Shown here: one piece after another, positions 1 to 64,000 of the stretch
Layout of the letters: each line of letters starts with the position of its first letter
Position numbering within the stretch: the first letter of the stretch is position 1
Origin: Escherichia phage bumzen
Strand: one strand, 5' to 3'
Sequence record: MN850635.1
Length of the DNA stretch: 64,000 nucleotides
Position numbers and translations under genes: made by a program
The notes under the pieces: model-generated
The model's database searches: none
Told to the model about the DNA's origin: nothing
Seen by the model: only the letters and a program-made list of their open reading frames with translations

Positions 1-5129: not shown

Positions 5130-5687
5130 ATGAGATATTTGAAGTATGCTTCATGGATTTTCCTAGCTTTACTAGAGCCATTTGCAGCAACCCTAGCAGT
5201 CATCTTAGCACCTTTCGTAGTTCCATTCTATAGTGAGAAGAAAGGACACCTACCTTTTGGATTCAGATGGATGGAGACCTATGACAACCCGATTGATGGT
5301 GATAAAGGCCACGTTGAGAGATGGGCTAAGATTAGAAAGATTGGTAAGCTAGGTGTTTATATGCAAAGAGTCGGATGGCTCTGGAGAAACAAAGCTTATA
5401 ACTTCTCTTACCATGTATTAGGAAGAGATGTAAGAGATGTTACTAAGTGGAAAGGTAATATCAACGTAAGTTCTGACCCCGAAGATAATCAGACAGGTTA
5501 TCTCCTAATGTGGAACAGTAATGCTTGGGGATTATTCGCTTTTATCCCATCAATTAAAATCTTTGGTAAACAATTTTACTGGAGAATTTATATTGGATGG
5601 AAACTAAAAAGTGTTGTCCCAGAAGAAAGAGCATTCTCAAGGGAAAGAGTTATGTTGGCATTCTTTATTCATCCACTGAGAAAGTAA
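5130..5687 (+). CDS. hypothetical membrane protein
   Basis: 185 aa ORF after AAAGAGG; hydrophobic N-terminus WIFLALLEPFAATLAVILAPFVVPF; embedded in the tRNA array. Confidence 0.55.
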   Translation: MRYLKYASWIFLALLEPFAATLAVILAPFVVPFYSEKKGHLPFGFRWMETYDNPIDGDKGHVERWAKIRKIGKLGVYMQRVGWLWRNKAYNFSYHVLGRDVRDVTKWKGNINVSSDPEDNQTGYLLMWNSNAWGLFAFIPSIKIFGKQFYWRIYIGWKLKSVVPEERAFSRERVMLAFFIHPLRK

Positions 5688-5695
5688 AGATTTAA

Positions 5696-5771
5696 AGGGG
5701 ATTAGTTTACAAGGTTAAAACCTCGGTCTTTGAAATCGAAGAAGTTGGTTCAATTCCAACATCCCCCGCCA
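5696..5771 (+). tRNA. tRNA-Gln (anticodon TTG)
   Basis: Acceptor AGGGGAT/ATCCCCC (1-72 unpaired); D-stem GTTT/AAAC; anticodon loop CTTTGAA; G73; CCA encoded. Confidence 0.65.
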
Positions 5772-5773
5772 AT

Positions 5774-5852
5774 GCTCCATTACTCCAATTGGCAGAGAGG
5801 CCAGACTTAAAATCTGTGTTATGTATCGGTTCGAATCCGATATGGAGTACCA
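5774..5852 (+). tRNA. tRNA-Leu (anticodon TAA), short variable arm
   Basis: Acceptor GCTCCAT/ATGGAGT; D-loop AATTGGCAGA; anticodon stem CAGA/TCTG, loop CTTAAAA; A73; CCA encoded. Confidence 0.55.
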
Positions 5853-5857
5853 AATTT

Positions 5858-5933
5858 AGCGGTATAGCATAACTGGCAATGCAGCAGCCTCTGAAGCTGT
5901 CCTATTAAGGTTCAAATCCTTATGCCGCTGCCA
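5858..5933 (+). tRNA. tRNA-Gln (anticodon CTG)
   Basis: Acceptor AGCGGTA/TGCCGCT; anticodon stem CAGC/GCTG, loop CTCTGAA; G73; CCA encoded. Confidence 0.65.
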
Positions 5934-5964
5934 CTTCTAAGGATTCTTGCGAGAGTCCTTAAAT

Positions 5965-6040
5965 GTGGCCTTATCATAAACGGTAATGACCCATGCTGTG
6001 AACATGGTCTATACGGGTTCAAATCCCGTAGGTCACCCCA
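5965..6040 (+). tRNA. tRNA-His (anticodon GTG)
   Basis: Acceptor GTGGCCT/AGGTCAC; anticodon stem CCATG/CATGG, loop CTGTGAA; C73; CCA encoded; no encoded G-1. Confidence 0.7.
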
Positions 6041-6045
6041 ATTTA

Positions 6046-6122
6046 TAGTCCAAGTAGCTTATATGGTTAAAGCGCGTGTCTGAAAAACATGAGAAGAGGG
6101 TTCAAATCCCACTGGACTACCA
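6046..6122 (+). tRNA. tRNA-Phe (anticodon GAA)
   Basis: Acceptor TAGTCCA/TGGACTA; anticodon stem CGTGT/ACATG, loop CTGAAAA; T-loop TTCAAAT. Confidence 0.65.
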
Positions 6123-6138
6123 ATTTCAAAGGTGCTTA

Positions 6139-6873
6139 ATGAAAGAGATGACAGAACAAGGTAAGGAGATTTTTAATCTCTTAAAAACTGGTAAAGGGTT
6201 CTCTAACCCGCTTATTACTGGTGCAGCAGTTCTCGGTGGAACCGTAGCTGCTTCTACATCACTTGTAAGCTCTATTAGTTCTGTAACAGACCCTACAATG
6301 AAGGAGAAACTTGTTGCTGCTGGACTTACAACAGTCCTTCTAAACAGCTTTACAACAAGCCTTACAAGCACTACAGCAACTACTAAAACTCTGACAGACT
6401 ACGGTCAAAAATCTATTGATGAGTTTTCATCACGTATGCAGGTAGCAAAGGGGTATTCCAATGTTATGGGTGCAGCAGGAGAACAAGTTGGTTGTACACC
6501 ATTCAGTGGTATCATGGGTGTTGCTACAGAGTATGGTCAAAAAGCTATTGACATGATGAACAGTACACTAGATAGTGTTAATGGTGTGTTAAGTGACTTA
6601 CAAGATGCTATTGATAAGGGTCTTGATACTGTTTCTGATTTAGCTAACCAAGCTGTCAGTAAGATTAATGAAGGTATTTCAAAGATTACAGCTTATGCAG
6701 ATGAAGTTGTGCAGATGATTGAAGAAGAAGCTGCCATTATTGCAGAGTACCTTAAAACGAATATCAATGGGTTCTTAGCAGGTATCTTACCAGACTGGTT
6801 TGATGATGCTTGTAAAACTGGTGTAATTGACACTATTGCAACACCAGAAATGAAGAACGCATTACAGAAATAA
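6139..6873 (+). CDS. hypothetical Ser/Thr/Ala-rich protein
   Basis: ORF track 6076-6873 trimmed to ATG 6139 because the upstream part overlaps tRNA-Phe; 244 aa with a helical C-terminal half. Confidence 0.5.
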   Translation: MKEMTEQGKEIFNLLKTGKGFSNPLITGAAVLGGTVAASTSLVSSISSVTDPTMKEKLVAAGLTTVLLNSFTTSLTSTTATTKTLTDYGQKSIDEFSSRMQVAKGYSNVMGAAGEQVGCTPFSGIMGVATEYGQKAIDMMNSTLDSVNGVLSDLQDAIDKGLDTVSDLANQAVSKINEGISKITAYADEVVQMIEEEAAIIAEYLKTNINGFLAGILPDWFDDACKTGVIDTIATPEMKNALQK

Positions 6874-6874
6874 T

Positions 6875-6967
6875 GGAAGATTAACCCTAAAAGGTAAGGG
6901 AGCAGTTTGCTAAACTGCCAGTAGCTGAGAAATCGGTGTACCAGTTCAAGTCTGGTATCTTCCTCCA
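6875..6967 (+). tRNA. tRNA-Ser (anticodon GCT), long variable arm
   Basis: Acceptor GGAAGAT/ATCTTCC; anticodon stem GCAGT/ACTGC, loop TTGCTAA; long variable arm; T-arm ACCAG-TTCAAGT-CTGGT; CCA encoded. Confidence 0.7.
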
Positions 6968-6972
6968 ATTTT

Positions 6973-7048
6973 GAATCCGTGACAGAAATGGATATGTGCC
7001 TGTCTGCAAAACAGGTTTATAAGGGTTCAAGTCCCTTCGGATTCTCCA
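6973..7048 (+). tRNA. tRNA-Cys (anticodon GCA)
   Basis: Acceptor GAATCCG/CGGATTC; anticodon stem CCTGT/ACAGG, loop CTGCAAA; U73; CCA encoded. Confidence 0.7.
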
Positions 7049-7085
7049 AGTTATTTTACTCTCTCTCAATTAAAATAATAATAAT

Positions 7086-7145
7086 GCCCTGCTATAAGTA
7101 TTCTTCCTTTCGCTACCGAAGAGTATTTTTAGACAGGGCTTTTTT
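7086..7145 (+). terminator. terminator-like hairpin with large loop at the end of the tRNA array
   Basis: GCCCTG (7086-7091) pairs with CAGGGC (7134-7139), followed by TTTTTT. Confidence 0.4.
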
Positions 7146-7210
7146 ACAGAGTTATACTTTATAGGAAGACTTATACAGTATGTCTCTGACGTACATTGTG
7201 GTTTCTCCTT

Positions 7211-7234
7211 GACGGTCTCCGTGCCGTCTTTTTT
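7211..7234 (+). terminator. rho-independent terminator
   Basis: GACGG-tctccgtg-CCGTC followed by TTTTTT. Confidence 0.6.
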
Positions 7235-7270
7235 AAGGGGAAACAAGATTAATTATTTGGAGAAAACATA

Positions 7271-7471
7271 ATGAGCGAGAACGTTTATAAAGAACTTTAT
7301 GAAGCTAACAAGAAGTTAGAGTTTATGCAGAATACTATCATGGCAATTGCAGATAGATTATCTGTAGCAACAGGTATTGATATTAAAGAAGCATCTATGG
7401 ATGCACTTCTTGATGCTGTTGATGCAAAGTTCGAAGTTAAGAAAGAAGAGACTGCTACAGACTCTGAATAA
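7271..7471 (+). CDS. hypothetical small protein upstream of terminase
   Basis: 66 aa ORF with RBS-like GGAGAAAA; helical and acidic. Confidence 0.45.
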   Translation: MSENVYKELYEANKKLEFMQNTIMAIADRLSVATGIDIKEASMDALLDAVDAKFEVKKEETATDSE

Positions 7472-7477
7472 TTCTAT

Positions 7478-9094
7478 TTGCGGAGGTGCTTAATGGACTT
7501 AAATGCTGTTAAGCAGAAGCGAGTGGAAGATGTTAGGAAAGTCCTAGCTGGAGAGTTGGGGCTTTCTGATGAAGTAAAAGAAATTATCAAATCATTCGGT
7601 AAAGACCCCTCTAAATTCCTTCCAACTCAAATTCTGACTTTATTAAGATACACACCAGACCAAGTTCGCCTTATCTTTAAATTGATGACTGATAAGAACT
7701 ATGTAGCCCCTCAGCCGGGTTCTCAAGAGGTCTTTTTAAATACTAATGCTGACTTGGTTCTCTATGGTGGTGCTGCTGGTGCTGGTAAAACTGCTGCATT
7801 GTTAATGGACTCTTTAAGGTTTATTGAAGACCCTAACTATAATGCTGTATATTTCCGTCGAAATACAACACAGTTACAAGGTGGTTTATGGCCTGCTGCA
7901 AAGAAACTATTTGGTAAGTTTGGTGGGGTTCCTCACGAGCAGAAAATGACTATCACATTCCCTTCTGGGGCGACTATCAAGTTTACCTACCTAGAACTTG
8001 AAAAGCACGCTGAAGGTCATCAGGGTATTGAATACTCAGCTATTTACTTTGACGAAGGTACACACTTCTCTGCTTCACAGATTTCATACCTACAAACCCG
8101 TCTACGTTCTGGTGCTGAAGGTGATTCATACATGAAGATTTCTATGAACCCAGACAGAGACCACTTTATTTACGATTGGGTAGAACCTTTCTTAGATGAA
8201 GAAGGTTATCCAGACCCTGAAAAGTGTGGTCGTATTCGTTGGTATGTAATGAATGATGGTGTGATGGTTTCTGATTGGGAGAGAGACAAGATTCTTGAAA
8301 TGTTCCCTCTTGAGATTCCTCAAACATACACCTTTATCTCTGGTACGATTGATGATAACCCAATCCTTGACTTCTTAGAACCTAAGTACCGTGGTAAGTT
8401 GGAAAACAACACTCCTGTAAACGTTGCAAGACTTCGTTTTGGTAACTGGAAGGCTCGTGCAGAAGGTTCAAACTATTGGCAAAGACAATGGTGTGAAATT
8501 GTTGATTCACTCCCAGAAGATGTATTTGATGTTAGAGCATGGGACTTAGCAGCAACTTTACCATCTGAGATTAACCCTAATCCGGACTGGACAGCAGGTG
8601 TTAAGATGGGTAAATCTAAAAAAGACGGTTGCTATTATATCATTGATGTAGTAAGATTTAGAGATAGACCCTCTGGAGTCGAAACACAAATTAATTTGAC
8701 TGCTGAAAGTGACGGTAAGCGAACTGGTATTTTTATCCCTCAAGACCCAGGCGCTGCTGGTAAATCCTACGCAACATCCCTCATCAGGAAACTTGCCGAG
8801 AAAGGCTATCGTGCAAGAGCTAAACCAACAAATAAAGATAAAGTTACCCGATTTGCGGGGTTTTCTGCTGCTTCTGAAGCTGGACTTGTAAAAGTTTTGA
8901 GAGGTAGTTGGAACGAAGCTTATTTCCAAGAGCTTGAAGGCTTTTGTGGTGATGGCAAAACTAAAGATGACCAAGTGGATGCTACCAGTGATGCTTTCAA
9001 CAGTCTTAACGAAGTTAAATTATTCAAGCCACCATCAATGGGTGCTCACACAGACTTAGTGAGAGGAAACCCATATGAGGGGCTTAGACGTTGA
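7478..9094 (+). CDS. terminase large subunit
   Basis: 538 aa; Walker A LYGGAAGAGKTAALL; sits immediately before the portal gene. Confidence 0.85.
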   Translation: MRRCLMDLNAVKQKRVEDVRKVLAGELGLSDEVKEIIKSFGKDPSKFLPTQILTLLRYTPDQVRLIFKLMTDKNYVAPQPGSQEVFLNTNADLVLYGGAAGAGKTAALLMDSLRFIEDPNYNAVYFRRNTTQLQGGLWPAAKKLFGKFGGVPHEQKMTITFPSGATIKFTYLELEKHAEGHQGIEYSAIYFDEGTHFSASQISYLQTRLRSGAEGDSYMKISMNPDRDHFIYDWVEPFLDEEGYPDPEKCGRIRWYVMNDGVMVSDWERDKILEMFPLEIPQTYTFISGTIDDNPILDFLEPKYRGKLENNTPVNVARLRFGNWKARAEGSNYWQRQWCEIVDSLPEDVFDVRAWDLAATLPSEINPNPDWTAGVKMGKSKKDGCYYIIDVVRFRDRPSGVETQINLTAESDGKRTGIFIPQDPGAAGKSYATSLIRKLAEKGYRARAKPTNKDKVTRFAGFSAASEAGLVKVLRGSWNEAYFQELEGFCGDGKTKDDQVDATSDAFNSLNEVKLFKPPSMGAHTDLVRGNPYEGLRR

Positions 9095-9101
9095 TAGCTA
9101 G

Positions 9102-10577
9102 GTGAGAAGAATGGCAGATATTACAGAAACACAAGAAAGCTTACCACCATTTAGAATGGGTGAAGTAGGTTCTTTGGGTCTGAAGGTTAAGAATGGAAGA
9201 ATCTATGAAGAACCTCGTCAGGCACTAAGGTTCCCTGAAAGTATTAAAACTTTCCAATTAATGATGCGTGACCCTGCTGTAGCAGCATCTGTAAATATTA
9301 TTAAGATGTTTGTCAGAAAAGTCAACTGGAGATTCGTACCTCCAAAGGGAAAAGAGCAAGACCCTAAAATGCTTGAAAGAGCAGACTTCTTTAATTCTTT
9401 AATGGATGACATGGAGCATGATTGGGCAGATTTTATTAACTCTGTAATGTCATTCTGCACTTATGGGTTCTGTGTTAACGAGAAAGTTTATAAGAAGCGT
9501 CAGGGTAAAAAAGGAAAGTACCAGTCAAAATTTGATGATGGTCTAATTGGATGGGCTAAATTACCAATCAGAAACCAATCAACACTTGATAAGTGGTATT
9601 TTGACGAAGACTTTAGAAAAGTTACTGGTGTTAGACAGAATCTGAGAAATGTTTCACATATTGCTGGAGCAATTAATCTTGGAGAAAGACCACTAACAAG
9701 AAAACTTCCACGAGCTAAATTCATGCTGTTCAAGTATGACGATGAATATGGAAACCCAGAAGGTCGTTCACCATTACTTAATGCTTATGTACCGTGGAAA
9801 TATAAAGTACAGATTGAAGAGTACGAAGCTGTTGGTGTTTCAAGAGACTTGGTTGGTATGCCAAAGATTGGTTTACCACCGGACTATCTGGATGAGAATG
9901 CAGAACCTGAAAAGAAAGCTTTCGTACAATACTGCAAAACTGTTGTTAATGATATGATTGCTAATGATAGAGCAGGTTTAATCTGGCCTAGATATATCGA
10001 CCCAGATACTAAAGAGGATATTTTCGAGTTCTCATTAGTATCTAGACAGGGTGCTAAAGCATATGATACAGGTTCTATTATTGACAGATATTCTAAGCAG
10101 ATTATGATGGCATTTATGTCAGATGTTCTTGCTATGGGTCAGTCAAAATACGGTTCATTCTCTCTTGCAGATTCTAAGACAAGCTTACTAGCGATGTCAG
10201 TAGATATTCTGCTTAAGCAAATTAAGAACGTAATTAACCGCGACTTAGTTGCACAGACTTATGCTCTTAATATGTGGGATGATGAAGAACATGTACAAAT
10301 CACATATGATGATATCGAAACTCCAGACCTTGAAGCAATTGGTTCTTATATCCAGAAGACTGTTGCAGTAGGTGCTTTGGAAGTTGACAAAGAGCTATCT
10401 AACAAGCTTAGAGAGCATATTGGTCTTCCTCCTGCTGATGAGTCTCAGCCAGTATCTGAAAAGCTTTCTCCAAATAGTCAAAGCCGTTCAGGAGATGGTT
10501 ATAAGACCGCTGGAGAAGGTACTGCAAAGACACCTTCAGCGAAAGACCCAAGCACAGCAAATAAGGCAAATAAATAA
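9102..10577 (+). CDS. portal protein
   Basis: 491 aa ORF directly after terminase; acidic and Gly-rich C-terminus. Confidence 0.65.
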   Translation: MRRMADITETQESLPPFRMGEVGSLGLKVKNGRIYEEPRQALRFPESIKTFQLMMRDPAVAASVNIIKMFVRKVNWRFVPPKGKEQDPKMLERADFFNSLMDDMEHDWADFINSVMSFCTYGFCVNEKVYKKRQGKKGKYQSKFDDGLIGWAKLPIRNQSTLDKWYFDEDFRKVTGVRQNLRNVSHIAGAINLGERPLTRKLPRAKFMLFKYDDEYGNPEGRSPLLNAYVPWKYKVQIEEYEAVGVSRDLVGMPKIGLPPDYLDENAEPEKKAFVQYCKTVVNDMIANDRAGLIWPRYIDPDTKEDIFEFSLVSRQGAKAYDTGSIIDRYSKQIMMAFMSDVLAMGQSKYGSFSLADSKTSLLAMSVDILLKQIKNVINRDLVAQTYALNMWDDEEHVQITYDDIETPDLEAIGSYIQKTVAVGALEVDKELSNKLREHIGLPPADESQPVSEKLSPNSQSRSGDGYKTAGEGTAKTPSAKDPSTANKANK

Positions 10578-11077
10578 TGGCTGAAGTTATCTCTATTTCA
10601 AATGCTACACGAGTGCATTCGTATAGAGGTGTTCTTATTATCACTGACAAATTATCTGTAGAGGCTGGCTCAAGGGTCAGCCTTTCAGGTTATGTAAGTG
10701 ATGGTGGAACCTCTGACGTTTTCACTATTTGCAGGTTACTTGATGCACCAATGAGTGGAAAACCGTTTATTTTAGGAAATTGTAGTGAAATTGTTAAAAT
10801 TCCATTTGACAGTTCATGCCTTTTGGGTGTAAAGTTATATAACTGCGAGAATAAACGTATCAATGTTAATAGCATTGAAGCCGCTTTCATTACCCTCGAC
10901 ACTGCATTTCAATCTCCAATGACAGTTAATAAAGAAACAAACAGACTTGAATACATTTTTTCACAAAATGATTACAAAGTACTTGTCAAAGGCAAAGTAT
11001 ATGATATGATTGTAAATGTGGTAGATGAATCTGGTAACCATTCAACAGTCCTTAAACAAAAAGTAAGGTTTAATTAA
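10577..11077 (+). CDS. hypothetical head-associated protein
   Basis: 166 aa ORF between portal and protease. Confidence 0.45.
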   Translation: MAEVISISNATRVHSYRGVLIITDKLSVEAGSRVSLSGYVSDGGTSDVFTICRLLDAPMSGKPFILGNCSEIVKIPFDSSCLLGVKLYNCENKRINVNSIEAAFITLDTAFQSPMTVNKETNRLEYIFSQNDYKVLVKGKVYDMIVNVVDESGNHSTVLKQKVRFN

Positions 11078-11409
11078 TGGGAACATTAACTATTGATGGT
11101 AAGAATAAAATCCTCGCCACGCTAACCCCAACGACTATTATTTTACACAATGTAGACCCAACGGCAGACCCTACAGCAAATAAGGTTACTCAGCCAGTGG
11201 CTATTTATTTTTCTGAACCGGATAATGGCTTAATTGCCTCAGAAGATACAGTTAATATTACTGTTCCAGCTTCTGCAACGGTCTCACACTATAGCTTGTG
11301 GGATGCTAACGATAAATGCGTGGCAACTGGTGCTCTTAGCAAACCTCAATTCTTTGCTGAAGAAGGTATCTATGTTATCTTTTCAGTCTCTGTAGATTTA
11401 AACAAATAG
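11077..11409 (+). CDS. hypothetical protein
   Basis: 110 aa ORF; start overlaps the upstream stop. Confidence 0.45.
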   Translation: MGTLTIDGKNKILATLTPTTIILHNVDPTADPTANKVTQPVAIYFSEPDNGLIASEDTVNITVPASATVSHYSLWDANDKCVATGALSKPQFFAEEGIYVIFSVSVDLNK

Positions 11410-11420
11410 GGTGAGTAAAA

Positions 11421-12767
11421 ATGAGTTCGAATATCTTCAGACTTGCTGATAGATTATTCAACCAACCTTTACTAGCCACTGAATCATTAGCTCACTCAGC
11501 AGCAACTTATGTGAATAACAGATTGCTGGGTGATGTCCAAGCAGCAGTAAACTTTGATAAACCCAAAGGTGACGCAAGAAGTCTTTTAAAAGTAAAAGAT
11601 GACATTGCTATTATCCCTATTATGGGTGGTTTAACCCATCGTATGACATTCATTGATGCAATGTGTACAGGTGGATTAAGCTCTTATGAGGGTTTACGTA
11701 GAGGCTTTGACGAAGCTTTAGCAGATGAGTCAATTAAGACTATTGTTCTGCATATTGATTCTGGTGGTGGTGAAGCTTCAGGTTGCTTTGAATTAGCACG
11801 TCACATCATGGCTTCAAGAGGCCAAAAGAAAATTATTGCTTATGTAGATGAGTTCGCTTGTTCCGCTGCATATGCTCTTGCATCTTCTGCTGAAGAAATT
11901 ATTGCATCACCAGATGCAGATGTTGGTTCTATTGGTGTAATCATGGTTCATCAGGAATTAACTAAGGCATTTGAAAAGAATGGCGTAACAATTAACGTCA
12001 TCAAAGCTGGTGAGTTTAAAGGTATGGGTTCACCATTCCAAGCACTTTCAGAAGAAAGCAAAGAAAGACTTCAAAAGAGAATTAATGATACCTACGCAAC
12101 CTTTACAGGTTTTGTAGCTGAATCTCGTAATCTCTCTGAAGAAGCTGTAAAGAATACTGAGGCGAATGTTTATTCTGCTCAGGAAGCTCTTGAACTTGGT
12201 TTAATTAACTCAATCATGTCTCAAGATGATTTCTTAAATTACTTACAAGGTTCTGAAGAGGCTCCTGTAAGTTTAAACGTTAACAATTCAGGTGAAGAAA
12301 TGACTGAACAAGAAAAGCAAGAACTAGAAGCTTTGCGTCTTCAGGTTGCTCAAATGAAAGCTAAAGAACAGGAAGCTGCTTTGTCAGATTTGACTAATAA
12401 GATTTCTGCTTCTGCTGAAGCTTTTGGGTTTGATGCAAAAGAAGCTGCAACGACTATTTTAGGTGCTGGTCTTGATAACCCTCTGAGTGTTCTGTTTATG
12501 AATGCTATGGAAGGTGCTAACCAGAAACTTAATGAAACTATCGCGTCCCATGCTTCTGCAATGGAAGAAAAAGAATCAGAAATTACCAAGCTGAAAGAAA
12601 CTGCTGGTGCTGTTCTTGAACATTCCAACGCTATGGAAGAAGTGGGTAATGACGGCGAAGCTGATTTGGTTGAAGAAGAAAAAGAACCAGCTAAAAATGC
12701 TTCCGAAGACACCGCTGAACAACGCAAACTGGCTCTCCAGAATGCTCTAAAATCTCTTATCAAATAA
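11421..12767 (+). CDS. prohead protease (S49/ClpP-like) fused to a scaffold-like helical domain
   Basis: 448 aa; motif LHIDSGGGEASG; C-terminal half rich in Ala/Glu/Lys/Gln. Confidence 0.7.
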   Translation: MSSNIFRLADRLFNQPLLATESLAHSAATYVNNRLLGDVQAAVNFDKPKGDARSLLKVKDDIAIIPIMGGLTHRMTFIDAMCTGGLSSYEGLRRGFDEALADESIKTIVLHIDSGGGEASGCFELARHIMASRGQKKIIAYVDEFACSAAYALASSAEEIIASPDADVGSIGVIMVHQELTKAFEKNGVTINVIKAGEFKGMGSPFQALSEESKERLQKRINDTYATFTGFVAESRNLSEEAVKNTEANVYSAQEALELGLINSIMSQDDFLNYLQGSEEAPVSLNVNNSGEEMTEQEKQELEALRLQVAQMKAKEQEAALSDLTNKISASAEAFGFDAKEAATTILGAGLDNPLSVLFMNAMEGANQKLNETIASHASAMEEKESEITKLKETAGAVLEHSNAMEEVGNDGEADLVEEEKEPAKNASEDTAEQRKLALQNALKSLIK

Positions 12768-12778
12768 GGAACACAATA

Positions 12779-13156
12779 ATGGCATATCAAGGTTTTACTA
12801 AGTTAGGTAACAGAGAACCTCTGAATGATATCATTCTTTGGGAACAGATTACCCCAACAGGCCACTCTCGTAAAGAGTACACTCCAGTTGCTTCAACAGA
12901 ATACCGTGTAGGTGAAGTTCTGAAAGCAGATGGTACTAAGGTACAAGCTGGAGAAGAAGCCCAAGCAGACTCTGTATGTATCGTTAACTTCTACGCAGAC
13001 CTACAACTATCTTATCATGGTCAGTTGAAAGTCGTTGGTATTTACCGTGACGCAGAACTAAAAGACCTGCTTACTCTTGAATCAGGTGTTGATGCTGATG
13101 CAGTCAAGACAGCTCTGGCTGCTAAAGGTATTGATTTCGTACCAACTGGCCTGTAA
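12779..13156 (+). CDS. head decoration-like protein (hypothetical)
   Basis: 125 aa ORF immediately upstream of the major capsid gene. Confidence 0.4.
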   Translation: MAYQGFTKLGNREPLNDIILWEQITPTGHSRKEYTPVASTEYRVGEVLKADGTKVQAGEEAQADSVCIVNFYADLQLSYHGQLKVVGIYRDAELKDLLTLESGVDADAVKTALAAKGIDFVPTGL

Positions 13157-13189
13157 TAACAATAATAAGACATTCTGGAGAATTTTACA

Positions 13190-14296
13190 ATGTTGACTAA
13201 TTCTGAAAAAAGCAGATTTTTCCTTGCTGACCTGACTGGTGAAGTCCAGTCTATCCCAAATACTTATGGGTATATTTCCAACTTAGGTCTGTTCCGTTCA
13301 GCACCAATCACCCAAACTACTTTCCTTATGGACTTGACTGATTGGGATGTTAGCTTGCTTGATGCGGTAGACCGTGATAGCCGTAAAGCAGAGACTAGCG
13401 CACCTGAGCGTGTTCGTCAAATCAGCTTCCCAATGATGTACTTCAAAGAAGTTGAAAGCATTACTCCTGATGAGATTCAGGGTGTACGTCAGCCAGGCAC
13501 TGCAAACGAACTGACTACTGAAGCTGTAGTACGTGCCAAGAAGCTGATGAAGATTCGTACCAAGTTTGATATTACTCGTGAGTTCCTGTTTATGCAAGCT
13601 CTGAAGGGTAAAGTTGTTGATGCTCGTGGTACTCTGTACGCTGACCTGTACAAACAGTTCGACGTTGAGAAGAAGACTATTTACTTCGACCTTGACAACC
13701 CTAATGCTGACATCGACGCTTCTATTGAAGAACTGCGTATGCACATGGAAGACGAAGCTAAGACTGGCACTGTAATCAACGGTGAAGAAATTCACGTAGT
13801 TGTTGACCGTGTATTCTTCAGCAAACTGACTAAGCACCCTAAGATTCGTGACGCCTATCTTGCACAGCAGACTCCACTGGCTTGGCAACAGATTACTGGT
13901 TCTCTGAGAACTGGTGGTACTGACGGCGTTCAGGCTCATATGAACACCTTCTACTACGGTGGTGTTAAGTTTGTCCAGTACAACGGTAAGTTCAAAGACA
14001 AGCGTGGTAAGGTTCACACTCTGGTGAGCATTGATAGTGTAGCAGACACTGTTGGTGTTGGTCATGCTTTCCCTAACGTATCTATGCTTGGTGAAGCTAA
14101 CAACATCTTCGAAGTTGCATACGGTCCATGTCCTAAGATGGGTTACGCAAATACACTTGGTCAGGAACTGTATGTATTCGAATACGAAAAAGACCGTGAC
14201 GAAGGTATTGACTTCGAAGCTCACTCTTACATGCTGCCATACTGTACTCGTCCTCAGTTGCTGGTAGATGTTCGCGCTGATGCTGAAGGCGAATAA
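13190..14296 (+). CDS. major capsid protein (HK97-like)
   Basis: 368 aa ORF after protease/scaffold with strong RBS context. Confidence 0.75.
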   Translation: MLTNSEKSRFFLADLTGEVQSIPNTYGYISNLGLFRSAPITQTTFLMDLTDWDVSLLDAVDRDSRKAETSAPERVRQISFPMMYFKEVESITPDEIQGVRQPGTANELTTEAVVRAKKLMKIRTKFDITREFLFMQALKGKVVDARGTLYADLYKQFDVEKKTIYFDLDNPNADIDASIEELRMHMEDEAKTGTVINGEEIHVVVDRVFFSKLTKHPKIRDAYLAQQTPLAWQQITGSLRTGGTDGVQAHMNTFYYGGVKFVQYNGKFKDKRGKVHTLVSIDSVADTVGVGHAFPNVSMLGEANNIFEVAYGPCPKMGYANTLGQELYVFEYEKDRDEGIDFEAHSYMLPYCTRPQLLVDVRADAEGE

Positions 14297-14317
14297 TATT
14301 CTTAAGGAGGGTTATGA

Positions 14318-14767
14318 ATGTGTTATACAGGCGACCCAGCCAATAACCCTCTTGATAGAGTAAGAATCCTCTGCACAGACACCAATAATGATGAAATTCT
14401 TATTGAACAGTCTGTGCTAGAGTGGTTCTATCTAGAATCTGGAAAGGATGAAAAGAAAGCAGCCATCAAAGCTCTTAAATATTTACTCTTTCAAGTAGCC
14501 AAGATGGGAGATGAGAAGGTTGGTGGTGTTTATTTACGTAACTCTTCCAGATTCAAGTCTCTGAAAGCTGTTTATGACGACCTTGTTAAAAGCTCTGTTT
14601 CAGGACTACCCTATGCAGGTGGTATTAATCAGTGTGATATTGACATGCGTCGTCAGAATCCTTGCTCTGTCAAGAAATACACAGAATATGGTGATGCTGC
14701 CAGATACGAAGGCAGAGATTACTGCAACCGTGTTAATGGCGTATTTATTATCGAGCGAGATGAATAA
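14318..14767 (+). CDS. head-tail connector/completion protein (hypothetical)
   Basis: 149 aa ORF after RBS AAGGAGG; position between capsid and tail genes. Confidence 0.4.
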   Translation: MCYTGDPANNPLDRVRILCTDTNNDEILIEQSVLEWFYLESGKDEKKAAIKALKYLLFQVAKMGDEKVGGVYLRNSSRFKSLKAVYDDLVKSSVSGLPYAGGINQCDIDMRRQNPCSVKKYTEYGDAARYEGRDYCNRVNGVFIIERDE

Positions 14768-15249
14768 TGGTTAAAAGGGTTATTCACCCCGCTAGAGCAA
14801 AATTAGTCGGGGCTATGAAGAACTTGCAAACGGCTAATGCTCAAGTTGGGTATTTTCAAGAACAAGGTCAACATAGCTCTGGTTTTTCTTATCCTGCTTT
14901 AATGTATTTACAAGAAGTTATTGGGGTTCCTTCAGCTTCTGGTAAAGTATATCGTAGGTTGTTTGAAATCACTATGATGCTAAACAAACAGACCTTGTTA
15001 GAGCAGACTAAGAAGAATCTATATAAGCAACTTAGCAGTCTCAACACAGACCCTTCAAATACCTTAGAAGCATTTGCAAAGAATGCTCAAAAGGCAATTA
15101 AAAGGGGTTTTGGTAATTCTGCTATCCTCCCTCCTAACGCACCTTCCACAGTCAAGAAAAAAGGCTTTAACGCACCTCTTGTTGAGACAGGTGACTTAAG
15201 AGATAACCTTGCTTATAAAATTTCTACTAAGAAGGGTATTAAGAAATGA
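14767..15249 (+). CDS. head-tail joining protein (hypothetical)
   Basis: 160 aa ORF, translationally coupled. Confidence 0.4.
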   Translation: MVKRVIHPARAKLVGAMKNLQTANAQVGYFQEQGQHSSGFSYPALMYLQEVIGVPSASGKVYRRLFEITMMLNKQTLLEQTKKNLYKQLSSLNTDPSNTLEAFAKNAQKAIKRGFGNSAILPPNAPSTVKKKGFNAPLVETGDLRDNLAYKISTKKGIKK

Positions 15250-15647
15250 GACTCTTAAACAGACACAGCTTTGTAGTAAAGCGTAAAGTCTCTGAAGACG
15301 GTTATTATAACGATGATGGTGATTGGGTAGCTTCACAAGATATTGTAGAGGTTAACTGTAAAGGTAATATCCAGCCATACATCAAAGGTTCTGTAAAGAA
15401 TGGTACACAGATTGCTTTACCGGAAGGTATCAGGCTTACCGATACAAGAATCCTGTATACCACATATAAACTTAGAACTTCAGATGATGTAGAGTGGAAT
15501 GAGTCTGATATTGTTATGATTGATGGTCATGAGTATGAAGTATTTATGACTATGGATTGGTCACAGCAATTAGCCCATACGTCCCATTATGAATATATCA
15601 TTATTAGAAGGGATAAAATGAATGCAGTTAGAAACAGCAGAACTTGA
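15246..15647 (+). CDS. tail completion protein (hypothetical)
   Basis: 133 aa ORF, overlapping start/stop. Confidence 0.4.
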   Translation: MRLLNRHSFVVKRKVSEDGYYNDDGDWVASQDIVEVNCKGNIQPYIKGSVKNGTQIALPEGIRLTDTRILYTTYKLRTSDDVEWNESDIVMIDGHEYEVFMTMDWSQQLAHTSHYEYIIIRRDKMNAVRNSRT

Positions 15648-16221
15648 AAAAGGTCTAGTTAGAACCTTAGTGGATGTTATTGGTCACAGACTAGCTCGTG
15701 ATAAAAATAATAGGCCAAACGTAATTAGAGCTTACCCTTCTGATAACTCAAATGACAAAGGTTTAAAACCTGACCAGCCATTTATCACCGTATATTGTCA
15801 AGATGCTGCAACACCTTATGGTTGGGTTCTTGATAAGTTTGTTGAGGATGATGTAGTTTGCTACAGAATTGCTTTTCAGATTCCTGTATTGATTACGGTA
15901 AATGGTAAAGGTGCTCACAGTATTATGCTTGAGCTTAAACAACGATTAGAGATGAGTTCAGTCAGAGATTTAATCCTTGAAGAAACAGGAGCTACAGTAC
16001 TAGACACTGGAGCTATCCCGAATGACTACACTTATCTCAATACAGATTTCGAAAATTCTGTGCCTCTTGTTGTAACTCTTGTAAAAAACTCAGTCCTGAA
16101 GGATGAACGTGGAAGTATTATTGAGCGTGTCATTGTTGATGGTGAGTTGGTTTATGAAGAAGGACAAGAGCCACCAGAATATACTATCCATCTAGATGTA
16201 GACTCCAAAGGGGTAAAATAA
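15622..16221 (+). CDS. tail-associated protein (hypothetical)
   Basis: 199 aa ORF preceding the sheath candidate. Confidence 0.4.
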   Translation: MQLETAELEKGLVRTLVDVIGHRLARDKNNRPNVIRAYPSDNSNDKGLKPDQPFITVYCQDAATPYGWVLDKFVEDDVVCYRIAFQIPVLITVNGKGAHSIMLELKQRLEMSSVRDLILEETGATVLDTGAIPNDYTYLNTDFENSVPLVVTLVKNSVLKDERGSIIERVIVDGELVYEEGQEPPEYTIHLDVDSKGVK

Positions 16222-17574
16222 ATGTGGAATCCAATTGTTAATGTAGATATTACATTGAACACCGCAGGAACTACAAGAGAAGGTTTTGGTTTGCCACTAT
16301 TCTTAGCTTCAACAGATAACTTTGAAGAAAGAGTGCGTGGTTACACTTCCTTAACTGAAGTTGCTGAAGATTTCGATGAGAATACTGCTGCATATAAGGC
16401 TGCTAAACAACTTTGGAGTCAGACTCCTAAAGTAACTCAGCTTTATATCGGTAGACGCGCTATGCAGTACACTGTATCAATTCCTGATGCCGTTACCGAA
16501 AGTACAGACTACTCAATTACTGTAGCTGTTGGCGGTGGAATTTCTCAACCATACCAGTACACAGCACAAGATTCAGACACTGCTGAGGTAGTGTTGCAAC
16601 AGTTTAAAACACAGATTGAAGCTGACCCAACAATCAAAGATAAGGTTTCTGTGAATGTAACTGGTAGCAATGGCTCTGCCACAATGATTATTACCAAAGC
16701 TGGTGATAATGACTTTGTGAAAGTAACAACCACAGCACAGACTGTATATATTGCAAGTACAACTGCTGATACAGCAGCAACTGCTCTGGCAGCTATCGAA
16801 GCTTACTCTACTGACTGGTATTTCATTGCAGCAGAAGACAGAACTCAACAGTTTGTCTTAGCAATGGCTTCTGAGATTCAGGCTCGTAAGAAAATCTTCT
16901 TTACGGCTAACTCCGATGTAACAGCCCTACAAGGTACAGAATTAGCCAGTGCAAATGATGTTCCAGCACAGCTTGCTAAGAATATGTACACTCGTACAGT
17001 TTGCTTGTGGCATCACGCAGCAGCAGAAGATTATCCAGAGATGGCATACATTGCTTATGGTGCTCCATATGATGCAGGCTCAATTGCTTGGGGTAATGCT
17101 CAGCTAACTGGCGTAGCAGCTTCTCTACAACCATCTAATCAGAGACCTCTGACAAGTATTCAGAAGTCTGCTTTAGATGTACGTCACTGTAACTTTATTG
17201 ACCTTGATGGTGGTGTTCCAGTGGTTCGTAGAGGGATTACTTCTGGTGGGGAATGGATTGATATCGTCCGTGGTGTTGACTGGTTAGAATCAGACCTGAA
17301 AACTTCTCTGAGAGACTTGCTAATTAACCAGAAGGGTGGTAAGATTACTTATGATGATACTGGTATTACCCGTATTCGTCAAGTCATTGAAACCTCTCTG
17401 CAAAGAGCAGTCAACAGAAACTTCCTGTCATCTTACACAGTTAATGTTCCTAAAGCCTCTCAAGTTGCTTTAGCAGACAAGAAAGCACGTATCCTGAAAG
17501 ATGTTACCTTCGCAGGTATCTTAGCAGGGGCTATCTTGGATGTTGACTTGAAAGGTACAGTGGCTTACGAATAA
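16222..17574 (+). CDS. tail sheath protein
   Basis: 450 aa ORF in the Mu/P2-like order sheath, tube, chaperones, tape measure. Confidence 0.55.
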   Translation: MWNPIVNVDITLNTAGTTREGFGLPLFLASTDNFEERVRGYTSLTEVAEDFDENTAAYKAAKQLWSQTPKVTQLYIGRRAMQYTVSIPDAVTESTDYSITVAVGGGISQPYQYTAQDSDTAEVVLQQFKTQIEADPTIKDKVSVNVTGSNGSATMIITKAGDNDFVKVTTTAQTVYIASTTADTAATALAAIEAYSTDWYFIAAEDRTQQFVLAMASEIQARKKIFFTANSDVTALQGTELASANDVPAQLAKNMYTRTVCLWHHAAAEDYPEMAYIAYGAPYDAGSIAWGNAQLTGVAASLQPSNQRPLTSIQKSALDVRHCNFIDLDGGVPVVRRGITSGGEWIDIVRGVDWLESDLKTSLRDLLINQKGGKITYDDTGITRIRQVIETSLQRAVNRNFLSSYTVNVPKASQVALADKKARILKDVTFAGILAGAILDVDLKGTVAYE

Positions 17575-17589
17575 TAGAGGTAAATTGGA

Positions 17590-18036
17590 ATGGCTATGTA
17601 TCAGCAATATTCCCCTAAAGACGTTGTATGTAGCTGGAACGGCATTGCTATTGAAGGCTTTGCTCCAGACTCATTCTTGCGTCTACAGAGAACATCACCA
17701 CTTGTGACACCAGTTGTTGGTGCAGGTGGTCAGGTTGCTCTGACACGAAATGCAGACAAGACAGGTACTATTGAGATTGAGCTAATGCAGACTTCTCTCT
17801 CTAACCAGATGCTTTCTGCAATTCAAGCTAAACAAGACAATATGGAACTTGAAGAAGATATCTCTTCTAACTTCGTAATCTACGACCCATCAGGCTCTGT
17901 TCTGGCAACTGGTATTAACGCTTGGTTGCAGGAGTTACCACAGATTGAACTTGGTCGTGACCAGAACTCTAAAACTTGGATTTTTGGTTGTGAGAAGTTA
18001 GACTACACTTCTACAATTCCAGCGTCAAGTGTTTAA
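17590..18036 (+). CDS. tail tube protein
   Basis: 148 aa ORF directly after the sheath; followed by a strong terminator. Confidence 0.55.
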   Translation: MAMYQQYSPKDVVCSWNGIAIEGFAPDSFLRLQRTSPLVTPVVGAGGQVALTRNADKTGTIEIELMQTSLSNQMLSAIQAKQDNMELEEDISSNFVIYDPSGSVLATGINAWLQELPQIELGRDQNSKTWIFGCEKLDYTSTIPASSV

Positions 18037-18048
18037 TAAATCCTATAA

Positions 18049-18080
18049 GGGGGAGACTTTAAAAGGTCTTCCCCTTTTTT
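18049..18080 (+). terminator. rho-independent terminator
   Basis: GGGGGAGAC-tttaaaa-GGTCTTCCCC followed by TTTTTT. Confidence 0.7.
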
Positions 18081-18108
18081 GTTTCTTTTAAAGTATTAAG
18101 GAATCACA

Positions 18109-18507
18109 ATGAAAACAGAATCTAGAGTAATTAATGGTAAGAAAGTAAATATCGTTCTGCTTGGGGCAAGAGATGGTATTAAGATGTCTATGAAGTTGGG
18201 TAAGATTGTTGTCCCAACCTTTGCACAGATGCTATCAAGTCTGACTGACAAGGGTAAGAAAGAAGCTCCAATGGTTCCATTTAAAGAACTTGTTGAAGCT
18301 TGTTTTGACAGAATTGAAGAAATTAACCTTGAAGAGATGGCTACCCTGCTGTTTCAAGGGGCAACTGTTGATGACTTCCCACTTAATATTGATACGTACT
18401 TCCAAGCAAACTATGGTGAGTTCATTGATTACTTAGCATTTGCGCTGGAGGCAAACTTCGGAAGTTTTTTCGAAGCAAGCATTTTCAAAAGCCTAACTTC
18501 TCAGTAA
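18109..18507 (+). CDS. tail assembly chaperone (hypothetical)
   Basis: 132 aa ORF upstream of the tape measure. Confidence 0.45.
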   Translation: MKTESRVINGKKVNIVLLGARDGIKMSMKLGKIVVPTFAQMLSSLTDKGKKEAPMVPFKELVEACFDRIEEINLEEMATLLFQGATVDDFPLNIDTYFQANYGEFIDYLAFALEANFGSFFEASIFKSLTSQ

Positions 18508-18509
18508 AC

Positions 18510-18748
18510 ATGGGTAACACTCTACAGACACCACTAACTGATGCTGCTGTAGAGGCAACCTATGAAGAAGCAGACGAGATGAAATTTGTGCTTGCTATTT
18601 ATGGTATGGAAGGGTGTAAAGAAACACTTGACCAACTCTTTGCTATGACATTCTCTGATTTATTATCATTGAGACAATTTCTTGAAATTCAGAGGTCGTA
18701 TAAAGAGGAAATTGCTTACAACGAACTTAGAAGAGCAGGAAAAATGTA

Positions 18749-18749
<1 letters not shown>
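18510..18749 (+). CDS. tail assembly chaperone, second ORF (hypothetical)
   Basis: 79 aa ORF abutting the tape measure start. Confidence 0.4.
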
Positions 18750-26747
<7,998 letters not shown>

Positions 26748-26749
26748 TA

Positions 26750-27898
26750 ATGGCAGTAGGTGAAATTCAAATTAGTGCCTTGCCTCAAGCAGCCTTACCA
26801 ATTGACCTTAGTGATATCTTCCATCTTAAACAGGGTATCGAGGATAAGAGATGTACTCTTGAGCAATTACTTGCTCCACACTCAAGCCTAAGAAATAACC
26901 CTCATGGTGTTACTAAGACACAAATTGGTTTAGATAACGTTATTAATGCTCTCCAGTTAGTCGCTGCAAATAACTTATCAGATATTGTTAATGTAGCTGA
27001 GGCAAGAGCAAATCTACAGATTATGTCTTCAGAAGAGGTTAATAGCCTTATTCAACAGCATATTAATGACAAGAGCAACCCACACAATACAACTAAGGCG
27101 CAGGTTGGTTTAAGTAATGTCCAGAACTGGGTGACATCTAACCTTTATAATGAGGATGCAGATAAGTATGCTACAGCAAGAGCAGTAAATAACTTGTACA
27201 AGGCTGTTCAGGCTTCTTATCCAGTAGGTACTATCCATCTCTCTATGAATCCTGCAAACCCTTCTACATATTTAATTTGTGGAGGTACTTGGGAGTTAGT
27301 TTCAAAAGGAAGAGCACTTGTAGGTTATGATAGAGATTCTAGGCCAGTTGGTTCAACGTTTGGTTCACAGACTACTGCACTGACGGTTAATAACATCCCT
27401 GCACATACCCACTCAGTGTATGTCACTGGTGGTGGTCACACTCATGGTGCAACGGCCTCTGTCAGTGCTTTTGATTATGGCACTAAAGGGACTACAACGT
27501 TTGACTACGGAACCAAGACCGTATCTACTTACGACTATGGCAACAGAACAACAAGTGCCGCTGGCTTAACACAAACAACATTCATTAACCGTGGCTATGC
27601 TGATGGTGGCTGGAGAGGTTTATCGGTTGAGGGGGCAAGCTATGACCCAAGAGCTACGTTGACAACAGCTAACAACCACACTCACTCTGTAGCAATTGGT
27701 GCGCATAATCACACAGTGGGGATTGGTGCTCACAGCCATTCTGTTGCAATTGGTTCCCACAACCACTCAGCAACAGTAACAGTAACCGGAGCAGGTGAGC
27801 ATTCGCACTCTGGCACAACTGGCACAACTGGTTCTGGTCAAGCATTTAGCGTTGAGCAGCCATCCTTCGTATTGTATGTATGGCAGAGAACAGCTTAA
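26750..27898 (+). CDS. tail fibre protein with His-rich C-terminal tip
   Basis: 382 aa; C-terminal repeats PAHTHSV, GGHTHGA, FDYGTK x3, HTHSVAIGAHNHTVGIGAHSHSVAIGSHNHS. Confidence 0.65.
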   Translation: MAVGEIQISALPQAALPIDLSDIFHLKQGIEDKRCTLEQLLAPHSSLRNNPHGVTKTQIGLDNVINALQLVAANNLSDIVNVAEARANLQIMSSEEVNSLIQQHINDKSNPHNTTKAQVGLSNVQNWVTSNLYNEDADKYATARAVNNLYKAVQASYPVGTIHLSMNPANPSTYLICGGTWELVSKGRALVGYDRDSRPVGSTFGSQTTALTVNNIPAHTHSVYVTGGGHTHGATASVSAFDYGTKGTTTFDYGTKTVSTYDYGNRTTSAAGLTQTTFINRGYADGGWRGLSVEGASYDPRATLTTANNHTHSVAIGAHNHTVGIGAHSHSVAIGSHNHSATVTVTGAGEHSHSGTTGTTGSGQAFSVEQPSFVLYVWQRTA

Positions 27899-27908
27899 TT
27901 TCTTTACA

Positions 27909-27928
27909 GGGGCTGTATAGCCCCTTTT
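27909..27928 (+). terminator. rho-independent terminator
   Basis: GGGGCT-gtat-AGCCCC followed by TTTT. Confidence 0.65.
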
Positions 27929-27944
27929 AAGAGGAAAATTTATA

Positions 27945-30299
27945 ATGGCAGATTACAAGTTGAGTGAATTAAACTCAATTGATACAATTCGTTCAGACGA
28001 CCTCCTTCATATCAGGGTTAAAAAGAGACCTGAAATGCTGGGTGATGAAGACCGTCGAATGACCTATCAAGACTTCTTAGCGTCTTTTAAACTAGAAAGA
28101 TTTGTCCAGATTGCTGGTAGCACTATGACGGGTGACTTAGGAATTGTCAAGTTACTTTATGGTGGTAAGGCAGTATTTGACCCTACAGGTTCTTCTGAGA
28201 TTACTATGGGGGATGTTTTAAAGGCTTTTAAAATCAATGCAAATGGTCTTAAACTAACTATTGCAGATGCTTCAAGGTCTGCAACTGTTTATCATACTCT
28301 TAATAAGCCAAGTCCTAATGAACTTGGGATGAGAACTAATGAAGAGAATGATGCAAGATACTCAAGATTGGCTGCAAATAACACCTTTAGAGGTACTCAA
28401 AATATTCTATCTGATAATGAAACTATTATTGTTAAGAATATTACACAAGGAATGCCGCTGTATATTCGCGGTCAAGATGCAGATGGTACTAACAGGTGGT
28501 ATCTAGGTAATGATAACAAAGGTACAGACAATCTTGTTTTAAAAAATGTTAAATCTGGTGCATATGTAGCTATTTTGGGTAGCTTAATCACTGTGAACAA
28601 ATCTATCCAGATTACTGGTCAAGTTCAACCTTCTGATTGGTCTAACTTAGATACTAGATACTTTACTCAGACAGCAGCTAATCAGAGATTTGCACAGCTA
28701 GTTGGTAATAACACCTTCAGGGGTATTAACAATTTTGTAGGAGAGTTCAATATCACCAGAGATAACGCTGTGCTAGTCGTTAAGAATGCCACTGCTGCAA
28801 CTGGACTGTACTTGCTGGGGCAGAAGGCTGATGGGACAAACAAGTTCTACTTAGGGACTGATGACTCTGATTCTGTAGTTAATCTACATAACTACATCAC
28901 AAGCACAACCATCTCTTTGTCAAATGTGATTACCACTACTAAGACTGTGAAAATCACTGGACAAGTTCAACCTTCAGATTGGACTAACATTGACTCTAGA
29001 TACATCTCAGCAGGAACTTTGAGTAATCTTGCTAAGTTAAGTGATGTAAACACTTTTAGGATTGCACAGATTATTAATCAGAATGGTTCATTGTTACAGC
29101 TAAAGAATACTACACAAGACAAAGAGCTATACTTTGCTGGTCATAATGCTGATGGTGTTAGAAGGTGGTACATTGGGAATGGGGAACCATCCAACCCAGA
29201 AAGATTTATTATCCATAACGACAGAACTGCAACTACGATTTATATGCAAGATGATTTCTTGCTGAATAAAACTGTTAAAATTACTGGTCAAGTTCAACCA
29301 TCTGATTGGTCTAACTTAGATGCTAGATACTTCACTCAGGCAGCAGCTAATCAGAGATTTATGTATGCAGGTTCTACAGGAGAAGCTACAGAGCAGAATG
29401 CAGATGGTGTGGCATGGAACGCTAAAACAGGCTTATATAATGTAACCTCAACAAATGCTGATTACACAGCACTTGTGTTTCAAATGTATCAGGGGGTGAC
29501 CTCTTCTACTGCCTGTGCGCAATTAAAGTTCCAGTATAAAAACGGTGGAATGTGGTACAGAACATCTGTAGCTAGTAAAGGTTTTGAAGCTAAGTGGTCT
29601 AAGGTTTACACAGAGGCTCAGAAACCAACCCCTTCAGAGCTTGGTGCATACACTAAAGCAGAAACTGACCAGAAGATTGCACAGGCAGTAAGTGACTCTA
29701 CAGACCTTAATAAAATCTACCCAGTAGGTATTGTAACGTGGTTTAACAGTAATGTTAACCCTAATACAGCACTGCCTGGTCTAACTTGGACGTACCTTAA
29801 CAATGGTGTTGGTAGAACTATCAGAATTGCAGCAGCAAACGGTTCAGATGTTGCTACAACAGGTGGTTCAGACTCTGTGACGTTAGCTGTTGGTAACTTA
29901 CCATCACACACTCACAGTTTTTCTGCTACCACTTCATCTTTTGACTACGGAACAAAAAACACTAACACGACTGGTGCTCACGCTCACTCTGTAAGTGGCT
30001 CTACTTCATCTGCTGGTAACCACAACCATTCCATTTCGTGGATTGGTCAGAACTCTAAACACTACTCTGGTGGTGGTGGTGGTAGTATTGGTGTAGGACC
30101 GGGTTACACCGATGCTAACGGTGCTCACACCCACTCTGTAAGTGGTACTGCCGCTTCTGCTGGTAACCATGCTCACAGTGTAGGTATCGGTGCTCACACC
30201 CATACAGTTAGTGGTAACACTGGTGGTACAGGTTCTGGTTCAGCATTTAGTGTTACTAACCAGTTCTACAAGTTAATGGCTTGGGTAAGAACTGCTTAA
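27945..30299 (+). CDS. long tail fibre protein with internal repeats and His-rich C-terminal tip
   Basis: 784 aa; three copies of [11 protein letters not shown](S/T)N(L/I)D; C-terminus [29 protein letters not shown] repeats. Confidence 0.7.
28611..29360. repeat. intragenic tandem repeats (about 335 bp period, 3 copies) in the long tail-fibre gene
   Basis: ATTACTGGTCAAGTTCAACC(T/A)TCTGATTGG at about 28611, 28953 and 29281. Confidence 0.6.
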
Positions 30300-30306
30300 T
30301 CCCTTG

Positions 30307-30335
30307 TTGACTGATTGTTAAGATGGTGTTAATAT
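30307..30335 (+). promoter_or_regulatory. sigma70-like promoter candidate
   Basis: TTGACT (30307-30312), 17-nt spacer, TAATAT (30330-30335). Confidence 0.5.
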
Positions 30336-30378
30336 TCTTTATGGGTATTCTCACCATCTTGGCTGATGAGGTGATTAA

Positions 30379-30573
30379 ATGCCTACAATCCTAGCAATTC
30401 TTCTAAAAAATCTAGGTAGCTTCTTCTGGAAACTCATTTTATCCCTTCTAAGTGAATACATGATTGAGAAAGTGTTCTTTAAGCTTGCAAGATACCTTGC
30501 GAGTAAAACAGACACACCTATTGATGATGAGTTCGTAGATAACTTAGAAAAAGCTTTTAAGGGGGAGAAATAA
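30379..30573 (+). CDS. small membrane protein (holin-like?)
   Basis: 64 aa; hydrophobic N-terminus ILAILLKNLGSFFWKLILSLL. Confidence 0.4.
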   Translation: MPTILAILLKNLGSFFWKLILSLLSEYMIEKVFFKLARYLASKTDTPIDDEFVDNLEKAFKGEK

Positions 30574-30945
30574 ATGAAGTGGCTAGAGGAAGCTTTTAAA
30601 AATAATATTGGTGCAATTGTAGTTGGTATTTTTAGTGTTATTGGGATGTATACCACGATGCAAGTCTCAAGTGGTAAGCAAGAAGTATCTGTCACAACAA
30701 AGTTACAGCAGCTAGATAATTATTCCAAAAGTAACTATTCAGCTATTCGTGATTTACAGTCTGACATGAGACTGATTCAGCTAGGGATGGAGAACCAGAA
30801 AGTTCAGTTAGAGAATGTTAAGGGTGAAAACGCAAAACTTACCAAAACTCTTGATAAATTCTCTGACAGTGTGAACAATCTGGCTCAATCAGTATCAGCC
30901 TTGCAAGCTATTACTGAAAAGAACACAAAGAATACTGAAAAATAA
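30574..30945 (+). CDS. membrane-anchored coiled-coil protein (spanin-like?)
   Basis: 123 aa; N-terminal TM segment IGAIVVGIFSVIGMY then heptad-like region; no endolysin seen in this window. Confidence 0.4.
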   Translation: MKWLEEAFKNNIGAIVVGIFSVIGMYTTMQVSSGKQEVSVTTKLQQLDNYSKSNYSAIRDLQSDMRLIQLGMENQKVQLENVKGENAKLTKTLDKFSDSVNNLAQSVSALQAITEKNTKNTEK

Positions 30946-30952
30946 AATTTAA

Positions 30953-30978
30953 GGCTCCCGTAAAAAGGAGCCTTTTTT
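30953..30978. terminator. bidirectional rho-independent terminator between convergent gene blocks
   Basis: GGCTCC-cgtaaaaa-GGAGCC with TTTTTT downstream and an A/T run upstream. Confidence 0.7.
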
Positions 30979-30982
30979 GTTT

Positions 30983-31882
30983 TTACTTACCTACTGACAG
31001 AGGTGCTTCAATCTTCCCTGCATGTTGGTAGTTGTTAATACCACCAATAAAATCACTTGCAGTAAGATGTTTCAGGTCACTCAGGGTGTTAAGCTGTACA
31101 CCAATCTCAAAAGTAGGTGCATGGAACTCTTCATTGTTCATCAGTTTATAAACCTGCTTCATATGGTTCTGATAAATCTGGGTATCCCCAAAGACACCTA
31201 TCAAGTACCGTGGAGTGTATCCAGTCATCTTGCAAAGAACTTCTAAGATGAAGCCATAAGACGCAATGTTAAATGGAAGCCCTAAAAAGGTGTCTACAGA
31301 ACGTTGATACCATTGCAAGTCAACTTCACCTTCGTTAGTGATATAAATCTGAAACAGGACATGACAAGGTGCTAAAGCCATTGAGTTTGCTGCGATATCT
31401 GCTGCATTCCAAGCATTAACAAGCATGTATCGGTCTGTGATATCACCCTTCATCTTCGTTACTAAGGTCTCTAGCTGGTCTACAACACAACCGTTATAAC
31501 CTTCAAAGTTTCTCCACTGAACTCCATAGATTCTCCCACCTGCATCCTCTAACCAATCTTGTTCAGAAGAATAATTAGAGCTTAACCAACGTTTAAAATC
31601 ATCTGACCAGATAGTCCAGCGTTCTCCGTCATTTTCATCCCAAGTACGGTAACGAAGTTCACCCAGCTTATTCTCACCATTCAGGAACCATAAAGCCTCC
31701 CCAATAACTTGCCGTGTAAACACCTGTTTAGATGTTAAGAGCGGGAAACCAGTCCTCATATCAAAACGAAACTGAGGTGGAGCAAAAGCAGAGATAACAT
31801 CTCCAGTTCGTGTAGTACGCAGTTCACCAACGGATAAAACATGGTTCAGGATATTTTTGTAACTTGTATCTGCTTGTGACAT
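30983..31882 (-). CDS. thyA: thymidylate synthase
   Basis: 299 aa; ThyA-like N-terminus ...RTGDVISAFAPPQFRFDMRTGFPLLTSK; active-site LAPCHVLFQ. Confidence 0.85.
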   Translation of the reverse strand: MSQADTSYKNILNHVLSVGELRTTRTGDVISAFAPPQFRFDMRTGFPLLTSKQVFTRQVIGEALWFLNGENKLGELRYRTWDENDGERWTIWSDDFKRWLSSNYSSEQDWLEDAGGRIYGVQWRNFEGYNGCVVDQLETLVTKMKGDITDRYMLVNAWNAADIAANSMALAPCHVLFQIYITNEGEVDLQWYQRSVDTFLGLPFNIASYGFILEVLCKMTGYTPRYLIGVFGDTQIYQNHMKQVYKLMNNEEFHAPTFEIGVQLNTLSDLKHLTASDFIGGINNYQHAGKIEAPLSVGK

Positions 31883-31883
31883 A

Positions 31884-32429
31884 TCAAAAGTGTCCTTTTA
31901 CTTGTGGAACATAAATTTCAAAAGTTGCTTTACCATCCTCTGATGGTTTTGACTGTACCTTTGTAAACACACGGTTATCATACAGCTTCTCAAAGAAGTT
32001 TTCAAAAGGTAAATGCACAGTGGCCTCTTCAGTAACTTTATGGAAAACAGTATGGAACACCACACTAGCATACGGTAAAGCATTGACAAGGATACCTGCA
32101 CCACCAATTACAAAGACATCTTCATCAATAGAGCTATCAAGATACTTCAAAAATGCTCCAAATGACTCTTTACTGGCTTTAGCATACATTACATCATCTT
32201 TGCCAAAGTCTATGCCTAAGTATGGTACAGAATTTGTTAAGATGAGGTTTGCACGTTCTGGTAAAGGTTTACTACCCAGAGTCTTAAAAGTCTCATTACC
32301 CATGACTACTAAGTTATTTTTAGTGAGCCTCTTAAACTCTTGCATGTCCTGTTTATGTCGAGGCCACGGCATACCAGTCGGTGTACCAAATTCACCGTTT
32401 TCACCACTTGCAAATATTAGCTTAATCAT
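31884..32429 (-). CDS. frd: dihydrofolate reductase
   Basis: 181 aa; MIKLIFASGENGEFG...GMPWP...VVMGNETF; adjacent to thyA. Confidence 0.8.
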   Translation of the reverse strand: MIKLIFASGENGEFGTPTGMPWPRHKQDMQEFKRLTKNNLVVMGNETFKTLGSKPLPERANLILTNSVPYLGIDFGKDDVMYAKASKESFGAFLKYLDSSIDEDVFVIGGAGILVNALPYASVVFHTVFHKVTEEATVHLPFENFFEKLYDNRVFTKVQSKPSEDGKATFEIYVPQVKGHF

Positions 32430-32686
32430 TTTGTAAATCCTTTCTTAATGAACCAGTTAATAACATTCTTCACAGCTTTATTGCTGTGATAGATTAAGTG
32501 TGGTGTAGGTTGGTATGAACCATAGGCCCAGAATGATAGATGCTCACCACAACCAACACATGTCGTACTCTCTTCAGCTATATGACCATTAACAATCACA
32601 TGAACTTCACCTTGCAAGTCTGTACATCCACAATGTGGGCATCGGATAGGTGTTCCATCAGACTCATAGCAGTGTTCAATTTTCAT
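32426..32686 (-). CDS. zinc-ribbon protein (hypothetical)
   Basis: 86 aa; Cys pairs CPHCGC and CVGCGEH. Confidence 0.45.
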   Translation of the reverse strand: MKIEHCYESDGTPIRCPHCGCTDLQGEVHVIVNGHIAEESTTCVGCGEHLSFWAYGSYQPTPHLIYHSNKAVKNVINWFIKKGFTK

Positions 32687-33202
32687 TTATTTAACCTCAA
32701 AAACTGGCTCAAGAACCAATATAAAATCTACACAGTCATCTTCTTCATCCAGAATACCATCAAAGTTCTTAGGAACGAAGTCGAAGAGGCTCATCACAAA
32801 ACAGTCAGAAGTAACCTTTATAGTTCCTCCCATGTTCTCTACAGTTAACACTGTACGACTTTCTTTTACCTCCCTCAGAAGATTACCTACAAAGTCATCT
32901 AAGAAGTACTTCATCAATGACTTAAAACCTTTAGGATAATCTGTACCAGAGTATGTTTCAATCTGCGGTACAAGCTTAACATTTATACTAGTCTTTGTTA
33001 AGAATGCACTAGAGAACATACTATCAGGTAGCTTACAAACAGTCTTTCCAGTACCTTCATGTTCAATCTCAACAAAACCAGCTTCGTCGCCACATGTAAC
33101 TATTTTAAAAGATGCTTCATTCTCATACTGTGAAGCCATAAACTTTTTAAGCATCTCTTTAAGGAAATCTGCATGAGCATCTTGTAAGTAGACATCAATC
33201 AT
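32687..33202 (-). CDS. hypothetical protein
   Basis: 171 aa ORF in the - strand operon. Confidence 0.45.
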   Translation of the reverse strand: MIDVYLQDAHADFLKEMLKKFMASQYENEASFKIVTCGDEAGFVEIEHEGTGKTVCKLPDSMFSSAFLTKTSINVKLVPQIETYSGTDYPKGFKSLMKYFLDDFVGNLLREVKESRTVLTVENMGGTIKVTSDCFVMSLFDFVPKNFDGILDEEDDCVDFILVLEPVFEVK

Positions 33203-33215
33203 AGTTAATCACCTA

Positions 33216-33575
33216 TTATGGGAACAGACACTTAATGTCATCGTTTTTGAAAACAAAACTCGTGTAGTTATGACCGTCAACATCCAGCCAAACAGCCTGA
33301 ACATCTACACCATCAAGATTCTGGTAAAGCTCTTTGATGAAGTGGTCTTTCACAATCTGACTGCTAGTTGTTTCCAGCTTAATGTTCGAGATTGCTGAAC
33401 CTACAGCCATATAGCCCATGACACGTTTCTTCTCAGTATGCTTAATCTTACCATCTTTGTAAGCCATAATGAGATTGGAAAGAATTTTTACACCATAATA
33501 CTTTTCAAGGTGAGTAGGTACACCATAAAAACCTAATGCGAAGTTTTCAGAGTGGATAATGTTTTCACGTTTCAT
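33216..33575 (-). CDS. hypothetical protein
   Basis: 119 aa ORF. Confidence 0.4.
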   Translation of the reverse strand: MKRENIIHSENFALGFYGVPTHLEKYYGVKILSNLIMAYKDGKIKHTEKKRVMGYMAVGSAISNIKLETTSSQIVKDHFIKELYQNLDGVDVQAVWLDVDGHNYTSFVFKNDDIKCLFP

Positions 33576-33576
33576 A

Positions 33577-33906
33577 TTAATCTGCCAACCTTAAATTAAA
33601 ATTAACACCAAATTTTTCACATACTTCCAACATATACTCAAGGGAAACATTCCCAGTGAGGTGGATTATGTTGGATACACGAGCCTGAGAGATACCACAA
33701 ATTTTAGCAACTTGCTCTTGAGAAAGACCTCTGGATTTAATCTCTCTCTTAAAACGATGTGCAACGAAGTCTCTCATTTCGTCTACATCCATTGGACAAA
33801 TATAACTCTCCATTTCAGCCTCTCTATCAGCCTCCCAATCATCTTGTGGGGCATAAGGGTCAAAAACCTCATTCATCTTTCTTCTTCCGTTTACGTGAAG
33901 TATCAA
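33577..33906 (-). CDS. HTH-domain DNA-binding protein
   Basis: 109 aa; helix-turn-helix-like LSQEQVAKICGISQARVSNI. Confidence 0.5.
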   Translation of the reverse strand: MILHVNGRRKMNEVFDPYAPQDDWEADREAEMESYICPMDVDEMRDFVAHRFKREIKSRGLSQEQVAKICGISQARVSNIIHLTGNVSLEYMLEVCEKFGVNFNLRLAD

Positions 33907-34081
33907 TTAATGAGTCTATGTTTGTAGCTCTGACCTTTTCACGTTCATCATTAAGATAATCATCAAGAGCCTTTTCAATCTGTGAATCATCTTGACAGAT
34001 AACTGTAAAGACTGTAAAGCCGTCTGTATCGTCAATTATCTTACCATAACCGCTTCTGGGATGTAACTTTTTAAGAGCCAT
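33869..34081 (-). CDS. hypothetical small protein
   Basis: 70 aa ORF. Confidence 0.35.
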   Translation of the reverse strand: MALKKLHPRSGYGKIIDDTDGFTVFTVICQDDSQIEKALDDYLNDEREKVRATNIDSLIDTSRKRKKKDE

Positions 34082-34082
34082 A

Positions 34083-34466
34083 TCAAATACCTGTGCAGCT
34101 TCTGTTTTCTAAGAAATACTCAACACCATACATAGCTTTTTGCATCAAATCTTCTTTAAACTGGATACGATGATTGAGCATAGACTGTACATCAATATCA
34201 TCAGGGTGTTTCTCTTTAATATTTGCAGATTGCAGGAAATACTCTGCAAGAACACGATATTGGTAGTCAGTTACCTTATCAGTCATCTCTGTCAAAGACT
34301 CTTCAGAGATTGGTTTAAGTAGCTCACCATTAGCCAGAGCAACACCTTTTACAATCTGGCAAGTATCTTCTGGAACACCTGACAAGTCCACATTTGGAAG
34401 TTCTGTTGCATTGACTGGTAAATTCATTGTCATAACCATTGCAGCAGCTAATAAAATCTTTTTCAT
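34083..34466 (-). CDS. secreted/periplasmic protein with signal peptide
   Basis: 127 aa; N-terminus MKKILLAAAMVMTMNLPVNA. Confidence 0.5.
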   Translation of the reverse strand: MKKILLAAAMVMTMNLPVNATELPNVDLSGVPEDTCQIVKGVALANGELLKPISEESLTEMTDKVTDYQYRVLAEYFLQSANIKEKHPDDIDVQSMLNHRIQFKEDLMQKAMYGVEYFLENRSCTGI

Positions 34467-34511
34467 AATGACCTCAAAGTTATATTAAATTTTGTATTAC
34501 GTTGAGTATAA

Positions 34512-34540
34512 AAATAAGCTATAACACCTGACTTGTCAAC
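34512..34540 (-). promoter_or_regulatory. sigma70-like promoter candidate on the - strand within a palindrome
   Basis: - strand reads TTGACA, 17 nt, TATTTT; overlaps palindrome AAGCTATAA...TTATAGCTT; about 50 nt upstream of the CDS starting at 34466. Confidence 0.4.
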
Positions 34541-34944
34541 AGACTTTATAGCTTATTTGGCAGATTTTTTATAAGGTTACTGCCATCCTTCCATACCAAA
34601 CCTCACCTGACCTCGCCTAACCCTACCTTACCCCACCATACAGCACCTTATTAAAACACCCTGTTTAAAGACCTTTTAAAAAGGTAAGTCTCATTTTAAT
34701 GTAGCTGAGACTAACTACCCATACCTCACCCTACCAGACCCTACCAGACCAGACCTTACCCTACCAGACCCTACCGAACATCACTTAAAAACCCTATGAG
34801 ATACTCTATCGAATATAATTTAAAGACTCTTAAGTGATGTAATCGAATTTTAATGTAGCTCCGATTAACTACCCATACCTCACCTCACCCAACCATACCA
34901 TGCCTTGCCAGACCGCACCTTACCTCATTAAAAGACCCTCTTAA

Positions 34945-34985
34945 AAGACCTTTTAAAAAGGAGCCTCCGAAGAGGCTACCTAGTC
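34945..34985 (-). terminator. rho-independent terminator on the - strand
   Basis: - strand reads GCCTC-TTCG-GAGGC followed by TCCTTTTT; directly downstream of the CDS ending at 34989. Confidence 0.6.
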
Positions 34986-34988
34986 AAC

Positions 34989-35429
34989 TTAGAAAGGTTT
35001 TCTACGTTGCTTGTTAATGTTAGCTTTCATAGCAGCTAAATGGTTTTGCTGTTCAATCAGTCGTGAACGTTCTTGATGACTAAGCGCCATAGTGTTCACA
35101 TTCTCAATTGCTTGAGTGGCTTGCTTTAAAGCTCGACCAATCTTACCAGACATTTTGCGTTTTGCAATAGTTGCTTGATGCTTAGGTTCAACCACACGAT
35201 AACCAACACCCATTGAAGCAACCAGATAAATCTTCTCTTCTTTAAGAAGCTTTTCAATAAACTTCTCAAGTCGGTTTAGACGTGTAAGTGCATAAGCCTT
35301 CATTTCATCTTCGTACTTAACAATGTCACCTTGATAAGTTGGCTTCACAATACCTAAGAAGGTATCCATCTCGGAATGTGATACAGTGTCGCCGTAACTA
35401 AACTTTGCTGCTAATGCTTTTGTATTCAT
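34989..35429 (-). CDS. hypothetical protein (cassette gene 2)
   Basis: 146 aa, basic C-terminus; flanked by the two repeat regions. Confidence 0.5.
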   Translation of the reverse strand: MNTKALAAKFSYGDTVSHSEMDTFLGIVKPTYQGDIVKYEDEMKAYALTRLNRLEKFIEKLLKEEKIYLVASMGVGYRVVEPKHQATIAKRKMSGKIGRALKQATQAIENVNTMALSHQERSRLIEQQNHLAAMKANINKQRRKPF

Positions 35430-35431
35430 AA

Positions 35432-36573
<1,142 letters not shown>

Positions 36574-37710
36574 TTACTCATAATCCCTAATAACTAGCCC
36601 TACAGGAAACTGTAAAGAACCTTTACGAGTCATCTTCTGGAACTGAACAGTTAAAGGTTTCCCGATAAACTCTTCAGGATGTTCAGCAAGATACTGTTTC
36701 TTCTCGTGTGTAGTTTTCCATGAAACATCTACAAAGACGTTAGGAAGAGTCTCTACAACGAACTTACCATGACCACGCTTATCGGTCTTTACACCAGTCA
36801 CTTTAAACTCTTCAGTGTGCATCTTCTTGTGCTTAATCAAGAAGTATGAACGGTGACAACACTCATAGAAGGAGTCTTCAGAGATTGAACGGTACATTGC
36901 ACCTTCAAACTTAGCTTCAACCCACTTATCATGAGCTTCATCAAACTCTTCCCAAGAATTTACACGGATAGTCTGTACAGGAACAACTCTACAGGTATCC
37001 CCAAGCTCAACAATAGGTGAGTTATCAATAACTTCACGACGCTCAGGCCAAGATTTTGAATTGTCACAGATATCATACCAGTAGAATTTAAGAAGGTGAC
37101 GGTCTGGATTGTCAGCATTCTTAATCATAGATACAATATCTTCTAAGTCCCAACCATGAGCATAAATCTCGCCATCAAAGTCTTCAACTTGCGGGTGTAA
37201 TTTAAGCAGCAAAAGCAAATCTGGGATTAGTTCTGCTGGAACGTTGTAAACAGTATTCTCACGAGAATAAGCCGTGAAACTAACTGAATCAGCATCTCTT
37301 GAAATTCTGCAACGTACACCATCAAGTTTTGGTTGAGCATCAGCAGGGAACTTCAAATACTTTGCGTGGCTAACCTTTGCAGCATCATGAGCAAGCTGTA
37401 CACCTGCCTTTTCAGTATTCTGTGCAGACTCTTTTGTGTAAGCATAACCTTTGCGGTCAACTTGCTTTTTGTACTTAGCAGCAACTTCAAAGAGAGCTTG
37501 CTGTTCAGCGTTACGCTCATTCTTTTTACCGATGTTTTTAGGTTCTGCTGTATACTCTTCAAACATCATCTTGCCATTTTCTTTACCGTAGGTTGTAATA
37601 ACTTTGTTACCTACAGCAACGCATGACCAGACGTTAAAAGAGCCATCTTTATTTTGTTTGTATAGAATTGTCATTTTTAACCTCTGAGTGATACCAAGTA
37701 TTGCAAGCAT
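36574..37710 (-). CDS. ATP-dependent DNA ligase
   Basis: 378 aa ORF (true start possibly an internal Met); adenylation motif KLDGVRC. Confidence 0.75.
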   Translation of the reverse strand: MLAILGITQRLKMTILYKQNKDGSFNVWSCVAVGNKVITTYGKENGKMMFEEYTAEPKNIGKKNERNAEQQALFEVAAKYKKQVDRKGYAYTKESAQNTEKAGVQLAHDAAKVSHAKYLKFPADAQPKLDGVRCRISRDADSVSFTAYSRENTVYNVPAELIPDLLLLLKLHPQVEDFDGEIYAHGWDLEDIVSMIKNADNPDRHLLKFYWYDICDNSKSWPERREVIDNSPIVELGDTCRVVPVQTIRVNSWEEFDEAHDKWVEAKFEGAMYRSISEDSFYECCHRSYFLIKHKKMHTEEFKVTGVKTDKRGHGKFVVETLPNVFVDVSWKTTHEKKQYLAEHPEEFIGKPLTVQFQKMTRKGSLQFPVGLVIRDYE

Positions 37711-37862
37711 TACATGCGTAAAGCTCTAAGTCATTTTTATCTGGTTTATGAAAACAGTTTGCTCCGCAGTGGCAACGAAATGGCTTTCCACCAACTGTCA
37801 GGACGAAGGACTGAATCTTTCCATCAGGAGTCCGTACAGCATTTTATGCTTATCTTCTTTGT

Positions 37863-38168
37863 TCATTTCCTCTTGCCACCAATTTCTACGTCAATAACTT
37901 GAACATCACCAGCAACATCAAACTTATGAATGATGCTTTCCACAGTGTAAGTCCAACCATCAATGCGAACCAACTCACCTTCTCGTGGGACGATTGGGTT
38001 ACGTTGAGCTACCGTTGTAGTAGAGTGAACAACATCATAACAATAGATATAGTTTACTAGGACTTCCATCGTGAAACCCTCACTCAATAACCGTAGTGTG
38101 TGATTGACCATTTTTGCCATAGCTATAAGATGTTGTTGTTTGGGAGTTTGGACATCTGACAACAACAA
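37863..38168 (-). CDS. hypothetical protein (start uncertain)
   Basis: 101 aa ORF whose 5' part overlaps the lipoprotein gene in another frame; true start probably internal. Confidence 0.3.
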   Translation of the reverse strand: MLLSDVQTPKQQHLIAMAKMVNHTLRLLSEGFTMEVLVNYIYCYDVVHSTTTVAQRNPIVPREGELVRIDGWTYTVESIIHKFDVAGDVQVIDVEIGGKRK

Positions 38169-38316
38169 TATCTCTGCTTATAGCATCACCATGTAACTTG
38201 TATACTCTGCAATCTTGCATCTCTGGTGGGAGGCTGTAAGAAGCATTTTTATCTTCATAAGAAGGGTTGCAGCCAGATAGAAAAATAACACCAAGCGCAA
38301 TTACTGATTTCCACAT
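38080..38316 (-). CDS. small lipoprotein
   Basis: Trimmed to the Met preceded by GGGGTG; signal peptide with lipobox MWKSVIALGVIFLSGC; mature part about 60 aa. Confidence 0.55.
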   Translation of the reverse strand: MWKSVIALGVIFLSGCNPSYEDKNASYSLPPEMQDCRVYKLHGDAISRDIVVVRCPNSQTTTSYSYGKNGQSHTTVIE

Positions 38317-38503
38317 AATACACCCCTGTTTACTGTTCACGATGCTCTACTTCTCTGTATGTACGTCGATAATGAATGATAAGTGGTGCTAATTCATTGC
38401 TTTTAACATTTGAGCGTAACAGTTGCCAGTCAAAACCTTTACCAACTCTTCCATATAAATTAAAAAACTTAACTTTGCGTTTCATTTTCGGTATCTCCAA
38501 TAT

Positions 38504-38731
38504 TCAGAGGTTAATATTAATACGTTCGCCCTTAAGGACTCCAGTACGGTCCCTTGCAATCTTACCATCAACAATAAGGATATGCGCAGACCTTAAAGAG
38601 TCATTATTAAAACCTTTTACGAACTTACTAGGCATCACTACAATAAGCATCTCCTGAATCAACTCTGGAGTATAGCAGTTATCATGAAGTTGTTGGATAA
38701 CGTCTGCAAGTGTCATTTTTGATGTCTCCAA
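38504..38731 (-). CDS. hypothetical small protein
   Basis: 75 aa ORF. Confidence 0.35.
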   Translation of the reverse strand: METSKMTLADVIQQLHDNCYTPELIQEMLIVVMPSKFVKGFNNDSLRSAHILIVDGKIARDRTGVLKGERININL

Positions 38732-38922
38732 TACTCAATGTCAATAAGTTCTTGTGCAATGCTTTTCAGATTACCTTTCAAGAAAACCTTCTCAGAACCT
38801 GAAAGAGATGAATTGTCAATTAACCTGTTCATTCTCTCAAACAACTTCTGCTTACGGTTCTTGATAGTTTCCTTTGAAGCGCCTTTCATCATCGCTGCAT
38901 GGGTTCTTCCACGATGGCTCAT
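38713..38922 (-). CDS. hypothetical small basic protein
   Basis: 69 aa ORF. Confidence 0.35.
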   Translation of the reverse strand: MSHRGRTHAAMMKGASKETIKNRKQKLFERMNRLIDNSSLSGSEKVFLKGNLKSIAQELIDIEYWRHQK

Positions 38923-38973
38923 AAGTCCTCCTATACAAGATATTGTATAAGGTACTCTTCCCTGAGCACCTTG

Positions 38974-39507
38974 TCAACTTAGTTTTGCAAACTCTCCGTG
39001 GAGTTTAATAGCAGCTTCACAGTAAGCTTTATGGGCTTCTTCAGGGGTGTCATGGTGACCTAAAAACATCTTCTTACCTTTATAACTTATCTGTGCGACC
39101 CACTTACCAGACTTCTTCTTAAGACTTACACCCTTGTACCCAGATTTATTGGTGACTGGTTTACCTTTATTCCAAGCACTTTGAAAATCATCTGCTTCCC
39201 TTAAGTTTACAATCCTGTTGTCAAGTGAGTCTCCGTTGATATGGTCAATGATACCTTTTGGCATCTTGCCATACACGTAAAGCCATGCGAGTCTGTGTGC
39301 TTTATGTGCTTTCTTGTCAAAATAGATACTAATCTGTTTATGACCACTTGAATCAGTCTGGATATTACCTGCCACCTTTCCTGCATAATTACTGTTAAAA
39401 ACACTAACAGCTCTTGATTTACCTTCTCTACGAAGCCAAGTAAAGACCCCTGTTTCGGGGTCATAGTGCAGCAGCTCCTTTAAACGTTTTTGTAAAATTA
39501 AATCCAT
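38974..39507 (-). CDS. HNH-AP2 homing endonuclease
   Basis: 177 aa; HNH-type IDHINGD plus AP2-like YKGVS...WVAQI; N-terminus LHYDPETGVFTW shared with the ORF at 49103. Confidence 0.65.
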   Translation of the reverse strand: MDLILQKRLKELLHYDPETGVFTWLRREGKSRAVSVFNSNYAGKVAGNIQTDSSGHKQISIYFDKKAHKAHRLAWLYVYGKMPKGIIDHINGDSLDNRIVNLREADDFQSAWNKGKPVTNKSGYKGVSLKKKSGKWVAQISYKGKKMFLGHHDTPEEAHKAYCEAAIKLHGEFAKLS

Positions 39508-39510
39508 TAA

Positions 39511-42210
39511 TCAATGTACCTCATACCAGCTCTTACCAACCTTTGCTGTACCAGTTACAAGTGTTTCTTTCCTCAAACCTAAGTTTTTTGAAGCTTGTCC
39601 ATACATCCAGTCAGCAATTGCTTTCATATCATGTGTCATACCCTCTGGACATTCCCAACTATTTTCATCGTGATATGCCAGAAGTAACCTTGCTCCGATA
39701 GCTGGTTTTCGAGCATTCAGTTTTGTCAGGCCATCTTCACAGGCTTTTCTTGCTGCTAGGTTGATGGCCTCATTCTGAATCTGTGCTTCCGAACTCATCA
39801 GGAGGTAGTTCAGTAGTTTATGTGGAGATTTGCACCATATCCATGCTCCAGCGACCCTGATATAACCACCTTTAGCAATTGAAGAATTCTTCCCAAAAAC
39901 CTCTTCCAGAGCCTTTTTAGACGCCTTAAAATCGGCTTCTAAACTATCAAGTAACTTCTTAATCTTTGGCAGACGCATATAGTAAGTTTGTTTAGTCAAT
40001 GCACCTTCTTCCGTAGATGATGCCTTGATAGTTTTTGCAAACTTCTCGTCTCCGGCTCCAAATAACAGGGCGTAGATGCCATTTTTGCTCTTCTTACGGC
40101 CTTTTGTAATCTCGTGAAGAAGTTCCTCATCCTGTGTCTCCCTACAACGAACAATATCTTCTTCCTTGTTCAGACCAAAGTAAATACTGTTCAGTGTATG
40201 CGCATCAGTCCCTGTGTAGACTTCATAGAGGTCGTTCTCAGCATCATAACGAAGATACTTGTCAGTTTCTGGATTAAGATACTTATCGAGATGCTTGCAA
40301 TAGTATCTGCCATCCTCTTGCTTAGTGAACTCTACTGACTCTTTACCCTCAGTTACCGCTTTAGTGAAGTCTTCATCACCCATAAAGTTACAAAGAAGAA
40401 CTAGCTGTGCAGAGTTCTGGTCAACTGAAACGATATTAGTACCTTCCTCGCAAATCCAAACCTCCCTCATAGGTGCTCCATAGACAGCAGCACCAGACGG
40501 TACGTTTACAATACCATATTGTGTCATACGTCCAGTTGAAGTACCAAACACCATTGCACCAGCACTAAGGCGACCATCAGGACGAATCTGGTTCAACCAA
40601 CCTTTTTCATCATCCTTTGAGTTCTCAATAGTTCTGCGTCTGTGCATCAAAGTATAGTACTTAGCAATCTTCTGTCCAAGCTCACCTTCAATCGTATCAT
40701 AAGATGACTCAGTAAGTTTTGGTGAAGTACGGATTAAGCAAGGCTCAAGCAAATCTGTGTATTTCTTCACAGACCAGTTATGCTCAATGTACTGGACACC
40801 TTCATGTTCAACATAACTTAAACCACATCGTTCCACCATCTCCTGCCACTTAGGATGTTTTGTAATCATCTTTTTATTGTCTTTGAAACGACAAACTTTG
40901 ACAGGGCGACCGTCTGAGTCTTTCTTGTAGTTCCAGTCATCTGGAATCCAACCAACTGATTTCAAGTAGTCTTTAACAACTGCTACCTGAGTCATACGAG
41001 AAACTTCAAACTCAATTGGTGTATATGGTGCATCAATCAAACCTGTGTAGCGACTTGACTCAAGTTCAAAGTGGTTAACAACGTGGCTGTTATAGTACTT
41101 CACAGTTTTGACTGTTTTTACTGGCTTCCAGTCTTTGCATTTCTTACCAATCTTTGCATTCAACTCATTGCAAATTGCACGAGCATCCTTCATTGCTACA
41201 AAACCTTCCTTGTACTCTTCACCAGTTACAGAGTTGGTTGGTGTATAGCAATTCCTTTTTTCAATGTTAAAAATCTTTGTAGTTGGCTTACCAAATGGCT
41301 TGATTTCATATGTCTGCATCTCACCGTTACGTACCTGCTGACGGTACTTCGTCTTAGGGTACTTGGTAATTCTCTTCAGTCCATCTGCATGACCAAATGT
41401 TTCAACATACTCATTCCAAGCCCTTGCAAACTCTTCTCCAGTGACTTTACCTTTGGTCTTAATAGTTGGAGGAAGATGTGGTTCAACCTCTGAAGCAAGC
41501 TCATTAGTCAACTTGTCAAGTTCCTTTACATGGAACTCCATAAGCTCTTTGTCAGCTTTCCAACCATTGATAGCTTGCTGGCTCATCCAGAAAGATGTCT
41601 CTTTAGCTCGCATGTAGGTTTCATAAGTGTCTATGCCACACTTCTTAAGCTTGAGATACTCATTATCAAGTGCCCGTTTAGTTTTGGCGTTAATACGGAT
41701 ATCTTCTACAACACGAGTGAAGATTTCTGCATTCCACACACCCCAATGCTCAATCTCTGGCTTACGAACACCAACACGAGCACCCCATGCAGCCAAGCCA
41801 TGAGCACCTTTATAACCCTTTGGGGTTGGTCTATCCATCCACTGAACACGAGACTGGATAAGAGAGTCCTGAAAGAAATTACTCCACGGTTTACACTTTG
41901 GATTATCAAAGTTCCATAAATCAGGTGCAATGTGATTGAAAACCCACCAGTCATAACCGAGACCATTATGGATGCAAAGACGTTTTGCCTTTAACGCAAA
42001 TTCAACACCTTCACGTAAACCACCTTTGATGTACTTGGTATACTTGTGACCGAGGATAGGCTCATCTGTAAAGACCCATACAGGTGGCTCTTCATCGTCA
42101 GATTTATAGTCTGCGAAAGCCATTACGTGCACTTTAGTGAACTCAAGGAGTAAACCATCAGTTTCTGTATCACCAACCAAATGTAAGTTTTTAAAATCTA
42201 CGTTTTCCAT
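39511..42210 (-). CDS. DNA polymerase, family A, with 3'-5' exonuclease domain
   Basis: Start set to MENVDF, which follows a GAGGGAG RBS on the - strand; exo motif GDTETDG; about 900 aa. Confidence 0.85.
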   Translation of the reverse strand: MENVDFKNLHLVGDTETDGLLLEFTKVHVMAFADYKSDDEEPPVWVFTDEPILGHKYTKYIKGGLREGVEFALKAKRLCIHNGLGYDWWVFNHIAPDLWNFDNPKCKPWSNFFQDSLIQSRVQWMDRPTPKGYKGAHGLAAWGARVGVRKPEIEHWGVWNAEIFTRVVEDIRINAKTKRALDNEYLKLKKCGIDTYETYMRAKETSFWMSQQAINGWKADKELMEFHVKELDKLTNELASEVEPHLPPTIKTKGKVTGEEFARAWNEYVETFGHADGLKRITKYPKTKYRQQVRNGEMQTYEIKPFGKPTTKIFNIEKRNCYTPTNSVTGEEYKEGFVAMKDARAICNELNAKIGKKCKDWKPVKTVKTVKYYNSHVVNHFELESSRYTGLIDAPYTPIEFEVSRMTQVAVVKDYLKSVGWIPDDWNYKKDSDGRPVKVCRFKDNKKMITKHPKWQEMVERCGLSYVEHEGVQYIEHNWSVKKYTDLLEPCLIRTSPKLTESSYDTIEGELGQKIAKYYTLMHRRRTIENSKDDEKGWLNQIRPDGRLSAGAMVFGTSTGRMTQYGIVNVPSGAAVYGAPMREVWICEEGTNIVSVDQNSAQLVLLCNFMGDEDFTKAVTEGKESVEFTKQEDGRYYCKHLDKYLNPETDKYLRYDAENDLYEVYTGTDAHTLNSIYFGLNKEEDIVRCRETQDEELLHEITKGRKKSKNGIYALLFGAGDEKFAKTIKASSTEEGALTKQTYYMRLPKIKKLLDSLEADFKASKKALEEVFGKNSSIAKGGYIRVAGAWIWCKSPHKLLNYLLMSSEAQIQNEAINLAARKACEDGLTKLNARKPAIGARLLLAYHDENSWECPEGMTHDMKAIADWMYGQASKNLGLRKETLVTGTAKVGKSWYEVH

Positions 42211-42381
42211 TTTTACTCCCTCTAAAATCATTAACCTCATACATTACTGCAAAAAATTATAAAAAGCAAGTTGACAATGCACTTGACAAGGTGTTAATCT
42301 TTGCGAAGTGGGTTTTTACTTAAAAGGTTACTTAACAGTTTAACTATACAGATACTTTAAAACTCTTAAAAGATTATTTAA

Positions 42382-42423
42382 TAGCTTTTAAAAAGCTTTA
42401 AAGTATAACGTATAGAATACGTT
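42382..42423. promoter_or_regulatory. palindromic operator-like sites in the divergent intergenic region
   Basis: AGCTTTTAAAAAGCT (42382-42396) and AACGTATAGAATACGTT (42407-42423), between divergent gene blocks. Confidence 0.35.
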
Positions 42424-42467
42424 AAGATAAAAGATTAAAACTTAATAGTTACTTAAAAGAGGCTTAC

Positions 42468-42890
42468 ATGCAGAAAATGTTTGTTCACCCAGACATAGCT
42501 GACTTTGTTAGAGCTTTGCAGAAGTTGGAAGAACTTGACATTGCTGCTCAACGGGAATATGCTCACCATCACAGGAGAATGGTTGATATACAACATGAAA
42601 TAGAGTTATCTGAAAACTATGAAGATGACTTAAAATGCTCTGTGTTTGAGCATATGAAAGATGTTGCTACAGCGAGACGTAAAGCTAAAGACACAGTTGC
42701 TTTACTAGACTCTCTTAAAAAGAGGTTGCAAAGTGGTACAGACCTGTGTAATCTAGCGTCACTGATTAACGATGTTGAAACTTCTTGGGATAGGCACTAT
42801 TATCCACGTTCTGAAAAGACACTTGACTTTTCTTCATCCGAAAACTTAAAATGTTCTAGAAAGAAACTTAACCAACTGAGAGAGAAATAA
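42468..42890 (+). CDS. hypothetical protein
   Basis: 140 aa ORF, first gene of the + strand block. Confidence 0.45.
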   Translation: MQKMFVHPDIADFVRALQKLEELDIAAQREYAHHHRRMVDIQHEIELSENYEDDLKCSVFEHMKDVATARRKAKDTVALLDSLKKRLQSGTDLCNLASLINDVETSWDRHYYPRSEKTLDFSSSENLKCSRKKLNQLREK

Positions 42891-42891
42891 T

Positions 42892-43692
42892 ATGAATATC
42901 GATGTAGAAAAGATGCTTGAAGAAAAAGGTATTGACGAAGCATTTTTAATCAATGCCGTAGAAAGCATGGCTATGATTCTTCGTGGGAACAACTACACAG
43001 AACAGTTTATGCCTTCAAGCTATAACTTGCCTGAAGACAAGTCTGATAATGGTGCTTTTGCAGAACAGGTTAACATGATGTTGACAGACACTACACTTGC
43101 TTTAGCATCTATAGTCGTAGGTGTTGATGCTCTTGCAGAGTTCATTTTTAAGGAGATGCAGAAAAATGACTATATCTCCCTTAACTCTGAAGAAAAGGAC
43201 TTATTACTGTCATTAGGTAATAATGAGTTAATTTCCATGATAATTTCATCAACAAGTGCTGTTATGGCTGCTCTTGAGAAGCGAATGGGAGAGAAGCTGT
43301 CACGATATGAAAAACTTGATTGGGGGGTAGAAGAACTAAACCCACGAATCCAAGAAATTATCCAGCAAACCAAAGATTCTTTGGAAGAAGCTGTTGAAAA
43401 TGACTCTGTAGCTGATATAGAACCACTTCAGGTGAAAGTTGCACTGATGATTCCAGCTATCTCTACGATGATGAATATCGTTGCACTAATCCAACTTTCA
43501 CAGATGATGGGTGTAAGTATTGAGTTCATTGAGGAGATGACTGGTGGCGTTAGTATGCAAGCCATCAATGATGTTTTGGTGAACATTGGTGCTTCAATCA
43601 TTGAAGAAAAACTACGCATTAACTTCGGTGATGATTTTGTGAAGCAAATCTCAGCTATGGCTGAAAAAGAGTATGCTGACCAACTGCACTAA
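42892..43692 (+). CDS. hypothetical protein
   Basis: 266 aa ORF, start adjacent to the upstream stop. Confidence 0.45.
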   Translation: MNIDVEKMLEEKGIDEAFLINAVESMAMILRGNNYTEQFMPSSYNLPEDKSDNGAFAEQVNMMLTDTTLALASIVVGVDALAEFIFKEMQKNDYISLNSEEKDLLLSLGNNELISMIISSTSAVMAALEKRMGEKLSRYEKLDWGVEELNPRIQEIIQQTKDSLEEAVENDSVADIEPLQVKVALMIPAISTMMNIVALIQLSQMMGVSIEFIEEMTGGVSMQAINDVLVNIGASIIEEKLRINFGDDFVKQISAMAEKEYADQLH

Positions 43693-43710
43693 GTCTTTAT
43701 AAATCTTACA

Positions 43711-43734
43711 AGCCTCCTTAGTTGGGGGCTTTTT
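43711..43734 (+). terminator. rho-independent terminator candidate
   Basis: AGCCTCC-ttagtt-GGGGGCT followed by TTTTT. Confidence 0.5.
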
Positions 43735-43753
43735 AGTAATTAAGGGAGATAAA

Positions 43754-44497
43754 ATGAGTAATATTATCGCATTTACTGGAAAGGCACGTTCTGGAAAAGA
43801 CACCTCGTGTTCTATTGTGAAGAACATCTTAGAGGATGAGTACGGCTACAATGTTGCAGTAATGGCCTATGCAGACAACCTTAAACTATCTGCATCAAAG
43901 ATATTTGACCTGACTTGGAATGACCTGTATGGTGAAACTAAAGAGACTCCACAGGTTTTTGATTTATCATATCCTGAATTGATGTTCAAAGTTACAGAAG
44001 TTATGGAGTTTACCTTCAAAGATGAACGTTACCATATGGATTTTAAGCTTATGTCAGAACTAACCGGACGATTAATCATGGAGCTTAAGAAGATTGCTAA
44101 ACCGACTCTATTAACACGTCTAGGATTTAGCAACAAGTATAAATTCTCATCAAGACAAATTCAACAGATTTGGGGTACTGAAGTCATCCGTAAAGTTATG
44201 GGTGACAAATTCTGGGCTAAAGACCTTGAAAAACGAATGGCTCGCTTCTTTGAATCTTGTTCACTTATGAATCAAGAGGGTGTTGTTTTAATCAGTGACT
44301 TAAGGTTTGACTCTGAAGCTGAGTGGCTGAGTAGATTTGCACACCAGACTATTGAAGTAAAAAGAGACAATGTGGACAAGGTTTCATCACATGTTTCAGA
44401 AAATGGAATTTCTACCAAATATGCGCGTGACATTATCCATAATAATGGTACTCTTGCAGACCTTGAAAGTAAGCTAAGAGCTATCCTGAAGATTTAA
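43754..44497 (+). CDS. deoxynucleoside monophosphate kinase
   Basis: 247 aa; P-loop IAFTGKARSGKDT, similar to T4 gp1 as I recall it. Confidence 0.65.
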   Translation: MSNIIAFTGKARSGKDTSCSIVKNILEDEYGYNVAVMAYADNLKLSASKIFDLTWNDLYGETKETPQVFDLSYPELMFKVTEVMEFTFKDERYHMDFKLMSELTGRLIMELKKIAKPTLLTRLGFSNKYKFSSRQIQQIWGTEVIRKVMGDKFWAKDLEKRMARFFESCSLMNQEGVVLISDLRFDSEAEWLSRFAHQTIEVKRDNVDKVSSHVSENGISTKYARDIIHNNGTLADLESKLRAILKI

Positions 44498-44505
44498 AAG
44501 AGAGA

Positions 44506-44706
44506 ATGAAGATGAGAGTAAAAGACAATTTTAAAGTTATTGACCACCGTTTAGTGGAACTCTCATCTCTTTCCAATGAGGTAATGATTGAACGTCTTAA
44601 GAGAGTTGAATCACGAAGGAAAGAGATTGCAGATGAAATTCATGAACTGGACAAGATTGAAAATGGATTGAAGGCAGAACTACAACGAAGAGGTGCTAAT
44701 GTCTAA
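44506..44706 (+). CDS. hypothetical small coiled-coil protein
   Basis: 66 aa ORF overlapping the primase start. Confidence 0.35.
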   Translation: MKMRVKDNFKVIDHRLVELSSLSNEVMIERLKRVESRRKEIADEIHELDKIENGLKAELQRRGANV

Positions 44707-46684
44707 AGGTCGTAAATTGAAAGAGGCTGGTCAGTTTATTGGTCATTGTGCATGTCCACGTTGTGGTTCATCAGATGCTGGTTCAATCTATCATCATGAC
44801 GATGATTCTTATTCGATGACTTGCTTTAGCTGTAACAAAGGTTTCCCAGAGTGGGATTTTGATAAAGGACAAATCGTGAGCACTTATTCTACTGGTTCAG
44901 ATAACAAAAACCGTACTTTCCGTGGAATGGATTTAGACGATGTAAAAGAAAACCTAGAAGCAATGGACTTGAAAGACAGGAAGATTCCTGCAAAAGTCCT
45001 TGAACGCTTAGGTATCAAGGTTGACATTGACAGTGACGGTGAAATTGATGCGCATTTCTATCCAACTTACAAACGTAATGAAGATGGTAAGCTAGAGCAT
45101 GTTGGTTACCGTGTTCGTCACCGTTACCCAGAAGACCATCCAAAAGAGCACCTACGTGGTAAGCTAAAAGACTTTTCTGGTGGTGTTGGAGACATTAAAG
45201 GTGAACTGGCAATGTTCGGTTCATGGATTGCTCCAGAAGGTGGTAACCGTCTATTCATCTGGGAAGGTGAGATGGAATGTGCGACAGCAATCTATATGAC
45301 TTCTCTTGCGATTAAAGATAAGTCTCGTCGTAAGAATTACTGTCACGTATCTGTACCATCAGGTGCAAACATTAAGTCTATCAAAGACAACTATCAGTAC
45401 ATCACATCATTTGATGAGATTTACTTGTGCTTTGATAACGATGAAGCAGGTGCTAAAGCCACTAAAGAGGCTGCTGGCATTCTCCCTATCGAGAAGGTTC
45501 GTTTATTCCAGTATCCAGAGGGTGTAAAAGACCTTAACGAATGGTGGACAAAGTTCTATAAAGAGAAAGATACAGTTCTTGAAGGGTTTAAGCAGCGTAT
45601 ATACAATGCACCCCGTTACTGCCCTGCTGGTATCAAGAACTTCGCAGATGGTTTTGAGGCAATGAAGAATCGTGGTCAGATTCCATTGATTCCTTTCCCA
45701 GAATCATTCGGAGATTTGAACAGACTGACTTATGGCGGTTATGGTTTAGGTGAGATTACAACTCTGGCAGCACCCTCTTCAGTGGGTAAATCTGCATACA
45801 CTCGTGAAATGATTTACACAGCTTGGAAAGAAACCGATTACAATATTGGTGTAATTCCTGTAGAAGATACCTATGAAGAGTTGATGGAGATGCTTTGTGC
45901 AATCCACCTTAGCAAGCAGATTTCTGAGATTCCTTATGACGAACGCGATTGGGATGAATTGAAGGAAGCACACGCAGAACTGTCTAAAGGTCGTCGTATC
46001 CACATCGTAGACCATCAAGGGGCAATTGACCAAGATAACTTGCTGGAGTTTGTTGACTATCTTGTTAATAGCTTAGACTGTAAGATTATTATTCTTGACC
46101 CTATTACGTTGGCTCTGTCACGTTCAGATACGGATGAAGAGGAAGTTTTGTCTGAGCTATTGCGTCGTTGCAAACGCTACCAGTATGCACAAGTGAACGT
46201 CTGTCACGTTCGTAAGAGTGCAGGTGGTCAGAAGGCTAACTCTGAAGGTGGGGATATCTCTGAAGAGGATATTAAAGGCTCTGGTGCGTATTTCCAGATT
46301 TCTATGAACAACATTCTGTTAATGCGTAACAAGGTTGACCCAGACCCTGTTAAGAAAAACTTGACAAAAATCAAGCTAACTAAATGTCGTCGTCACGGTA
46401 AGTCAACGGGTATTGCTGGTCATACTTGGTACAATCCAGATACAGGACGCCTCATCAAAGCATCTGGTTGCGGAGTTGACATTGATGGTGCAGCAGAAAA
46501 TATTCGCCAACAGTTTGGTATTGGTGAAGCTGAAGACCATTACGATGACTCTTTGCCACATTATGAGGATGAAGTGTTTGACCGTGAGACTGGTGAAGTC
46601 TATACTGAAGAGCAGCGCCAAAGCTCAACGATTCCACCTGTATTAAGTGAGGATGCAGATGACTGCCCATTCGAAACTGAGTGA
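44693..46684 (+). CDS. DNA primase-helicase (gp4-like)
   Basis: 663 aa; N-terminal zinc ribbon CPRCGSSD...CFSCNKG; helicase Walker A APSSVGKSAYT. Confidence 0.8.
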   Translation: MLMSKGRKLKEAGQFIGHCACPRCGSSDAGSIYHHDDDSYSMTCFSCNKGFPEWDFDKGQIVSTYSTGSDNKNRTFRGMDLDDVKENLEAMDLKDRKIPAKVLERLGIKVDIDSDGEIDAHFYPTYKRNEDGKLEHVGYRVRHRYPEDHPKEHLRGKLKDFSGGVGDIKGELAMFGSWIAPEGGNRLFIWEGEMECATAIYMTSLAIKDKSRRKNYCHVSVPSGANIKSIKDNYQYITSFDEIYLCFDNDEAGAKATKEAAGILPIEKVRLFQYPEGVKDLNEWWTKFYKEKDTVLEGFKQRIYNAPRYCPAGIKNFADGFEAMKNRGQIPLIPFPESFGDLNRLTYGGYGLGEITTLAAPSSVGKSAYTREMIYTAWKETDYNIGVIPVEDTYEELMEMLCAIHLSKQISEIPYDERDWDELKEAHAELSKGRRIHIVDHQGAIDQDNLLEFVDYLVNSLDCKIIILDPITLALSRSDTDEEEVLSELLRRCKRYQYAQVNVCHVRKSAGGQKANSEGGDISEEDIKGSGAYFQISMNNILLMRNKVDPDPVKKNLTKIKLTKCRRHGKSTGIAGHTWYNPDTGRLIKASGCGVDIDGAAENIRQQFGIGEAEDHYDDSLPHYEDEVFDRETGEVYTEEQRQSSTIPPVLSEDADDCPFETE

Positions 46685-46936
46685 TAGTTATAAAAGAGAG
46701 GGGTTCACACCCTTCTTTGAAGAAAAAAGTTTAAATAAATTTCAGGAAGAGTGTTTGACAAAGATTGATAGATTCTATAGAATGCTCCTCATGAAATGCG
46801 ATGGAGAGGTTGAGATAAAAGAAGATTTTCACCAGAGCATGATTACAGTCATCATTGCGCTGCCTCAGCATAATATTAGTTGGCTGTTTATAATTAAAGA
46901 AAATGTGTTTGAATATCAAGTATATCGGAGAATATC

Positions 46937-47086
46937 ATGAAACACTCTAAAGCATTTGAAAAAGTTTTTGGGGATTCCTTAAAAGCCACTGCTGGAAAAC
47001 CAGCAAAATACTATGAAGAAAAACGTGTAAGAACTGGAAAAACTGCACGCAAAGCAGCTTCTAAAGATAAGCACAATTTCCAGTAA
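46937..47086 (+). CDS. small basic protein (not in the ORF track)
   Basis: 49-codon ORF ATG 46937 to TAA 47084 after GGAG. Confidence 0.3.
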   Translation: MKHSKAFEKVFGDSLKATAGKPAKYYEEKRVRTGKTARKAASKDKHNFQ

Positions 47087-47093
47087 TTAGTAT

Positions 47094-47122
47094 TTGACAA
47101 TAGGGTATCAACAAACTAGAAT
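47094..47122 (+). promoter_or_regulatory. sigma70-like promoter candidate
   Basis: TTGACA (47094-47099), 17-nt spacer, TAGAAT (47117-47122). Confidence 0.5.
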
Positions 47123-47158
47123 TGGTACTCTTCATAAATTGAGATAGAGGTTTAAATA

Positions 47159-48016
47159 ATGTCTAAAGTTGTTAAAATGAAAGCTCCGGTAGAGAAGTAC
47201 AACGGTACTGAACGTCAAACTCTGCGTTACCTGCTGAAAGATGTCTGGTTTTATTACCTGAACACTTCACCACGTCCGGGGAAAGGTAAGTCTATTGATA
47301 AGAAATTCCCAGGCAAAGACTGTAACTACAGCGTATCAATTCTGGCAGAAGACGGTAACAAACTCTTTAAAGAGTTTACTAAGTCTAAGAAGAACCCAGA
47401 AGGTTGGGATAAAGTTACTACTGAAGCAGTTGATGCAGATGACTTCGAAGAGAAGTTTGGTTGTAAACCACCTTTTGAAGCAGACACTTACTACATCTTG
47501 AAAGTAAGTCGTGCAGCAGCTTATAAAGATGGTGCTGTATGGACAGCTAAACAGTCATTCCCTGTAATGCTGATTGAAGAAGTAAATGGTAAGCGTGTAG
47601 CTGTTAAGCAGCCGATGAAGAAAATCAAAGCTCAAGCATCTGATAAACATGAAGATGACAAGAACTATGATGTAATTCATCCAGATATCGCAGTTGGTAA
47701 TGGTTCTTTTGGTAGTGTGATTCTTTCTACTCACTTCTACACTTTTGAGAACAATGTTCTGACAAAACCTATTCAGGAACAGTTTATCATTGATACTCTT
47801 GTACCTTACACTGGTGGTAACGGTGCTAATGGTGAACCTGAACTTGATGAAGATGAACTGGCTATGCTTGGTCTTGATGGTGTTGAAGATAACGGTGAAA
47901 TCACTGAAGAAGACGCAACAGACCATAAACCTTCGAATGCTTCTGATGATGGTGATGATGAAGATTTGCCAGACCCAGATGACGAAGAAGATGAAGACTT
48001 CGATACAGAAGACTAA
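47159..48016 (+). CDS. single-stranded DNA-binding protein-like, acidic C-terminal tail
   Basis: 285 aa; C-terminus DDGDDEDLPDPDDEEDEDFDTED. Confidence 0.45.
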   Translation: MSKVVKMKAPVEKYNGTERQTLRYLLKDVWFYYLNTSPRPGKGKSIDKKFPGKDCNYSVSILAEDGNKLFKEFTKSKKNPEGWDKVTTEAVDADDFEEKFGCKPPFEADTYYILKVSRAAAYKDGAVWTAKQSFPVMLIEEVNGKRVAVKQPMKKIKAQASDKHEDDKNYDVIHPDIAVGNGSFGSVILSTHFYTFENNVLTKPIQEQFIIDTLVPYTGGNGANGEPELDEDELAMLGLDGVEDNGEITEEDATDHKPSNASDDGDDEDLPDPDDEEDEDFDTED

Positions 48017-48034
48017 TCTCTAAAAGTTACTTTA

Positions 48035-48062
48035 AAGCCCTGTACTTAGTATGGGGCTTTTT
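48035..48062 (+). terminator. rho-independent terminator candidate
   Basis: AAGCCC-tgtacttagtat-GGGGCTT followed by TTTT. Confidence 0.5.
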
Positions 48063-48078
48063 CATATGGAGAGCCATA

Positions 48079-49125
48079 ATGGAGAAGTACACATTAACAA
48101 AACTTCCCGATTCAGTTACACATGTTTTTATTGACTCTGATAGTATTGCCTATAAAGGTGCTTGTGTAGTTGAGAAAGCAAAATATAAATATGTCAATAA
48201 ACTCACAGCAGAAGAATCTGAGCCATTTGATAATGCTAAAGATGCTGCAAGATGGTTAGCAGACCAGAGAATCCTTGTGGAAGAACTTGGCCTAGCATTT
48301 GATGAAGATGAATGGGAAAGACAGACTTGGAAAGAAGCTAAGAGTGAAAAAGAAGCTATCATGGCTACTCAACAGGTTCTTCAGGAATGGCTTAAGGTTG
48401 TTGGTAAAGAGAGAACTTGGGTAGGTTACTTAACAGAGAAAGGTGTGCATAAACATAAAGACATTAAAGGTCTTGAGCACCAATATCAAGGTAACCGTAA
48501 AGATGCTGTCACACCAACACACTTAGTTGCTTGTCGTGAATATCTTCTGTCAAGACCAGAGTTCAAACTCTTAAGGGGAGGCTTCGAAGCCGATTCAATC
48601 GTAATTGCTAAAGCTGAAAAGATGGGTAAGAAAGCTGCTCTTATGAGTATTGACAAAGACCTTCGACAAGCTGAAGGGACTTATTGTATTGATATGACTT
48701 ATGAAAAATCACCACTAATTTTTATCGCTGATAATAATGTTGGTAATATCTGGGATTGCCCTATCAAATCAAAACCAAAAGCTGCAAAAACAGTTGGTGT
48801 AGGTTTTAAATTCTTGTGTTATCAGGCTGTTGCTGGAGATAATGCAGACAACTACTTCGGCCTAAAAGGTGCTGGTAAAGTAGCTGTGATGAATGCTTTA
48901 GAGGGTAAAGAGACCTACAAAGAGTGTCTTGACGCTATCTATGAACTTTATGCTAAAAAAGACTCTTATACCTATGTGTCATGGGATGGACAGACCGTTA
49001 CAAAGACGCCGTTAGAGTTAATGGAACAGCATTTCTTCCTAGCTTATCAAGAGCGAAATAAATCAGATATTTTTTCATTTGAAAAGTATGGTTGGACTCC
49101 AAATGTTGACTCAGCAGATACTTAA
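48079..49125 (+). CDS. 5'-3' exonuclease / RNase H (FEN family)
   Basis: 348 aa; N-terminal VFIDSDSIAYKGA and IVIAKAEKMG...LMSIDKD resemble T4 RNase H as I recall it. Confidence 0.6.
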   Translation: MEKYTLTKLPDSVTHVFIDSDSIAYKGACVVEKAKYKYVNKLTAEESEPFDNAKDAARWLADQRILVEELGLAFDEDEWERQTWKEAKSEKEAIMATQQVLQEWLKVVGKERTWVGYLTEKGVHKHKDIKGLEHQYQGNRKDAVTPTHLVACREYLLSRPEFKLLRGGFEADSIVIAKAEKMGKKAALMSIDKDLRQAEGTYCIDMTYEKSPLIFIADNNVGNIWDCPIKSKPKAAKTVGVGFKFLCYQAVAGDNADNYFGLKGAGKVAVMNALEGKETYKECLDAIYELYAKKDSYTYVSWDGQTVTKTPLELMEQHFFLAYQERNKSDIFSFEKYGWTPNVDSADT

Positions 49126-49603
49126 AGAATATCTACACTATGACCCCGAAACAGGGGTCTTTACGTGGATAAAGAAATCAGCTAAAAGAACAGTTATAGG
49201 TTCCATTGCAGGTACACCACATAAGCGAGGTTATATTAGGATAAAAATTAAAAGAAAACCCTATATGGCTCATGATTTAGCAATCCTGTACACAGACGGT
49301 TTCCTACCTAACAGAGTAGACCATCGAAACGGTATTACTAATGATAATCGGAGATTAAATCTAAGGGTTTGCACACAAGCTGAAAACTCTTGGAATAGAA
49401 GAACACACTCCAACAACACATCTGGAGTTAAGGGTGTATCTTTCTATAAGGCTAACCAAAAATGGAAGGCCAGAGTTATGACACACGGAGTATCTCACTT
49501 TCTGGGGTATTTTGACAGTATTGAAGATGCCAAAGATGCAGTCACAAAGAAAAGAGAAGAACTACATAAAGAGTTTTCAAATCACGGAGAAGCTTATGAA
49601 TGA
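49103..49603 (+). CDS. HNH-AP2 homing endonuclease (paralog of 38974-39507)
   Basis: Start set to ATG 49103; N-terminus LHYDPETGVFTW; HNH-type VDHRNGI; AP2-like SGVKGVSFYKANQKWKARV. Confidence 0.6.
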   Translation: MLTQQILKEYLHYDPETGVFTWIKKSAKRTVIGSIAGTPHKRGYIRIKIKRKPYMAHDLAILYTDGFLPNRVDHRNGITNDNRRLNLRVCTQAENSWNRRTHSNNTSGVKGVSFYKANQKWKARVMTHGVSHFLGYFDSIEDAKDAVTKKREELHKEFSNHGEAYE

Positions 49604-50097
49604 AGATTAAAGGATTTGGCAATTGCCCTACCTACGGTCATTGGGTATCTTTATGTGGGGAAGTTGACCCCACTAAACATTTTGGCTTTGTCTATTTAGT
49701 ACACTGTAAGAAGACTGGACAGTATTATATCGGAAAGAAACAGTTTAACAGTGTGACCAAAAGAAAAGTTGCTGGGAAGACTCGGAAGAAGATAGTCACT
49801 AAGGAAAGTGATTGGATGACTTATGAGACTTCTTCTGAGTATATTAAAAAAGATATTGAGAGTTTTGGAAAAGAATTTTTTGACTTTTACATTATTCAGA
49901 CCTACTACACAAAAGGTGGCCTAGTCTATGGTGAAGCAAACCTTCAACATAAATTCGATGTAATGACAAAAAGGATTGACTCTAAGCTCAGACTCTTCTA
50001 CAATGCCAATATTGCAGCAATTAAGTTTATCACTAAAGAAACTTATGAAGATGCTGAAAAAAGAATCCATAAGGTAATGAAAGCAAATTGTGCTTGA
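49600..50097 (+). CDS. GIY-YIG endonuclease-like protein
   Basis: 165 aa; GFVYLVHC...GQYYIGKK matches a GIY...YIG arrangement. Confidence 0.45.
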   Translation: MKIKGFGNCPTYGHWVSLCGEVDPTKHFGFVYLVHCKKTGQYYIGKKQFNSVTKRKVAGKTRKKIVTKESDWMTYETSSEYIKKDIESFGKEFFDFYIIQTYYTKGGLVYGEANLQHKFDVMTKRIDSKLRLFYNANIAAIKFITKETYEDAEKRIHKVMKANCA

Positions 50098-50103
50098 TAA
50101 CTA

Positions 50104-50367
50104 TTGAGAGAGAATAAAATGTTTAACAAAAGTAAAGCTGTGAGTCATGTAGCAAAAGTTGACAGCAAGATTGAAGAACTTGAGCGCATCCTTGCAAATG
50201 CTAGAGAGTCAATAATTAAAGAAGTTGAAGCTGTTGAGTCTCAAATGCAGCACCTAATGCTTAAACGTCAAGAGCTACGTGAACATCTAGAATATATTGA
50301 AACACGAGAGCTAAAGGTTAACAAATATTTTAAGGAGTCCGAATGTTTAACTCAAGAGAATCAGTAA
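50104..50367 (+). CDS. hypothetical small coiled-coil protein
   Basis: 87 aa ORF. Confidence 0.35.
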   Translation: MRENKMFNKSKAVSHVAKVDSKIEELERILANARESIIKEVEAVESQMQHLMLKRQELREHLEYIETRELKVNKYFKESECLTQENQ

Positions 50368-51098
50368 AAAACTGGAACCTTCGTTGTGGAAACACTCAAA
50401 AGCAACCTTACAGTGATGAGTATTGGGAATCTTTAAAATCTCAATCTCTGTGTATGCTTGAAGAAGCAAAAGAGCTTGTAAAAGCAATTGAAGAGAAAGA
50501 CCCCATTGAGACACTGGATGCTCAGGCAGATTTGCAATATGTTCTTGACGGCTTGATTTATCTGTCACAACATGACCATAACGGTGCTATGAAAGCTGTT
50601 TGCCGTAATAATGACCTGAAGTACACAGATGACTATGAAGAAGCTTTAAAACGTCTTGCAGACATTGAAAAGCGTACTGGTCAAGAGTGTATTATCAGAA
50701 TGTCAGTAGTTGATGGTAAAGAGTGGTATGCTATTGTTCGTGCAGCCGATGGGAAGATTATGAAGCAATCAAATCTCCCTAAAGTACAGCTTGGTGAATA
50801 CATTGTAGAACTTGAAAGCCAAGAACTTTTTGTGGTAGTATCTGAGACATGCGTTATCTGCAAAGGTATTGTAGGTAGCTTAAAGGATTTGGGTGTAGAT
50901 GGTTTTGTAGAAGTTAATCCAATTACCTCTAAAGCAGATAAAGACTTCTGTAAAGAGAACGGACTATGGATTGCAGATATTGTCTACTATGATGGTGAGC
51001 AGTTCCATGTAACCTCATACCCGAAACTGAATTATGATGCTAATAACCTGAAGTGCTGGTTAAAAGGGGTTGGTTATAATGGATTCACAGAACATTAA
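50343..51098 (+). CDS. hypothetical protein, possible MazG-like N-terminal domain
   Basis: 251 aa; N-terminal helical EExxE-rich region EEAKELVKAIEEKD; weak call. Confidence 0.3.
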   Translation: MFNSRESVKNWNLRCGNTQKQPYSDEYWESLKSQSLCMLEEAKELVKAIEEKDPIETLDAQADLQYVLDGLIYLSQHDHNGAMKAVCRNNDLKYTDDYEEALKRLADIEKRTGQECIIRMSVVDGKEWYAIVRAADGKIMKQSNLPKVQLGEYIVELESQELFVVVSETCVICKGIVGSLKDLGVDGFVEVNPITSKADKDFCKENGLWIADIVYYDGEQFHVTSYPKLNYDANNLKCWLKGVGYNGFTEH

Positions 51099-51402
51099 TA
51101 AAGAGGGTGTGGCTCAGAAGAGCCACTTCTCAAACTACAATATTTCTATGACGGTGTTTATGAATGACCCGTTACTAGAAAAATATGGTGAGACTCCAGA
51201 TACACTTCTGGACAATGAACAAGTTTTAAAAGCAGTCCTGTACAAATACGGTATTGATATTGAGAAAGAGTATTCTTTTGAAATCTGCCAACACAGAAAC
51301 ACTTTTGGTAAAGTTGTGATGGCTCCACTCTTTATGGGCGTAGAAAGGACTGACTATGGCTGGTTGTATCTGAAAAGAAACTTGGAGAAATACCGTGTCT
51401 AA
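51070..51402 (+). CDS. hypothetical protein
   Basis: 110 aa ORF. Confidence 0.35.
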   Translation: MVIMDSQNINKEGVAQKSHFSNYNISMTVFMNDPLLEKYGETPDTLLDNEQVLKAVLYKYGIDIEKEYSFEICQHRNTFGKVVMAPLFMGVERTDYGWLYLKRNLEKYRV

Positions 51403-51730
51403 AGCAAAAAAGCTATCTTATGATGACATTATCTCAGGTGCTAAGTTAGGTGTTGATAGTATCGGACAAGATGTTAAGCACGGAGACACAGTCATGTACT
51501 GTGATGACCGAAGAGGTAGAAGTGCAATCTTGTTTGGAAGAATTGTTTGCAAGATGAGAGGTAATTACGTTGTTGCAGACATGGATGTGAACGTTACACA
51601 AAAACTTGAAACAATTATGGATGCTAGCGCACCATCATGGTTCCTAAATTGTATGCACACCTCGTCAGTCACAAAAGTAAGTGATAAGTTTTACGATATG
51701 TGGCAGAATGAGCAAATTTTCAAGATTTAA
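51395..51730 (+). CDS. hypothetical protein
   Basis: 111 aa ORF followed by a strong terminator. Confidence 0.4.
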   Translation: MSKAKKLSYDDIISGAKLGVDSIGQDVKHGDTVMYCDDRRGRSAILFGRIVCKMRGNYVVADMDVNVTQKLETIMDASAPSWFLNCMHTSSVTKVSDKFYDMWQNEQIFKI

Positions 51731-51735
51731 ACTAT

Positions 51736-51758
51736 GGAGCCTCTTCGGAGGCTCTTTT
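51736..51758 (+). terminator. rho-independent terminator with UUCG tetraloop
   Basis: GGAGCCTC-TTCG-GAGGCTC followed by TTTT. Confidence 0.75.
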
Positions 51759-51776
51759 CATCTGTAGGATTCAAAA

Positions 51777-54011
51777 ATGATTAAGACAATTAAAAAATCA
51801 AATGGTACAGTAGTAAGCTTTGACCCAGAAAGACTGAATAAGTGGGCATCATGGGCAGATAAACGTGGAATTATCTGGTCAGAAGTCACTATGGAAGCTA
51901 TGAAACGTGTTTATGAAGGATGCACCACAAAAGAGATGCACCAAGCCATGATTGATGTTTGTGTTGATAAACAAACTCAAGAGTACTCAGATATGGCTGG
52001 ACGGCTACTTCTGGGGATTATCTACAAAGAAGCCTTTGGAGGCTTTACTAAAGTTCCTACACTGGTTACCTTCGTTAAAAATATGGAGAGAGCAGGACTT
52101 TGGGAGAAGATGGACTATTCACAGGAAGAGCTTGAATATCTGCAAGGTTACATCGTACACTCAAAAGATATCTCTTACGGTTATGCAGTCTTGAAACAGT
52201 TCAGAGACAAGTATGGTATCCGTGATATTAAAACGGGAAGACTTTTTGAGTCACCACAATTTATGTTTATGGGTATGGCTATGAAAGCCTTTGAGAAGCA
52301 ACCAAAGCACCGTAGACTGCAAGATGTTATCAAGCTGTACACTTACCTATCTGACCTGAAGATTAACGCCCCTACGCCTTATTTAAATGGCTTAAGAGCA
52401 ACTAAATCAGGTTATGCGTCATGCTGTTTGATTAAGGCAAATGATACCGCTGAGTCTCTCGGTATTGCTGCAAAGGTTGCTTATGATATGACCACAAAGC
52501 AAGCTGGTATTGGTATGCTGATGGAGACACGTACTATTGGTGATGGTATCCGTCAAAATACGATTGAGCACATGGGTAAACTACCTTATTACAAGCTTGT
52601 ACGTTCATCTGTAGAGGCAAACAAACAGAAGAGTCGTGGCGGTTCAGCTAATAACTTCTACACTGCTCTAGACCCGCAGATTGAAGATTTACTGCGTTTG
52701 AAGCACCCTACAACGGTTCCTTCTAAACGTATTAATGAGATGGACTACTCATTCGGCACAAACGATTATTTCTGGCAGTGTGTTCAGTATGATACAGATT
52801 GGTTGCTATTCTCTTACAAAGATGCACCAAAACTCTATGACATGTTCTACACAGCATCTGCTGATGAGTTTGCTATGGCAGTTGGTCACGCAGTACATTC
52901 AGGAGTTAAGCACAGACGAGTAAAGGCTCGTGAAATTGCTAAGCTGTTTATTCAACAGCGTTATGCTACAGGTCGTGTGTATCCATTCTTCACTAACAAT
53001 GCAAACACGCATACACCATTTAAAGAGTCATTGAAGATGTCAAATCTTTGTATGGAAATTGTGTTGCCAGTGTATGGTTTTGAGAAAGAGACAGACCTTT
53101 ACAGAGATGATGCTGTGAAAGAGGATGGTGAGGTGGCTCTTTGCTTCCTAGCTAGTTTGGTTGCAGGGAGAATTTCAGAAGATGAATACGCTGACGTTGC
53201 TTATTATGCTCTTGCAATGGTTGACTCCGTTATTGACCTTATGGATTATCCGTATCCGTCGATGCGTAACCATGTTCAGAAGCGTCGTTCTGTTGGGATT
53301 GGCCTTACAAATGTGGCTCATTACCTTGCGAAGAACTACGTGAACTACTCTTCACGAGCAGGTAAAACGAAGCTTCATGAGCTTGCTGAAATGCACTCTT
53401 ACTATCTGCATGAAGCCTCTCTGAGACTTGCTAAAGAGCGTGGTGTTCCAGAGTACATGAAGTTCACTAAGTATCCTGAAGGCTGGGTTCCTCCAAAGAC
53501 AGCTAACAAGAAGATTGATGAAAAGCATGATGCAAAACTAAGATATGATTGGGATGACTTAGCACAACGTATCAAAGAGAATGGTGGAATCCGAAACTCT
53601 GTATTAGAAGCTTACATGCCTAATGAGAGTTCTTCACTAGCAACTAATACGACAAATGGCTTGTACCCAATTCGTGACTTTATTTTAACTAAAAAATCTG
53701 CAACTGGTAACGTACTGTTTATTGTTCCAGATTATGAAGAGTTGAAGTATGTCTATGAAATTGCTTGGGATATTGACACCTTTGATATGATTGATTGTTA
53801 TGCAATTGTTCAAAAGTTCACTGGTCAGGCTATCTCTTCAGACTTCTATGTTGACTATGCAAAGTCTAAGAAGGTATCATTGGCTCAAGCTTTGAAGTAC
53901 ATGATTTATGCCAACTCGGTAGGTATGAAAACCATGTACTACCTTAACAGTCGCATTGGTGTAGGTAAATCTGCACTGCAAGATGCTTATTGCGAGGGTT
54001 GTGGTGTTTAG
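51777..54011 (+). CDS. nrdA: ribonucleotide reductase class I large subunit
   Basis: 744 aa; ATP-cone-like N-terminus; active-site region SNLCMEIVLP. Confidence 0.85.
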   Translation: MIKTIKKSNGTVVSFDPERLNKWASWADKRGIIWSEVTMEAMKRVYEGCTTKEMHQAMIDVCVDKQTQEYSDMAGRLLLGIIYKEAFGGFTKVPTLVTFVKNMERAGLWEKMDYSQEELEYLQGYIVHSKDISYGYAVLKQFRDKYGIRDIKTGRLFESPQFMFMGMAMKAFEKQPKHRRLQDVIKLYTYLSDLKINAPTPYLNGLRATKSGYASCCLIKANDTAESLGIAAKVAYDMTTKQAGIGMLMETRTIGDGIRQNTIEHMGKLPYYKLVRSSVEANKQKSRGGSANNFYTALDPQIEDLLRLKHPTTVPSKRINEMDYSFGTNDYFWQCVQYDTDWLLFSYKDAPKLYDMFYTASADEFAMAVGHAVHSGVKHRRVKAREIAKLFIQQRYATGRVYPFFTNNANTHTPFKESLKMSNLCMEIVLPVYGFEKETDLYRDDAVKEDGEVALCFLASLVAGRISEDEYADVAYYALAMVDSVIDLMDYPYPSMRNHVQKRRSVGIGLTNVAHYLAKNYVNYSSRAGKTKLHELAEMHSYYLHEASLRLAKERGVPEYMKFTKYPEGWVPPKTANKKIDEKHDAKLRYDWDDLAQRIKENGGIRNSVLEAYMPNESSSLATNTTNGLYPIRDFILTKKSATGNVLFIVPDYEELKYVYEIAWDIDTFDMIDCYAIVQKFTGQAISSDFYVDYAKSKKVSLAQALKYMIYANSVGMKTMYYLNSRIGVGKSALQDAYCEGCGV

Positions 54012-54066
54012 TTTTAATAACTATGAGGGTCGTAAAAGACCCTCTAAAAATAACTTTGGAGAGACC

Positions 54067-54324
54067 ATGAAAGATTTAATAGAAAAACATGAGCGGCCTA
54101 TATACTTGCTCCACAAGCCTCGGAAAACGATGTACTATGTTAGTAGCACAGATATGATGATAAAACAAAATGATGACTCATGGGTTGCTGGTATCTCTTA
54201 CATCTCTACAGCAGATGGTAAAATATACGCAAGACCTTATGAGATGTTCAACAAAGAAAATTGGGAAGTTTTAGACAGAAAACAAGCCTTAGAAATGATA
54301 AAGAAAGGAGAAATCACACTATGA
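54067..54324 (+). CDS. hypothetical small protein between nrdA and nrdB
   Basis: ORF track 53983-54324 trimmed to the ATG after GGAGAG; about 85 aa. Confidence 0.35.
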   Translation: MKDLIEKHERPIYLLHKPRKTMYYVSSTDMMIKQNDDSWVAGISYISTADGKIYARPYEMFNKENWEVLDRKQALEMIKKGEITL

Positions 54325-55394
54325 TTAACCAGCACCCAATCTTTTTAGGTGGTGAGAGAAAAACTTTTGACTCACTCAATAAGCACTACCCAAAAATCTT
54401 TGAACTTTATAAACAACAAAAAGCACAAGATTGGTCAGAAGATGAGTTCCCTTTTGAACAATCACGTCTTGATTTTGAGAGTGTCCCAGCATCAATGTCA
54501 GGTGTAATGCTTGAGATTCTTAAGTGGCAATGGGAAGCAGACACTCAAGTTGCTAAGAGCTTGGCATTTGCCTTTGCACCTTTTATCTCTGATGACATAT
54601 ATGCAACTGCAATTATGAAGCAGTCTGAGATTGAAAACCTACATGCTCTTACTTACTCAGAGATTGTAAGGCAATGTATTAAAAACCCTGAAACAATCTT
54701 AGATGAGATTAACCAGAATGTTGCTGTGCAAGACCGATTAAAAACTGTGAATCGTGTTCTTGAAGAATTATTGGATGAAGGGATAAACTACCGACTGAGT
54801 TATGTACGTGATTCACTTCTGGACAAAGACCCTTTACACTTCCATAAAGTGATTCTAAAAGGTCTGTTTGCAGTGACTGCACTTGAAGGTATATCTTTTA
54901 TGGCATCCTTTGCATGTACCTTTGCACTTGATGCTCAAGATAAATTTCAGGGTATTGCTCAAGCTGTCCAGAAGATTATGCTTGACGAAATCCTTCACAC
55001 TAAAATTGATATTGAAGTTTTAAAAGAAACTTTAAGAGATGATGAGTGGCAGAAAGCTTTTCAACAGATTCTTCCAGAGATTAAAGTAATCTTAGATGAA
55101 GTAGTTGAAAGTGAAGAGAAATGGTCGTATTATATCTTCTCCGAAGGACGTGCTGTAGTTGGCTTAAATACAAAGCTTCTTCATGAGTGGGTTTACTATA
55201 ATGCTGCCCCACTGTATGATATGTTTGGCATTCCAAGAGATTTTGTAGCTCCCAAAGAACCACCTTTGAAGTACATGATTAAGAAGATGGAAATTGATAA
55301 AGAGCAGAATGCTAATCAGGAGCAACAGAACGGTGCGTACCTGTTGAATACTGTTGTAGATGATTTGAATAGTGGATTTTTAGAGGTTCCTTAA
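54321..55394 (+). CDS. nrdB: ribonucleotide reductase class I small subunit
   Basis: Start set to ATG 54321 after AAGGAG; about 357 aa, helical, directly after nrdA. Confidence 0.75.
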   Translation: MINQHPIFLGGERKTFDSLNKHYPKIFELYKQQKAQDWSEDEFPFEQSRLDFESVPASMSGVMLEILKWQWEADTQVAKSLAFAFAPFISDDIYATAIMKQSEIENLHALTYSEIVRQCIKNPETILDEINQNVAVQDRLKTVNRVLEELLDEGINYRLSYVRDSLLDKDPLHFHKVILKGLFAVTALEGISFMASFACTFALDAQDKFQGIAQAVQKIMLDEILHTKIDIEVLKETLRDDEWQKAFQQILPEIKVILDEVVESEEKWSYYIFSEGRAVVGLNTKLLHEWVYYNAAPLYDMFGIPRDFVAPKEPPLKYMIKKMEIDKEQNANQEQQNGAYLLNTVVDDLNSGFLEVP

Positions 55395-55636
55395 TGACTT
55401 ATATAATTTACTCCAAAACTGGATGCCCTCAGTGTGAGACTGCAAAGAATTTTGCAAAAGCTCGTGGTATTGACCATGTTGTGAGAATGTTAGGGCAGGA
55501 TTATGAACTGTCAGACCTGATGGATATTGCACAGATGCCAGTTCGTCAGATGCCATTCATCATGAAAACCGATGGACAAAACCTAAAACCTGTTGGGACG
55601 CTACAGAATTTTATGGCAGAGGTGAATAATGCTTAA
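55394..55636 (+). CDS. glutaredoxin-like protein
   Basis: 80 aa; redox motif CPQC near the N-terminus; adjacent to nrdB. Confidence 0.7.
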   Translation: MTYIIYSKTGCPQCETAKNFAKARGIDHVVRMLGQDYELSDLMDIAQMPVRQMPFIMKTDGQNLKPVGTLQNFMAEVNNA

Positions 55637-55835
55637 ACGCATTTGGGAAGGTTTGGTTGTTGATGCACCAGCTATTGTGATTGGTATGCTTATTGTTAAC
55701 CTATTTACTGACTTTGAACAAGGTTCATTGTTTGGAGCCATGTTACTATGGGTTATCTTCGAAATATTAGAGATACAGCTAGGCATCACTGAAAAACTAA
55801 GAGAAATCTTTGCGAAGTTTTCTAAAAAGATTTAA
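55629..55835 (+). CDS. small membrane protein
   Basis: 68 aa, hydrophobic. Confidence 0.35.
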   Translation: MLKRIWEGLVVDAPAIVIGMLIVNLFTDFEQGSLFGAMLLWVIFEILEIQLGITEKLREIFAKFSKKI

Positions 55836-55843
55836 AATGAAAG

Positions 55844-55865
55844 GGTCTCTTCGGAGACCTTTTTA
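55844..55865 (+). terminator. rho-independent terminator with UUCG tetraloop
   Basis: GGGTCTC-TTCG-GAGACC followed by TTTTT. Confidence 0.75.
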
Positions 55866-55883
55866 GCATGTAAAGGGGCAATA

Positions 55884-58028
55884 ATGAACAAAGTACAGAT
55901 TATTAAAAAGAATGGCTCACTTGAAGAACCTGATATCAAAAAAGTTTTAGCAGCAGTCACAAAGTCAGCTAACAGAGTTGGTTATAAAGAGCTTCCACCA
56001 GATGTTACTCAAGCTCTTGAGTCAGCATTTATGAGGATTCTGGTAAAGTCCACTAAGCAGAATAATTTGCTAATTTCGGTAAATGATATTCACAGTATTG
56101 TTGAGGGTGCTTTGGCAGAAGTCAATCACGAGATTTATGAGTCTTACTCAACATATAGAAATTACCGTAAAGAGGTTGCTCAAAATTGGGATGAGCTTTA
56201 CCAAAAGACTAGAGATACACTCTTCTTAGGTGACCGTGAAAATGCTAACTTTGACAGCAGTTTAATTTCTACAAAAGGCTCAATTATTCGTGGTTACTTG
56301 ACTAAAGAAATCTTTAAACAGTACCATTTAACACCAGAGGAACTTGAAGCCATTGAAAAAGGGTTTATCTACATCCATGATTTAAGAGACCTAATTTTTG
56401 GTGGTATCAACTGTTGCCTGTTTGACATCGGTAAAGTACTGAAAGGTGGCTTTGAAATGTCTGGTATCGAATACTGTGAACCAAAGTCTGTGCTGTCAGC
56501 CTTACAGGTTATTGGCGATGTAGTTCTTTCAGCAACTGCACAGCAATTTGGTGGCTTTACTTTAGCAGAGATTGATAAGGTACTTGTACCGTATGCTAAA
56601 AAATCTTTAGTGTACCACTCAGAGAAAGCTGAAGAGTACGGAATACCTAAAGAGCAACACTATAATTACGTAATGGAGCAATTACAGAATGAGTTAACAC
56701 AAGGTTTCCAATCTCTTGAAATGAAACTTAACACTGTTCCTTGCAGTCGCGGTGATTTTGCATTTACTACTCTGACATTTGGCCTGTTGGAACCAGATAT
56801 GCACAATGAAGATAACCGTCTTCAGTTTATGATTGCCAATACAATCCTTAATGTAAGGATGAACGGGCAAGGAAAAAGCAAAAAACCTGTTGTGTTTCCT
56901 AAACTTGTGTATATCTATGAAGAGACAAGACATAAACTTGATGTATGCCAAGCAAGGTTGTTTGAAAAAGCTATTGAGTGTTGCTCTAAAGCGATGTATC
57001 CAGATTTCTTAAGTGTATCTGGTCATGGTGCTGTAGCAGATGCTTTTAAGCGTTCTGGTAAGGTGATTTCACCGATGGGTTGCAGAGCTTTCTTATCTCC
57101 ATATCTTAACGAGAATGGAGAAGAGTTCTATGTTGGTCGTGCTAACATTGGTGCTGTATCTTTGAACTTGCCAATGATTTACCAGTATTCTAAAGAGAAT
57201 GGTTTAGATTTCTGGAAAGAGCTTGATAAGTACCTAGAGATGATTCGCAGCTTCCACAAGAAACGCTACGAAATGATTGCTAACATGCCAGCAAGCTCTA
57301 ACCCTCTTGCATTCACACAGGGTGGTCTGTACAAAGGGAATAAGAAACCTACTGACAAGGTTGGCTGGGATATCGTGAAGTCCTTCACAGCTTCTTTTGG
57401 GGTTACTGCGCTTGATGAGCTATCTGTTCTTGCTGAAGGTAAACGACTCCATGAAGTTGGAAGCTGTAGTTTTGCATATGATGTTCTGGCATACATTAAC
57501 ATGAAAACTGAAGAGTTTAAGAACGAAGATGGCTTCTTGTATGCGGTATATGGCACTCCAGCAGAATCACTTTGTGGAACTCAGTTAAAACAGTTCAGAG
57601 ATATGTTTGGCGTTATTAAAGGTGTCTCTGACAAGGAATACTTTACAAACAGTTTCCATATGAATGTTGCAGCAGACATCTCACCATTTGAGAAGCAGGA
57701 CTTAGAAGAGCCATTCTTCCATATCTGTAGAGGTGGTAGAATCCAGTATGTAAGGGTAGCTAACCCAGAAAACTTAACAGCACTTAAAAGTTGTATTACA
57801 AGAGGGATGTTGAAAGGTTTCTATCAGGGGCTTAACTTTGACTTAGCAATCTGTGAACATTGTGGTAACAGACCAAAGGCTGATGTTGAAGAATGTGAGG
57901 TTTGCCATTCACATGATATCTCTGTGATTAACAGGGTGTGCGGGTACTTGTCATTCACAAAAATTAAAGGTCAGTCTCGAATGAATGACGCTAAGATGGC
58001 AGAAATTAAGGATAGGGTTTCTATGTAA
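55884..58028 (+). CDS. nrdD: anaerobic ribonucleoside-triphosphate reductase
   Basis: 714 aa; C-terminal zinc site CEHCGN...CEVCHS and glycyl-radical motif RVCGYLS. Confidence 0.85.
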   Translation: MNKVQIIKKNGSLEEPDIKKVLAAVTKSANRVGYKELPPDVTQALESAFMRILVKSTKQNNLLISVNDIHSIVEGALAEVNHEIYESYSTYRNYRKEVAQNWDELYQKTRDTLFLGDRENANFDSSLISTKGSIIRGYLTKEIFKQYHLTPEELEAIEKGFIYIHDLRDLIFGGINCCLFDIGKVLKGGFEMSGIEYCEPKSVLSALQVIGDVVLSATAQQFGGFTLAEIDKVLVPYAKKSLVYHSEKAEEYGIPKEQHYNYVMEQLQNELTQGFQSLEMKLNTVPCSRGDFAFTTLTFGLLEPDMHNEDNRLQFMIANTILNVRMNGQGKSKKPVVFPKLVYIYEETRHKLDVCQARLFEKAIECCSKAMYPDFLSVSGHGAVADAFKRSGKVISPMGCRAFLSPYLNENGEEFYVGRANIGAVSLNLPMIYQYSKENGLDFWKELDKYLEMIRSFHKKRYEMIANMPASSNPLAFTQGGLYKGNKKPTDKVGWDIVKSFTASFGVTALDELSVLAEGKRLHEVGSCSFAYDVLAYINMKTEEFKNEDGFLYAVYGTPAESLCGTQLKQFRDMFGVIKGVSDKEYFTNSFHMNVAADISPFEKQDLEEPFFHICRGGRIQYVRVANPENLTALKSCITRGMLKGFYQGLNFDLAICEHCGNRPKADVEECEVCHSHDISVINRVCGYLSFTKIKGQSRMNDAKMAEIKDRVSM

Positions 58029-58039
58029 AACTTGACAAG

Positions 58040-58426
58040 GTGGTGTGGGTCTTGATAGGCTTACATCACCTTTTTATTTGGAGTTACATTATGGACTTGT
58101 GGCTTTATGTAGCAGTTTGTGGGATTGTATGTCTGATAATCTTATTTATTCTTGGAATAATGCGATTTAGAGACATCATACAGTCAGATTTTTTGCCTGA
58201 GTTTACCATGATAGTTGGAGTTATTACACTTTGTGTCTTGGCTGTGTTCTATTCATACAAAACTGTGATATGGATGGAGGCAAACAATTGTGTAAAAACT
58301 CATCAGCATCGTGAGGTTACTCATTTTGTGAGTGTACTTAGTGGTAGCACCACTATACTTGTCCCACAAACTTCTGTAGAGTATCTTTACACATGTGATA
58401 ATGGTAAAACTATATGGTGGAATTAA
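58040..58426 (+). CDS. hypothetical membrane protein
   Basis: 128 aa, two hydrophobic segments. Confidence 0.4.
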   Translation: MVWVLIGLHHLFIWSYIMDLWLYVAVCGIVCLIILFILGIMRFRDIIQSDFLPEFTMIVGVITLCVLAVFYSYKTVIWMEANNCVKTHQHREVTHFVSVLSGSTTILVPQTSVEYLYTCDNGKTIWWN

Positions 58427-58629
58427 CAATGACAACACTCTTAAAAGTATTGATACCCATACTACATATAGCAGTCTTCTTTTTTGGTGTTAGTGTTATG
58501 GTATGGGGATTTTCAGACCCACAATGGAGTTTCTCATATCATGGTCAGATGGATTTATGGTCATGCTTCAAACCATTTTTAGGGTTAGCTATAGCATTCA
58601 GTGCATTACCAACTAAGGTGAAATTATGA
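58414..58629 (+). CDS. hypothetical small membrane protein
   Basis: 71 aa, hydrophobic. Confidence 0.35.
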   Translation: MVELTMTTLLKVLIPILHIAVFFFGVSVMVWGFSDPQWSFSYHGQMDLWSCFKPFLGLAIAFSALPTKVKL

Positions 58630-59021
58630 TTAAGTTGAACCAAAAACAGTTAGAGTGGATTAAAGATTATGCCTCAGAGTGTGGCTCTTGTGAAAAGAAT
58701 CACGTAAGGTACTCAACATTCCATACGAACTTCACATTGTATATTGGTGACAATGTTCTAAGTGATTCTGTAGAAGATGGTGTAGTATTGCCTAATGAAT
58801 TACTTGATAAACTAGCTGTAGTCTCTGGAACTTGGTCTGAAGAAGATGGTCACGAGCTGTCTGATGATGTTGTCTTCTACACCCTTGAAAACATCATGAA
58901 CCCAGAGTACATTATGCTAATGACTTGCGCACAAGATTGTGTACCATTACAAAACTTCATTAAAGAGCACTGTGAAGAATTTATTACTAAACAGGTTCCT
59001 TGTCAGGTGGTATTTGAATGA
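58626..59021 (+). CDS. hypothetical protein
   Basis: 131 aa ORF. Confidence 0.4.
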   Translation: MIKLNQKQLEWIKDYASECGSCEKNHVRYSTFHTNFTLYIGDNVLSDSVEDGVVLPNELLDKLAVVSGTWSEEDGHELSDDVVFYTLENIMNPEYIMLMTCAQDCVPLQNFIKEHCEEFITKQVPCQVVFE

Positions 59022-59317
59022 GTAAAACAATTCGAAGAAAAGGTTTAAAGAACGTTCATGGACTTTATGAGTGGAGAAATGAGGTACGTAACAGAGAAAA
59101 TGCTTCAGAGGTCTACTACCACTCTGATATGATGTCTAGAAAAGGTGGCTCTTACGACTTCACAAGCCAGCCTTGTAGAGAGATTAAGAAGGCTACTAAA
59201 CGTCTTACAAGAACACAAATAAGGCAGCTTTCTAAGACATCCTACTTAGATGAAGACTTTGACATTGATAGCAAGTCTCCAAAGAAAGCTGCTCAGAGCA
59301 CTTATATGTATTGGTGA
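59018..59317 (+). CDS. hypothetical protein
   Basis: 99 aa ORF. Confidence 0.35.
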   Translation: MSKTIRRKGLKNVHGLYEWRNEVRNRENASEVYYHSDMMSRKGGSYDFTSQPCREIKKATKRLTRTQIRQLSKTSYLDEDFDIDSKSPKKAAQSTYMYW

Positions 59318-59326
59318 GGTAACTAG

Positions 59327-59812
59327 ATGAATTACATGGAGATTCGACCATTTGATACAGCTAATGGTGAAGGGGTTCGTGTAAGCCTCTTCGTAGCTGG
59401 CTGTAAACATCACTGTGAAGGCTGCTTTAACAGGGAGTCTTGGAAGTTTAATGCTGGTAAAGTGTTCACTTATGCAAACCTCTACGGCATCATTAAGTTA
59501 ATGGATGATGATGCTGTCAGTGGGCTGTCAATACTTGGTGGAGAACCTCTGGATGATAGAAATATTCAAGAGGTTACCAACATATGCAAACGTATTAAAA
59601 CCGTTTACCCAGAAAAATCTATCTGGCTCTGGACAGGTTTTCAGTTACACGAAAAAATTCACCTAGATGTGATGAAATATGTTGACGTGGTGATTGATGG
59701 TAAGTATGATTCATCTAAACCAACAGTTAAACCATATCGTGGTTCTGATAACCAAAACCTCTGGAGAAAAGAGTATGGATGGCAAGGCGATTGTCAATGG
59801 CGAGCAGAGTGA
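59327..59812 (+). CDS. nrdG: anaerobic ribonucleotide reductase activating protein (radical SAM)
   Basis: 161 aa; Cys cluster CKHHCEGC near the N-terminus; close to nrdD. Confidence 0.75.
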   Translation: MNYMEIRPFDTANGEGVRVSLFVAGCKHHCEGCFNRESWKFNAGKVFTYANLYGIIKLMDDDAVSGLSILGGEPLDDRNIQEVTNICKRIKTVYPEKSIWLWTGFQLHEKIHLDVMKYVDVVIDGKYDSSKPTVKPYRGSDNQNLWRKEYGWQGDCQWRAE

Positions 59813-60050
59813 TTATTCTGGCAAATGGACTTACGACATCAACAAGTTAGATGCTTGGATGATTTATACGAGAGAAAAATTTGGTGCAAGTTCATTATGT
59901 GCTCTTGCAACGATGGTGAAGAACGTTACCTTTGACATTCATGACTCAGATAAGTTTGGAGACTTCTACAGGATTCAAAACATCAGAGAAGGCATGACTC
60001 CAATTGGTATCACTGAAGAAGAACTTCATAAGTTCTGTATTAAACTTTAA
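59694..60050 (+). CDS. hypothetical protein (overlaps the nrdG 3' end; start uncertain)
   Basis: 118 aa ORF in another frame; likely starts at an internal Met. Confidence 0.3.
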   Translation: MMVSMIHLNQQLNHIVVLITKTSGEKSMDGKAIVNGEQSDYSGKWTYDINKLDAWMIYTREKFGASSLCALATMVKNVTFDIHDSDKFGDFYRIQNIREGMTPIGITEEELHKFCIKL

Positions 60051-60331
60051 TGAGGGAGACTAAAATGGGAATTTTAGGTAATATGAAAGCTGGCTTCTTG
60101 AAGGCACTGGCAAAAGCAGCAGCAATCATTTCTATGACTGGAAAGCAGGTTGGTGTAGATGCTTCAGCAGTTGCACAAGTTCTTACAAGCCAAATTGAAC
60201 AGCAACCTTACATCTACGTAGGCCGTGGCAAAGGTGGTAAAAAACAAGCACATCGACCAACTGGTGCAGCAGCAATTAAACGTGCAGCTAAAAAAGCTCG
60301 TAACCGTAAACGTAATAAGAAGGCTAAATAA
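60050..60331 (+). CDS. hypothetical protein with basic C-terminus
   Basis: 93 aa; C-terminus RAAKKARNRKRNKKAK. Confidence 0.4.
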   Translation: MRETKMGILGNMKAGFLKALAKAAAIISMTGKQVGVDASAVAQVLTSQIEQQPYIYVGRGKGGKKQAHRPTGAAAIKRAAKKARNRKRNKKAK

Positions 60332-60333
60332 TC

Positions 60334-60654
60334 ATGAGCAAAGTTTATAACACTCGCAAATTACAGATTTTCGTACTGTGCCAGTTTATGGCTAAAGAAT
60401 ACAACTTCTACTATTGCGGCACAGGTTTTATTAGCGACGATGATGGTTCATACCTACCATTCAAAGAAGCTGTAAAACTCTTTAATGAAGAGAAAAGCTC
60501 TAAGAAAGATATTGAAAAGGTTAAGCTAACTTACAGTAAGAAAGATAAGAAGATTATCTGCCTAGATAACTTTGTAAAAGTTACTGGAGAAGCAAAAGAG
60601 TTTATGGATGAGAGTGAGATTTCATTCACAAGCATCTTGAAAGTAGCTCAGTAA
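60334..60654 (+). CDS. hypothetical protein
   Basis: 106 aa ORF followed by a terminator. Confidence 0.4.
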   Translation: MSKVYNTRKLQIFVLCQFMAKEYNFYYCGTGFISDDDGSYLPFKEAVKLFNEEKSSKKDIEKVKLTYSKKDKKIICLDNFVKVTGEAKEFMDESEISFTSILKVAQ

Positions 60655-60667
60655 ACAGATACTATAA

Positions 60668-60690
60668 GGGAACTGTAAAGGTTCCCTTTT
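60668..60690 (+). terminator. rho-independent terminator
   Basis: GGGAAC-tgtaaag-GTTCCC followed by TTTTTATTTT. Confidence 0.7.
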
Positions 60691-60705
60691 TATTTTGGAG
60701 ATGAT

Positions 60706-61221
60706 ATGTATCTGTCAAACCTAAAACGTTCTGCTGCAATGTCAGTGCTAAGACTCAGCTTTGAGGAACGTCAAGAGTTCATTGACTCCCACCAATACGA
60801 CCCTTCTAACTCCAATCACATGATTCTCTGGAATCGTGGCAGTACTCGTGAAAGAGCACTATTCCGTTACTACCCGCATTACACCATAGATAACCTGTAT
60901 GAATGTTTTGTTGTGAAGAACACCATTACAGTACTTAATAGACTTTGCAGATACACAGGTAGTCAATCCTTCACATTAGGCCACCACAAACCTGTTACAA
61001 AGGGTGGTGAGCATCACTGTGCAAACTGGTTTATCCAGACTAAACTTGATAATCAGAATCAAGGAGATAGCCTTCTAAGCACCCCTAAGATGACCTATGA
61101 AGAGCAAGAGAAATATATCAAAAATAATATGCCAGAGGTGCTTGACAACAACTATACAGATTTGGCAATATCTCTCCTGTTGAAGTTCGAGACAGTTTAT
61201 AGGGCAACTTACAATGGCTAA
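60706..61221 (+). CDS. HNH nuclease-like protein
   Basis: 171 aa; LGHHKPVTKGGEHHCANW fits an HNH-type arrangement. Confidence 0.4.
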   Translation: MYLSNLKRSAAMSVLRLSFEERQEFIDSHQYDPSNSNHMILWNRGSTRERALFRYYPHYTIDNLYECFVVKNTITVLNRLCRYTGSQSFTLGHHKPVTKGGEHHCANWFIQTKLDNQNQGDSLLSTPKMTYEEQEKYIKNNMPEVLDNNYTDLAISLLLKFETVYRATYNG

Positions 61222-61492
61222 AGAGAAGTGGGAAATTTTACCATTAGTGAGTGAAGGTGGTAATGGTTGTGAGATGTACATGATACGTGGTCATGTTCCA
61301 GAACCAATTGCACTTGAGATGGTAAACAATTTTACAGATGGCTCTTACAAAGATTTAGGAGAGCCAACTATAAAGCATCAATGGGTCAAACCTGTACCAG
61401 ACAGCACAGGTAACTGTAGTGTACTTTATCACGTTGTAGACCCTGCAAAATGCAAATCTGCAATGGCAGTAACAAACATAACCTTTGATTGA
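61214..61492 (+). CDS. hypothetical protein
   Basis: 92 aa ORF. Confidence 0.35.
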   Translation: MAKEKWEILPLVSEGGNGCEMYMIRGHVPEPIALEMVNNFTDGSYKDLGEPTIKHQWVKPVPDSTGNCSVLYHVVDPAKCKSAMAVTNITFD

Positions 61493-62387
61493 GAGAGAGA
61501 AAACTATGAAAACTGTTATTGAAGTCGTTGTCACCGCACAAGAGAAATTCTTCCACACAGAAAAATTTAATATCATCCAATTCCCATCTGGAGAAATTGG
61601 TGGAAACTTCTCTGAAGATTTTGTTAAGTTTACTGAGCGTAATGCTGGTAAGATTGACAATGTTATACTTACTGTGCAGGGATATGATAAAGATACACTG
61701 TTTGCATTAGCTTTGGCTAAGGATGCCGTTGACAGTCTTGTTCCACATAAATCAGCGATGAAAACCGTTGTTTTCGGGTTCTTACCGAATGCTCGATATG
61801 ACCGACATATGTTCAAAGGTGATTCAGCAGCACTGAAAGCTTTTGCCAACCTCGTTAATGCAATGGGCTTTGATGCAGTATGTGCTCTTGACCCTCACAG
61901 CAATGTTGCAGAAAACTTATTTAAGTGCTTTCAGGGCATGAAGCAAAAAGATGTAGCAGCACACTTTGCAAGTGACCCACGCATTGATTTCTTGGTAGCC
62001 CCAGATGCAGGTGCAGCTAAGAAGACTGAAGAGACTGCTAAAGAGGTGGATAAACCATATATCACAATGTCTAAAATGCGTAACCTTAAGACTGGTGAAA
62101 TTACTGGTATGCGAATCCTTGATGATGTTGATTTGACCGATAAAACTGTTATGATTCTCGACGATATCTGTGATGGCGGTCGAACCTTCATAGAAGCAGC
62201 TAAACATCTTCGTGAAGCAGGTGCAAAACGTGTGGAACTCTATGTAACTCATGGCATTTTCTCTAAAGGTGTTGAAAGCTTACTTGACAATGGTATTGAC
62301 CATATCTACACTACAAACACTTTAGGTGAAGCTAAAGACCGTGGCTTAACACATTATGGCCAAGTTACTGTAGCAACCATTGATTGA
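61485..62387 (+). CDS. prs: ribose-phosphate pyrophosphokinase (PRPP synthetase)
   Basis: 300 aa; PRPP-binding motif VMILDDICDGGRT; true start may be the internal MKTVIEV. Confidence 0.75.
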   Translation: MIEREKTMKTVIEVVVTAQEKFFHTEKFNIIQFPSGEIGGNFSEDFVKFTERNAGKIDNVILTVQGYDKDTLFALALAKDAVDSLVPHKSAMKTVVFGFLPNARYDRHMFKGDSAALKAFANLVNAMGFDAVCALDPHSNVAENLFKCFQGMKQKDVAAHFASDPRIDFLVAPDAGAAKKTEETAKEVDKPYITMSKMRNLKTGEITGMRILDDVDLTDKTVMILDDICDGGRTFIEAAKHLREAGAKRVELYVTHGIFSKGVESLLDNGIDHIYTTNTLGEAKDRGLTHYGQVTVATID

Positions 62388-62396
62388 AACTTTATA

Positions 62397-62417
62397 GGGG
62401 CTTGAAAGCCCCATTTT
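62397..62417 (+). terminator. terminator-like hairpin
   Basis: GGGGCT-tgaa-AGCCCC followed by ATTTT. Confidence 0.55.
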
Positions 62418-62432
62418 GAGAGAGATTAAAAG

Positions 62433-64000
62433 ATGACTAAATCACTTTATGCAGTACCAGCAGGTTTAAACGCAGATGCTTACAAATCTGGTCATGTTTA
62501 CCAGTATCCTAGTGCAACAGATTACTTGATGTTCAACCTGACACCACGTAGCGACAAATGGTTTAACAGCCCTTTAGCAATTGATGGTGTAGTGGCTTTT
62601 GGTATTCAACGTTTTGTTAAAGATTACTTGATAGACCACTGGAACGCCACTTTCTTTGAACGTGATAAAAAAGAAGCAATTGACGAAATCTTAGAAGTTA
62701 TGAATGGTGTTCTGGGGAAAGATGCTATCGGTCGAGAGCATTGGGAAGCACTTCACGACTTAGGTTATCTACCAGTTGAAGTGTACGCTGTAGAAGAAGG
62801 CACAGTTGTCCCGATGCGTGTCCCAATGATTGTCTTCCAGAACACTGTTTCAGGTTTCCATTGGGTAGCAGGTTATCTAGAAGACGCTTTCTCTGCTGAG
62901 ATTTGGAAGGCTTGCACCATTGCAACTATTGCATTGCACTACAAACGTATCTGTAAGAAGTGGGCTGACCTCACTTGCGACAACGACTTGCATTTACCTT
63001 ATCAGTGCCATGACTTTGCTATGCGTGGTATGTCCGGCTTTACTGATGACGCATTCAACGCTGTAGGACACTTAACCAGCTTTAAAGGGACTGATAGCTT
63101 CCCTGCTGTATACACGGCTAAACGTATCTATGGGCAGACCTATCCAATCTCTGATATTGGAAGCTCTGTACCAGCCACTGAACACTCTGTAATGTGTGCA
63201 AACATTGCTTGGGAAGGTGGTAACGAGTTGGTTGAAGAAGAAAGACGATTTAAAGGTGAGTTACAAACCTTCCGTCGTTTCTTAACAGAAACTTACCCAA
63301 CTGGTATTGCAAGTATTGTTTCAGACACTTATAACTTCTGGAGAACTGTGTCAGAAATCTTACCAGCACTTCGTAAAGAAATTATGGAACGTGATGGTAA
63401 GCTGGTAATTCGCCCTGACTCTGGAGACCCTGTACATATTGTCACAGGCTATAAAGCAATCCACTTAGAGTGTGCTAAGAAGGCTTATTATGAGCACCTA
63501 AGCAAGCTGGAAGCTAGTGACACAATGTTGAATGCTGTTCTGAACATGAAGCTTGAAAACATCAACTATGGTATTGCTGGATGGCTACTGTCAGAAGGCT
63601 ACGAAATGGTTGTTGACAAAGAAGACTTTGAAGTTGCTGATACAGTGATGTTGAAAAATGCTTATATGGTTGGCTCTGCAAACGTTGTAACACGTCCTGT
63701 AGCAGAGATTGATGGAGCTATTAAGACCCTGTACAACATCTTCGGAGGGACTATTAACTCTAAAGGGTTTAAGGTACTGGATGAGCACATCGGCCTTATC
63801 TATGGTGACTCTATCACGCTGGAACGTGCAAACGAAATCCTGAAGCGTCTGTATGAAATGGGTTTTGCAAGCTCTAACGTAGTGTTTGGTGTAGGCTCTT
63901 ACACTTACCAGTACATGACTCGTGACACCTTTGCATTTGCTGTCAAAGCAACTCTTGCAAGCATTGGTGGTAAAGAGATTATGCTTGCAAAAGACCCTAA
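62433..64000 (+). CDS. nadV: nicotinamide phosphoribosyltransferase (3'-truncated at window end)
   Basis: ATG 62433 after GAGAGAT; frame open to the window end (over 520 codons); N-terminal MTKSLYAVPAGLNADAYKSGHVYQYP and FAMRGMSG resemble NadV/NAMPT as I recall it. Confidence 0.7.
   Translation, partial: MTKSLYAVPAGLNADAYKSGHVYQYPSATDYLMFNLTPRSDKWFNSPLAIDGVVAFGIQRFVKDYLIDHWNATFFERDKKEAIDEILEVMNGVLGKDAIGREHWEALHDLGYLPVEVYAVEEGTVVPMRVPMIVFQNTVSGFHWVAGYLEDAFSAEIWKACTIATIALHYKRICKKWADLTCDNDLHLPYQCHDFAMRGMSGFTDDAFNAVGHLTSFKGTDSFPAVYTAKRIYGQTYPISDIGSSVPATEHSVMCANIAWEGGNELVEEERRFKGELQTFRRFLTETYPTGIASIVSDTYNFWRTVSEILPALRKEIMERDGKLVIRPDSGDPVHIVTGYKAIHLECAKKAYYEHLSKLEASDTMLNAVLNMKLENINYGIAGWLLSEGYEMVVDKEDFEVADTVMLKNAYMVGSANVVTRPVAEIDGAIKTLYNIFGGTINSKGFKVLDEHIGLIYGDSITLERANEILKRLYEMGFASSNVVFGVGSYTYQYMTRDTFAFAVKATLASIGGKEIMLAKDP

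Follow-up and report, generated by a model that had tools for sequence, protein, structure and literature searches.

NAD+ reconstitution pathway 1 (NARP1) was named by Osterman et al., who deleted genes 79-80 of phage Bas63 (Escherichia phage JohannRWettstein), exactly the operon considered here, and observed a ~20-fold sensitisation to SIR2-HerA (bioRxiv 10.1101/2024.02.11.579819). Wild-type Bas63 partly restores NAD+, and ADP-ribose pyrophosphate (ADPR-PP, m/z 720.010) accumulates in infection only where the operon and the SIR2-HerA defence occur together (bioRxiv 10.1101/2024.02.11.579819). Bas63 protein purified poorly, and the in vitro enzymology and the crystal structures come exclusively from homologues of Bacillus phage SPbetaL1 (SpbetaL1 in the following), which in purified form convert ADP-ribose (ADPR) and ATP to ADPR-PP and this to NAD+ (bioRxiv 10.1101/2024.02.11.579819). 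The first of them, the ADP-ribose pyrophosphate synthetase Adps, takes ADPR and not the canonical substrate of PRPP synthetases (Prs), and formed no product when assayed as a canonical Prs; the second, the nicotinamide ADP-ribose transferase Namat, prefers ADPR-PP over PRPP and, without ADPR-PP, still converts PRPP to NMN in vitro (bioRxiv 10.1101/2024.02.11.579819). NARP1 is independent of host PncC and NadR and does not need an NMN adenylyltransferase (NMNAT), its SpbetaL1 and Fado versions counteract type I Thoeris, DSR1/2, and SEFIR, and 97% of the Adps clade is linked to Namat (bioRxiv 10.1101/2024.02.11.579819).

Here, we analysed 64,000 nucleotides of Escherichia phage bumzen (sequence record MN850635.1; this whole stretch is called the window), which derive from a Felixounavirus (Felix O1-like phage). 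Positions 61200-64000 are ~100% identical in nucleotide sequence to phage JK55 and 95.1% identical to Bas63. They hold adps and, after a spacer of 45 nt on the same strand, namat (Table 1), a pair that is almost certainly the NARP1 operon of Felixounavirus. The finding is real and already known, as the locus is a near-identical copy of the published operon. The order adps-then-namat is kept in all 13 related IMG/VR loci, even where Adps identity drops to 35%, with the two genes adjacent or with one to two inserted ORFs between them. In the window, the pair closes a cluster of co-directional nucleotide-metabolism genes that includes NrdD (55884-58028) and NrdG (59327-59812); the Bas63 annotation of the same cluster also contains nrdA/B, thymidylate synthase, and DHFR. 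Beyond position 64000, JK55 and Bas63 continue with the last 71 namat codons and two to three small hypothetical ORFs, which are followed by rIIA/rIIB. Our locus and that of Bas63 thus have in common the genus, the gene order, NrdD/NrdG upstream, small ORFs followed by rIIA/rIIB downstream, the intercistronic hairpin, and a Namat of 593 amino acids with two insertions, while Bas63 differs by an extra small downstream ORF, bas63_0081, that is absent in JK55. Judged from sequence, no functional difference between the two operons is seen.

Table 1. Features of the adps-namat locus (positions in the window; residues numbered from the predicted starts)
Feature	Position	Strand	Remark
adps, ADP-ribose pyrophosphate synthetase, Prs family, 293 aa	61506..62387	+	96% aa identity to bas63_0079; TGA stop 62385-62387
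Adps Lys190 codon, equivalent to SpbetaL1 Adps active-site K162	62073..62075	+	alignment mapping; invariant in window, Bas63, SpbetaL1
ILDDICDGGRT, phosphoribosyl-binding loop motif, Adps aa 217-227	62154..62186	+	read directly from sequence
Hairpin GGGGCU-UGAA-AGCCCC, then AUUUUG	62397..62412	+	spacer folding
GAGAGAGA, ribosome-binding-site-like element 7 nt upstream of namat ATG	62418..62425	+	read directly; function inferred
namat, nicotinamide ADP-ribose transferase, Nampt family, codons 1-522 of 593	62433..64000	+	99% aa identity to bas63_0080
Namat selectivity-clamp loop (SCL) K42-W43	62556..62561	+	aligns to SpbetaL1 R40; identical in Bas63
Namat His251 (ATEHSVM), presumed catalytic	63183..63185	+	invariant in 43 homologues
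Namat R327-P328-D329 (RPD), equivalent to SpbetaL1 ribose-binding R306/D308	63411..63419	+	alignment mapping
Inserted alpha/beta mini-domain of Namat, ~88 aa (aa 340-427)	63450..63713	+	absent from SpbetaL1 Namat, HdNadV, human NAMPT
Namat selectivity-clamp helix (SCH) signature GSYTYQYMTRD, aa 488-498	63894..63926	+	Y490, Y494 present

The mechanical ORF call for adps starts at a TTG and spans 61485-62387. The true start is likely the ATG at 61506, which is favoured because it is preceded by GAGAGAGAG, lies just past the upstream stop at 61490-61492, and agrees with the start annotated in JK55 and Bas63. Adps matches the Pfam families Pribosyltran (PF00156) and Pribosyl_synth (PF14572), the NCBIfam model TIGR01251 (136.5 bits, cutoff 113), which describes a broad subfamily, and PHROG 619 (E=1.5e-97); these family-match scores, as well as those of Namat, are far beyond chance. 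At equivalog level, none of the NCBIfam Prs models was passed (47-112 bits versus cutoffs of 296-536, e.g., 112 versus 296), and no match to the Prs N-terminal domain (Pfam Pribosyltran_N) was found in Adps. The protein is 24% identical to E. coli Prs and 29-33% identical to SpbetaL1 Adps, and it differs from bas63_0079 by 12 substitutions. On the basis of this near-identity to the founding member, it is placed in the phage Adps clade, apart from cellular Prs. Substitution of the active-site lysine in SpbetaL1 Adps (K162A) abolished NAD+ production (bioRxiv 10.1101/2024.02.11.579819), and residues D219, D220, G225, and T227 of the phosphoribosyl-binding loop do not vary among Adps proteins and E. 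coli Prs. Class I ribose-phosphate diphosphokinases (E. coli/B. subtilis Prs) share with Adps the PRTase-type fold family, the DD..D.GGT phosphoribosyl loop, and the RxDR motif, but differ in their substrate, which according to the literature is ADP-ribose, and not ribose-5-phosphate, for the Adps clade.

Namat passes the NCBIfam model PRK09198 (445 bits, cutoff 405, E=2.4e-133), matches PHROG 448 (E=3e-184), and is recognised in Pfam by NAPRTase and, weakly, by NAMPT_N. It carries eight substitutions relative to bas63_0080. In the PDB, SpbetaL1 Namat (structures 9w5w/9w5x) ranks first both in sequence and in fold, with E=5.6e-128 and a TM-score of 0.95 on the target, compared to sequence matches of 8.4e-104 for HdNadV and 1.9e-52 for Xcc Nampt; the fold is likewise nearer to Namat. 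All core residues are conserved (D15, Y17, F195, R198, D221, H251, R327, D329, G458, D459), among which we take His251 to be the catalytic histidine of the Nampt-type core. It has been published that a catalytic histidine is common to Namat and Nampt, with its position not stated. Exchanges of the ribose-binding arginine in SpbetaL1 Namat (R306G, R306A) abolished activity (bioRxiv 10.1101/2024.02.11.579819). Adenine selectivity has been assigned to a clamp, in which an SCL arginine, or the residue next to an SCL lysine or tyrosine, stacks on adenine, with Bas63 Namat as the published example of the Lys type; K42-W43 of the window Namat accordingly provides the predicted adenine-stacking residue. 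The aromatic residues of the SCH are absent from the bona fide Nampts of Xcc (GGALLQKVDRD) and HdNadV (GAQTYQRNTRD). At the phi3 position of this helix, both the window Namat and Bas63 have a Met, versus a published pattern of 'mainly Asn/Val'.

In the proposed mechanism, a SIR2-, TIR-, or SEFIR-type defence would cleave host NAD+ to ADP-ribose and nicotinamide, the Prs-like Adps would pyrophosphorylate the terminal ribose of ADP-ribose at the expense of ATP, and on the Nampt-like Namat nicotinamide would displace the pyrophosphate of the resulting ADPR-PP to give NAD+ in one step. [quoted passage not shown] A minor NMN side route via host NadR may exist, as SpbetaL1 Namat makes NMN from PRPP without ADPR-PP. 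The evidence is layered: gene identity, orthology, and conservation of motifs and catalytic residues were established here, the in vivo phenotype and the formation of ADPR-PP stem from Bas63, whose two proteins are 96-99% identical, and the biochemistry in vitro and the crystal structures stem from the SpbetaL1 homologues, which are about 30-45% identical. By analogy, we infer that the window's own Adps and Namat carry out the same ADPR-PP-forming and NAD+-forming reactions and counter NAD+-depleting defence.

A sequence-only reading of the window had described a Prs-like gene with the motif ILDDICDGGRT, a hairpin, and a NadV/Nampt-like ORF running off the window, and all three were confirmed, namat being open from its ATG at 62433 to position 64000. 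Its assignment to these families is borne out by the Pfam, NCBIfam, and PHROG matches, the phage origin is likewise supported, the fold proved NAMPT-like on search, with a Namat crystal structure as best structural match, and the link that it drew to NAD+-depleting defence finds its counterpart in the SIR2-HerA phenotype of the near-identical Bas63 operon. The chemistry that it proposed, formation of NMN from nicotinamide and PRPP, is unsupported; with bas63_0079 and bas63_0080, the Adps and Namat of NARP1, the products of the two genes share 96% and 99% amino acid identity, respectively. Its expectation of an NMNAT or Nudix gene just beyond the window is likewise unsupported, as small hypothetical ORFs and then rIIA/rIIB occupy that place in JK55 and Bas63.

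For NMN to be the product, a genuine PRPP synthetase would have to feed a genuine NadV/Nampt, and either a phage NMNAT past the window (as in NARP2 of KVP40) or host NadR/NadD would have to complete NAD+. Family names in Pfam, NCBIfam, and PHROG do read Prs and Nampt, Namat homologues keep PRPP-to-NMN activity in vitro, and KVP40-type phages use Nampt plus Nmnat. Such a salvage route is nevertheless very improbable here, given the lack of product of SpbetaL1 Adps in the canonical Prs assay, the Namat-specific adenine clamp, and the genes downstream of the operon in JK55 and Bas63. Furthermore, the Nampts of NARP2 make up a clade of their own with no Adps gene beside them, Nmnat accompanies 94% of them, and co-occurrence of the two pathways in one phage was not observed. 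Translation of the window in six frames showed neither an NMNAT nor a Nudix motif. Annotation names and phmmer searches, for which E. coli NadR and NadD served as queries, revealed no NadR/NadD-like protein (best E=1.3) in the window, in the ~18.6 kb of JK55 that were covered, or in Bas63 outside a 3.4-kb nrdB/nrdD stretch; a very divergent enzyme among the numerous hypothetical proteins could escape such a search. The position of the operon beside nrdAB, nrdDG, thyA, and dhfr genes could also suggest a general booster of nucleotide metabolism, which would raise the supply of PRPP for making purines and pyrimidines in infection and be unrelated to defence. We find this barely credible in view of the deletion phenotype of Bas63 on SIR2-HerA cells and the appearance of ADPR-PP only when SIR2-HerA is present. 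Adps is moreover strictly tied to Namat, in the published clade as in 13 of the 13 loci compared here, which counts against a plain PRPP supplier that would need no such link.

SpbetaL1 NARP1 has the same two-gene order and shares the lysine of Adps as well as the catalytic core and the SCH signature of Namat, but identity is low (~29-33% for Adps, ~37-48% for Namat), and its SCL residue is R40 instead of K42-W43. NARP2 of Vibrio phage KVP40 (NadV/Nampt and NatV/Nmnat) also employs a Nampt-fold enzyme to restore NAD+ against depleting defences. In contrast to the window, where Adps is adjacent, Nmnat was undetected in the searched sequence, and Namat has the adenine clamp, NARP2 converts PRPP to NMN, requires Nmnat, lacks an adjacent Adps, and uses a Nampt of another clade. 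The Adps/Namat core is common to two extended versions of the pathway, NARP1-AP of Vibrio phage Gary, which adds the Macro-domain phosphatase Adpp, and the RyDEP-extended NARP1 of mycobacteriophage DyoEdafos. Unlike these, the window has neither Adpp nor a RyR-domain glycosidase inside or beside the operon; ORFs flanking adps and namat gave no Macro or RyR Pfam matches, and no gene lies between the two.

The spacer between adps and namat (51 nt folded) reaches -12.6 kcal/mol (z=-3.5), and none of 200 shuffles folds as well. Its hairpin was not flagged by the terminator scan because the tail has only four U. The stem is kept with a varying loop in nine of 13 related loci, and two more have an altered, rebuilt stem. 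This hairpin may act as a weak terminator or as an RNA-stability element; in the former case, partial termination at 62413-62418 would set the ratio of Adps to Namat. The SpbetaL1 operon is without a spacer hairpin because its genes abut with zero gap. A second hairpin with the same stem is located at 27909-27924 in the window, between two tail-fibre genes. Upstream of adps, at about 61491-61499, there is a ribosome-binding-site-like motif that is the same as the one before namat.

Compared with the crystallised SpbetaL1 enzyme of 491 amino acids, Felixounavirus Namat has two insertions, of ~15 aa (258-272) and ~88 aa (340-427). The larger one is confidently predicted as a mini-domain, and its conservation extends over a clade of phage Namats 590-610 aa long; no fold match for it was found among solved structures. 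Outside the window, Bas63 and JK55 also encode a Macro-domain protein (bas63_0095 in Bas63) ~8 kb downstream of the operon, the family of which was found in 2849 phage records, some with T4-type neighbours instead of NARP1. We consider it rather unlikely that the insertion adds a function missing in the SpbetaL1 enzyme or that the Macro-domain protein acts in trans to give NARP1-AP-like aRES resistance. The insertion could, for example, dock Adps so that substrate is channelled, have a regulatory role, or help to evade a host inhibitor. The unlinked Macro-domain protein might serve as an in-trans ADPR-1''-phosphate phosphatase and, if true, these phages would gain a resistance to aRES like that of NARP1-AP.

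The value of the present analysis is corrective, because NARP1 was discovered in the same genus, on an operon 95% identical in DNA. The homology names PRPP synthetase and nicotinamide phosphoribosyltransferase mislead to NMN salvage with NMNAT, and the annotation of the window should read Adps/Namat (NARP1). By this pathway, a phage rebuilds the metabolite that host immunity has destroyed, via two reactions that first became known in 2024. Our prediction is that the phage withstands NAD+ depletion by SIR2-, TIR-, and SEFIR-type systems but would probably succumb to cleavage of the aRES type, and this predicted tolerance may bear on which Felix O1-like phages are selected for therapeutic or biocontrol use.

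The two genes at 61485-64000, both on the + strand, form the already described NAD+ reconstitution pathway NARP1, in which Adps (ADP-ribose pyrophosphate synthetase, Prs family) and Namat (nicotinamide ADP-ribose transferase, Nampt family) convert ADPR via ADPR-PP to NAD+. The operon is thus not new, and it is found here in the genus of its discovery. The arrangement noticed in the sequence-only reading, i.e., a Prs-like gene with the motif ILDDICDGGRT (residues 217-227; 62154-62186), a hairpin, and a Nampt-like ORF that runs off the window, was confirmed by family matches far beyond chance. Adps matches Pribosyltran and Pribosyl_synth in Pfam, NCBIfam TIGR01251 (136.5 bits, cutoff 113), and PHROG 619 'ribose-phosphate pyrophosphokinase' (E=1.5e-97). 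Namat matches NAPRTase and, weakly, NAMPT_N in Pfam, NCBIfam PRK09198 (445 bits, cutoff 405), and PHROG 448 'nicotinamide phosphoribosyl transferase' (E=3e-184). Mechanical ORF listing extends adps to a TTG (61485-62387); the ATG is the likely start because it lies 14 nt past the stop of an upstream 92-aa ORF (61214-61492), is preceded by a GAGAGAGAG stretch, and coincides with the start annotated in the nearest public genomes. Besides NrdD and NrdG, small ORFs of unknown function also lie upstream.

Features of the NARP1 region and its surroundings
Feature	Position	Strand	Remarks
NrdD	55884-58028		upstream of adps
NrdG	59327-59812		upstream of adps
adps	61506-62387	+	likely ATG start 61506; TGA 62385-62387; product 293 aa
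adps-namat spacer	45-nt stretch that begins directly after TGA 62385-62387	+	hairpin, then AUUUUG, then GAGAGAGA (ribosome-binding-like element)
hairpin GGGGCU-UGAA-AGCCCC	62397-62412	+	followed by AUUUUG
namat	ATG 62433, open to 64000	+	522 codons within window
homing-endonuclease ORF, 163 aa	L012:5891-6382; equivalent position in L014		related IMG/VR loci

Adps is 96% (281/293) identical to bas63_0079 and Namat, taken at full length from Shigella phage JK55, is 99% (585/593) identical to bas63_0080, the orthologues in Bas63. Osterman et al. (bioRxiv 10.1101/2024.02.11.579819), who named Adps, Namat, and NARP1, started from the Pfam-based expectation that Prs yields PRPP and Nampt then yields NMN, and showed that it is wrong for this operon. 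Of the purified homologues from phage SpbetaL1, the 'Prs' catalyzed ATP-dependent pyrophosphorylation of ADP-ribose and yielded no product when assayed as a canonical Prs, and the 'Nampt' formed NAD+ from ADPR-PP and nicotinamide, preferring ADPR-PP over PRPP. ADP-ribose pyrophosphate was a new metabolite that appeared only when operon and defence system were present together, and Bas63 lacking genes 79-80 was about 20-fold more sensitive to SIR2-HerA, with a further drop in NAD+ (bioRxiv 10.1101/2024.02.11.579819). The sequence-only reading shared the initial expectation: its family-level assignments (Prs-like, Nampt-like) hold, whereas its NMN route with an NMNAT was annotation-driven and had been disproved by the original paper.

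The features that separate Namat from Nampt were defined in a structural study (PMC12774641, 2026), and we located these published residues in the window proteins by alignment with SpbetaL1 Adps and Namat. The selectivity-clamp helix of the window Namat, which together with the selectivity-clamp loop grips the adenine of ADPR-PP, reads GSYTYQYMTRD (aa 488-498; 63894-63926), whereas bona fide Nampts lack its two aromatics (GGALLQKVDRD in Xcc Nampt, GAQTYQRNTRD in H. ducreyi NadV). The loop is K42-W43 as in Bas63, the Lys-type example in PMC12774641. Core residues mapped from SpbetaL1 (D15, Y17, F195, R198, D221, R327, D329, G458, D459) are conserved, as is the presumed catalytic His251, and the SpbetaL1 Adps active-site lysine K162 corresponds to K190. 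For a full-length Namat homologue with 99% identity, modelled by AlphaFold (pLDDT 93.2), the best PDB fold matches are the Namat crystal structures 9w5x and 9w5w (TM-score 0.95 on target); these outrank HdNadV and human NAMPT, in the same order as by sequence search. Adps shares only 24% identity with E. coli Prs, scores far below the cutoff of every equivalog-level Prs model, and has no Pfam match to the Prs N-terminal domain.

An NMNAT or Nudix gene just beyond the window, as had been predicted, is unsupported. Past the equivalent of window position 64000, JK55 carries the last 71 namat codons and two short hypothetical ORFs of 111 and 58 aa before the record ends; rIIA/rIIB stand at its start. 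In Bas63, namat is followed by three small ORFs, after which come rIIA/rIIB. None of these small ORFs had an informative Pfam match. Six-frame pattern searches of the window found neither NMNAT motifs (GxFxPxHxGH, ISSTxxR) nor a Nudix box, and phmmer with E. coli NadR and NadD as queries found no homologue (best E=1.3) among ORF fragments of at least 40 aa from the window, two JK55 loci (~18.6 kb), and Bas63 minus a 3.4-kb nrdB/nrdD stretch. NMNAT is dispensable for NARP1. The pairing of Nampt with Nmnat is that of NARP2 of KVP40-type phages, a different pathway whose Nampts group in a clade of their own and lack an Adps partner; NARP1 and NARP2 were not found together in any phage (Osterman et al., bioRxiv 10.1101/2024.02.11.579819).

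On nucleotide comparison, the window belongs to a Felix O1-like phage of mosaic composition: its last 24 kb best match phage garuso (98.4%), while 61200-64000 is ~100% identical to JK55, with K396R in Namat the sole coding difference seen, and the preceding ~6 kb only about 96%. The same 2.8 kb is 95-96% identical to many Felixounavirus genomes, including Escherichia phage JohannRWettstein (Bas63 in the BASEL collection). The namat gene lies downstream of adps in every one of the 13 IMG/VR loci that an Adps alignment retrieved, even where Adps identity is as low as 35%. Felixounavirus Adps falls into two allelic classes (94-97% and 77-81% amino acid identity to the window), yet the Namat beside both is 96-98% identical, with one exception at 76% (L017, among L007-L017), which suggests a recombination or mosaic boundary within the operon. 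An HNH/AP2-like homing-endonuclease ORF replaces the hairpin between adps and namat in two Felixounavirus loci. Other genes, including those for PncA-like, RtcB-like, and NadE-like proteins, are inserted or flanking in two distant loci. In one of them (L019:4262-9319), adps is preceded by a gene for a PncA-like isochorismatase, an RtcB-like ORF and a small membrane ORF separate adps from namat, a NadE-like NAD synthetase is encoded downstream, and a long insert interrupts the clamp-helix motif of Namat; this NARP1-like locus may represent a different or extended NAD pathway. In the other (L018:4462-8147), a metallophosphoesterase-like ORF precedes adps, and adps and namat are separated by a 212-aa ORF whose N-terminus resembles a signal peptide.

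The spacer folds at -12.6 kcal/mol (z=-3.5 vs shuffles), and its hairpin is not called by a consensus terminator scan, as the run after the stem has just four U. Nine related loci keep the stem with variable loops (UGAA, UCAA, UGAC, UAAA, UACA, UUUA, GAAA), and in two further loci an altered stem can still pair (AUGGG/CCCAU), which suggests that the structure is under selection. A hairpin with this stem (GGGGCU-N4-AGCCCC), followed by UUUU, recurs between two tail-fibre genes (27909-27924), with a one-mismatch copy at 2445-2460 (three matches in the window vs 0.01 expected by chance). It thus appears to be a recurring intercistronic hairpin of this phage, perhaps a leaky terminator or stability element.

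About 8 kb past the window end, bas63_0095 (L005:7879-8664; JK55 record 6906-7691) encodes a 261-aa 'putative phosphatase' with a Macro domain (PF01661, E=1e-7) and weak, OARD1/TARG1-like PDB matches; its family occurs in 2849 phage records (T4 Tk.4-like). By analogy with Adpp of NARP1-AP (NARP1 plus Adpp), such a protein might serve NARP1 in trans by processing derivatives of ADPR.

The window Namat contains two insertions that SpbetaL1 Namat, HdNadV, and human NAMPT lack, one of ~15 aa (aa 258-272) and one of ~88 aa (aa 340-427; 63450-63713). The 587-aa Namat of L018 carries an insertion of unrelated sequence where the window Namat has its own. The Namat insertion domain is the one exception to the low interest of this already known operon.
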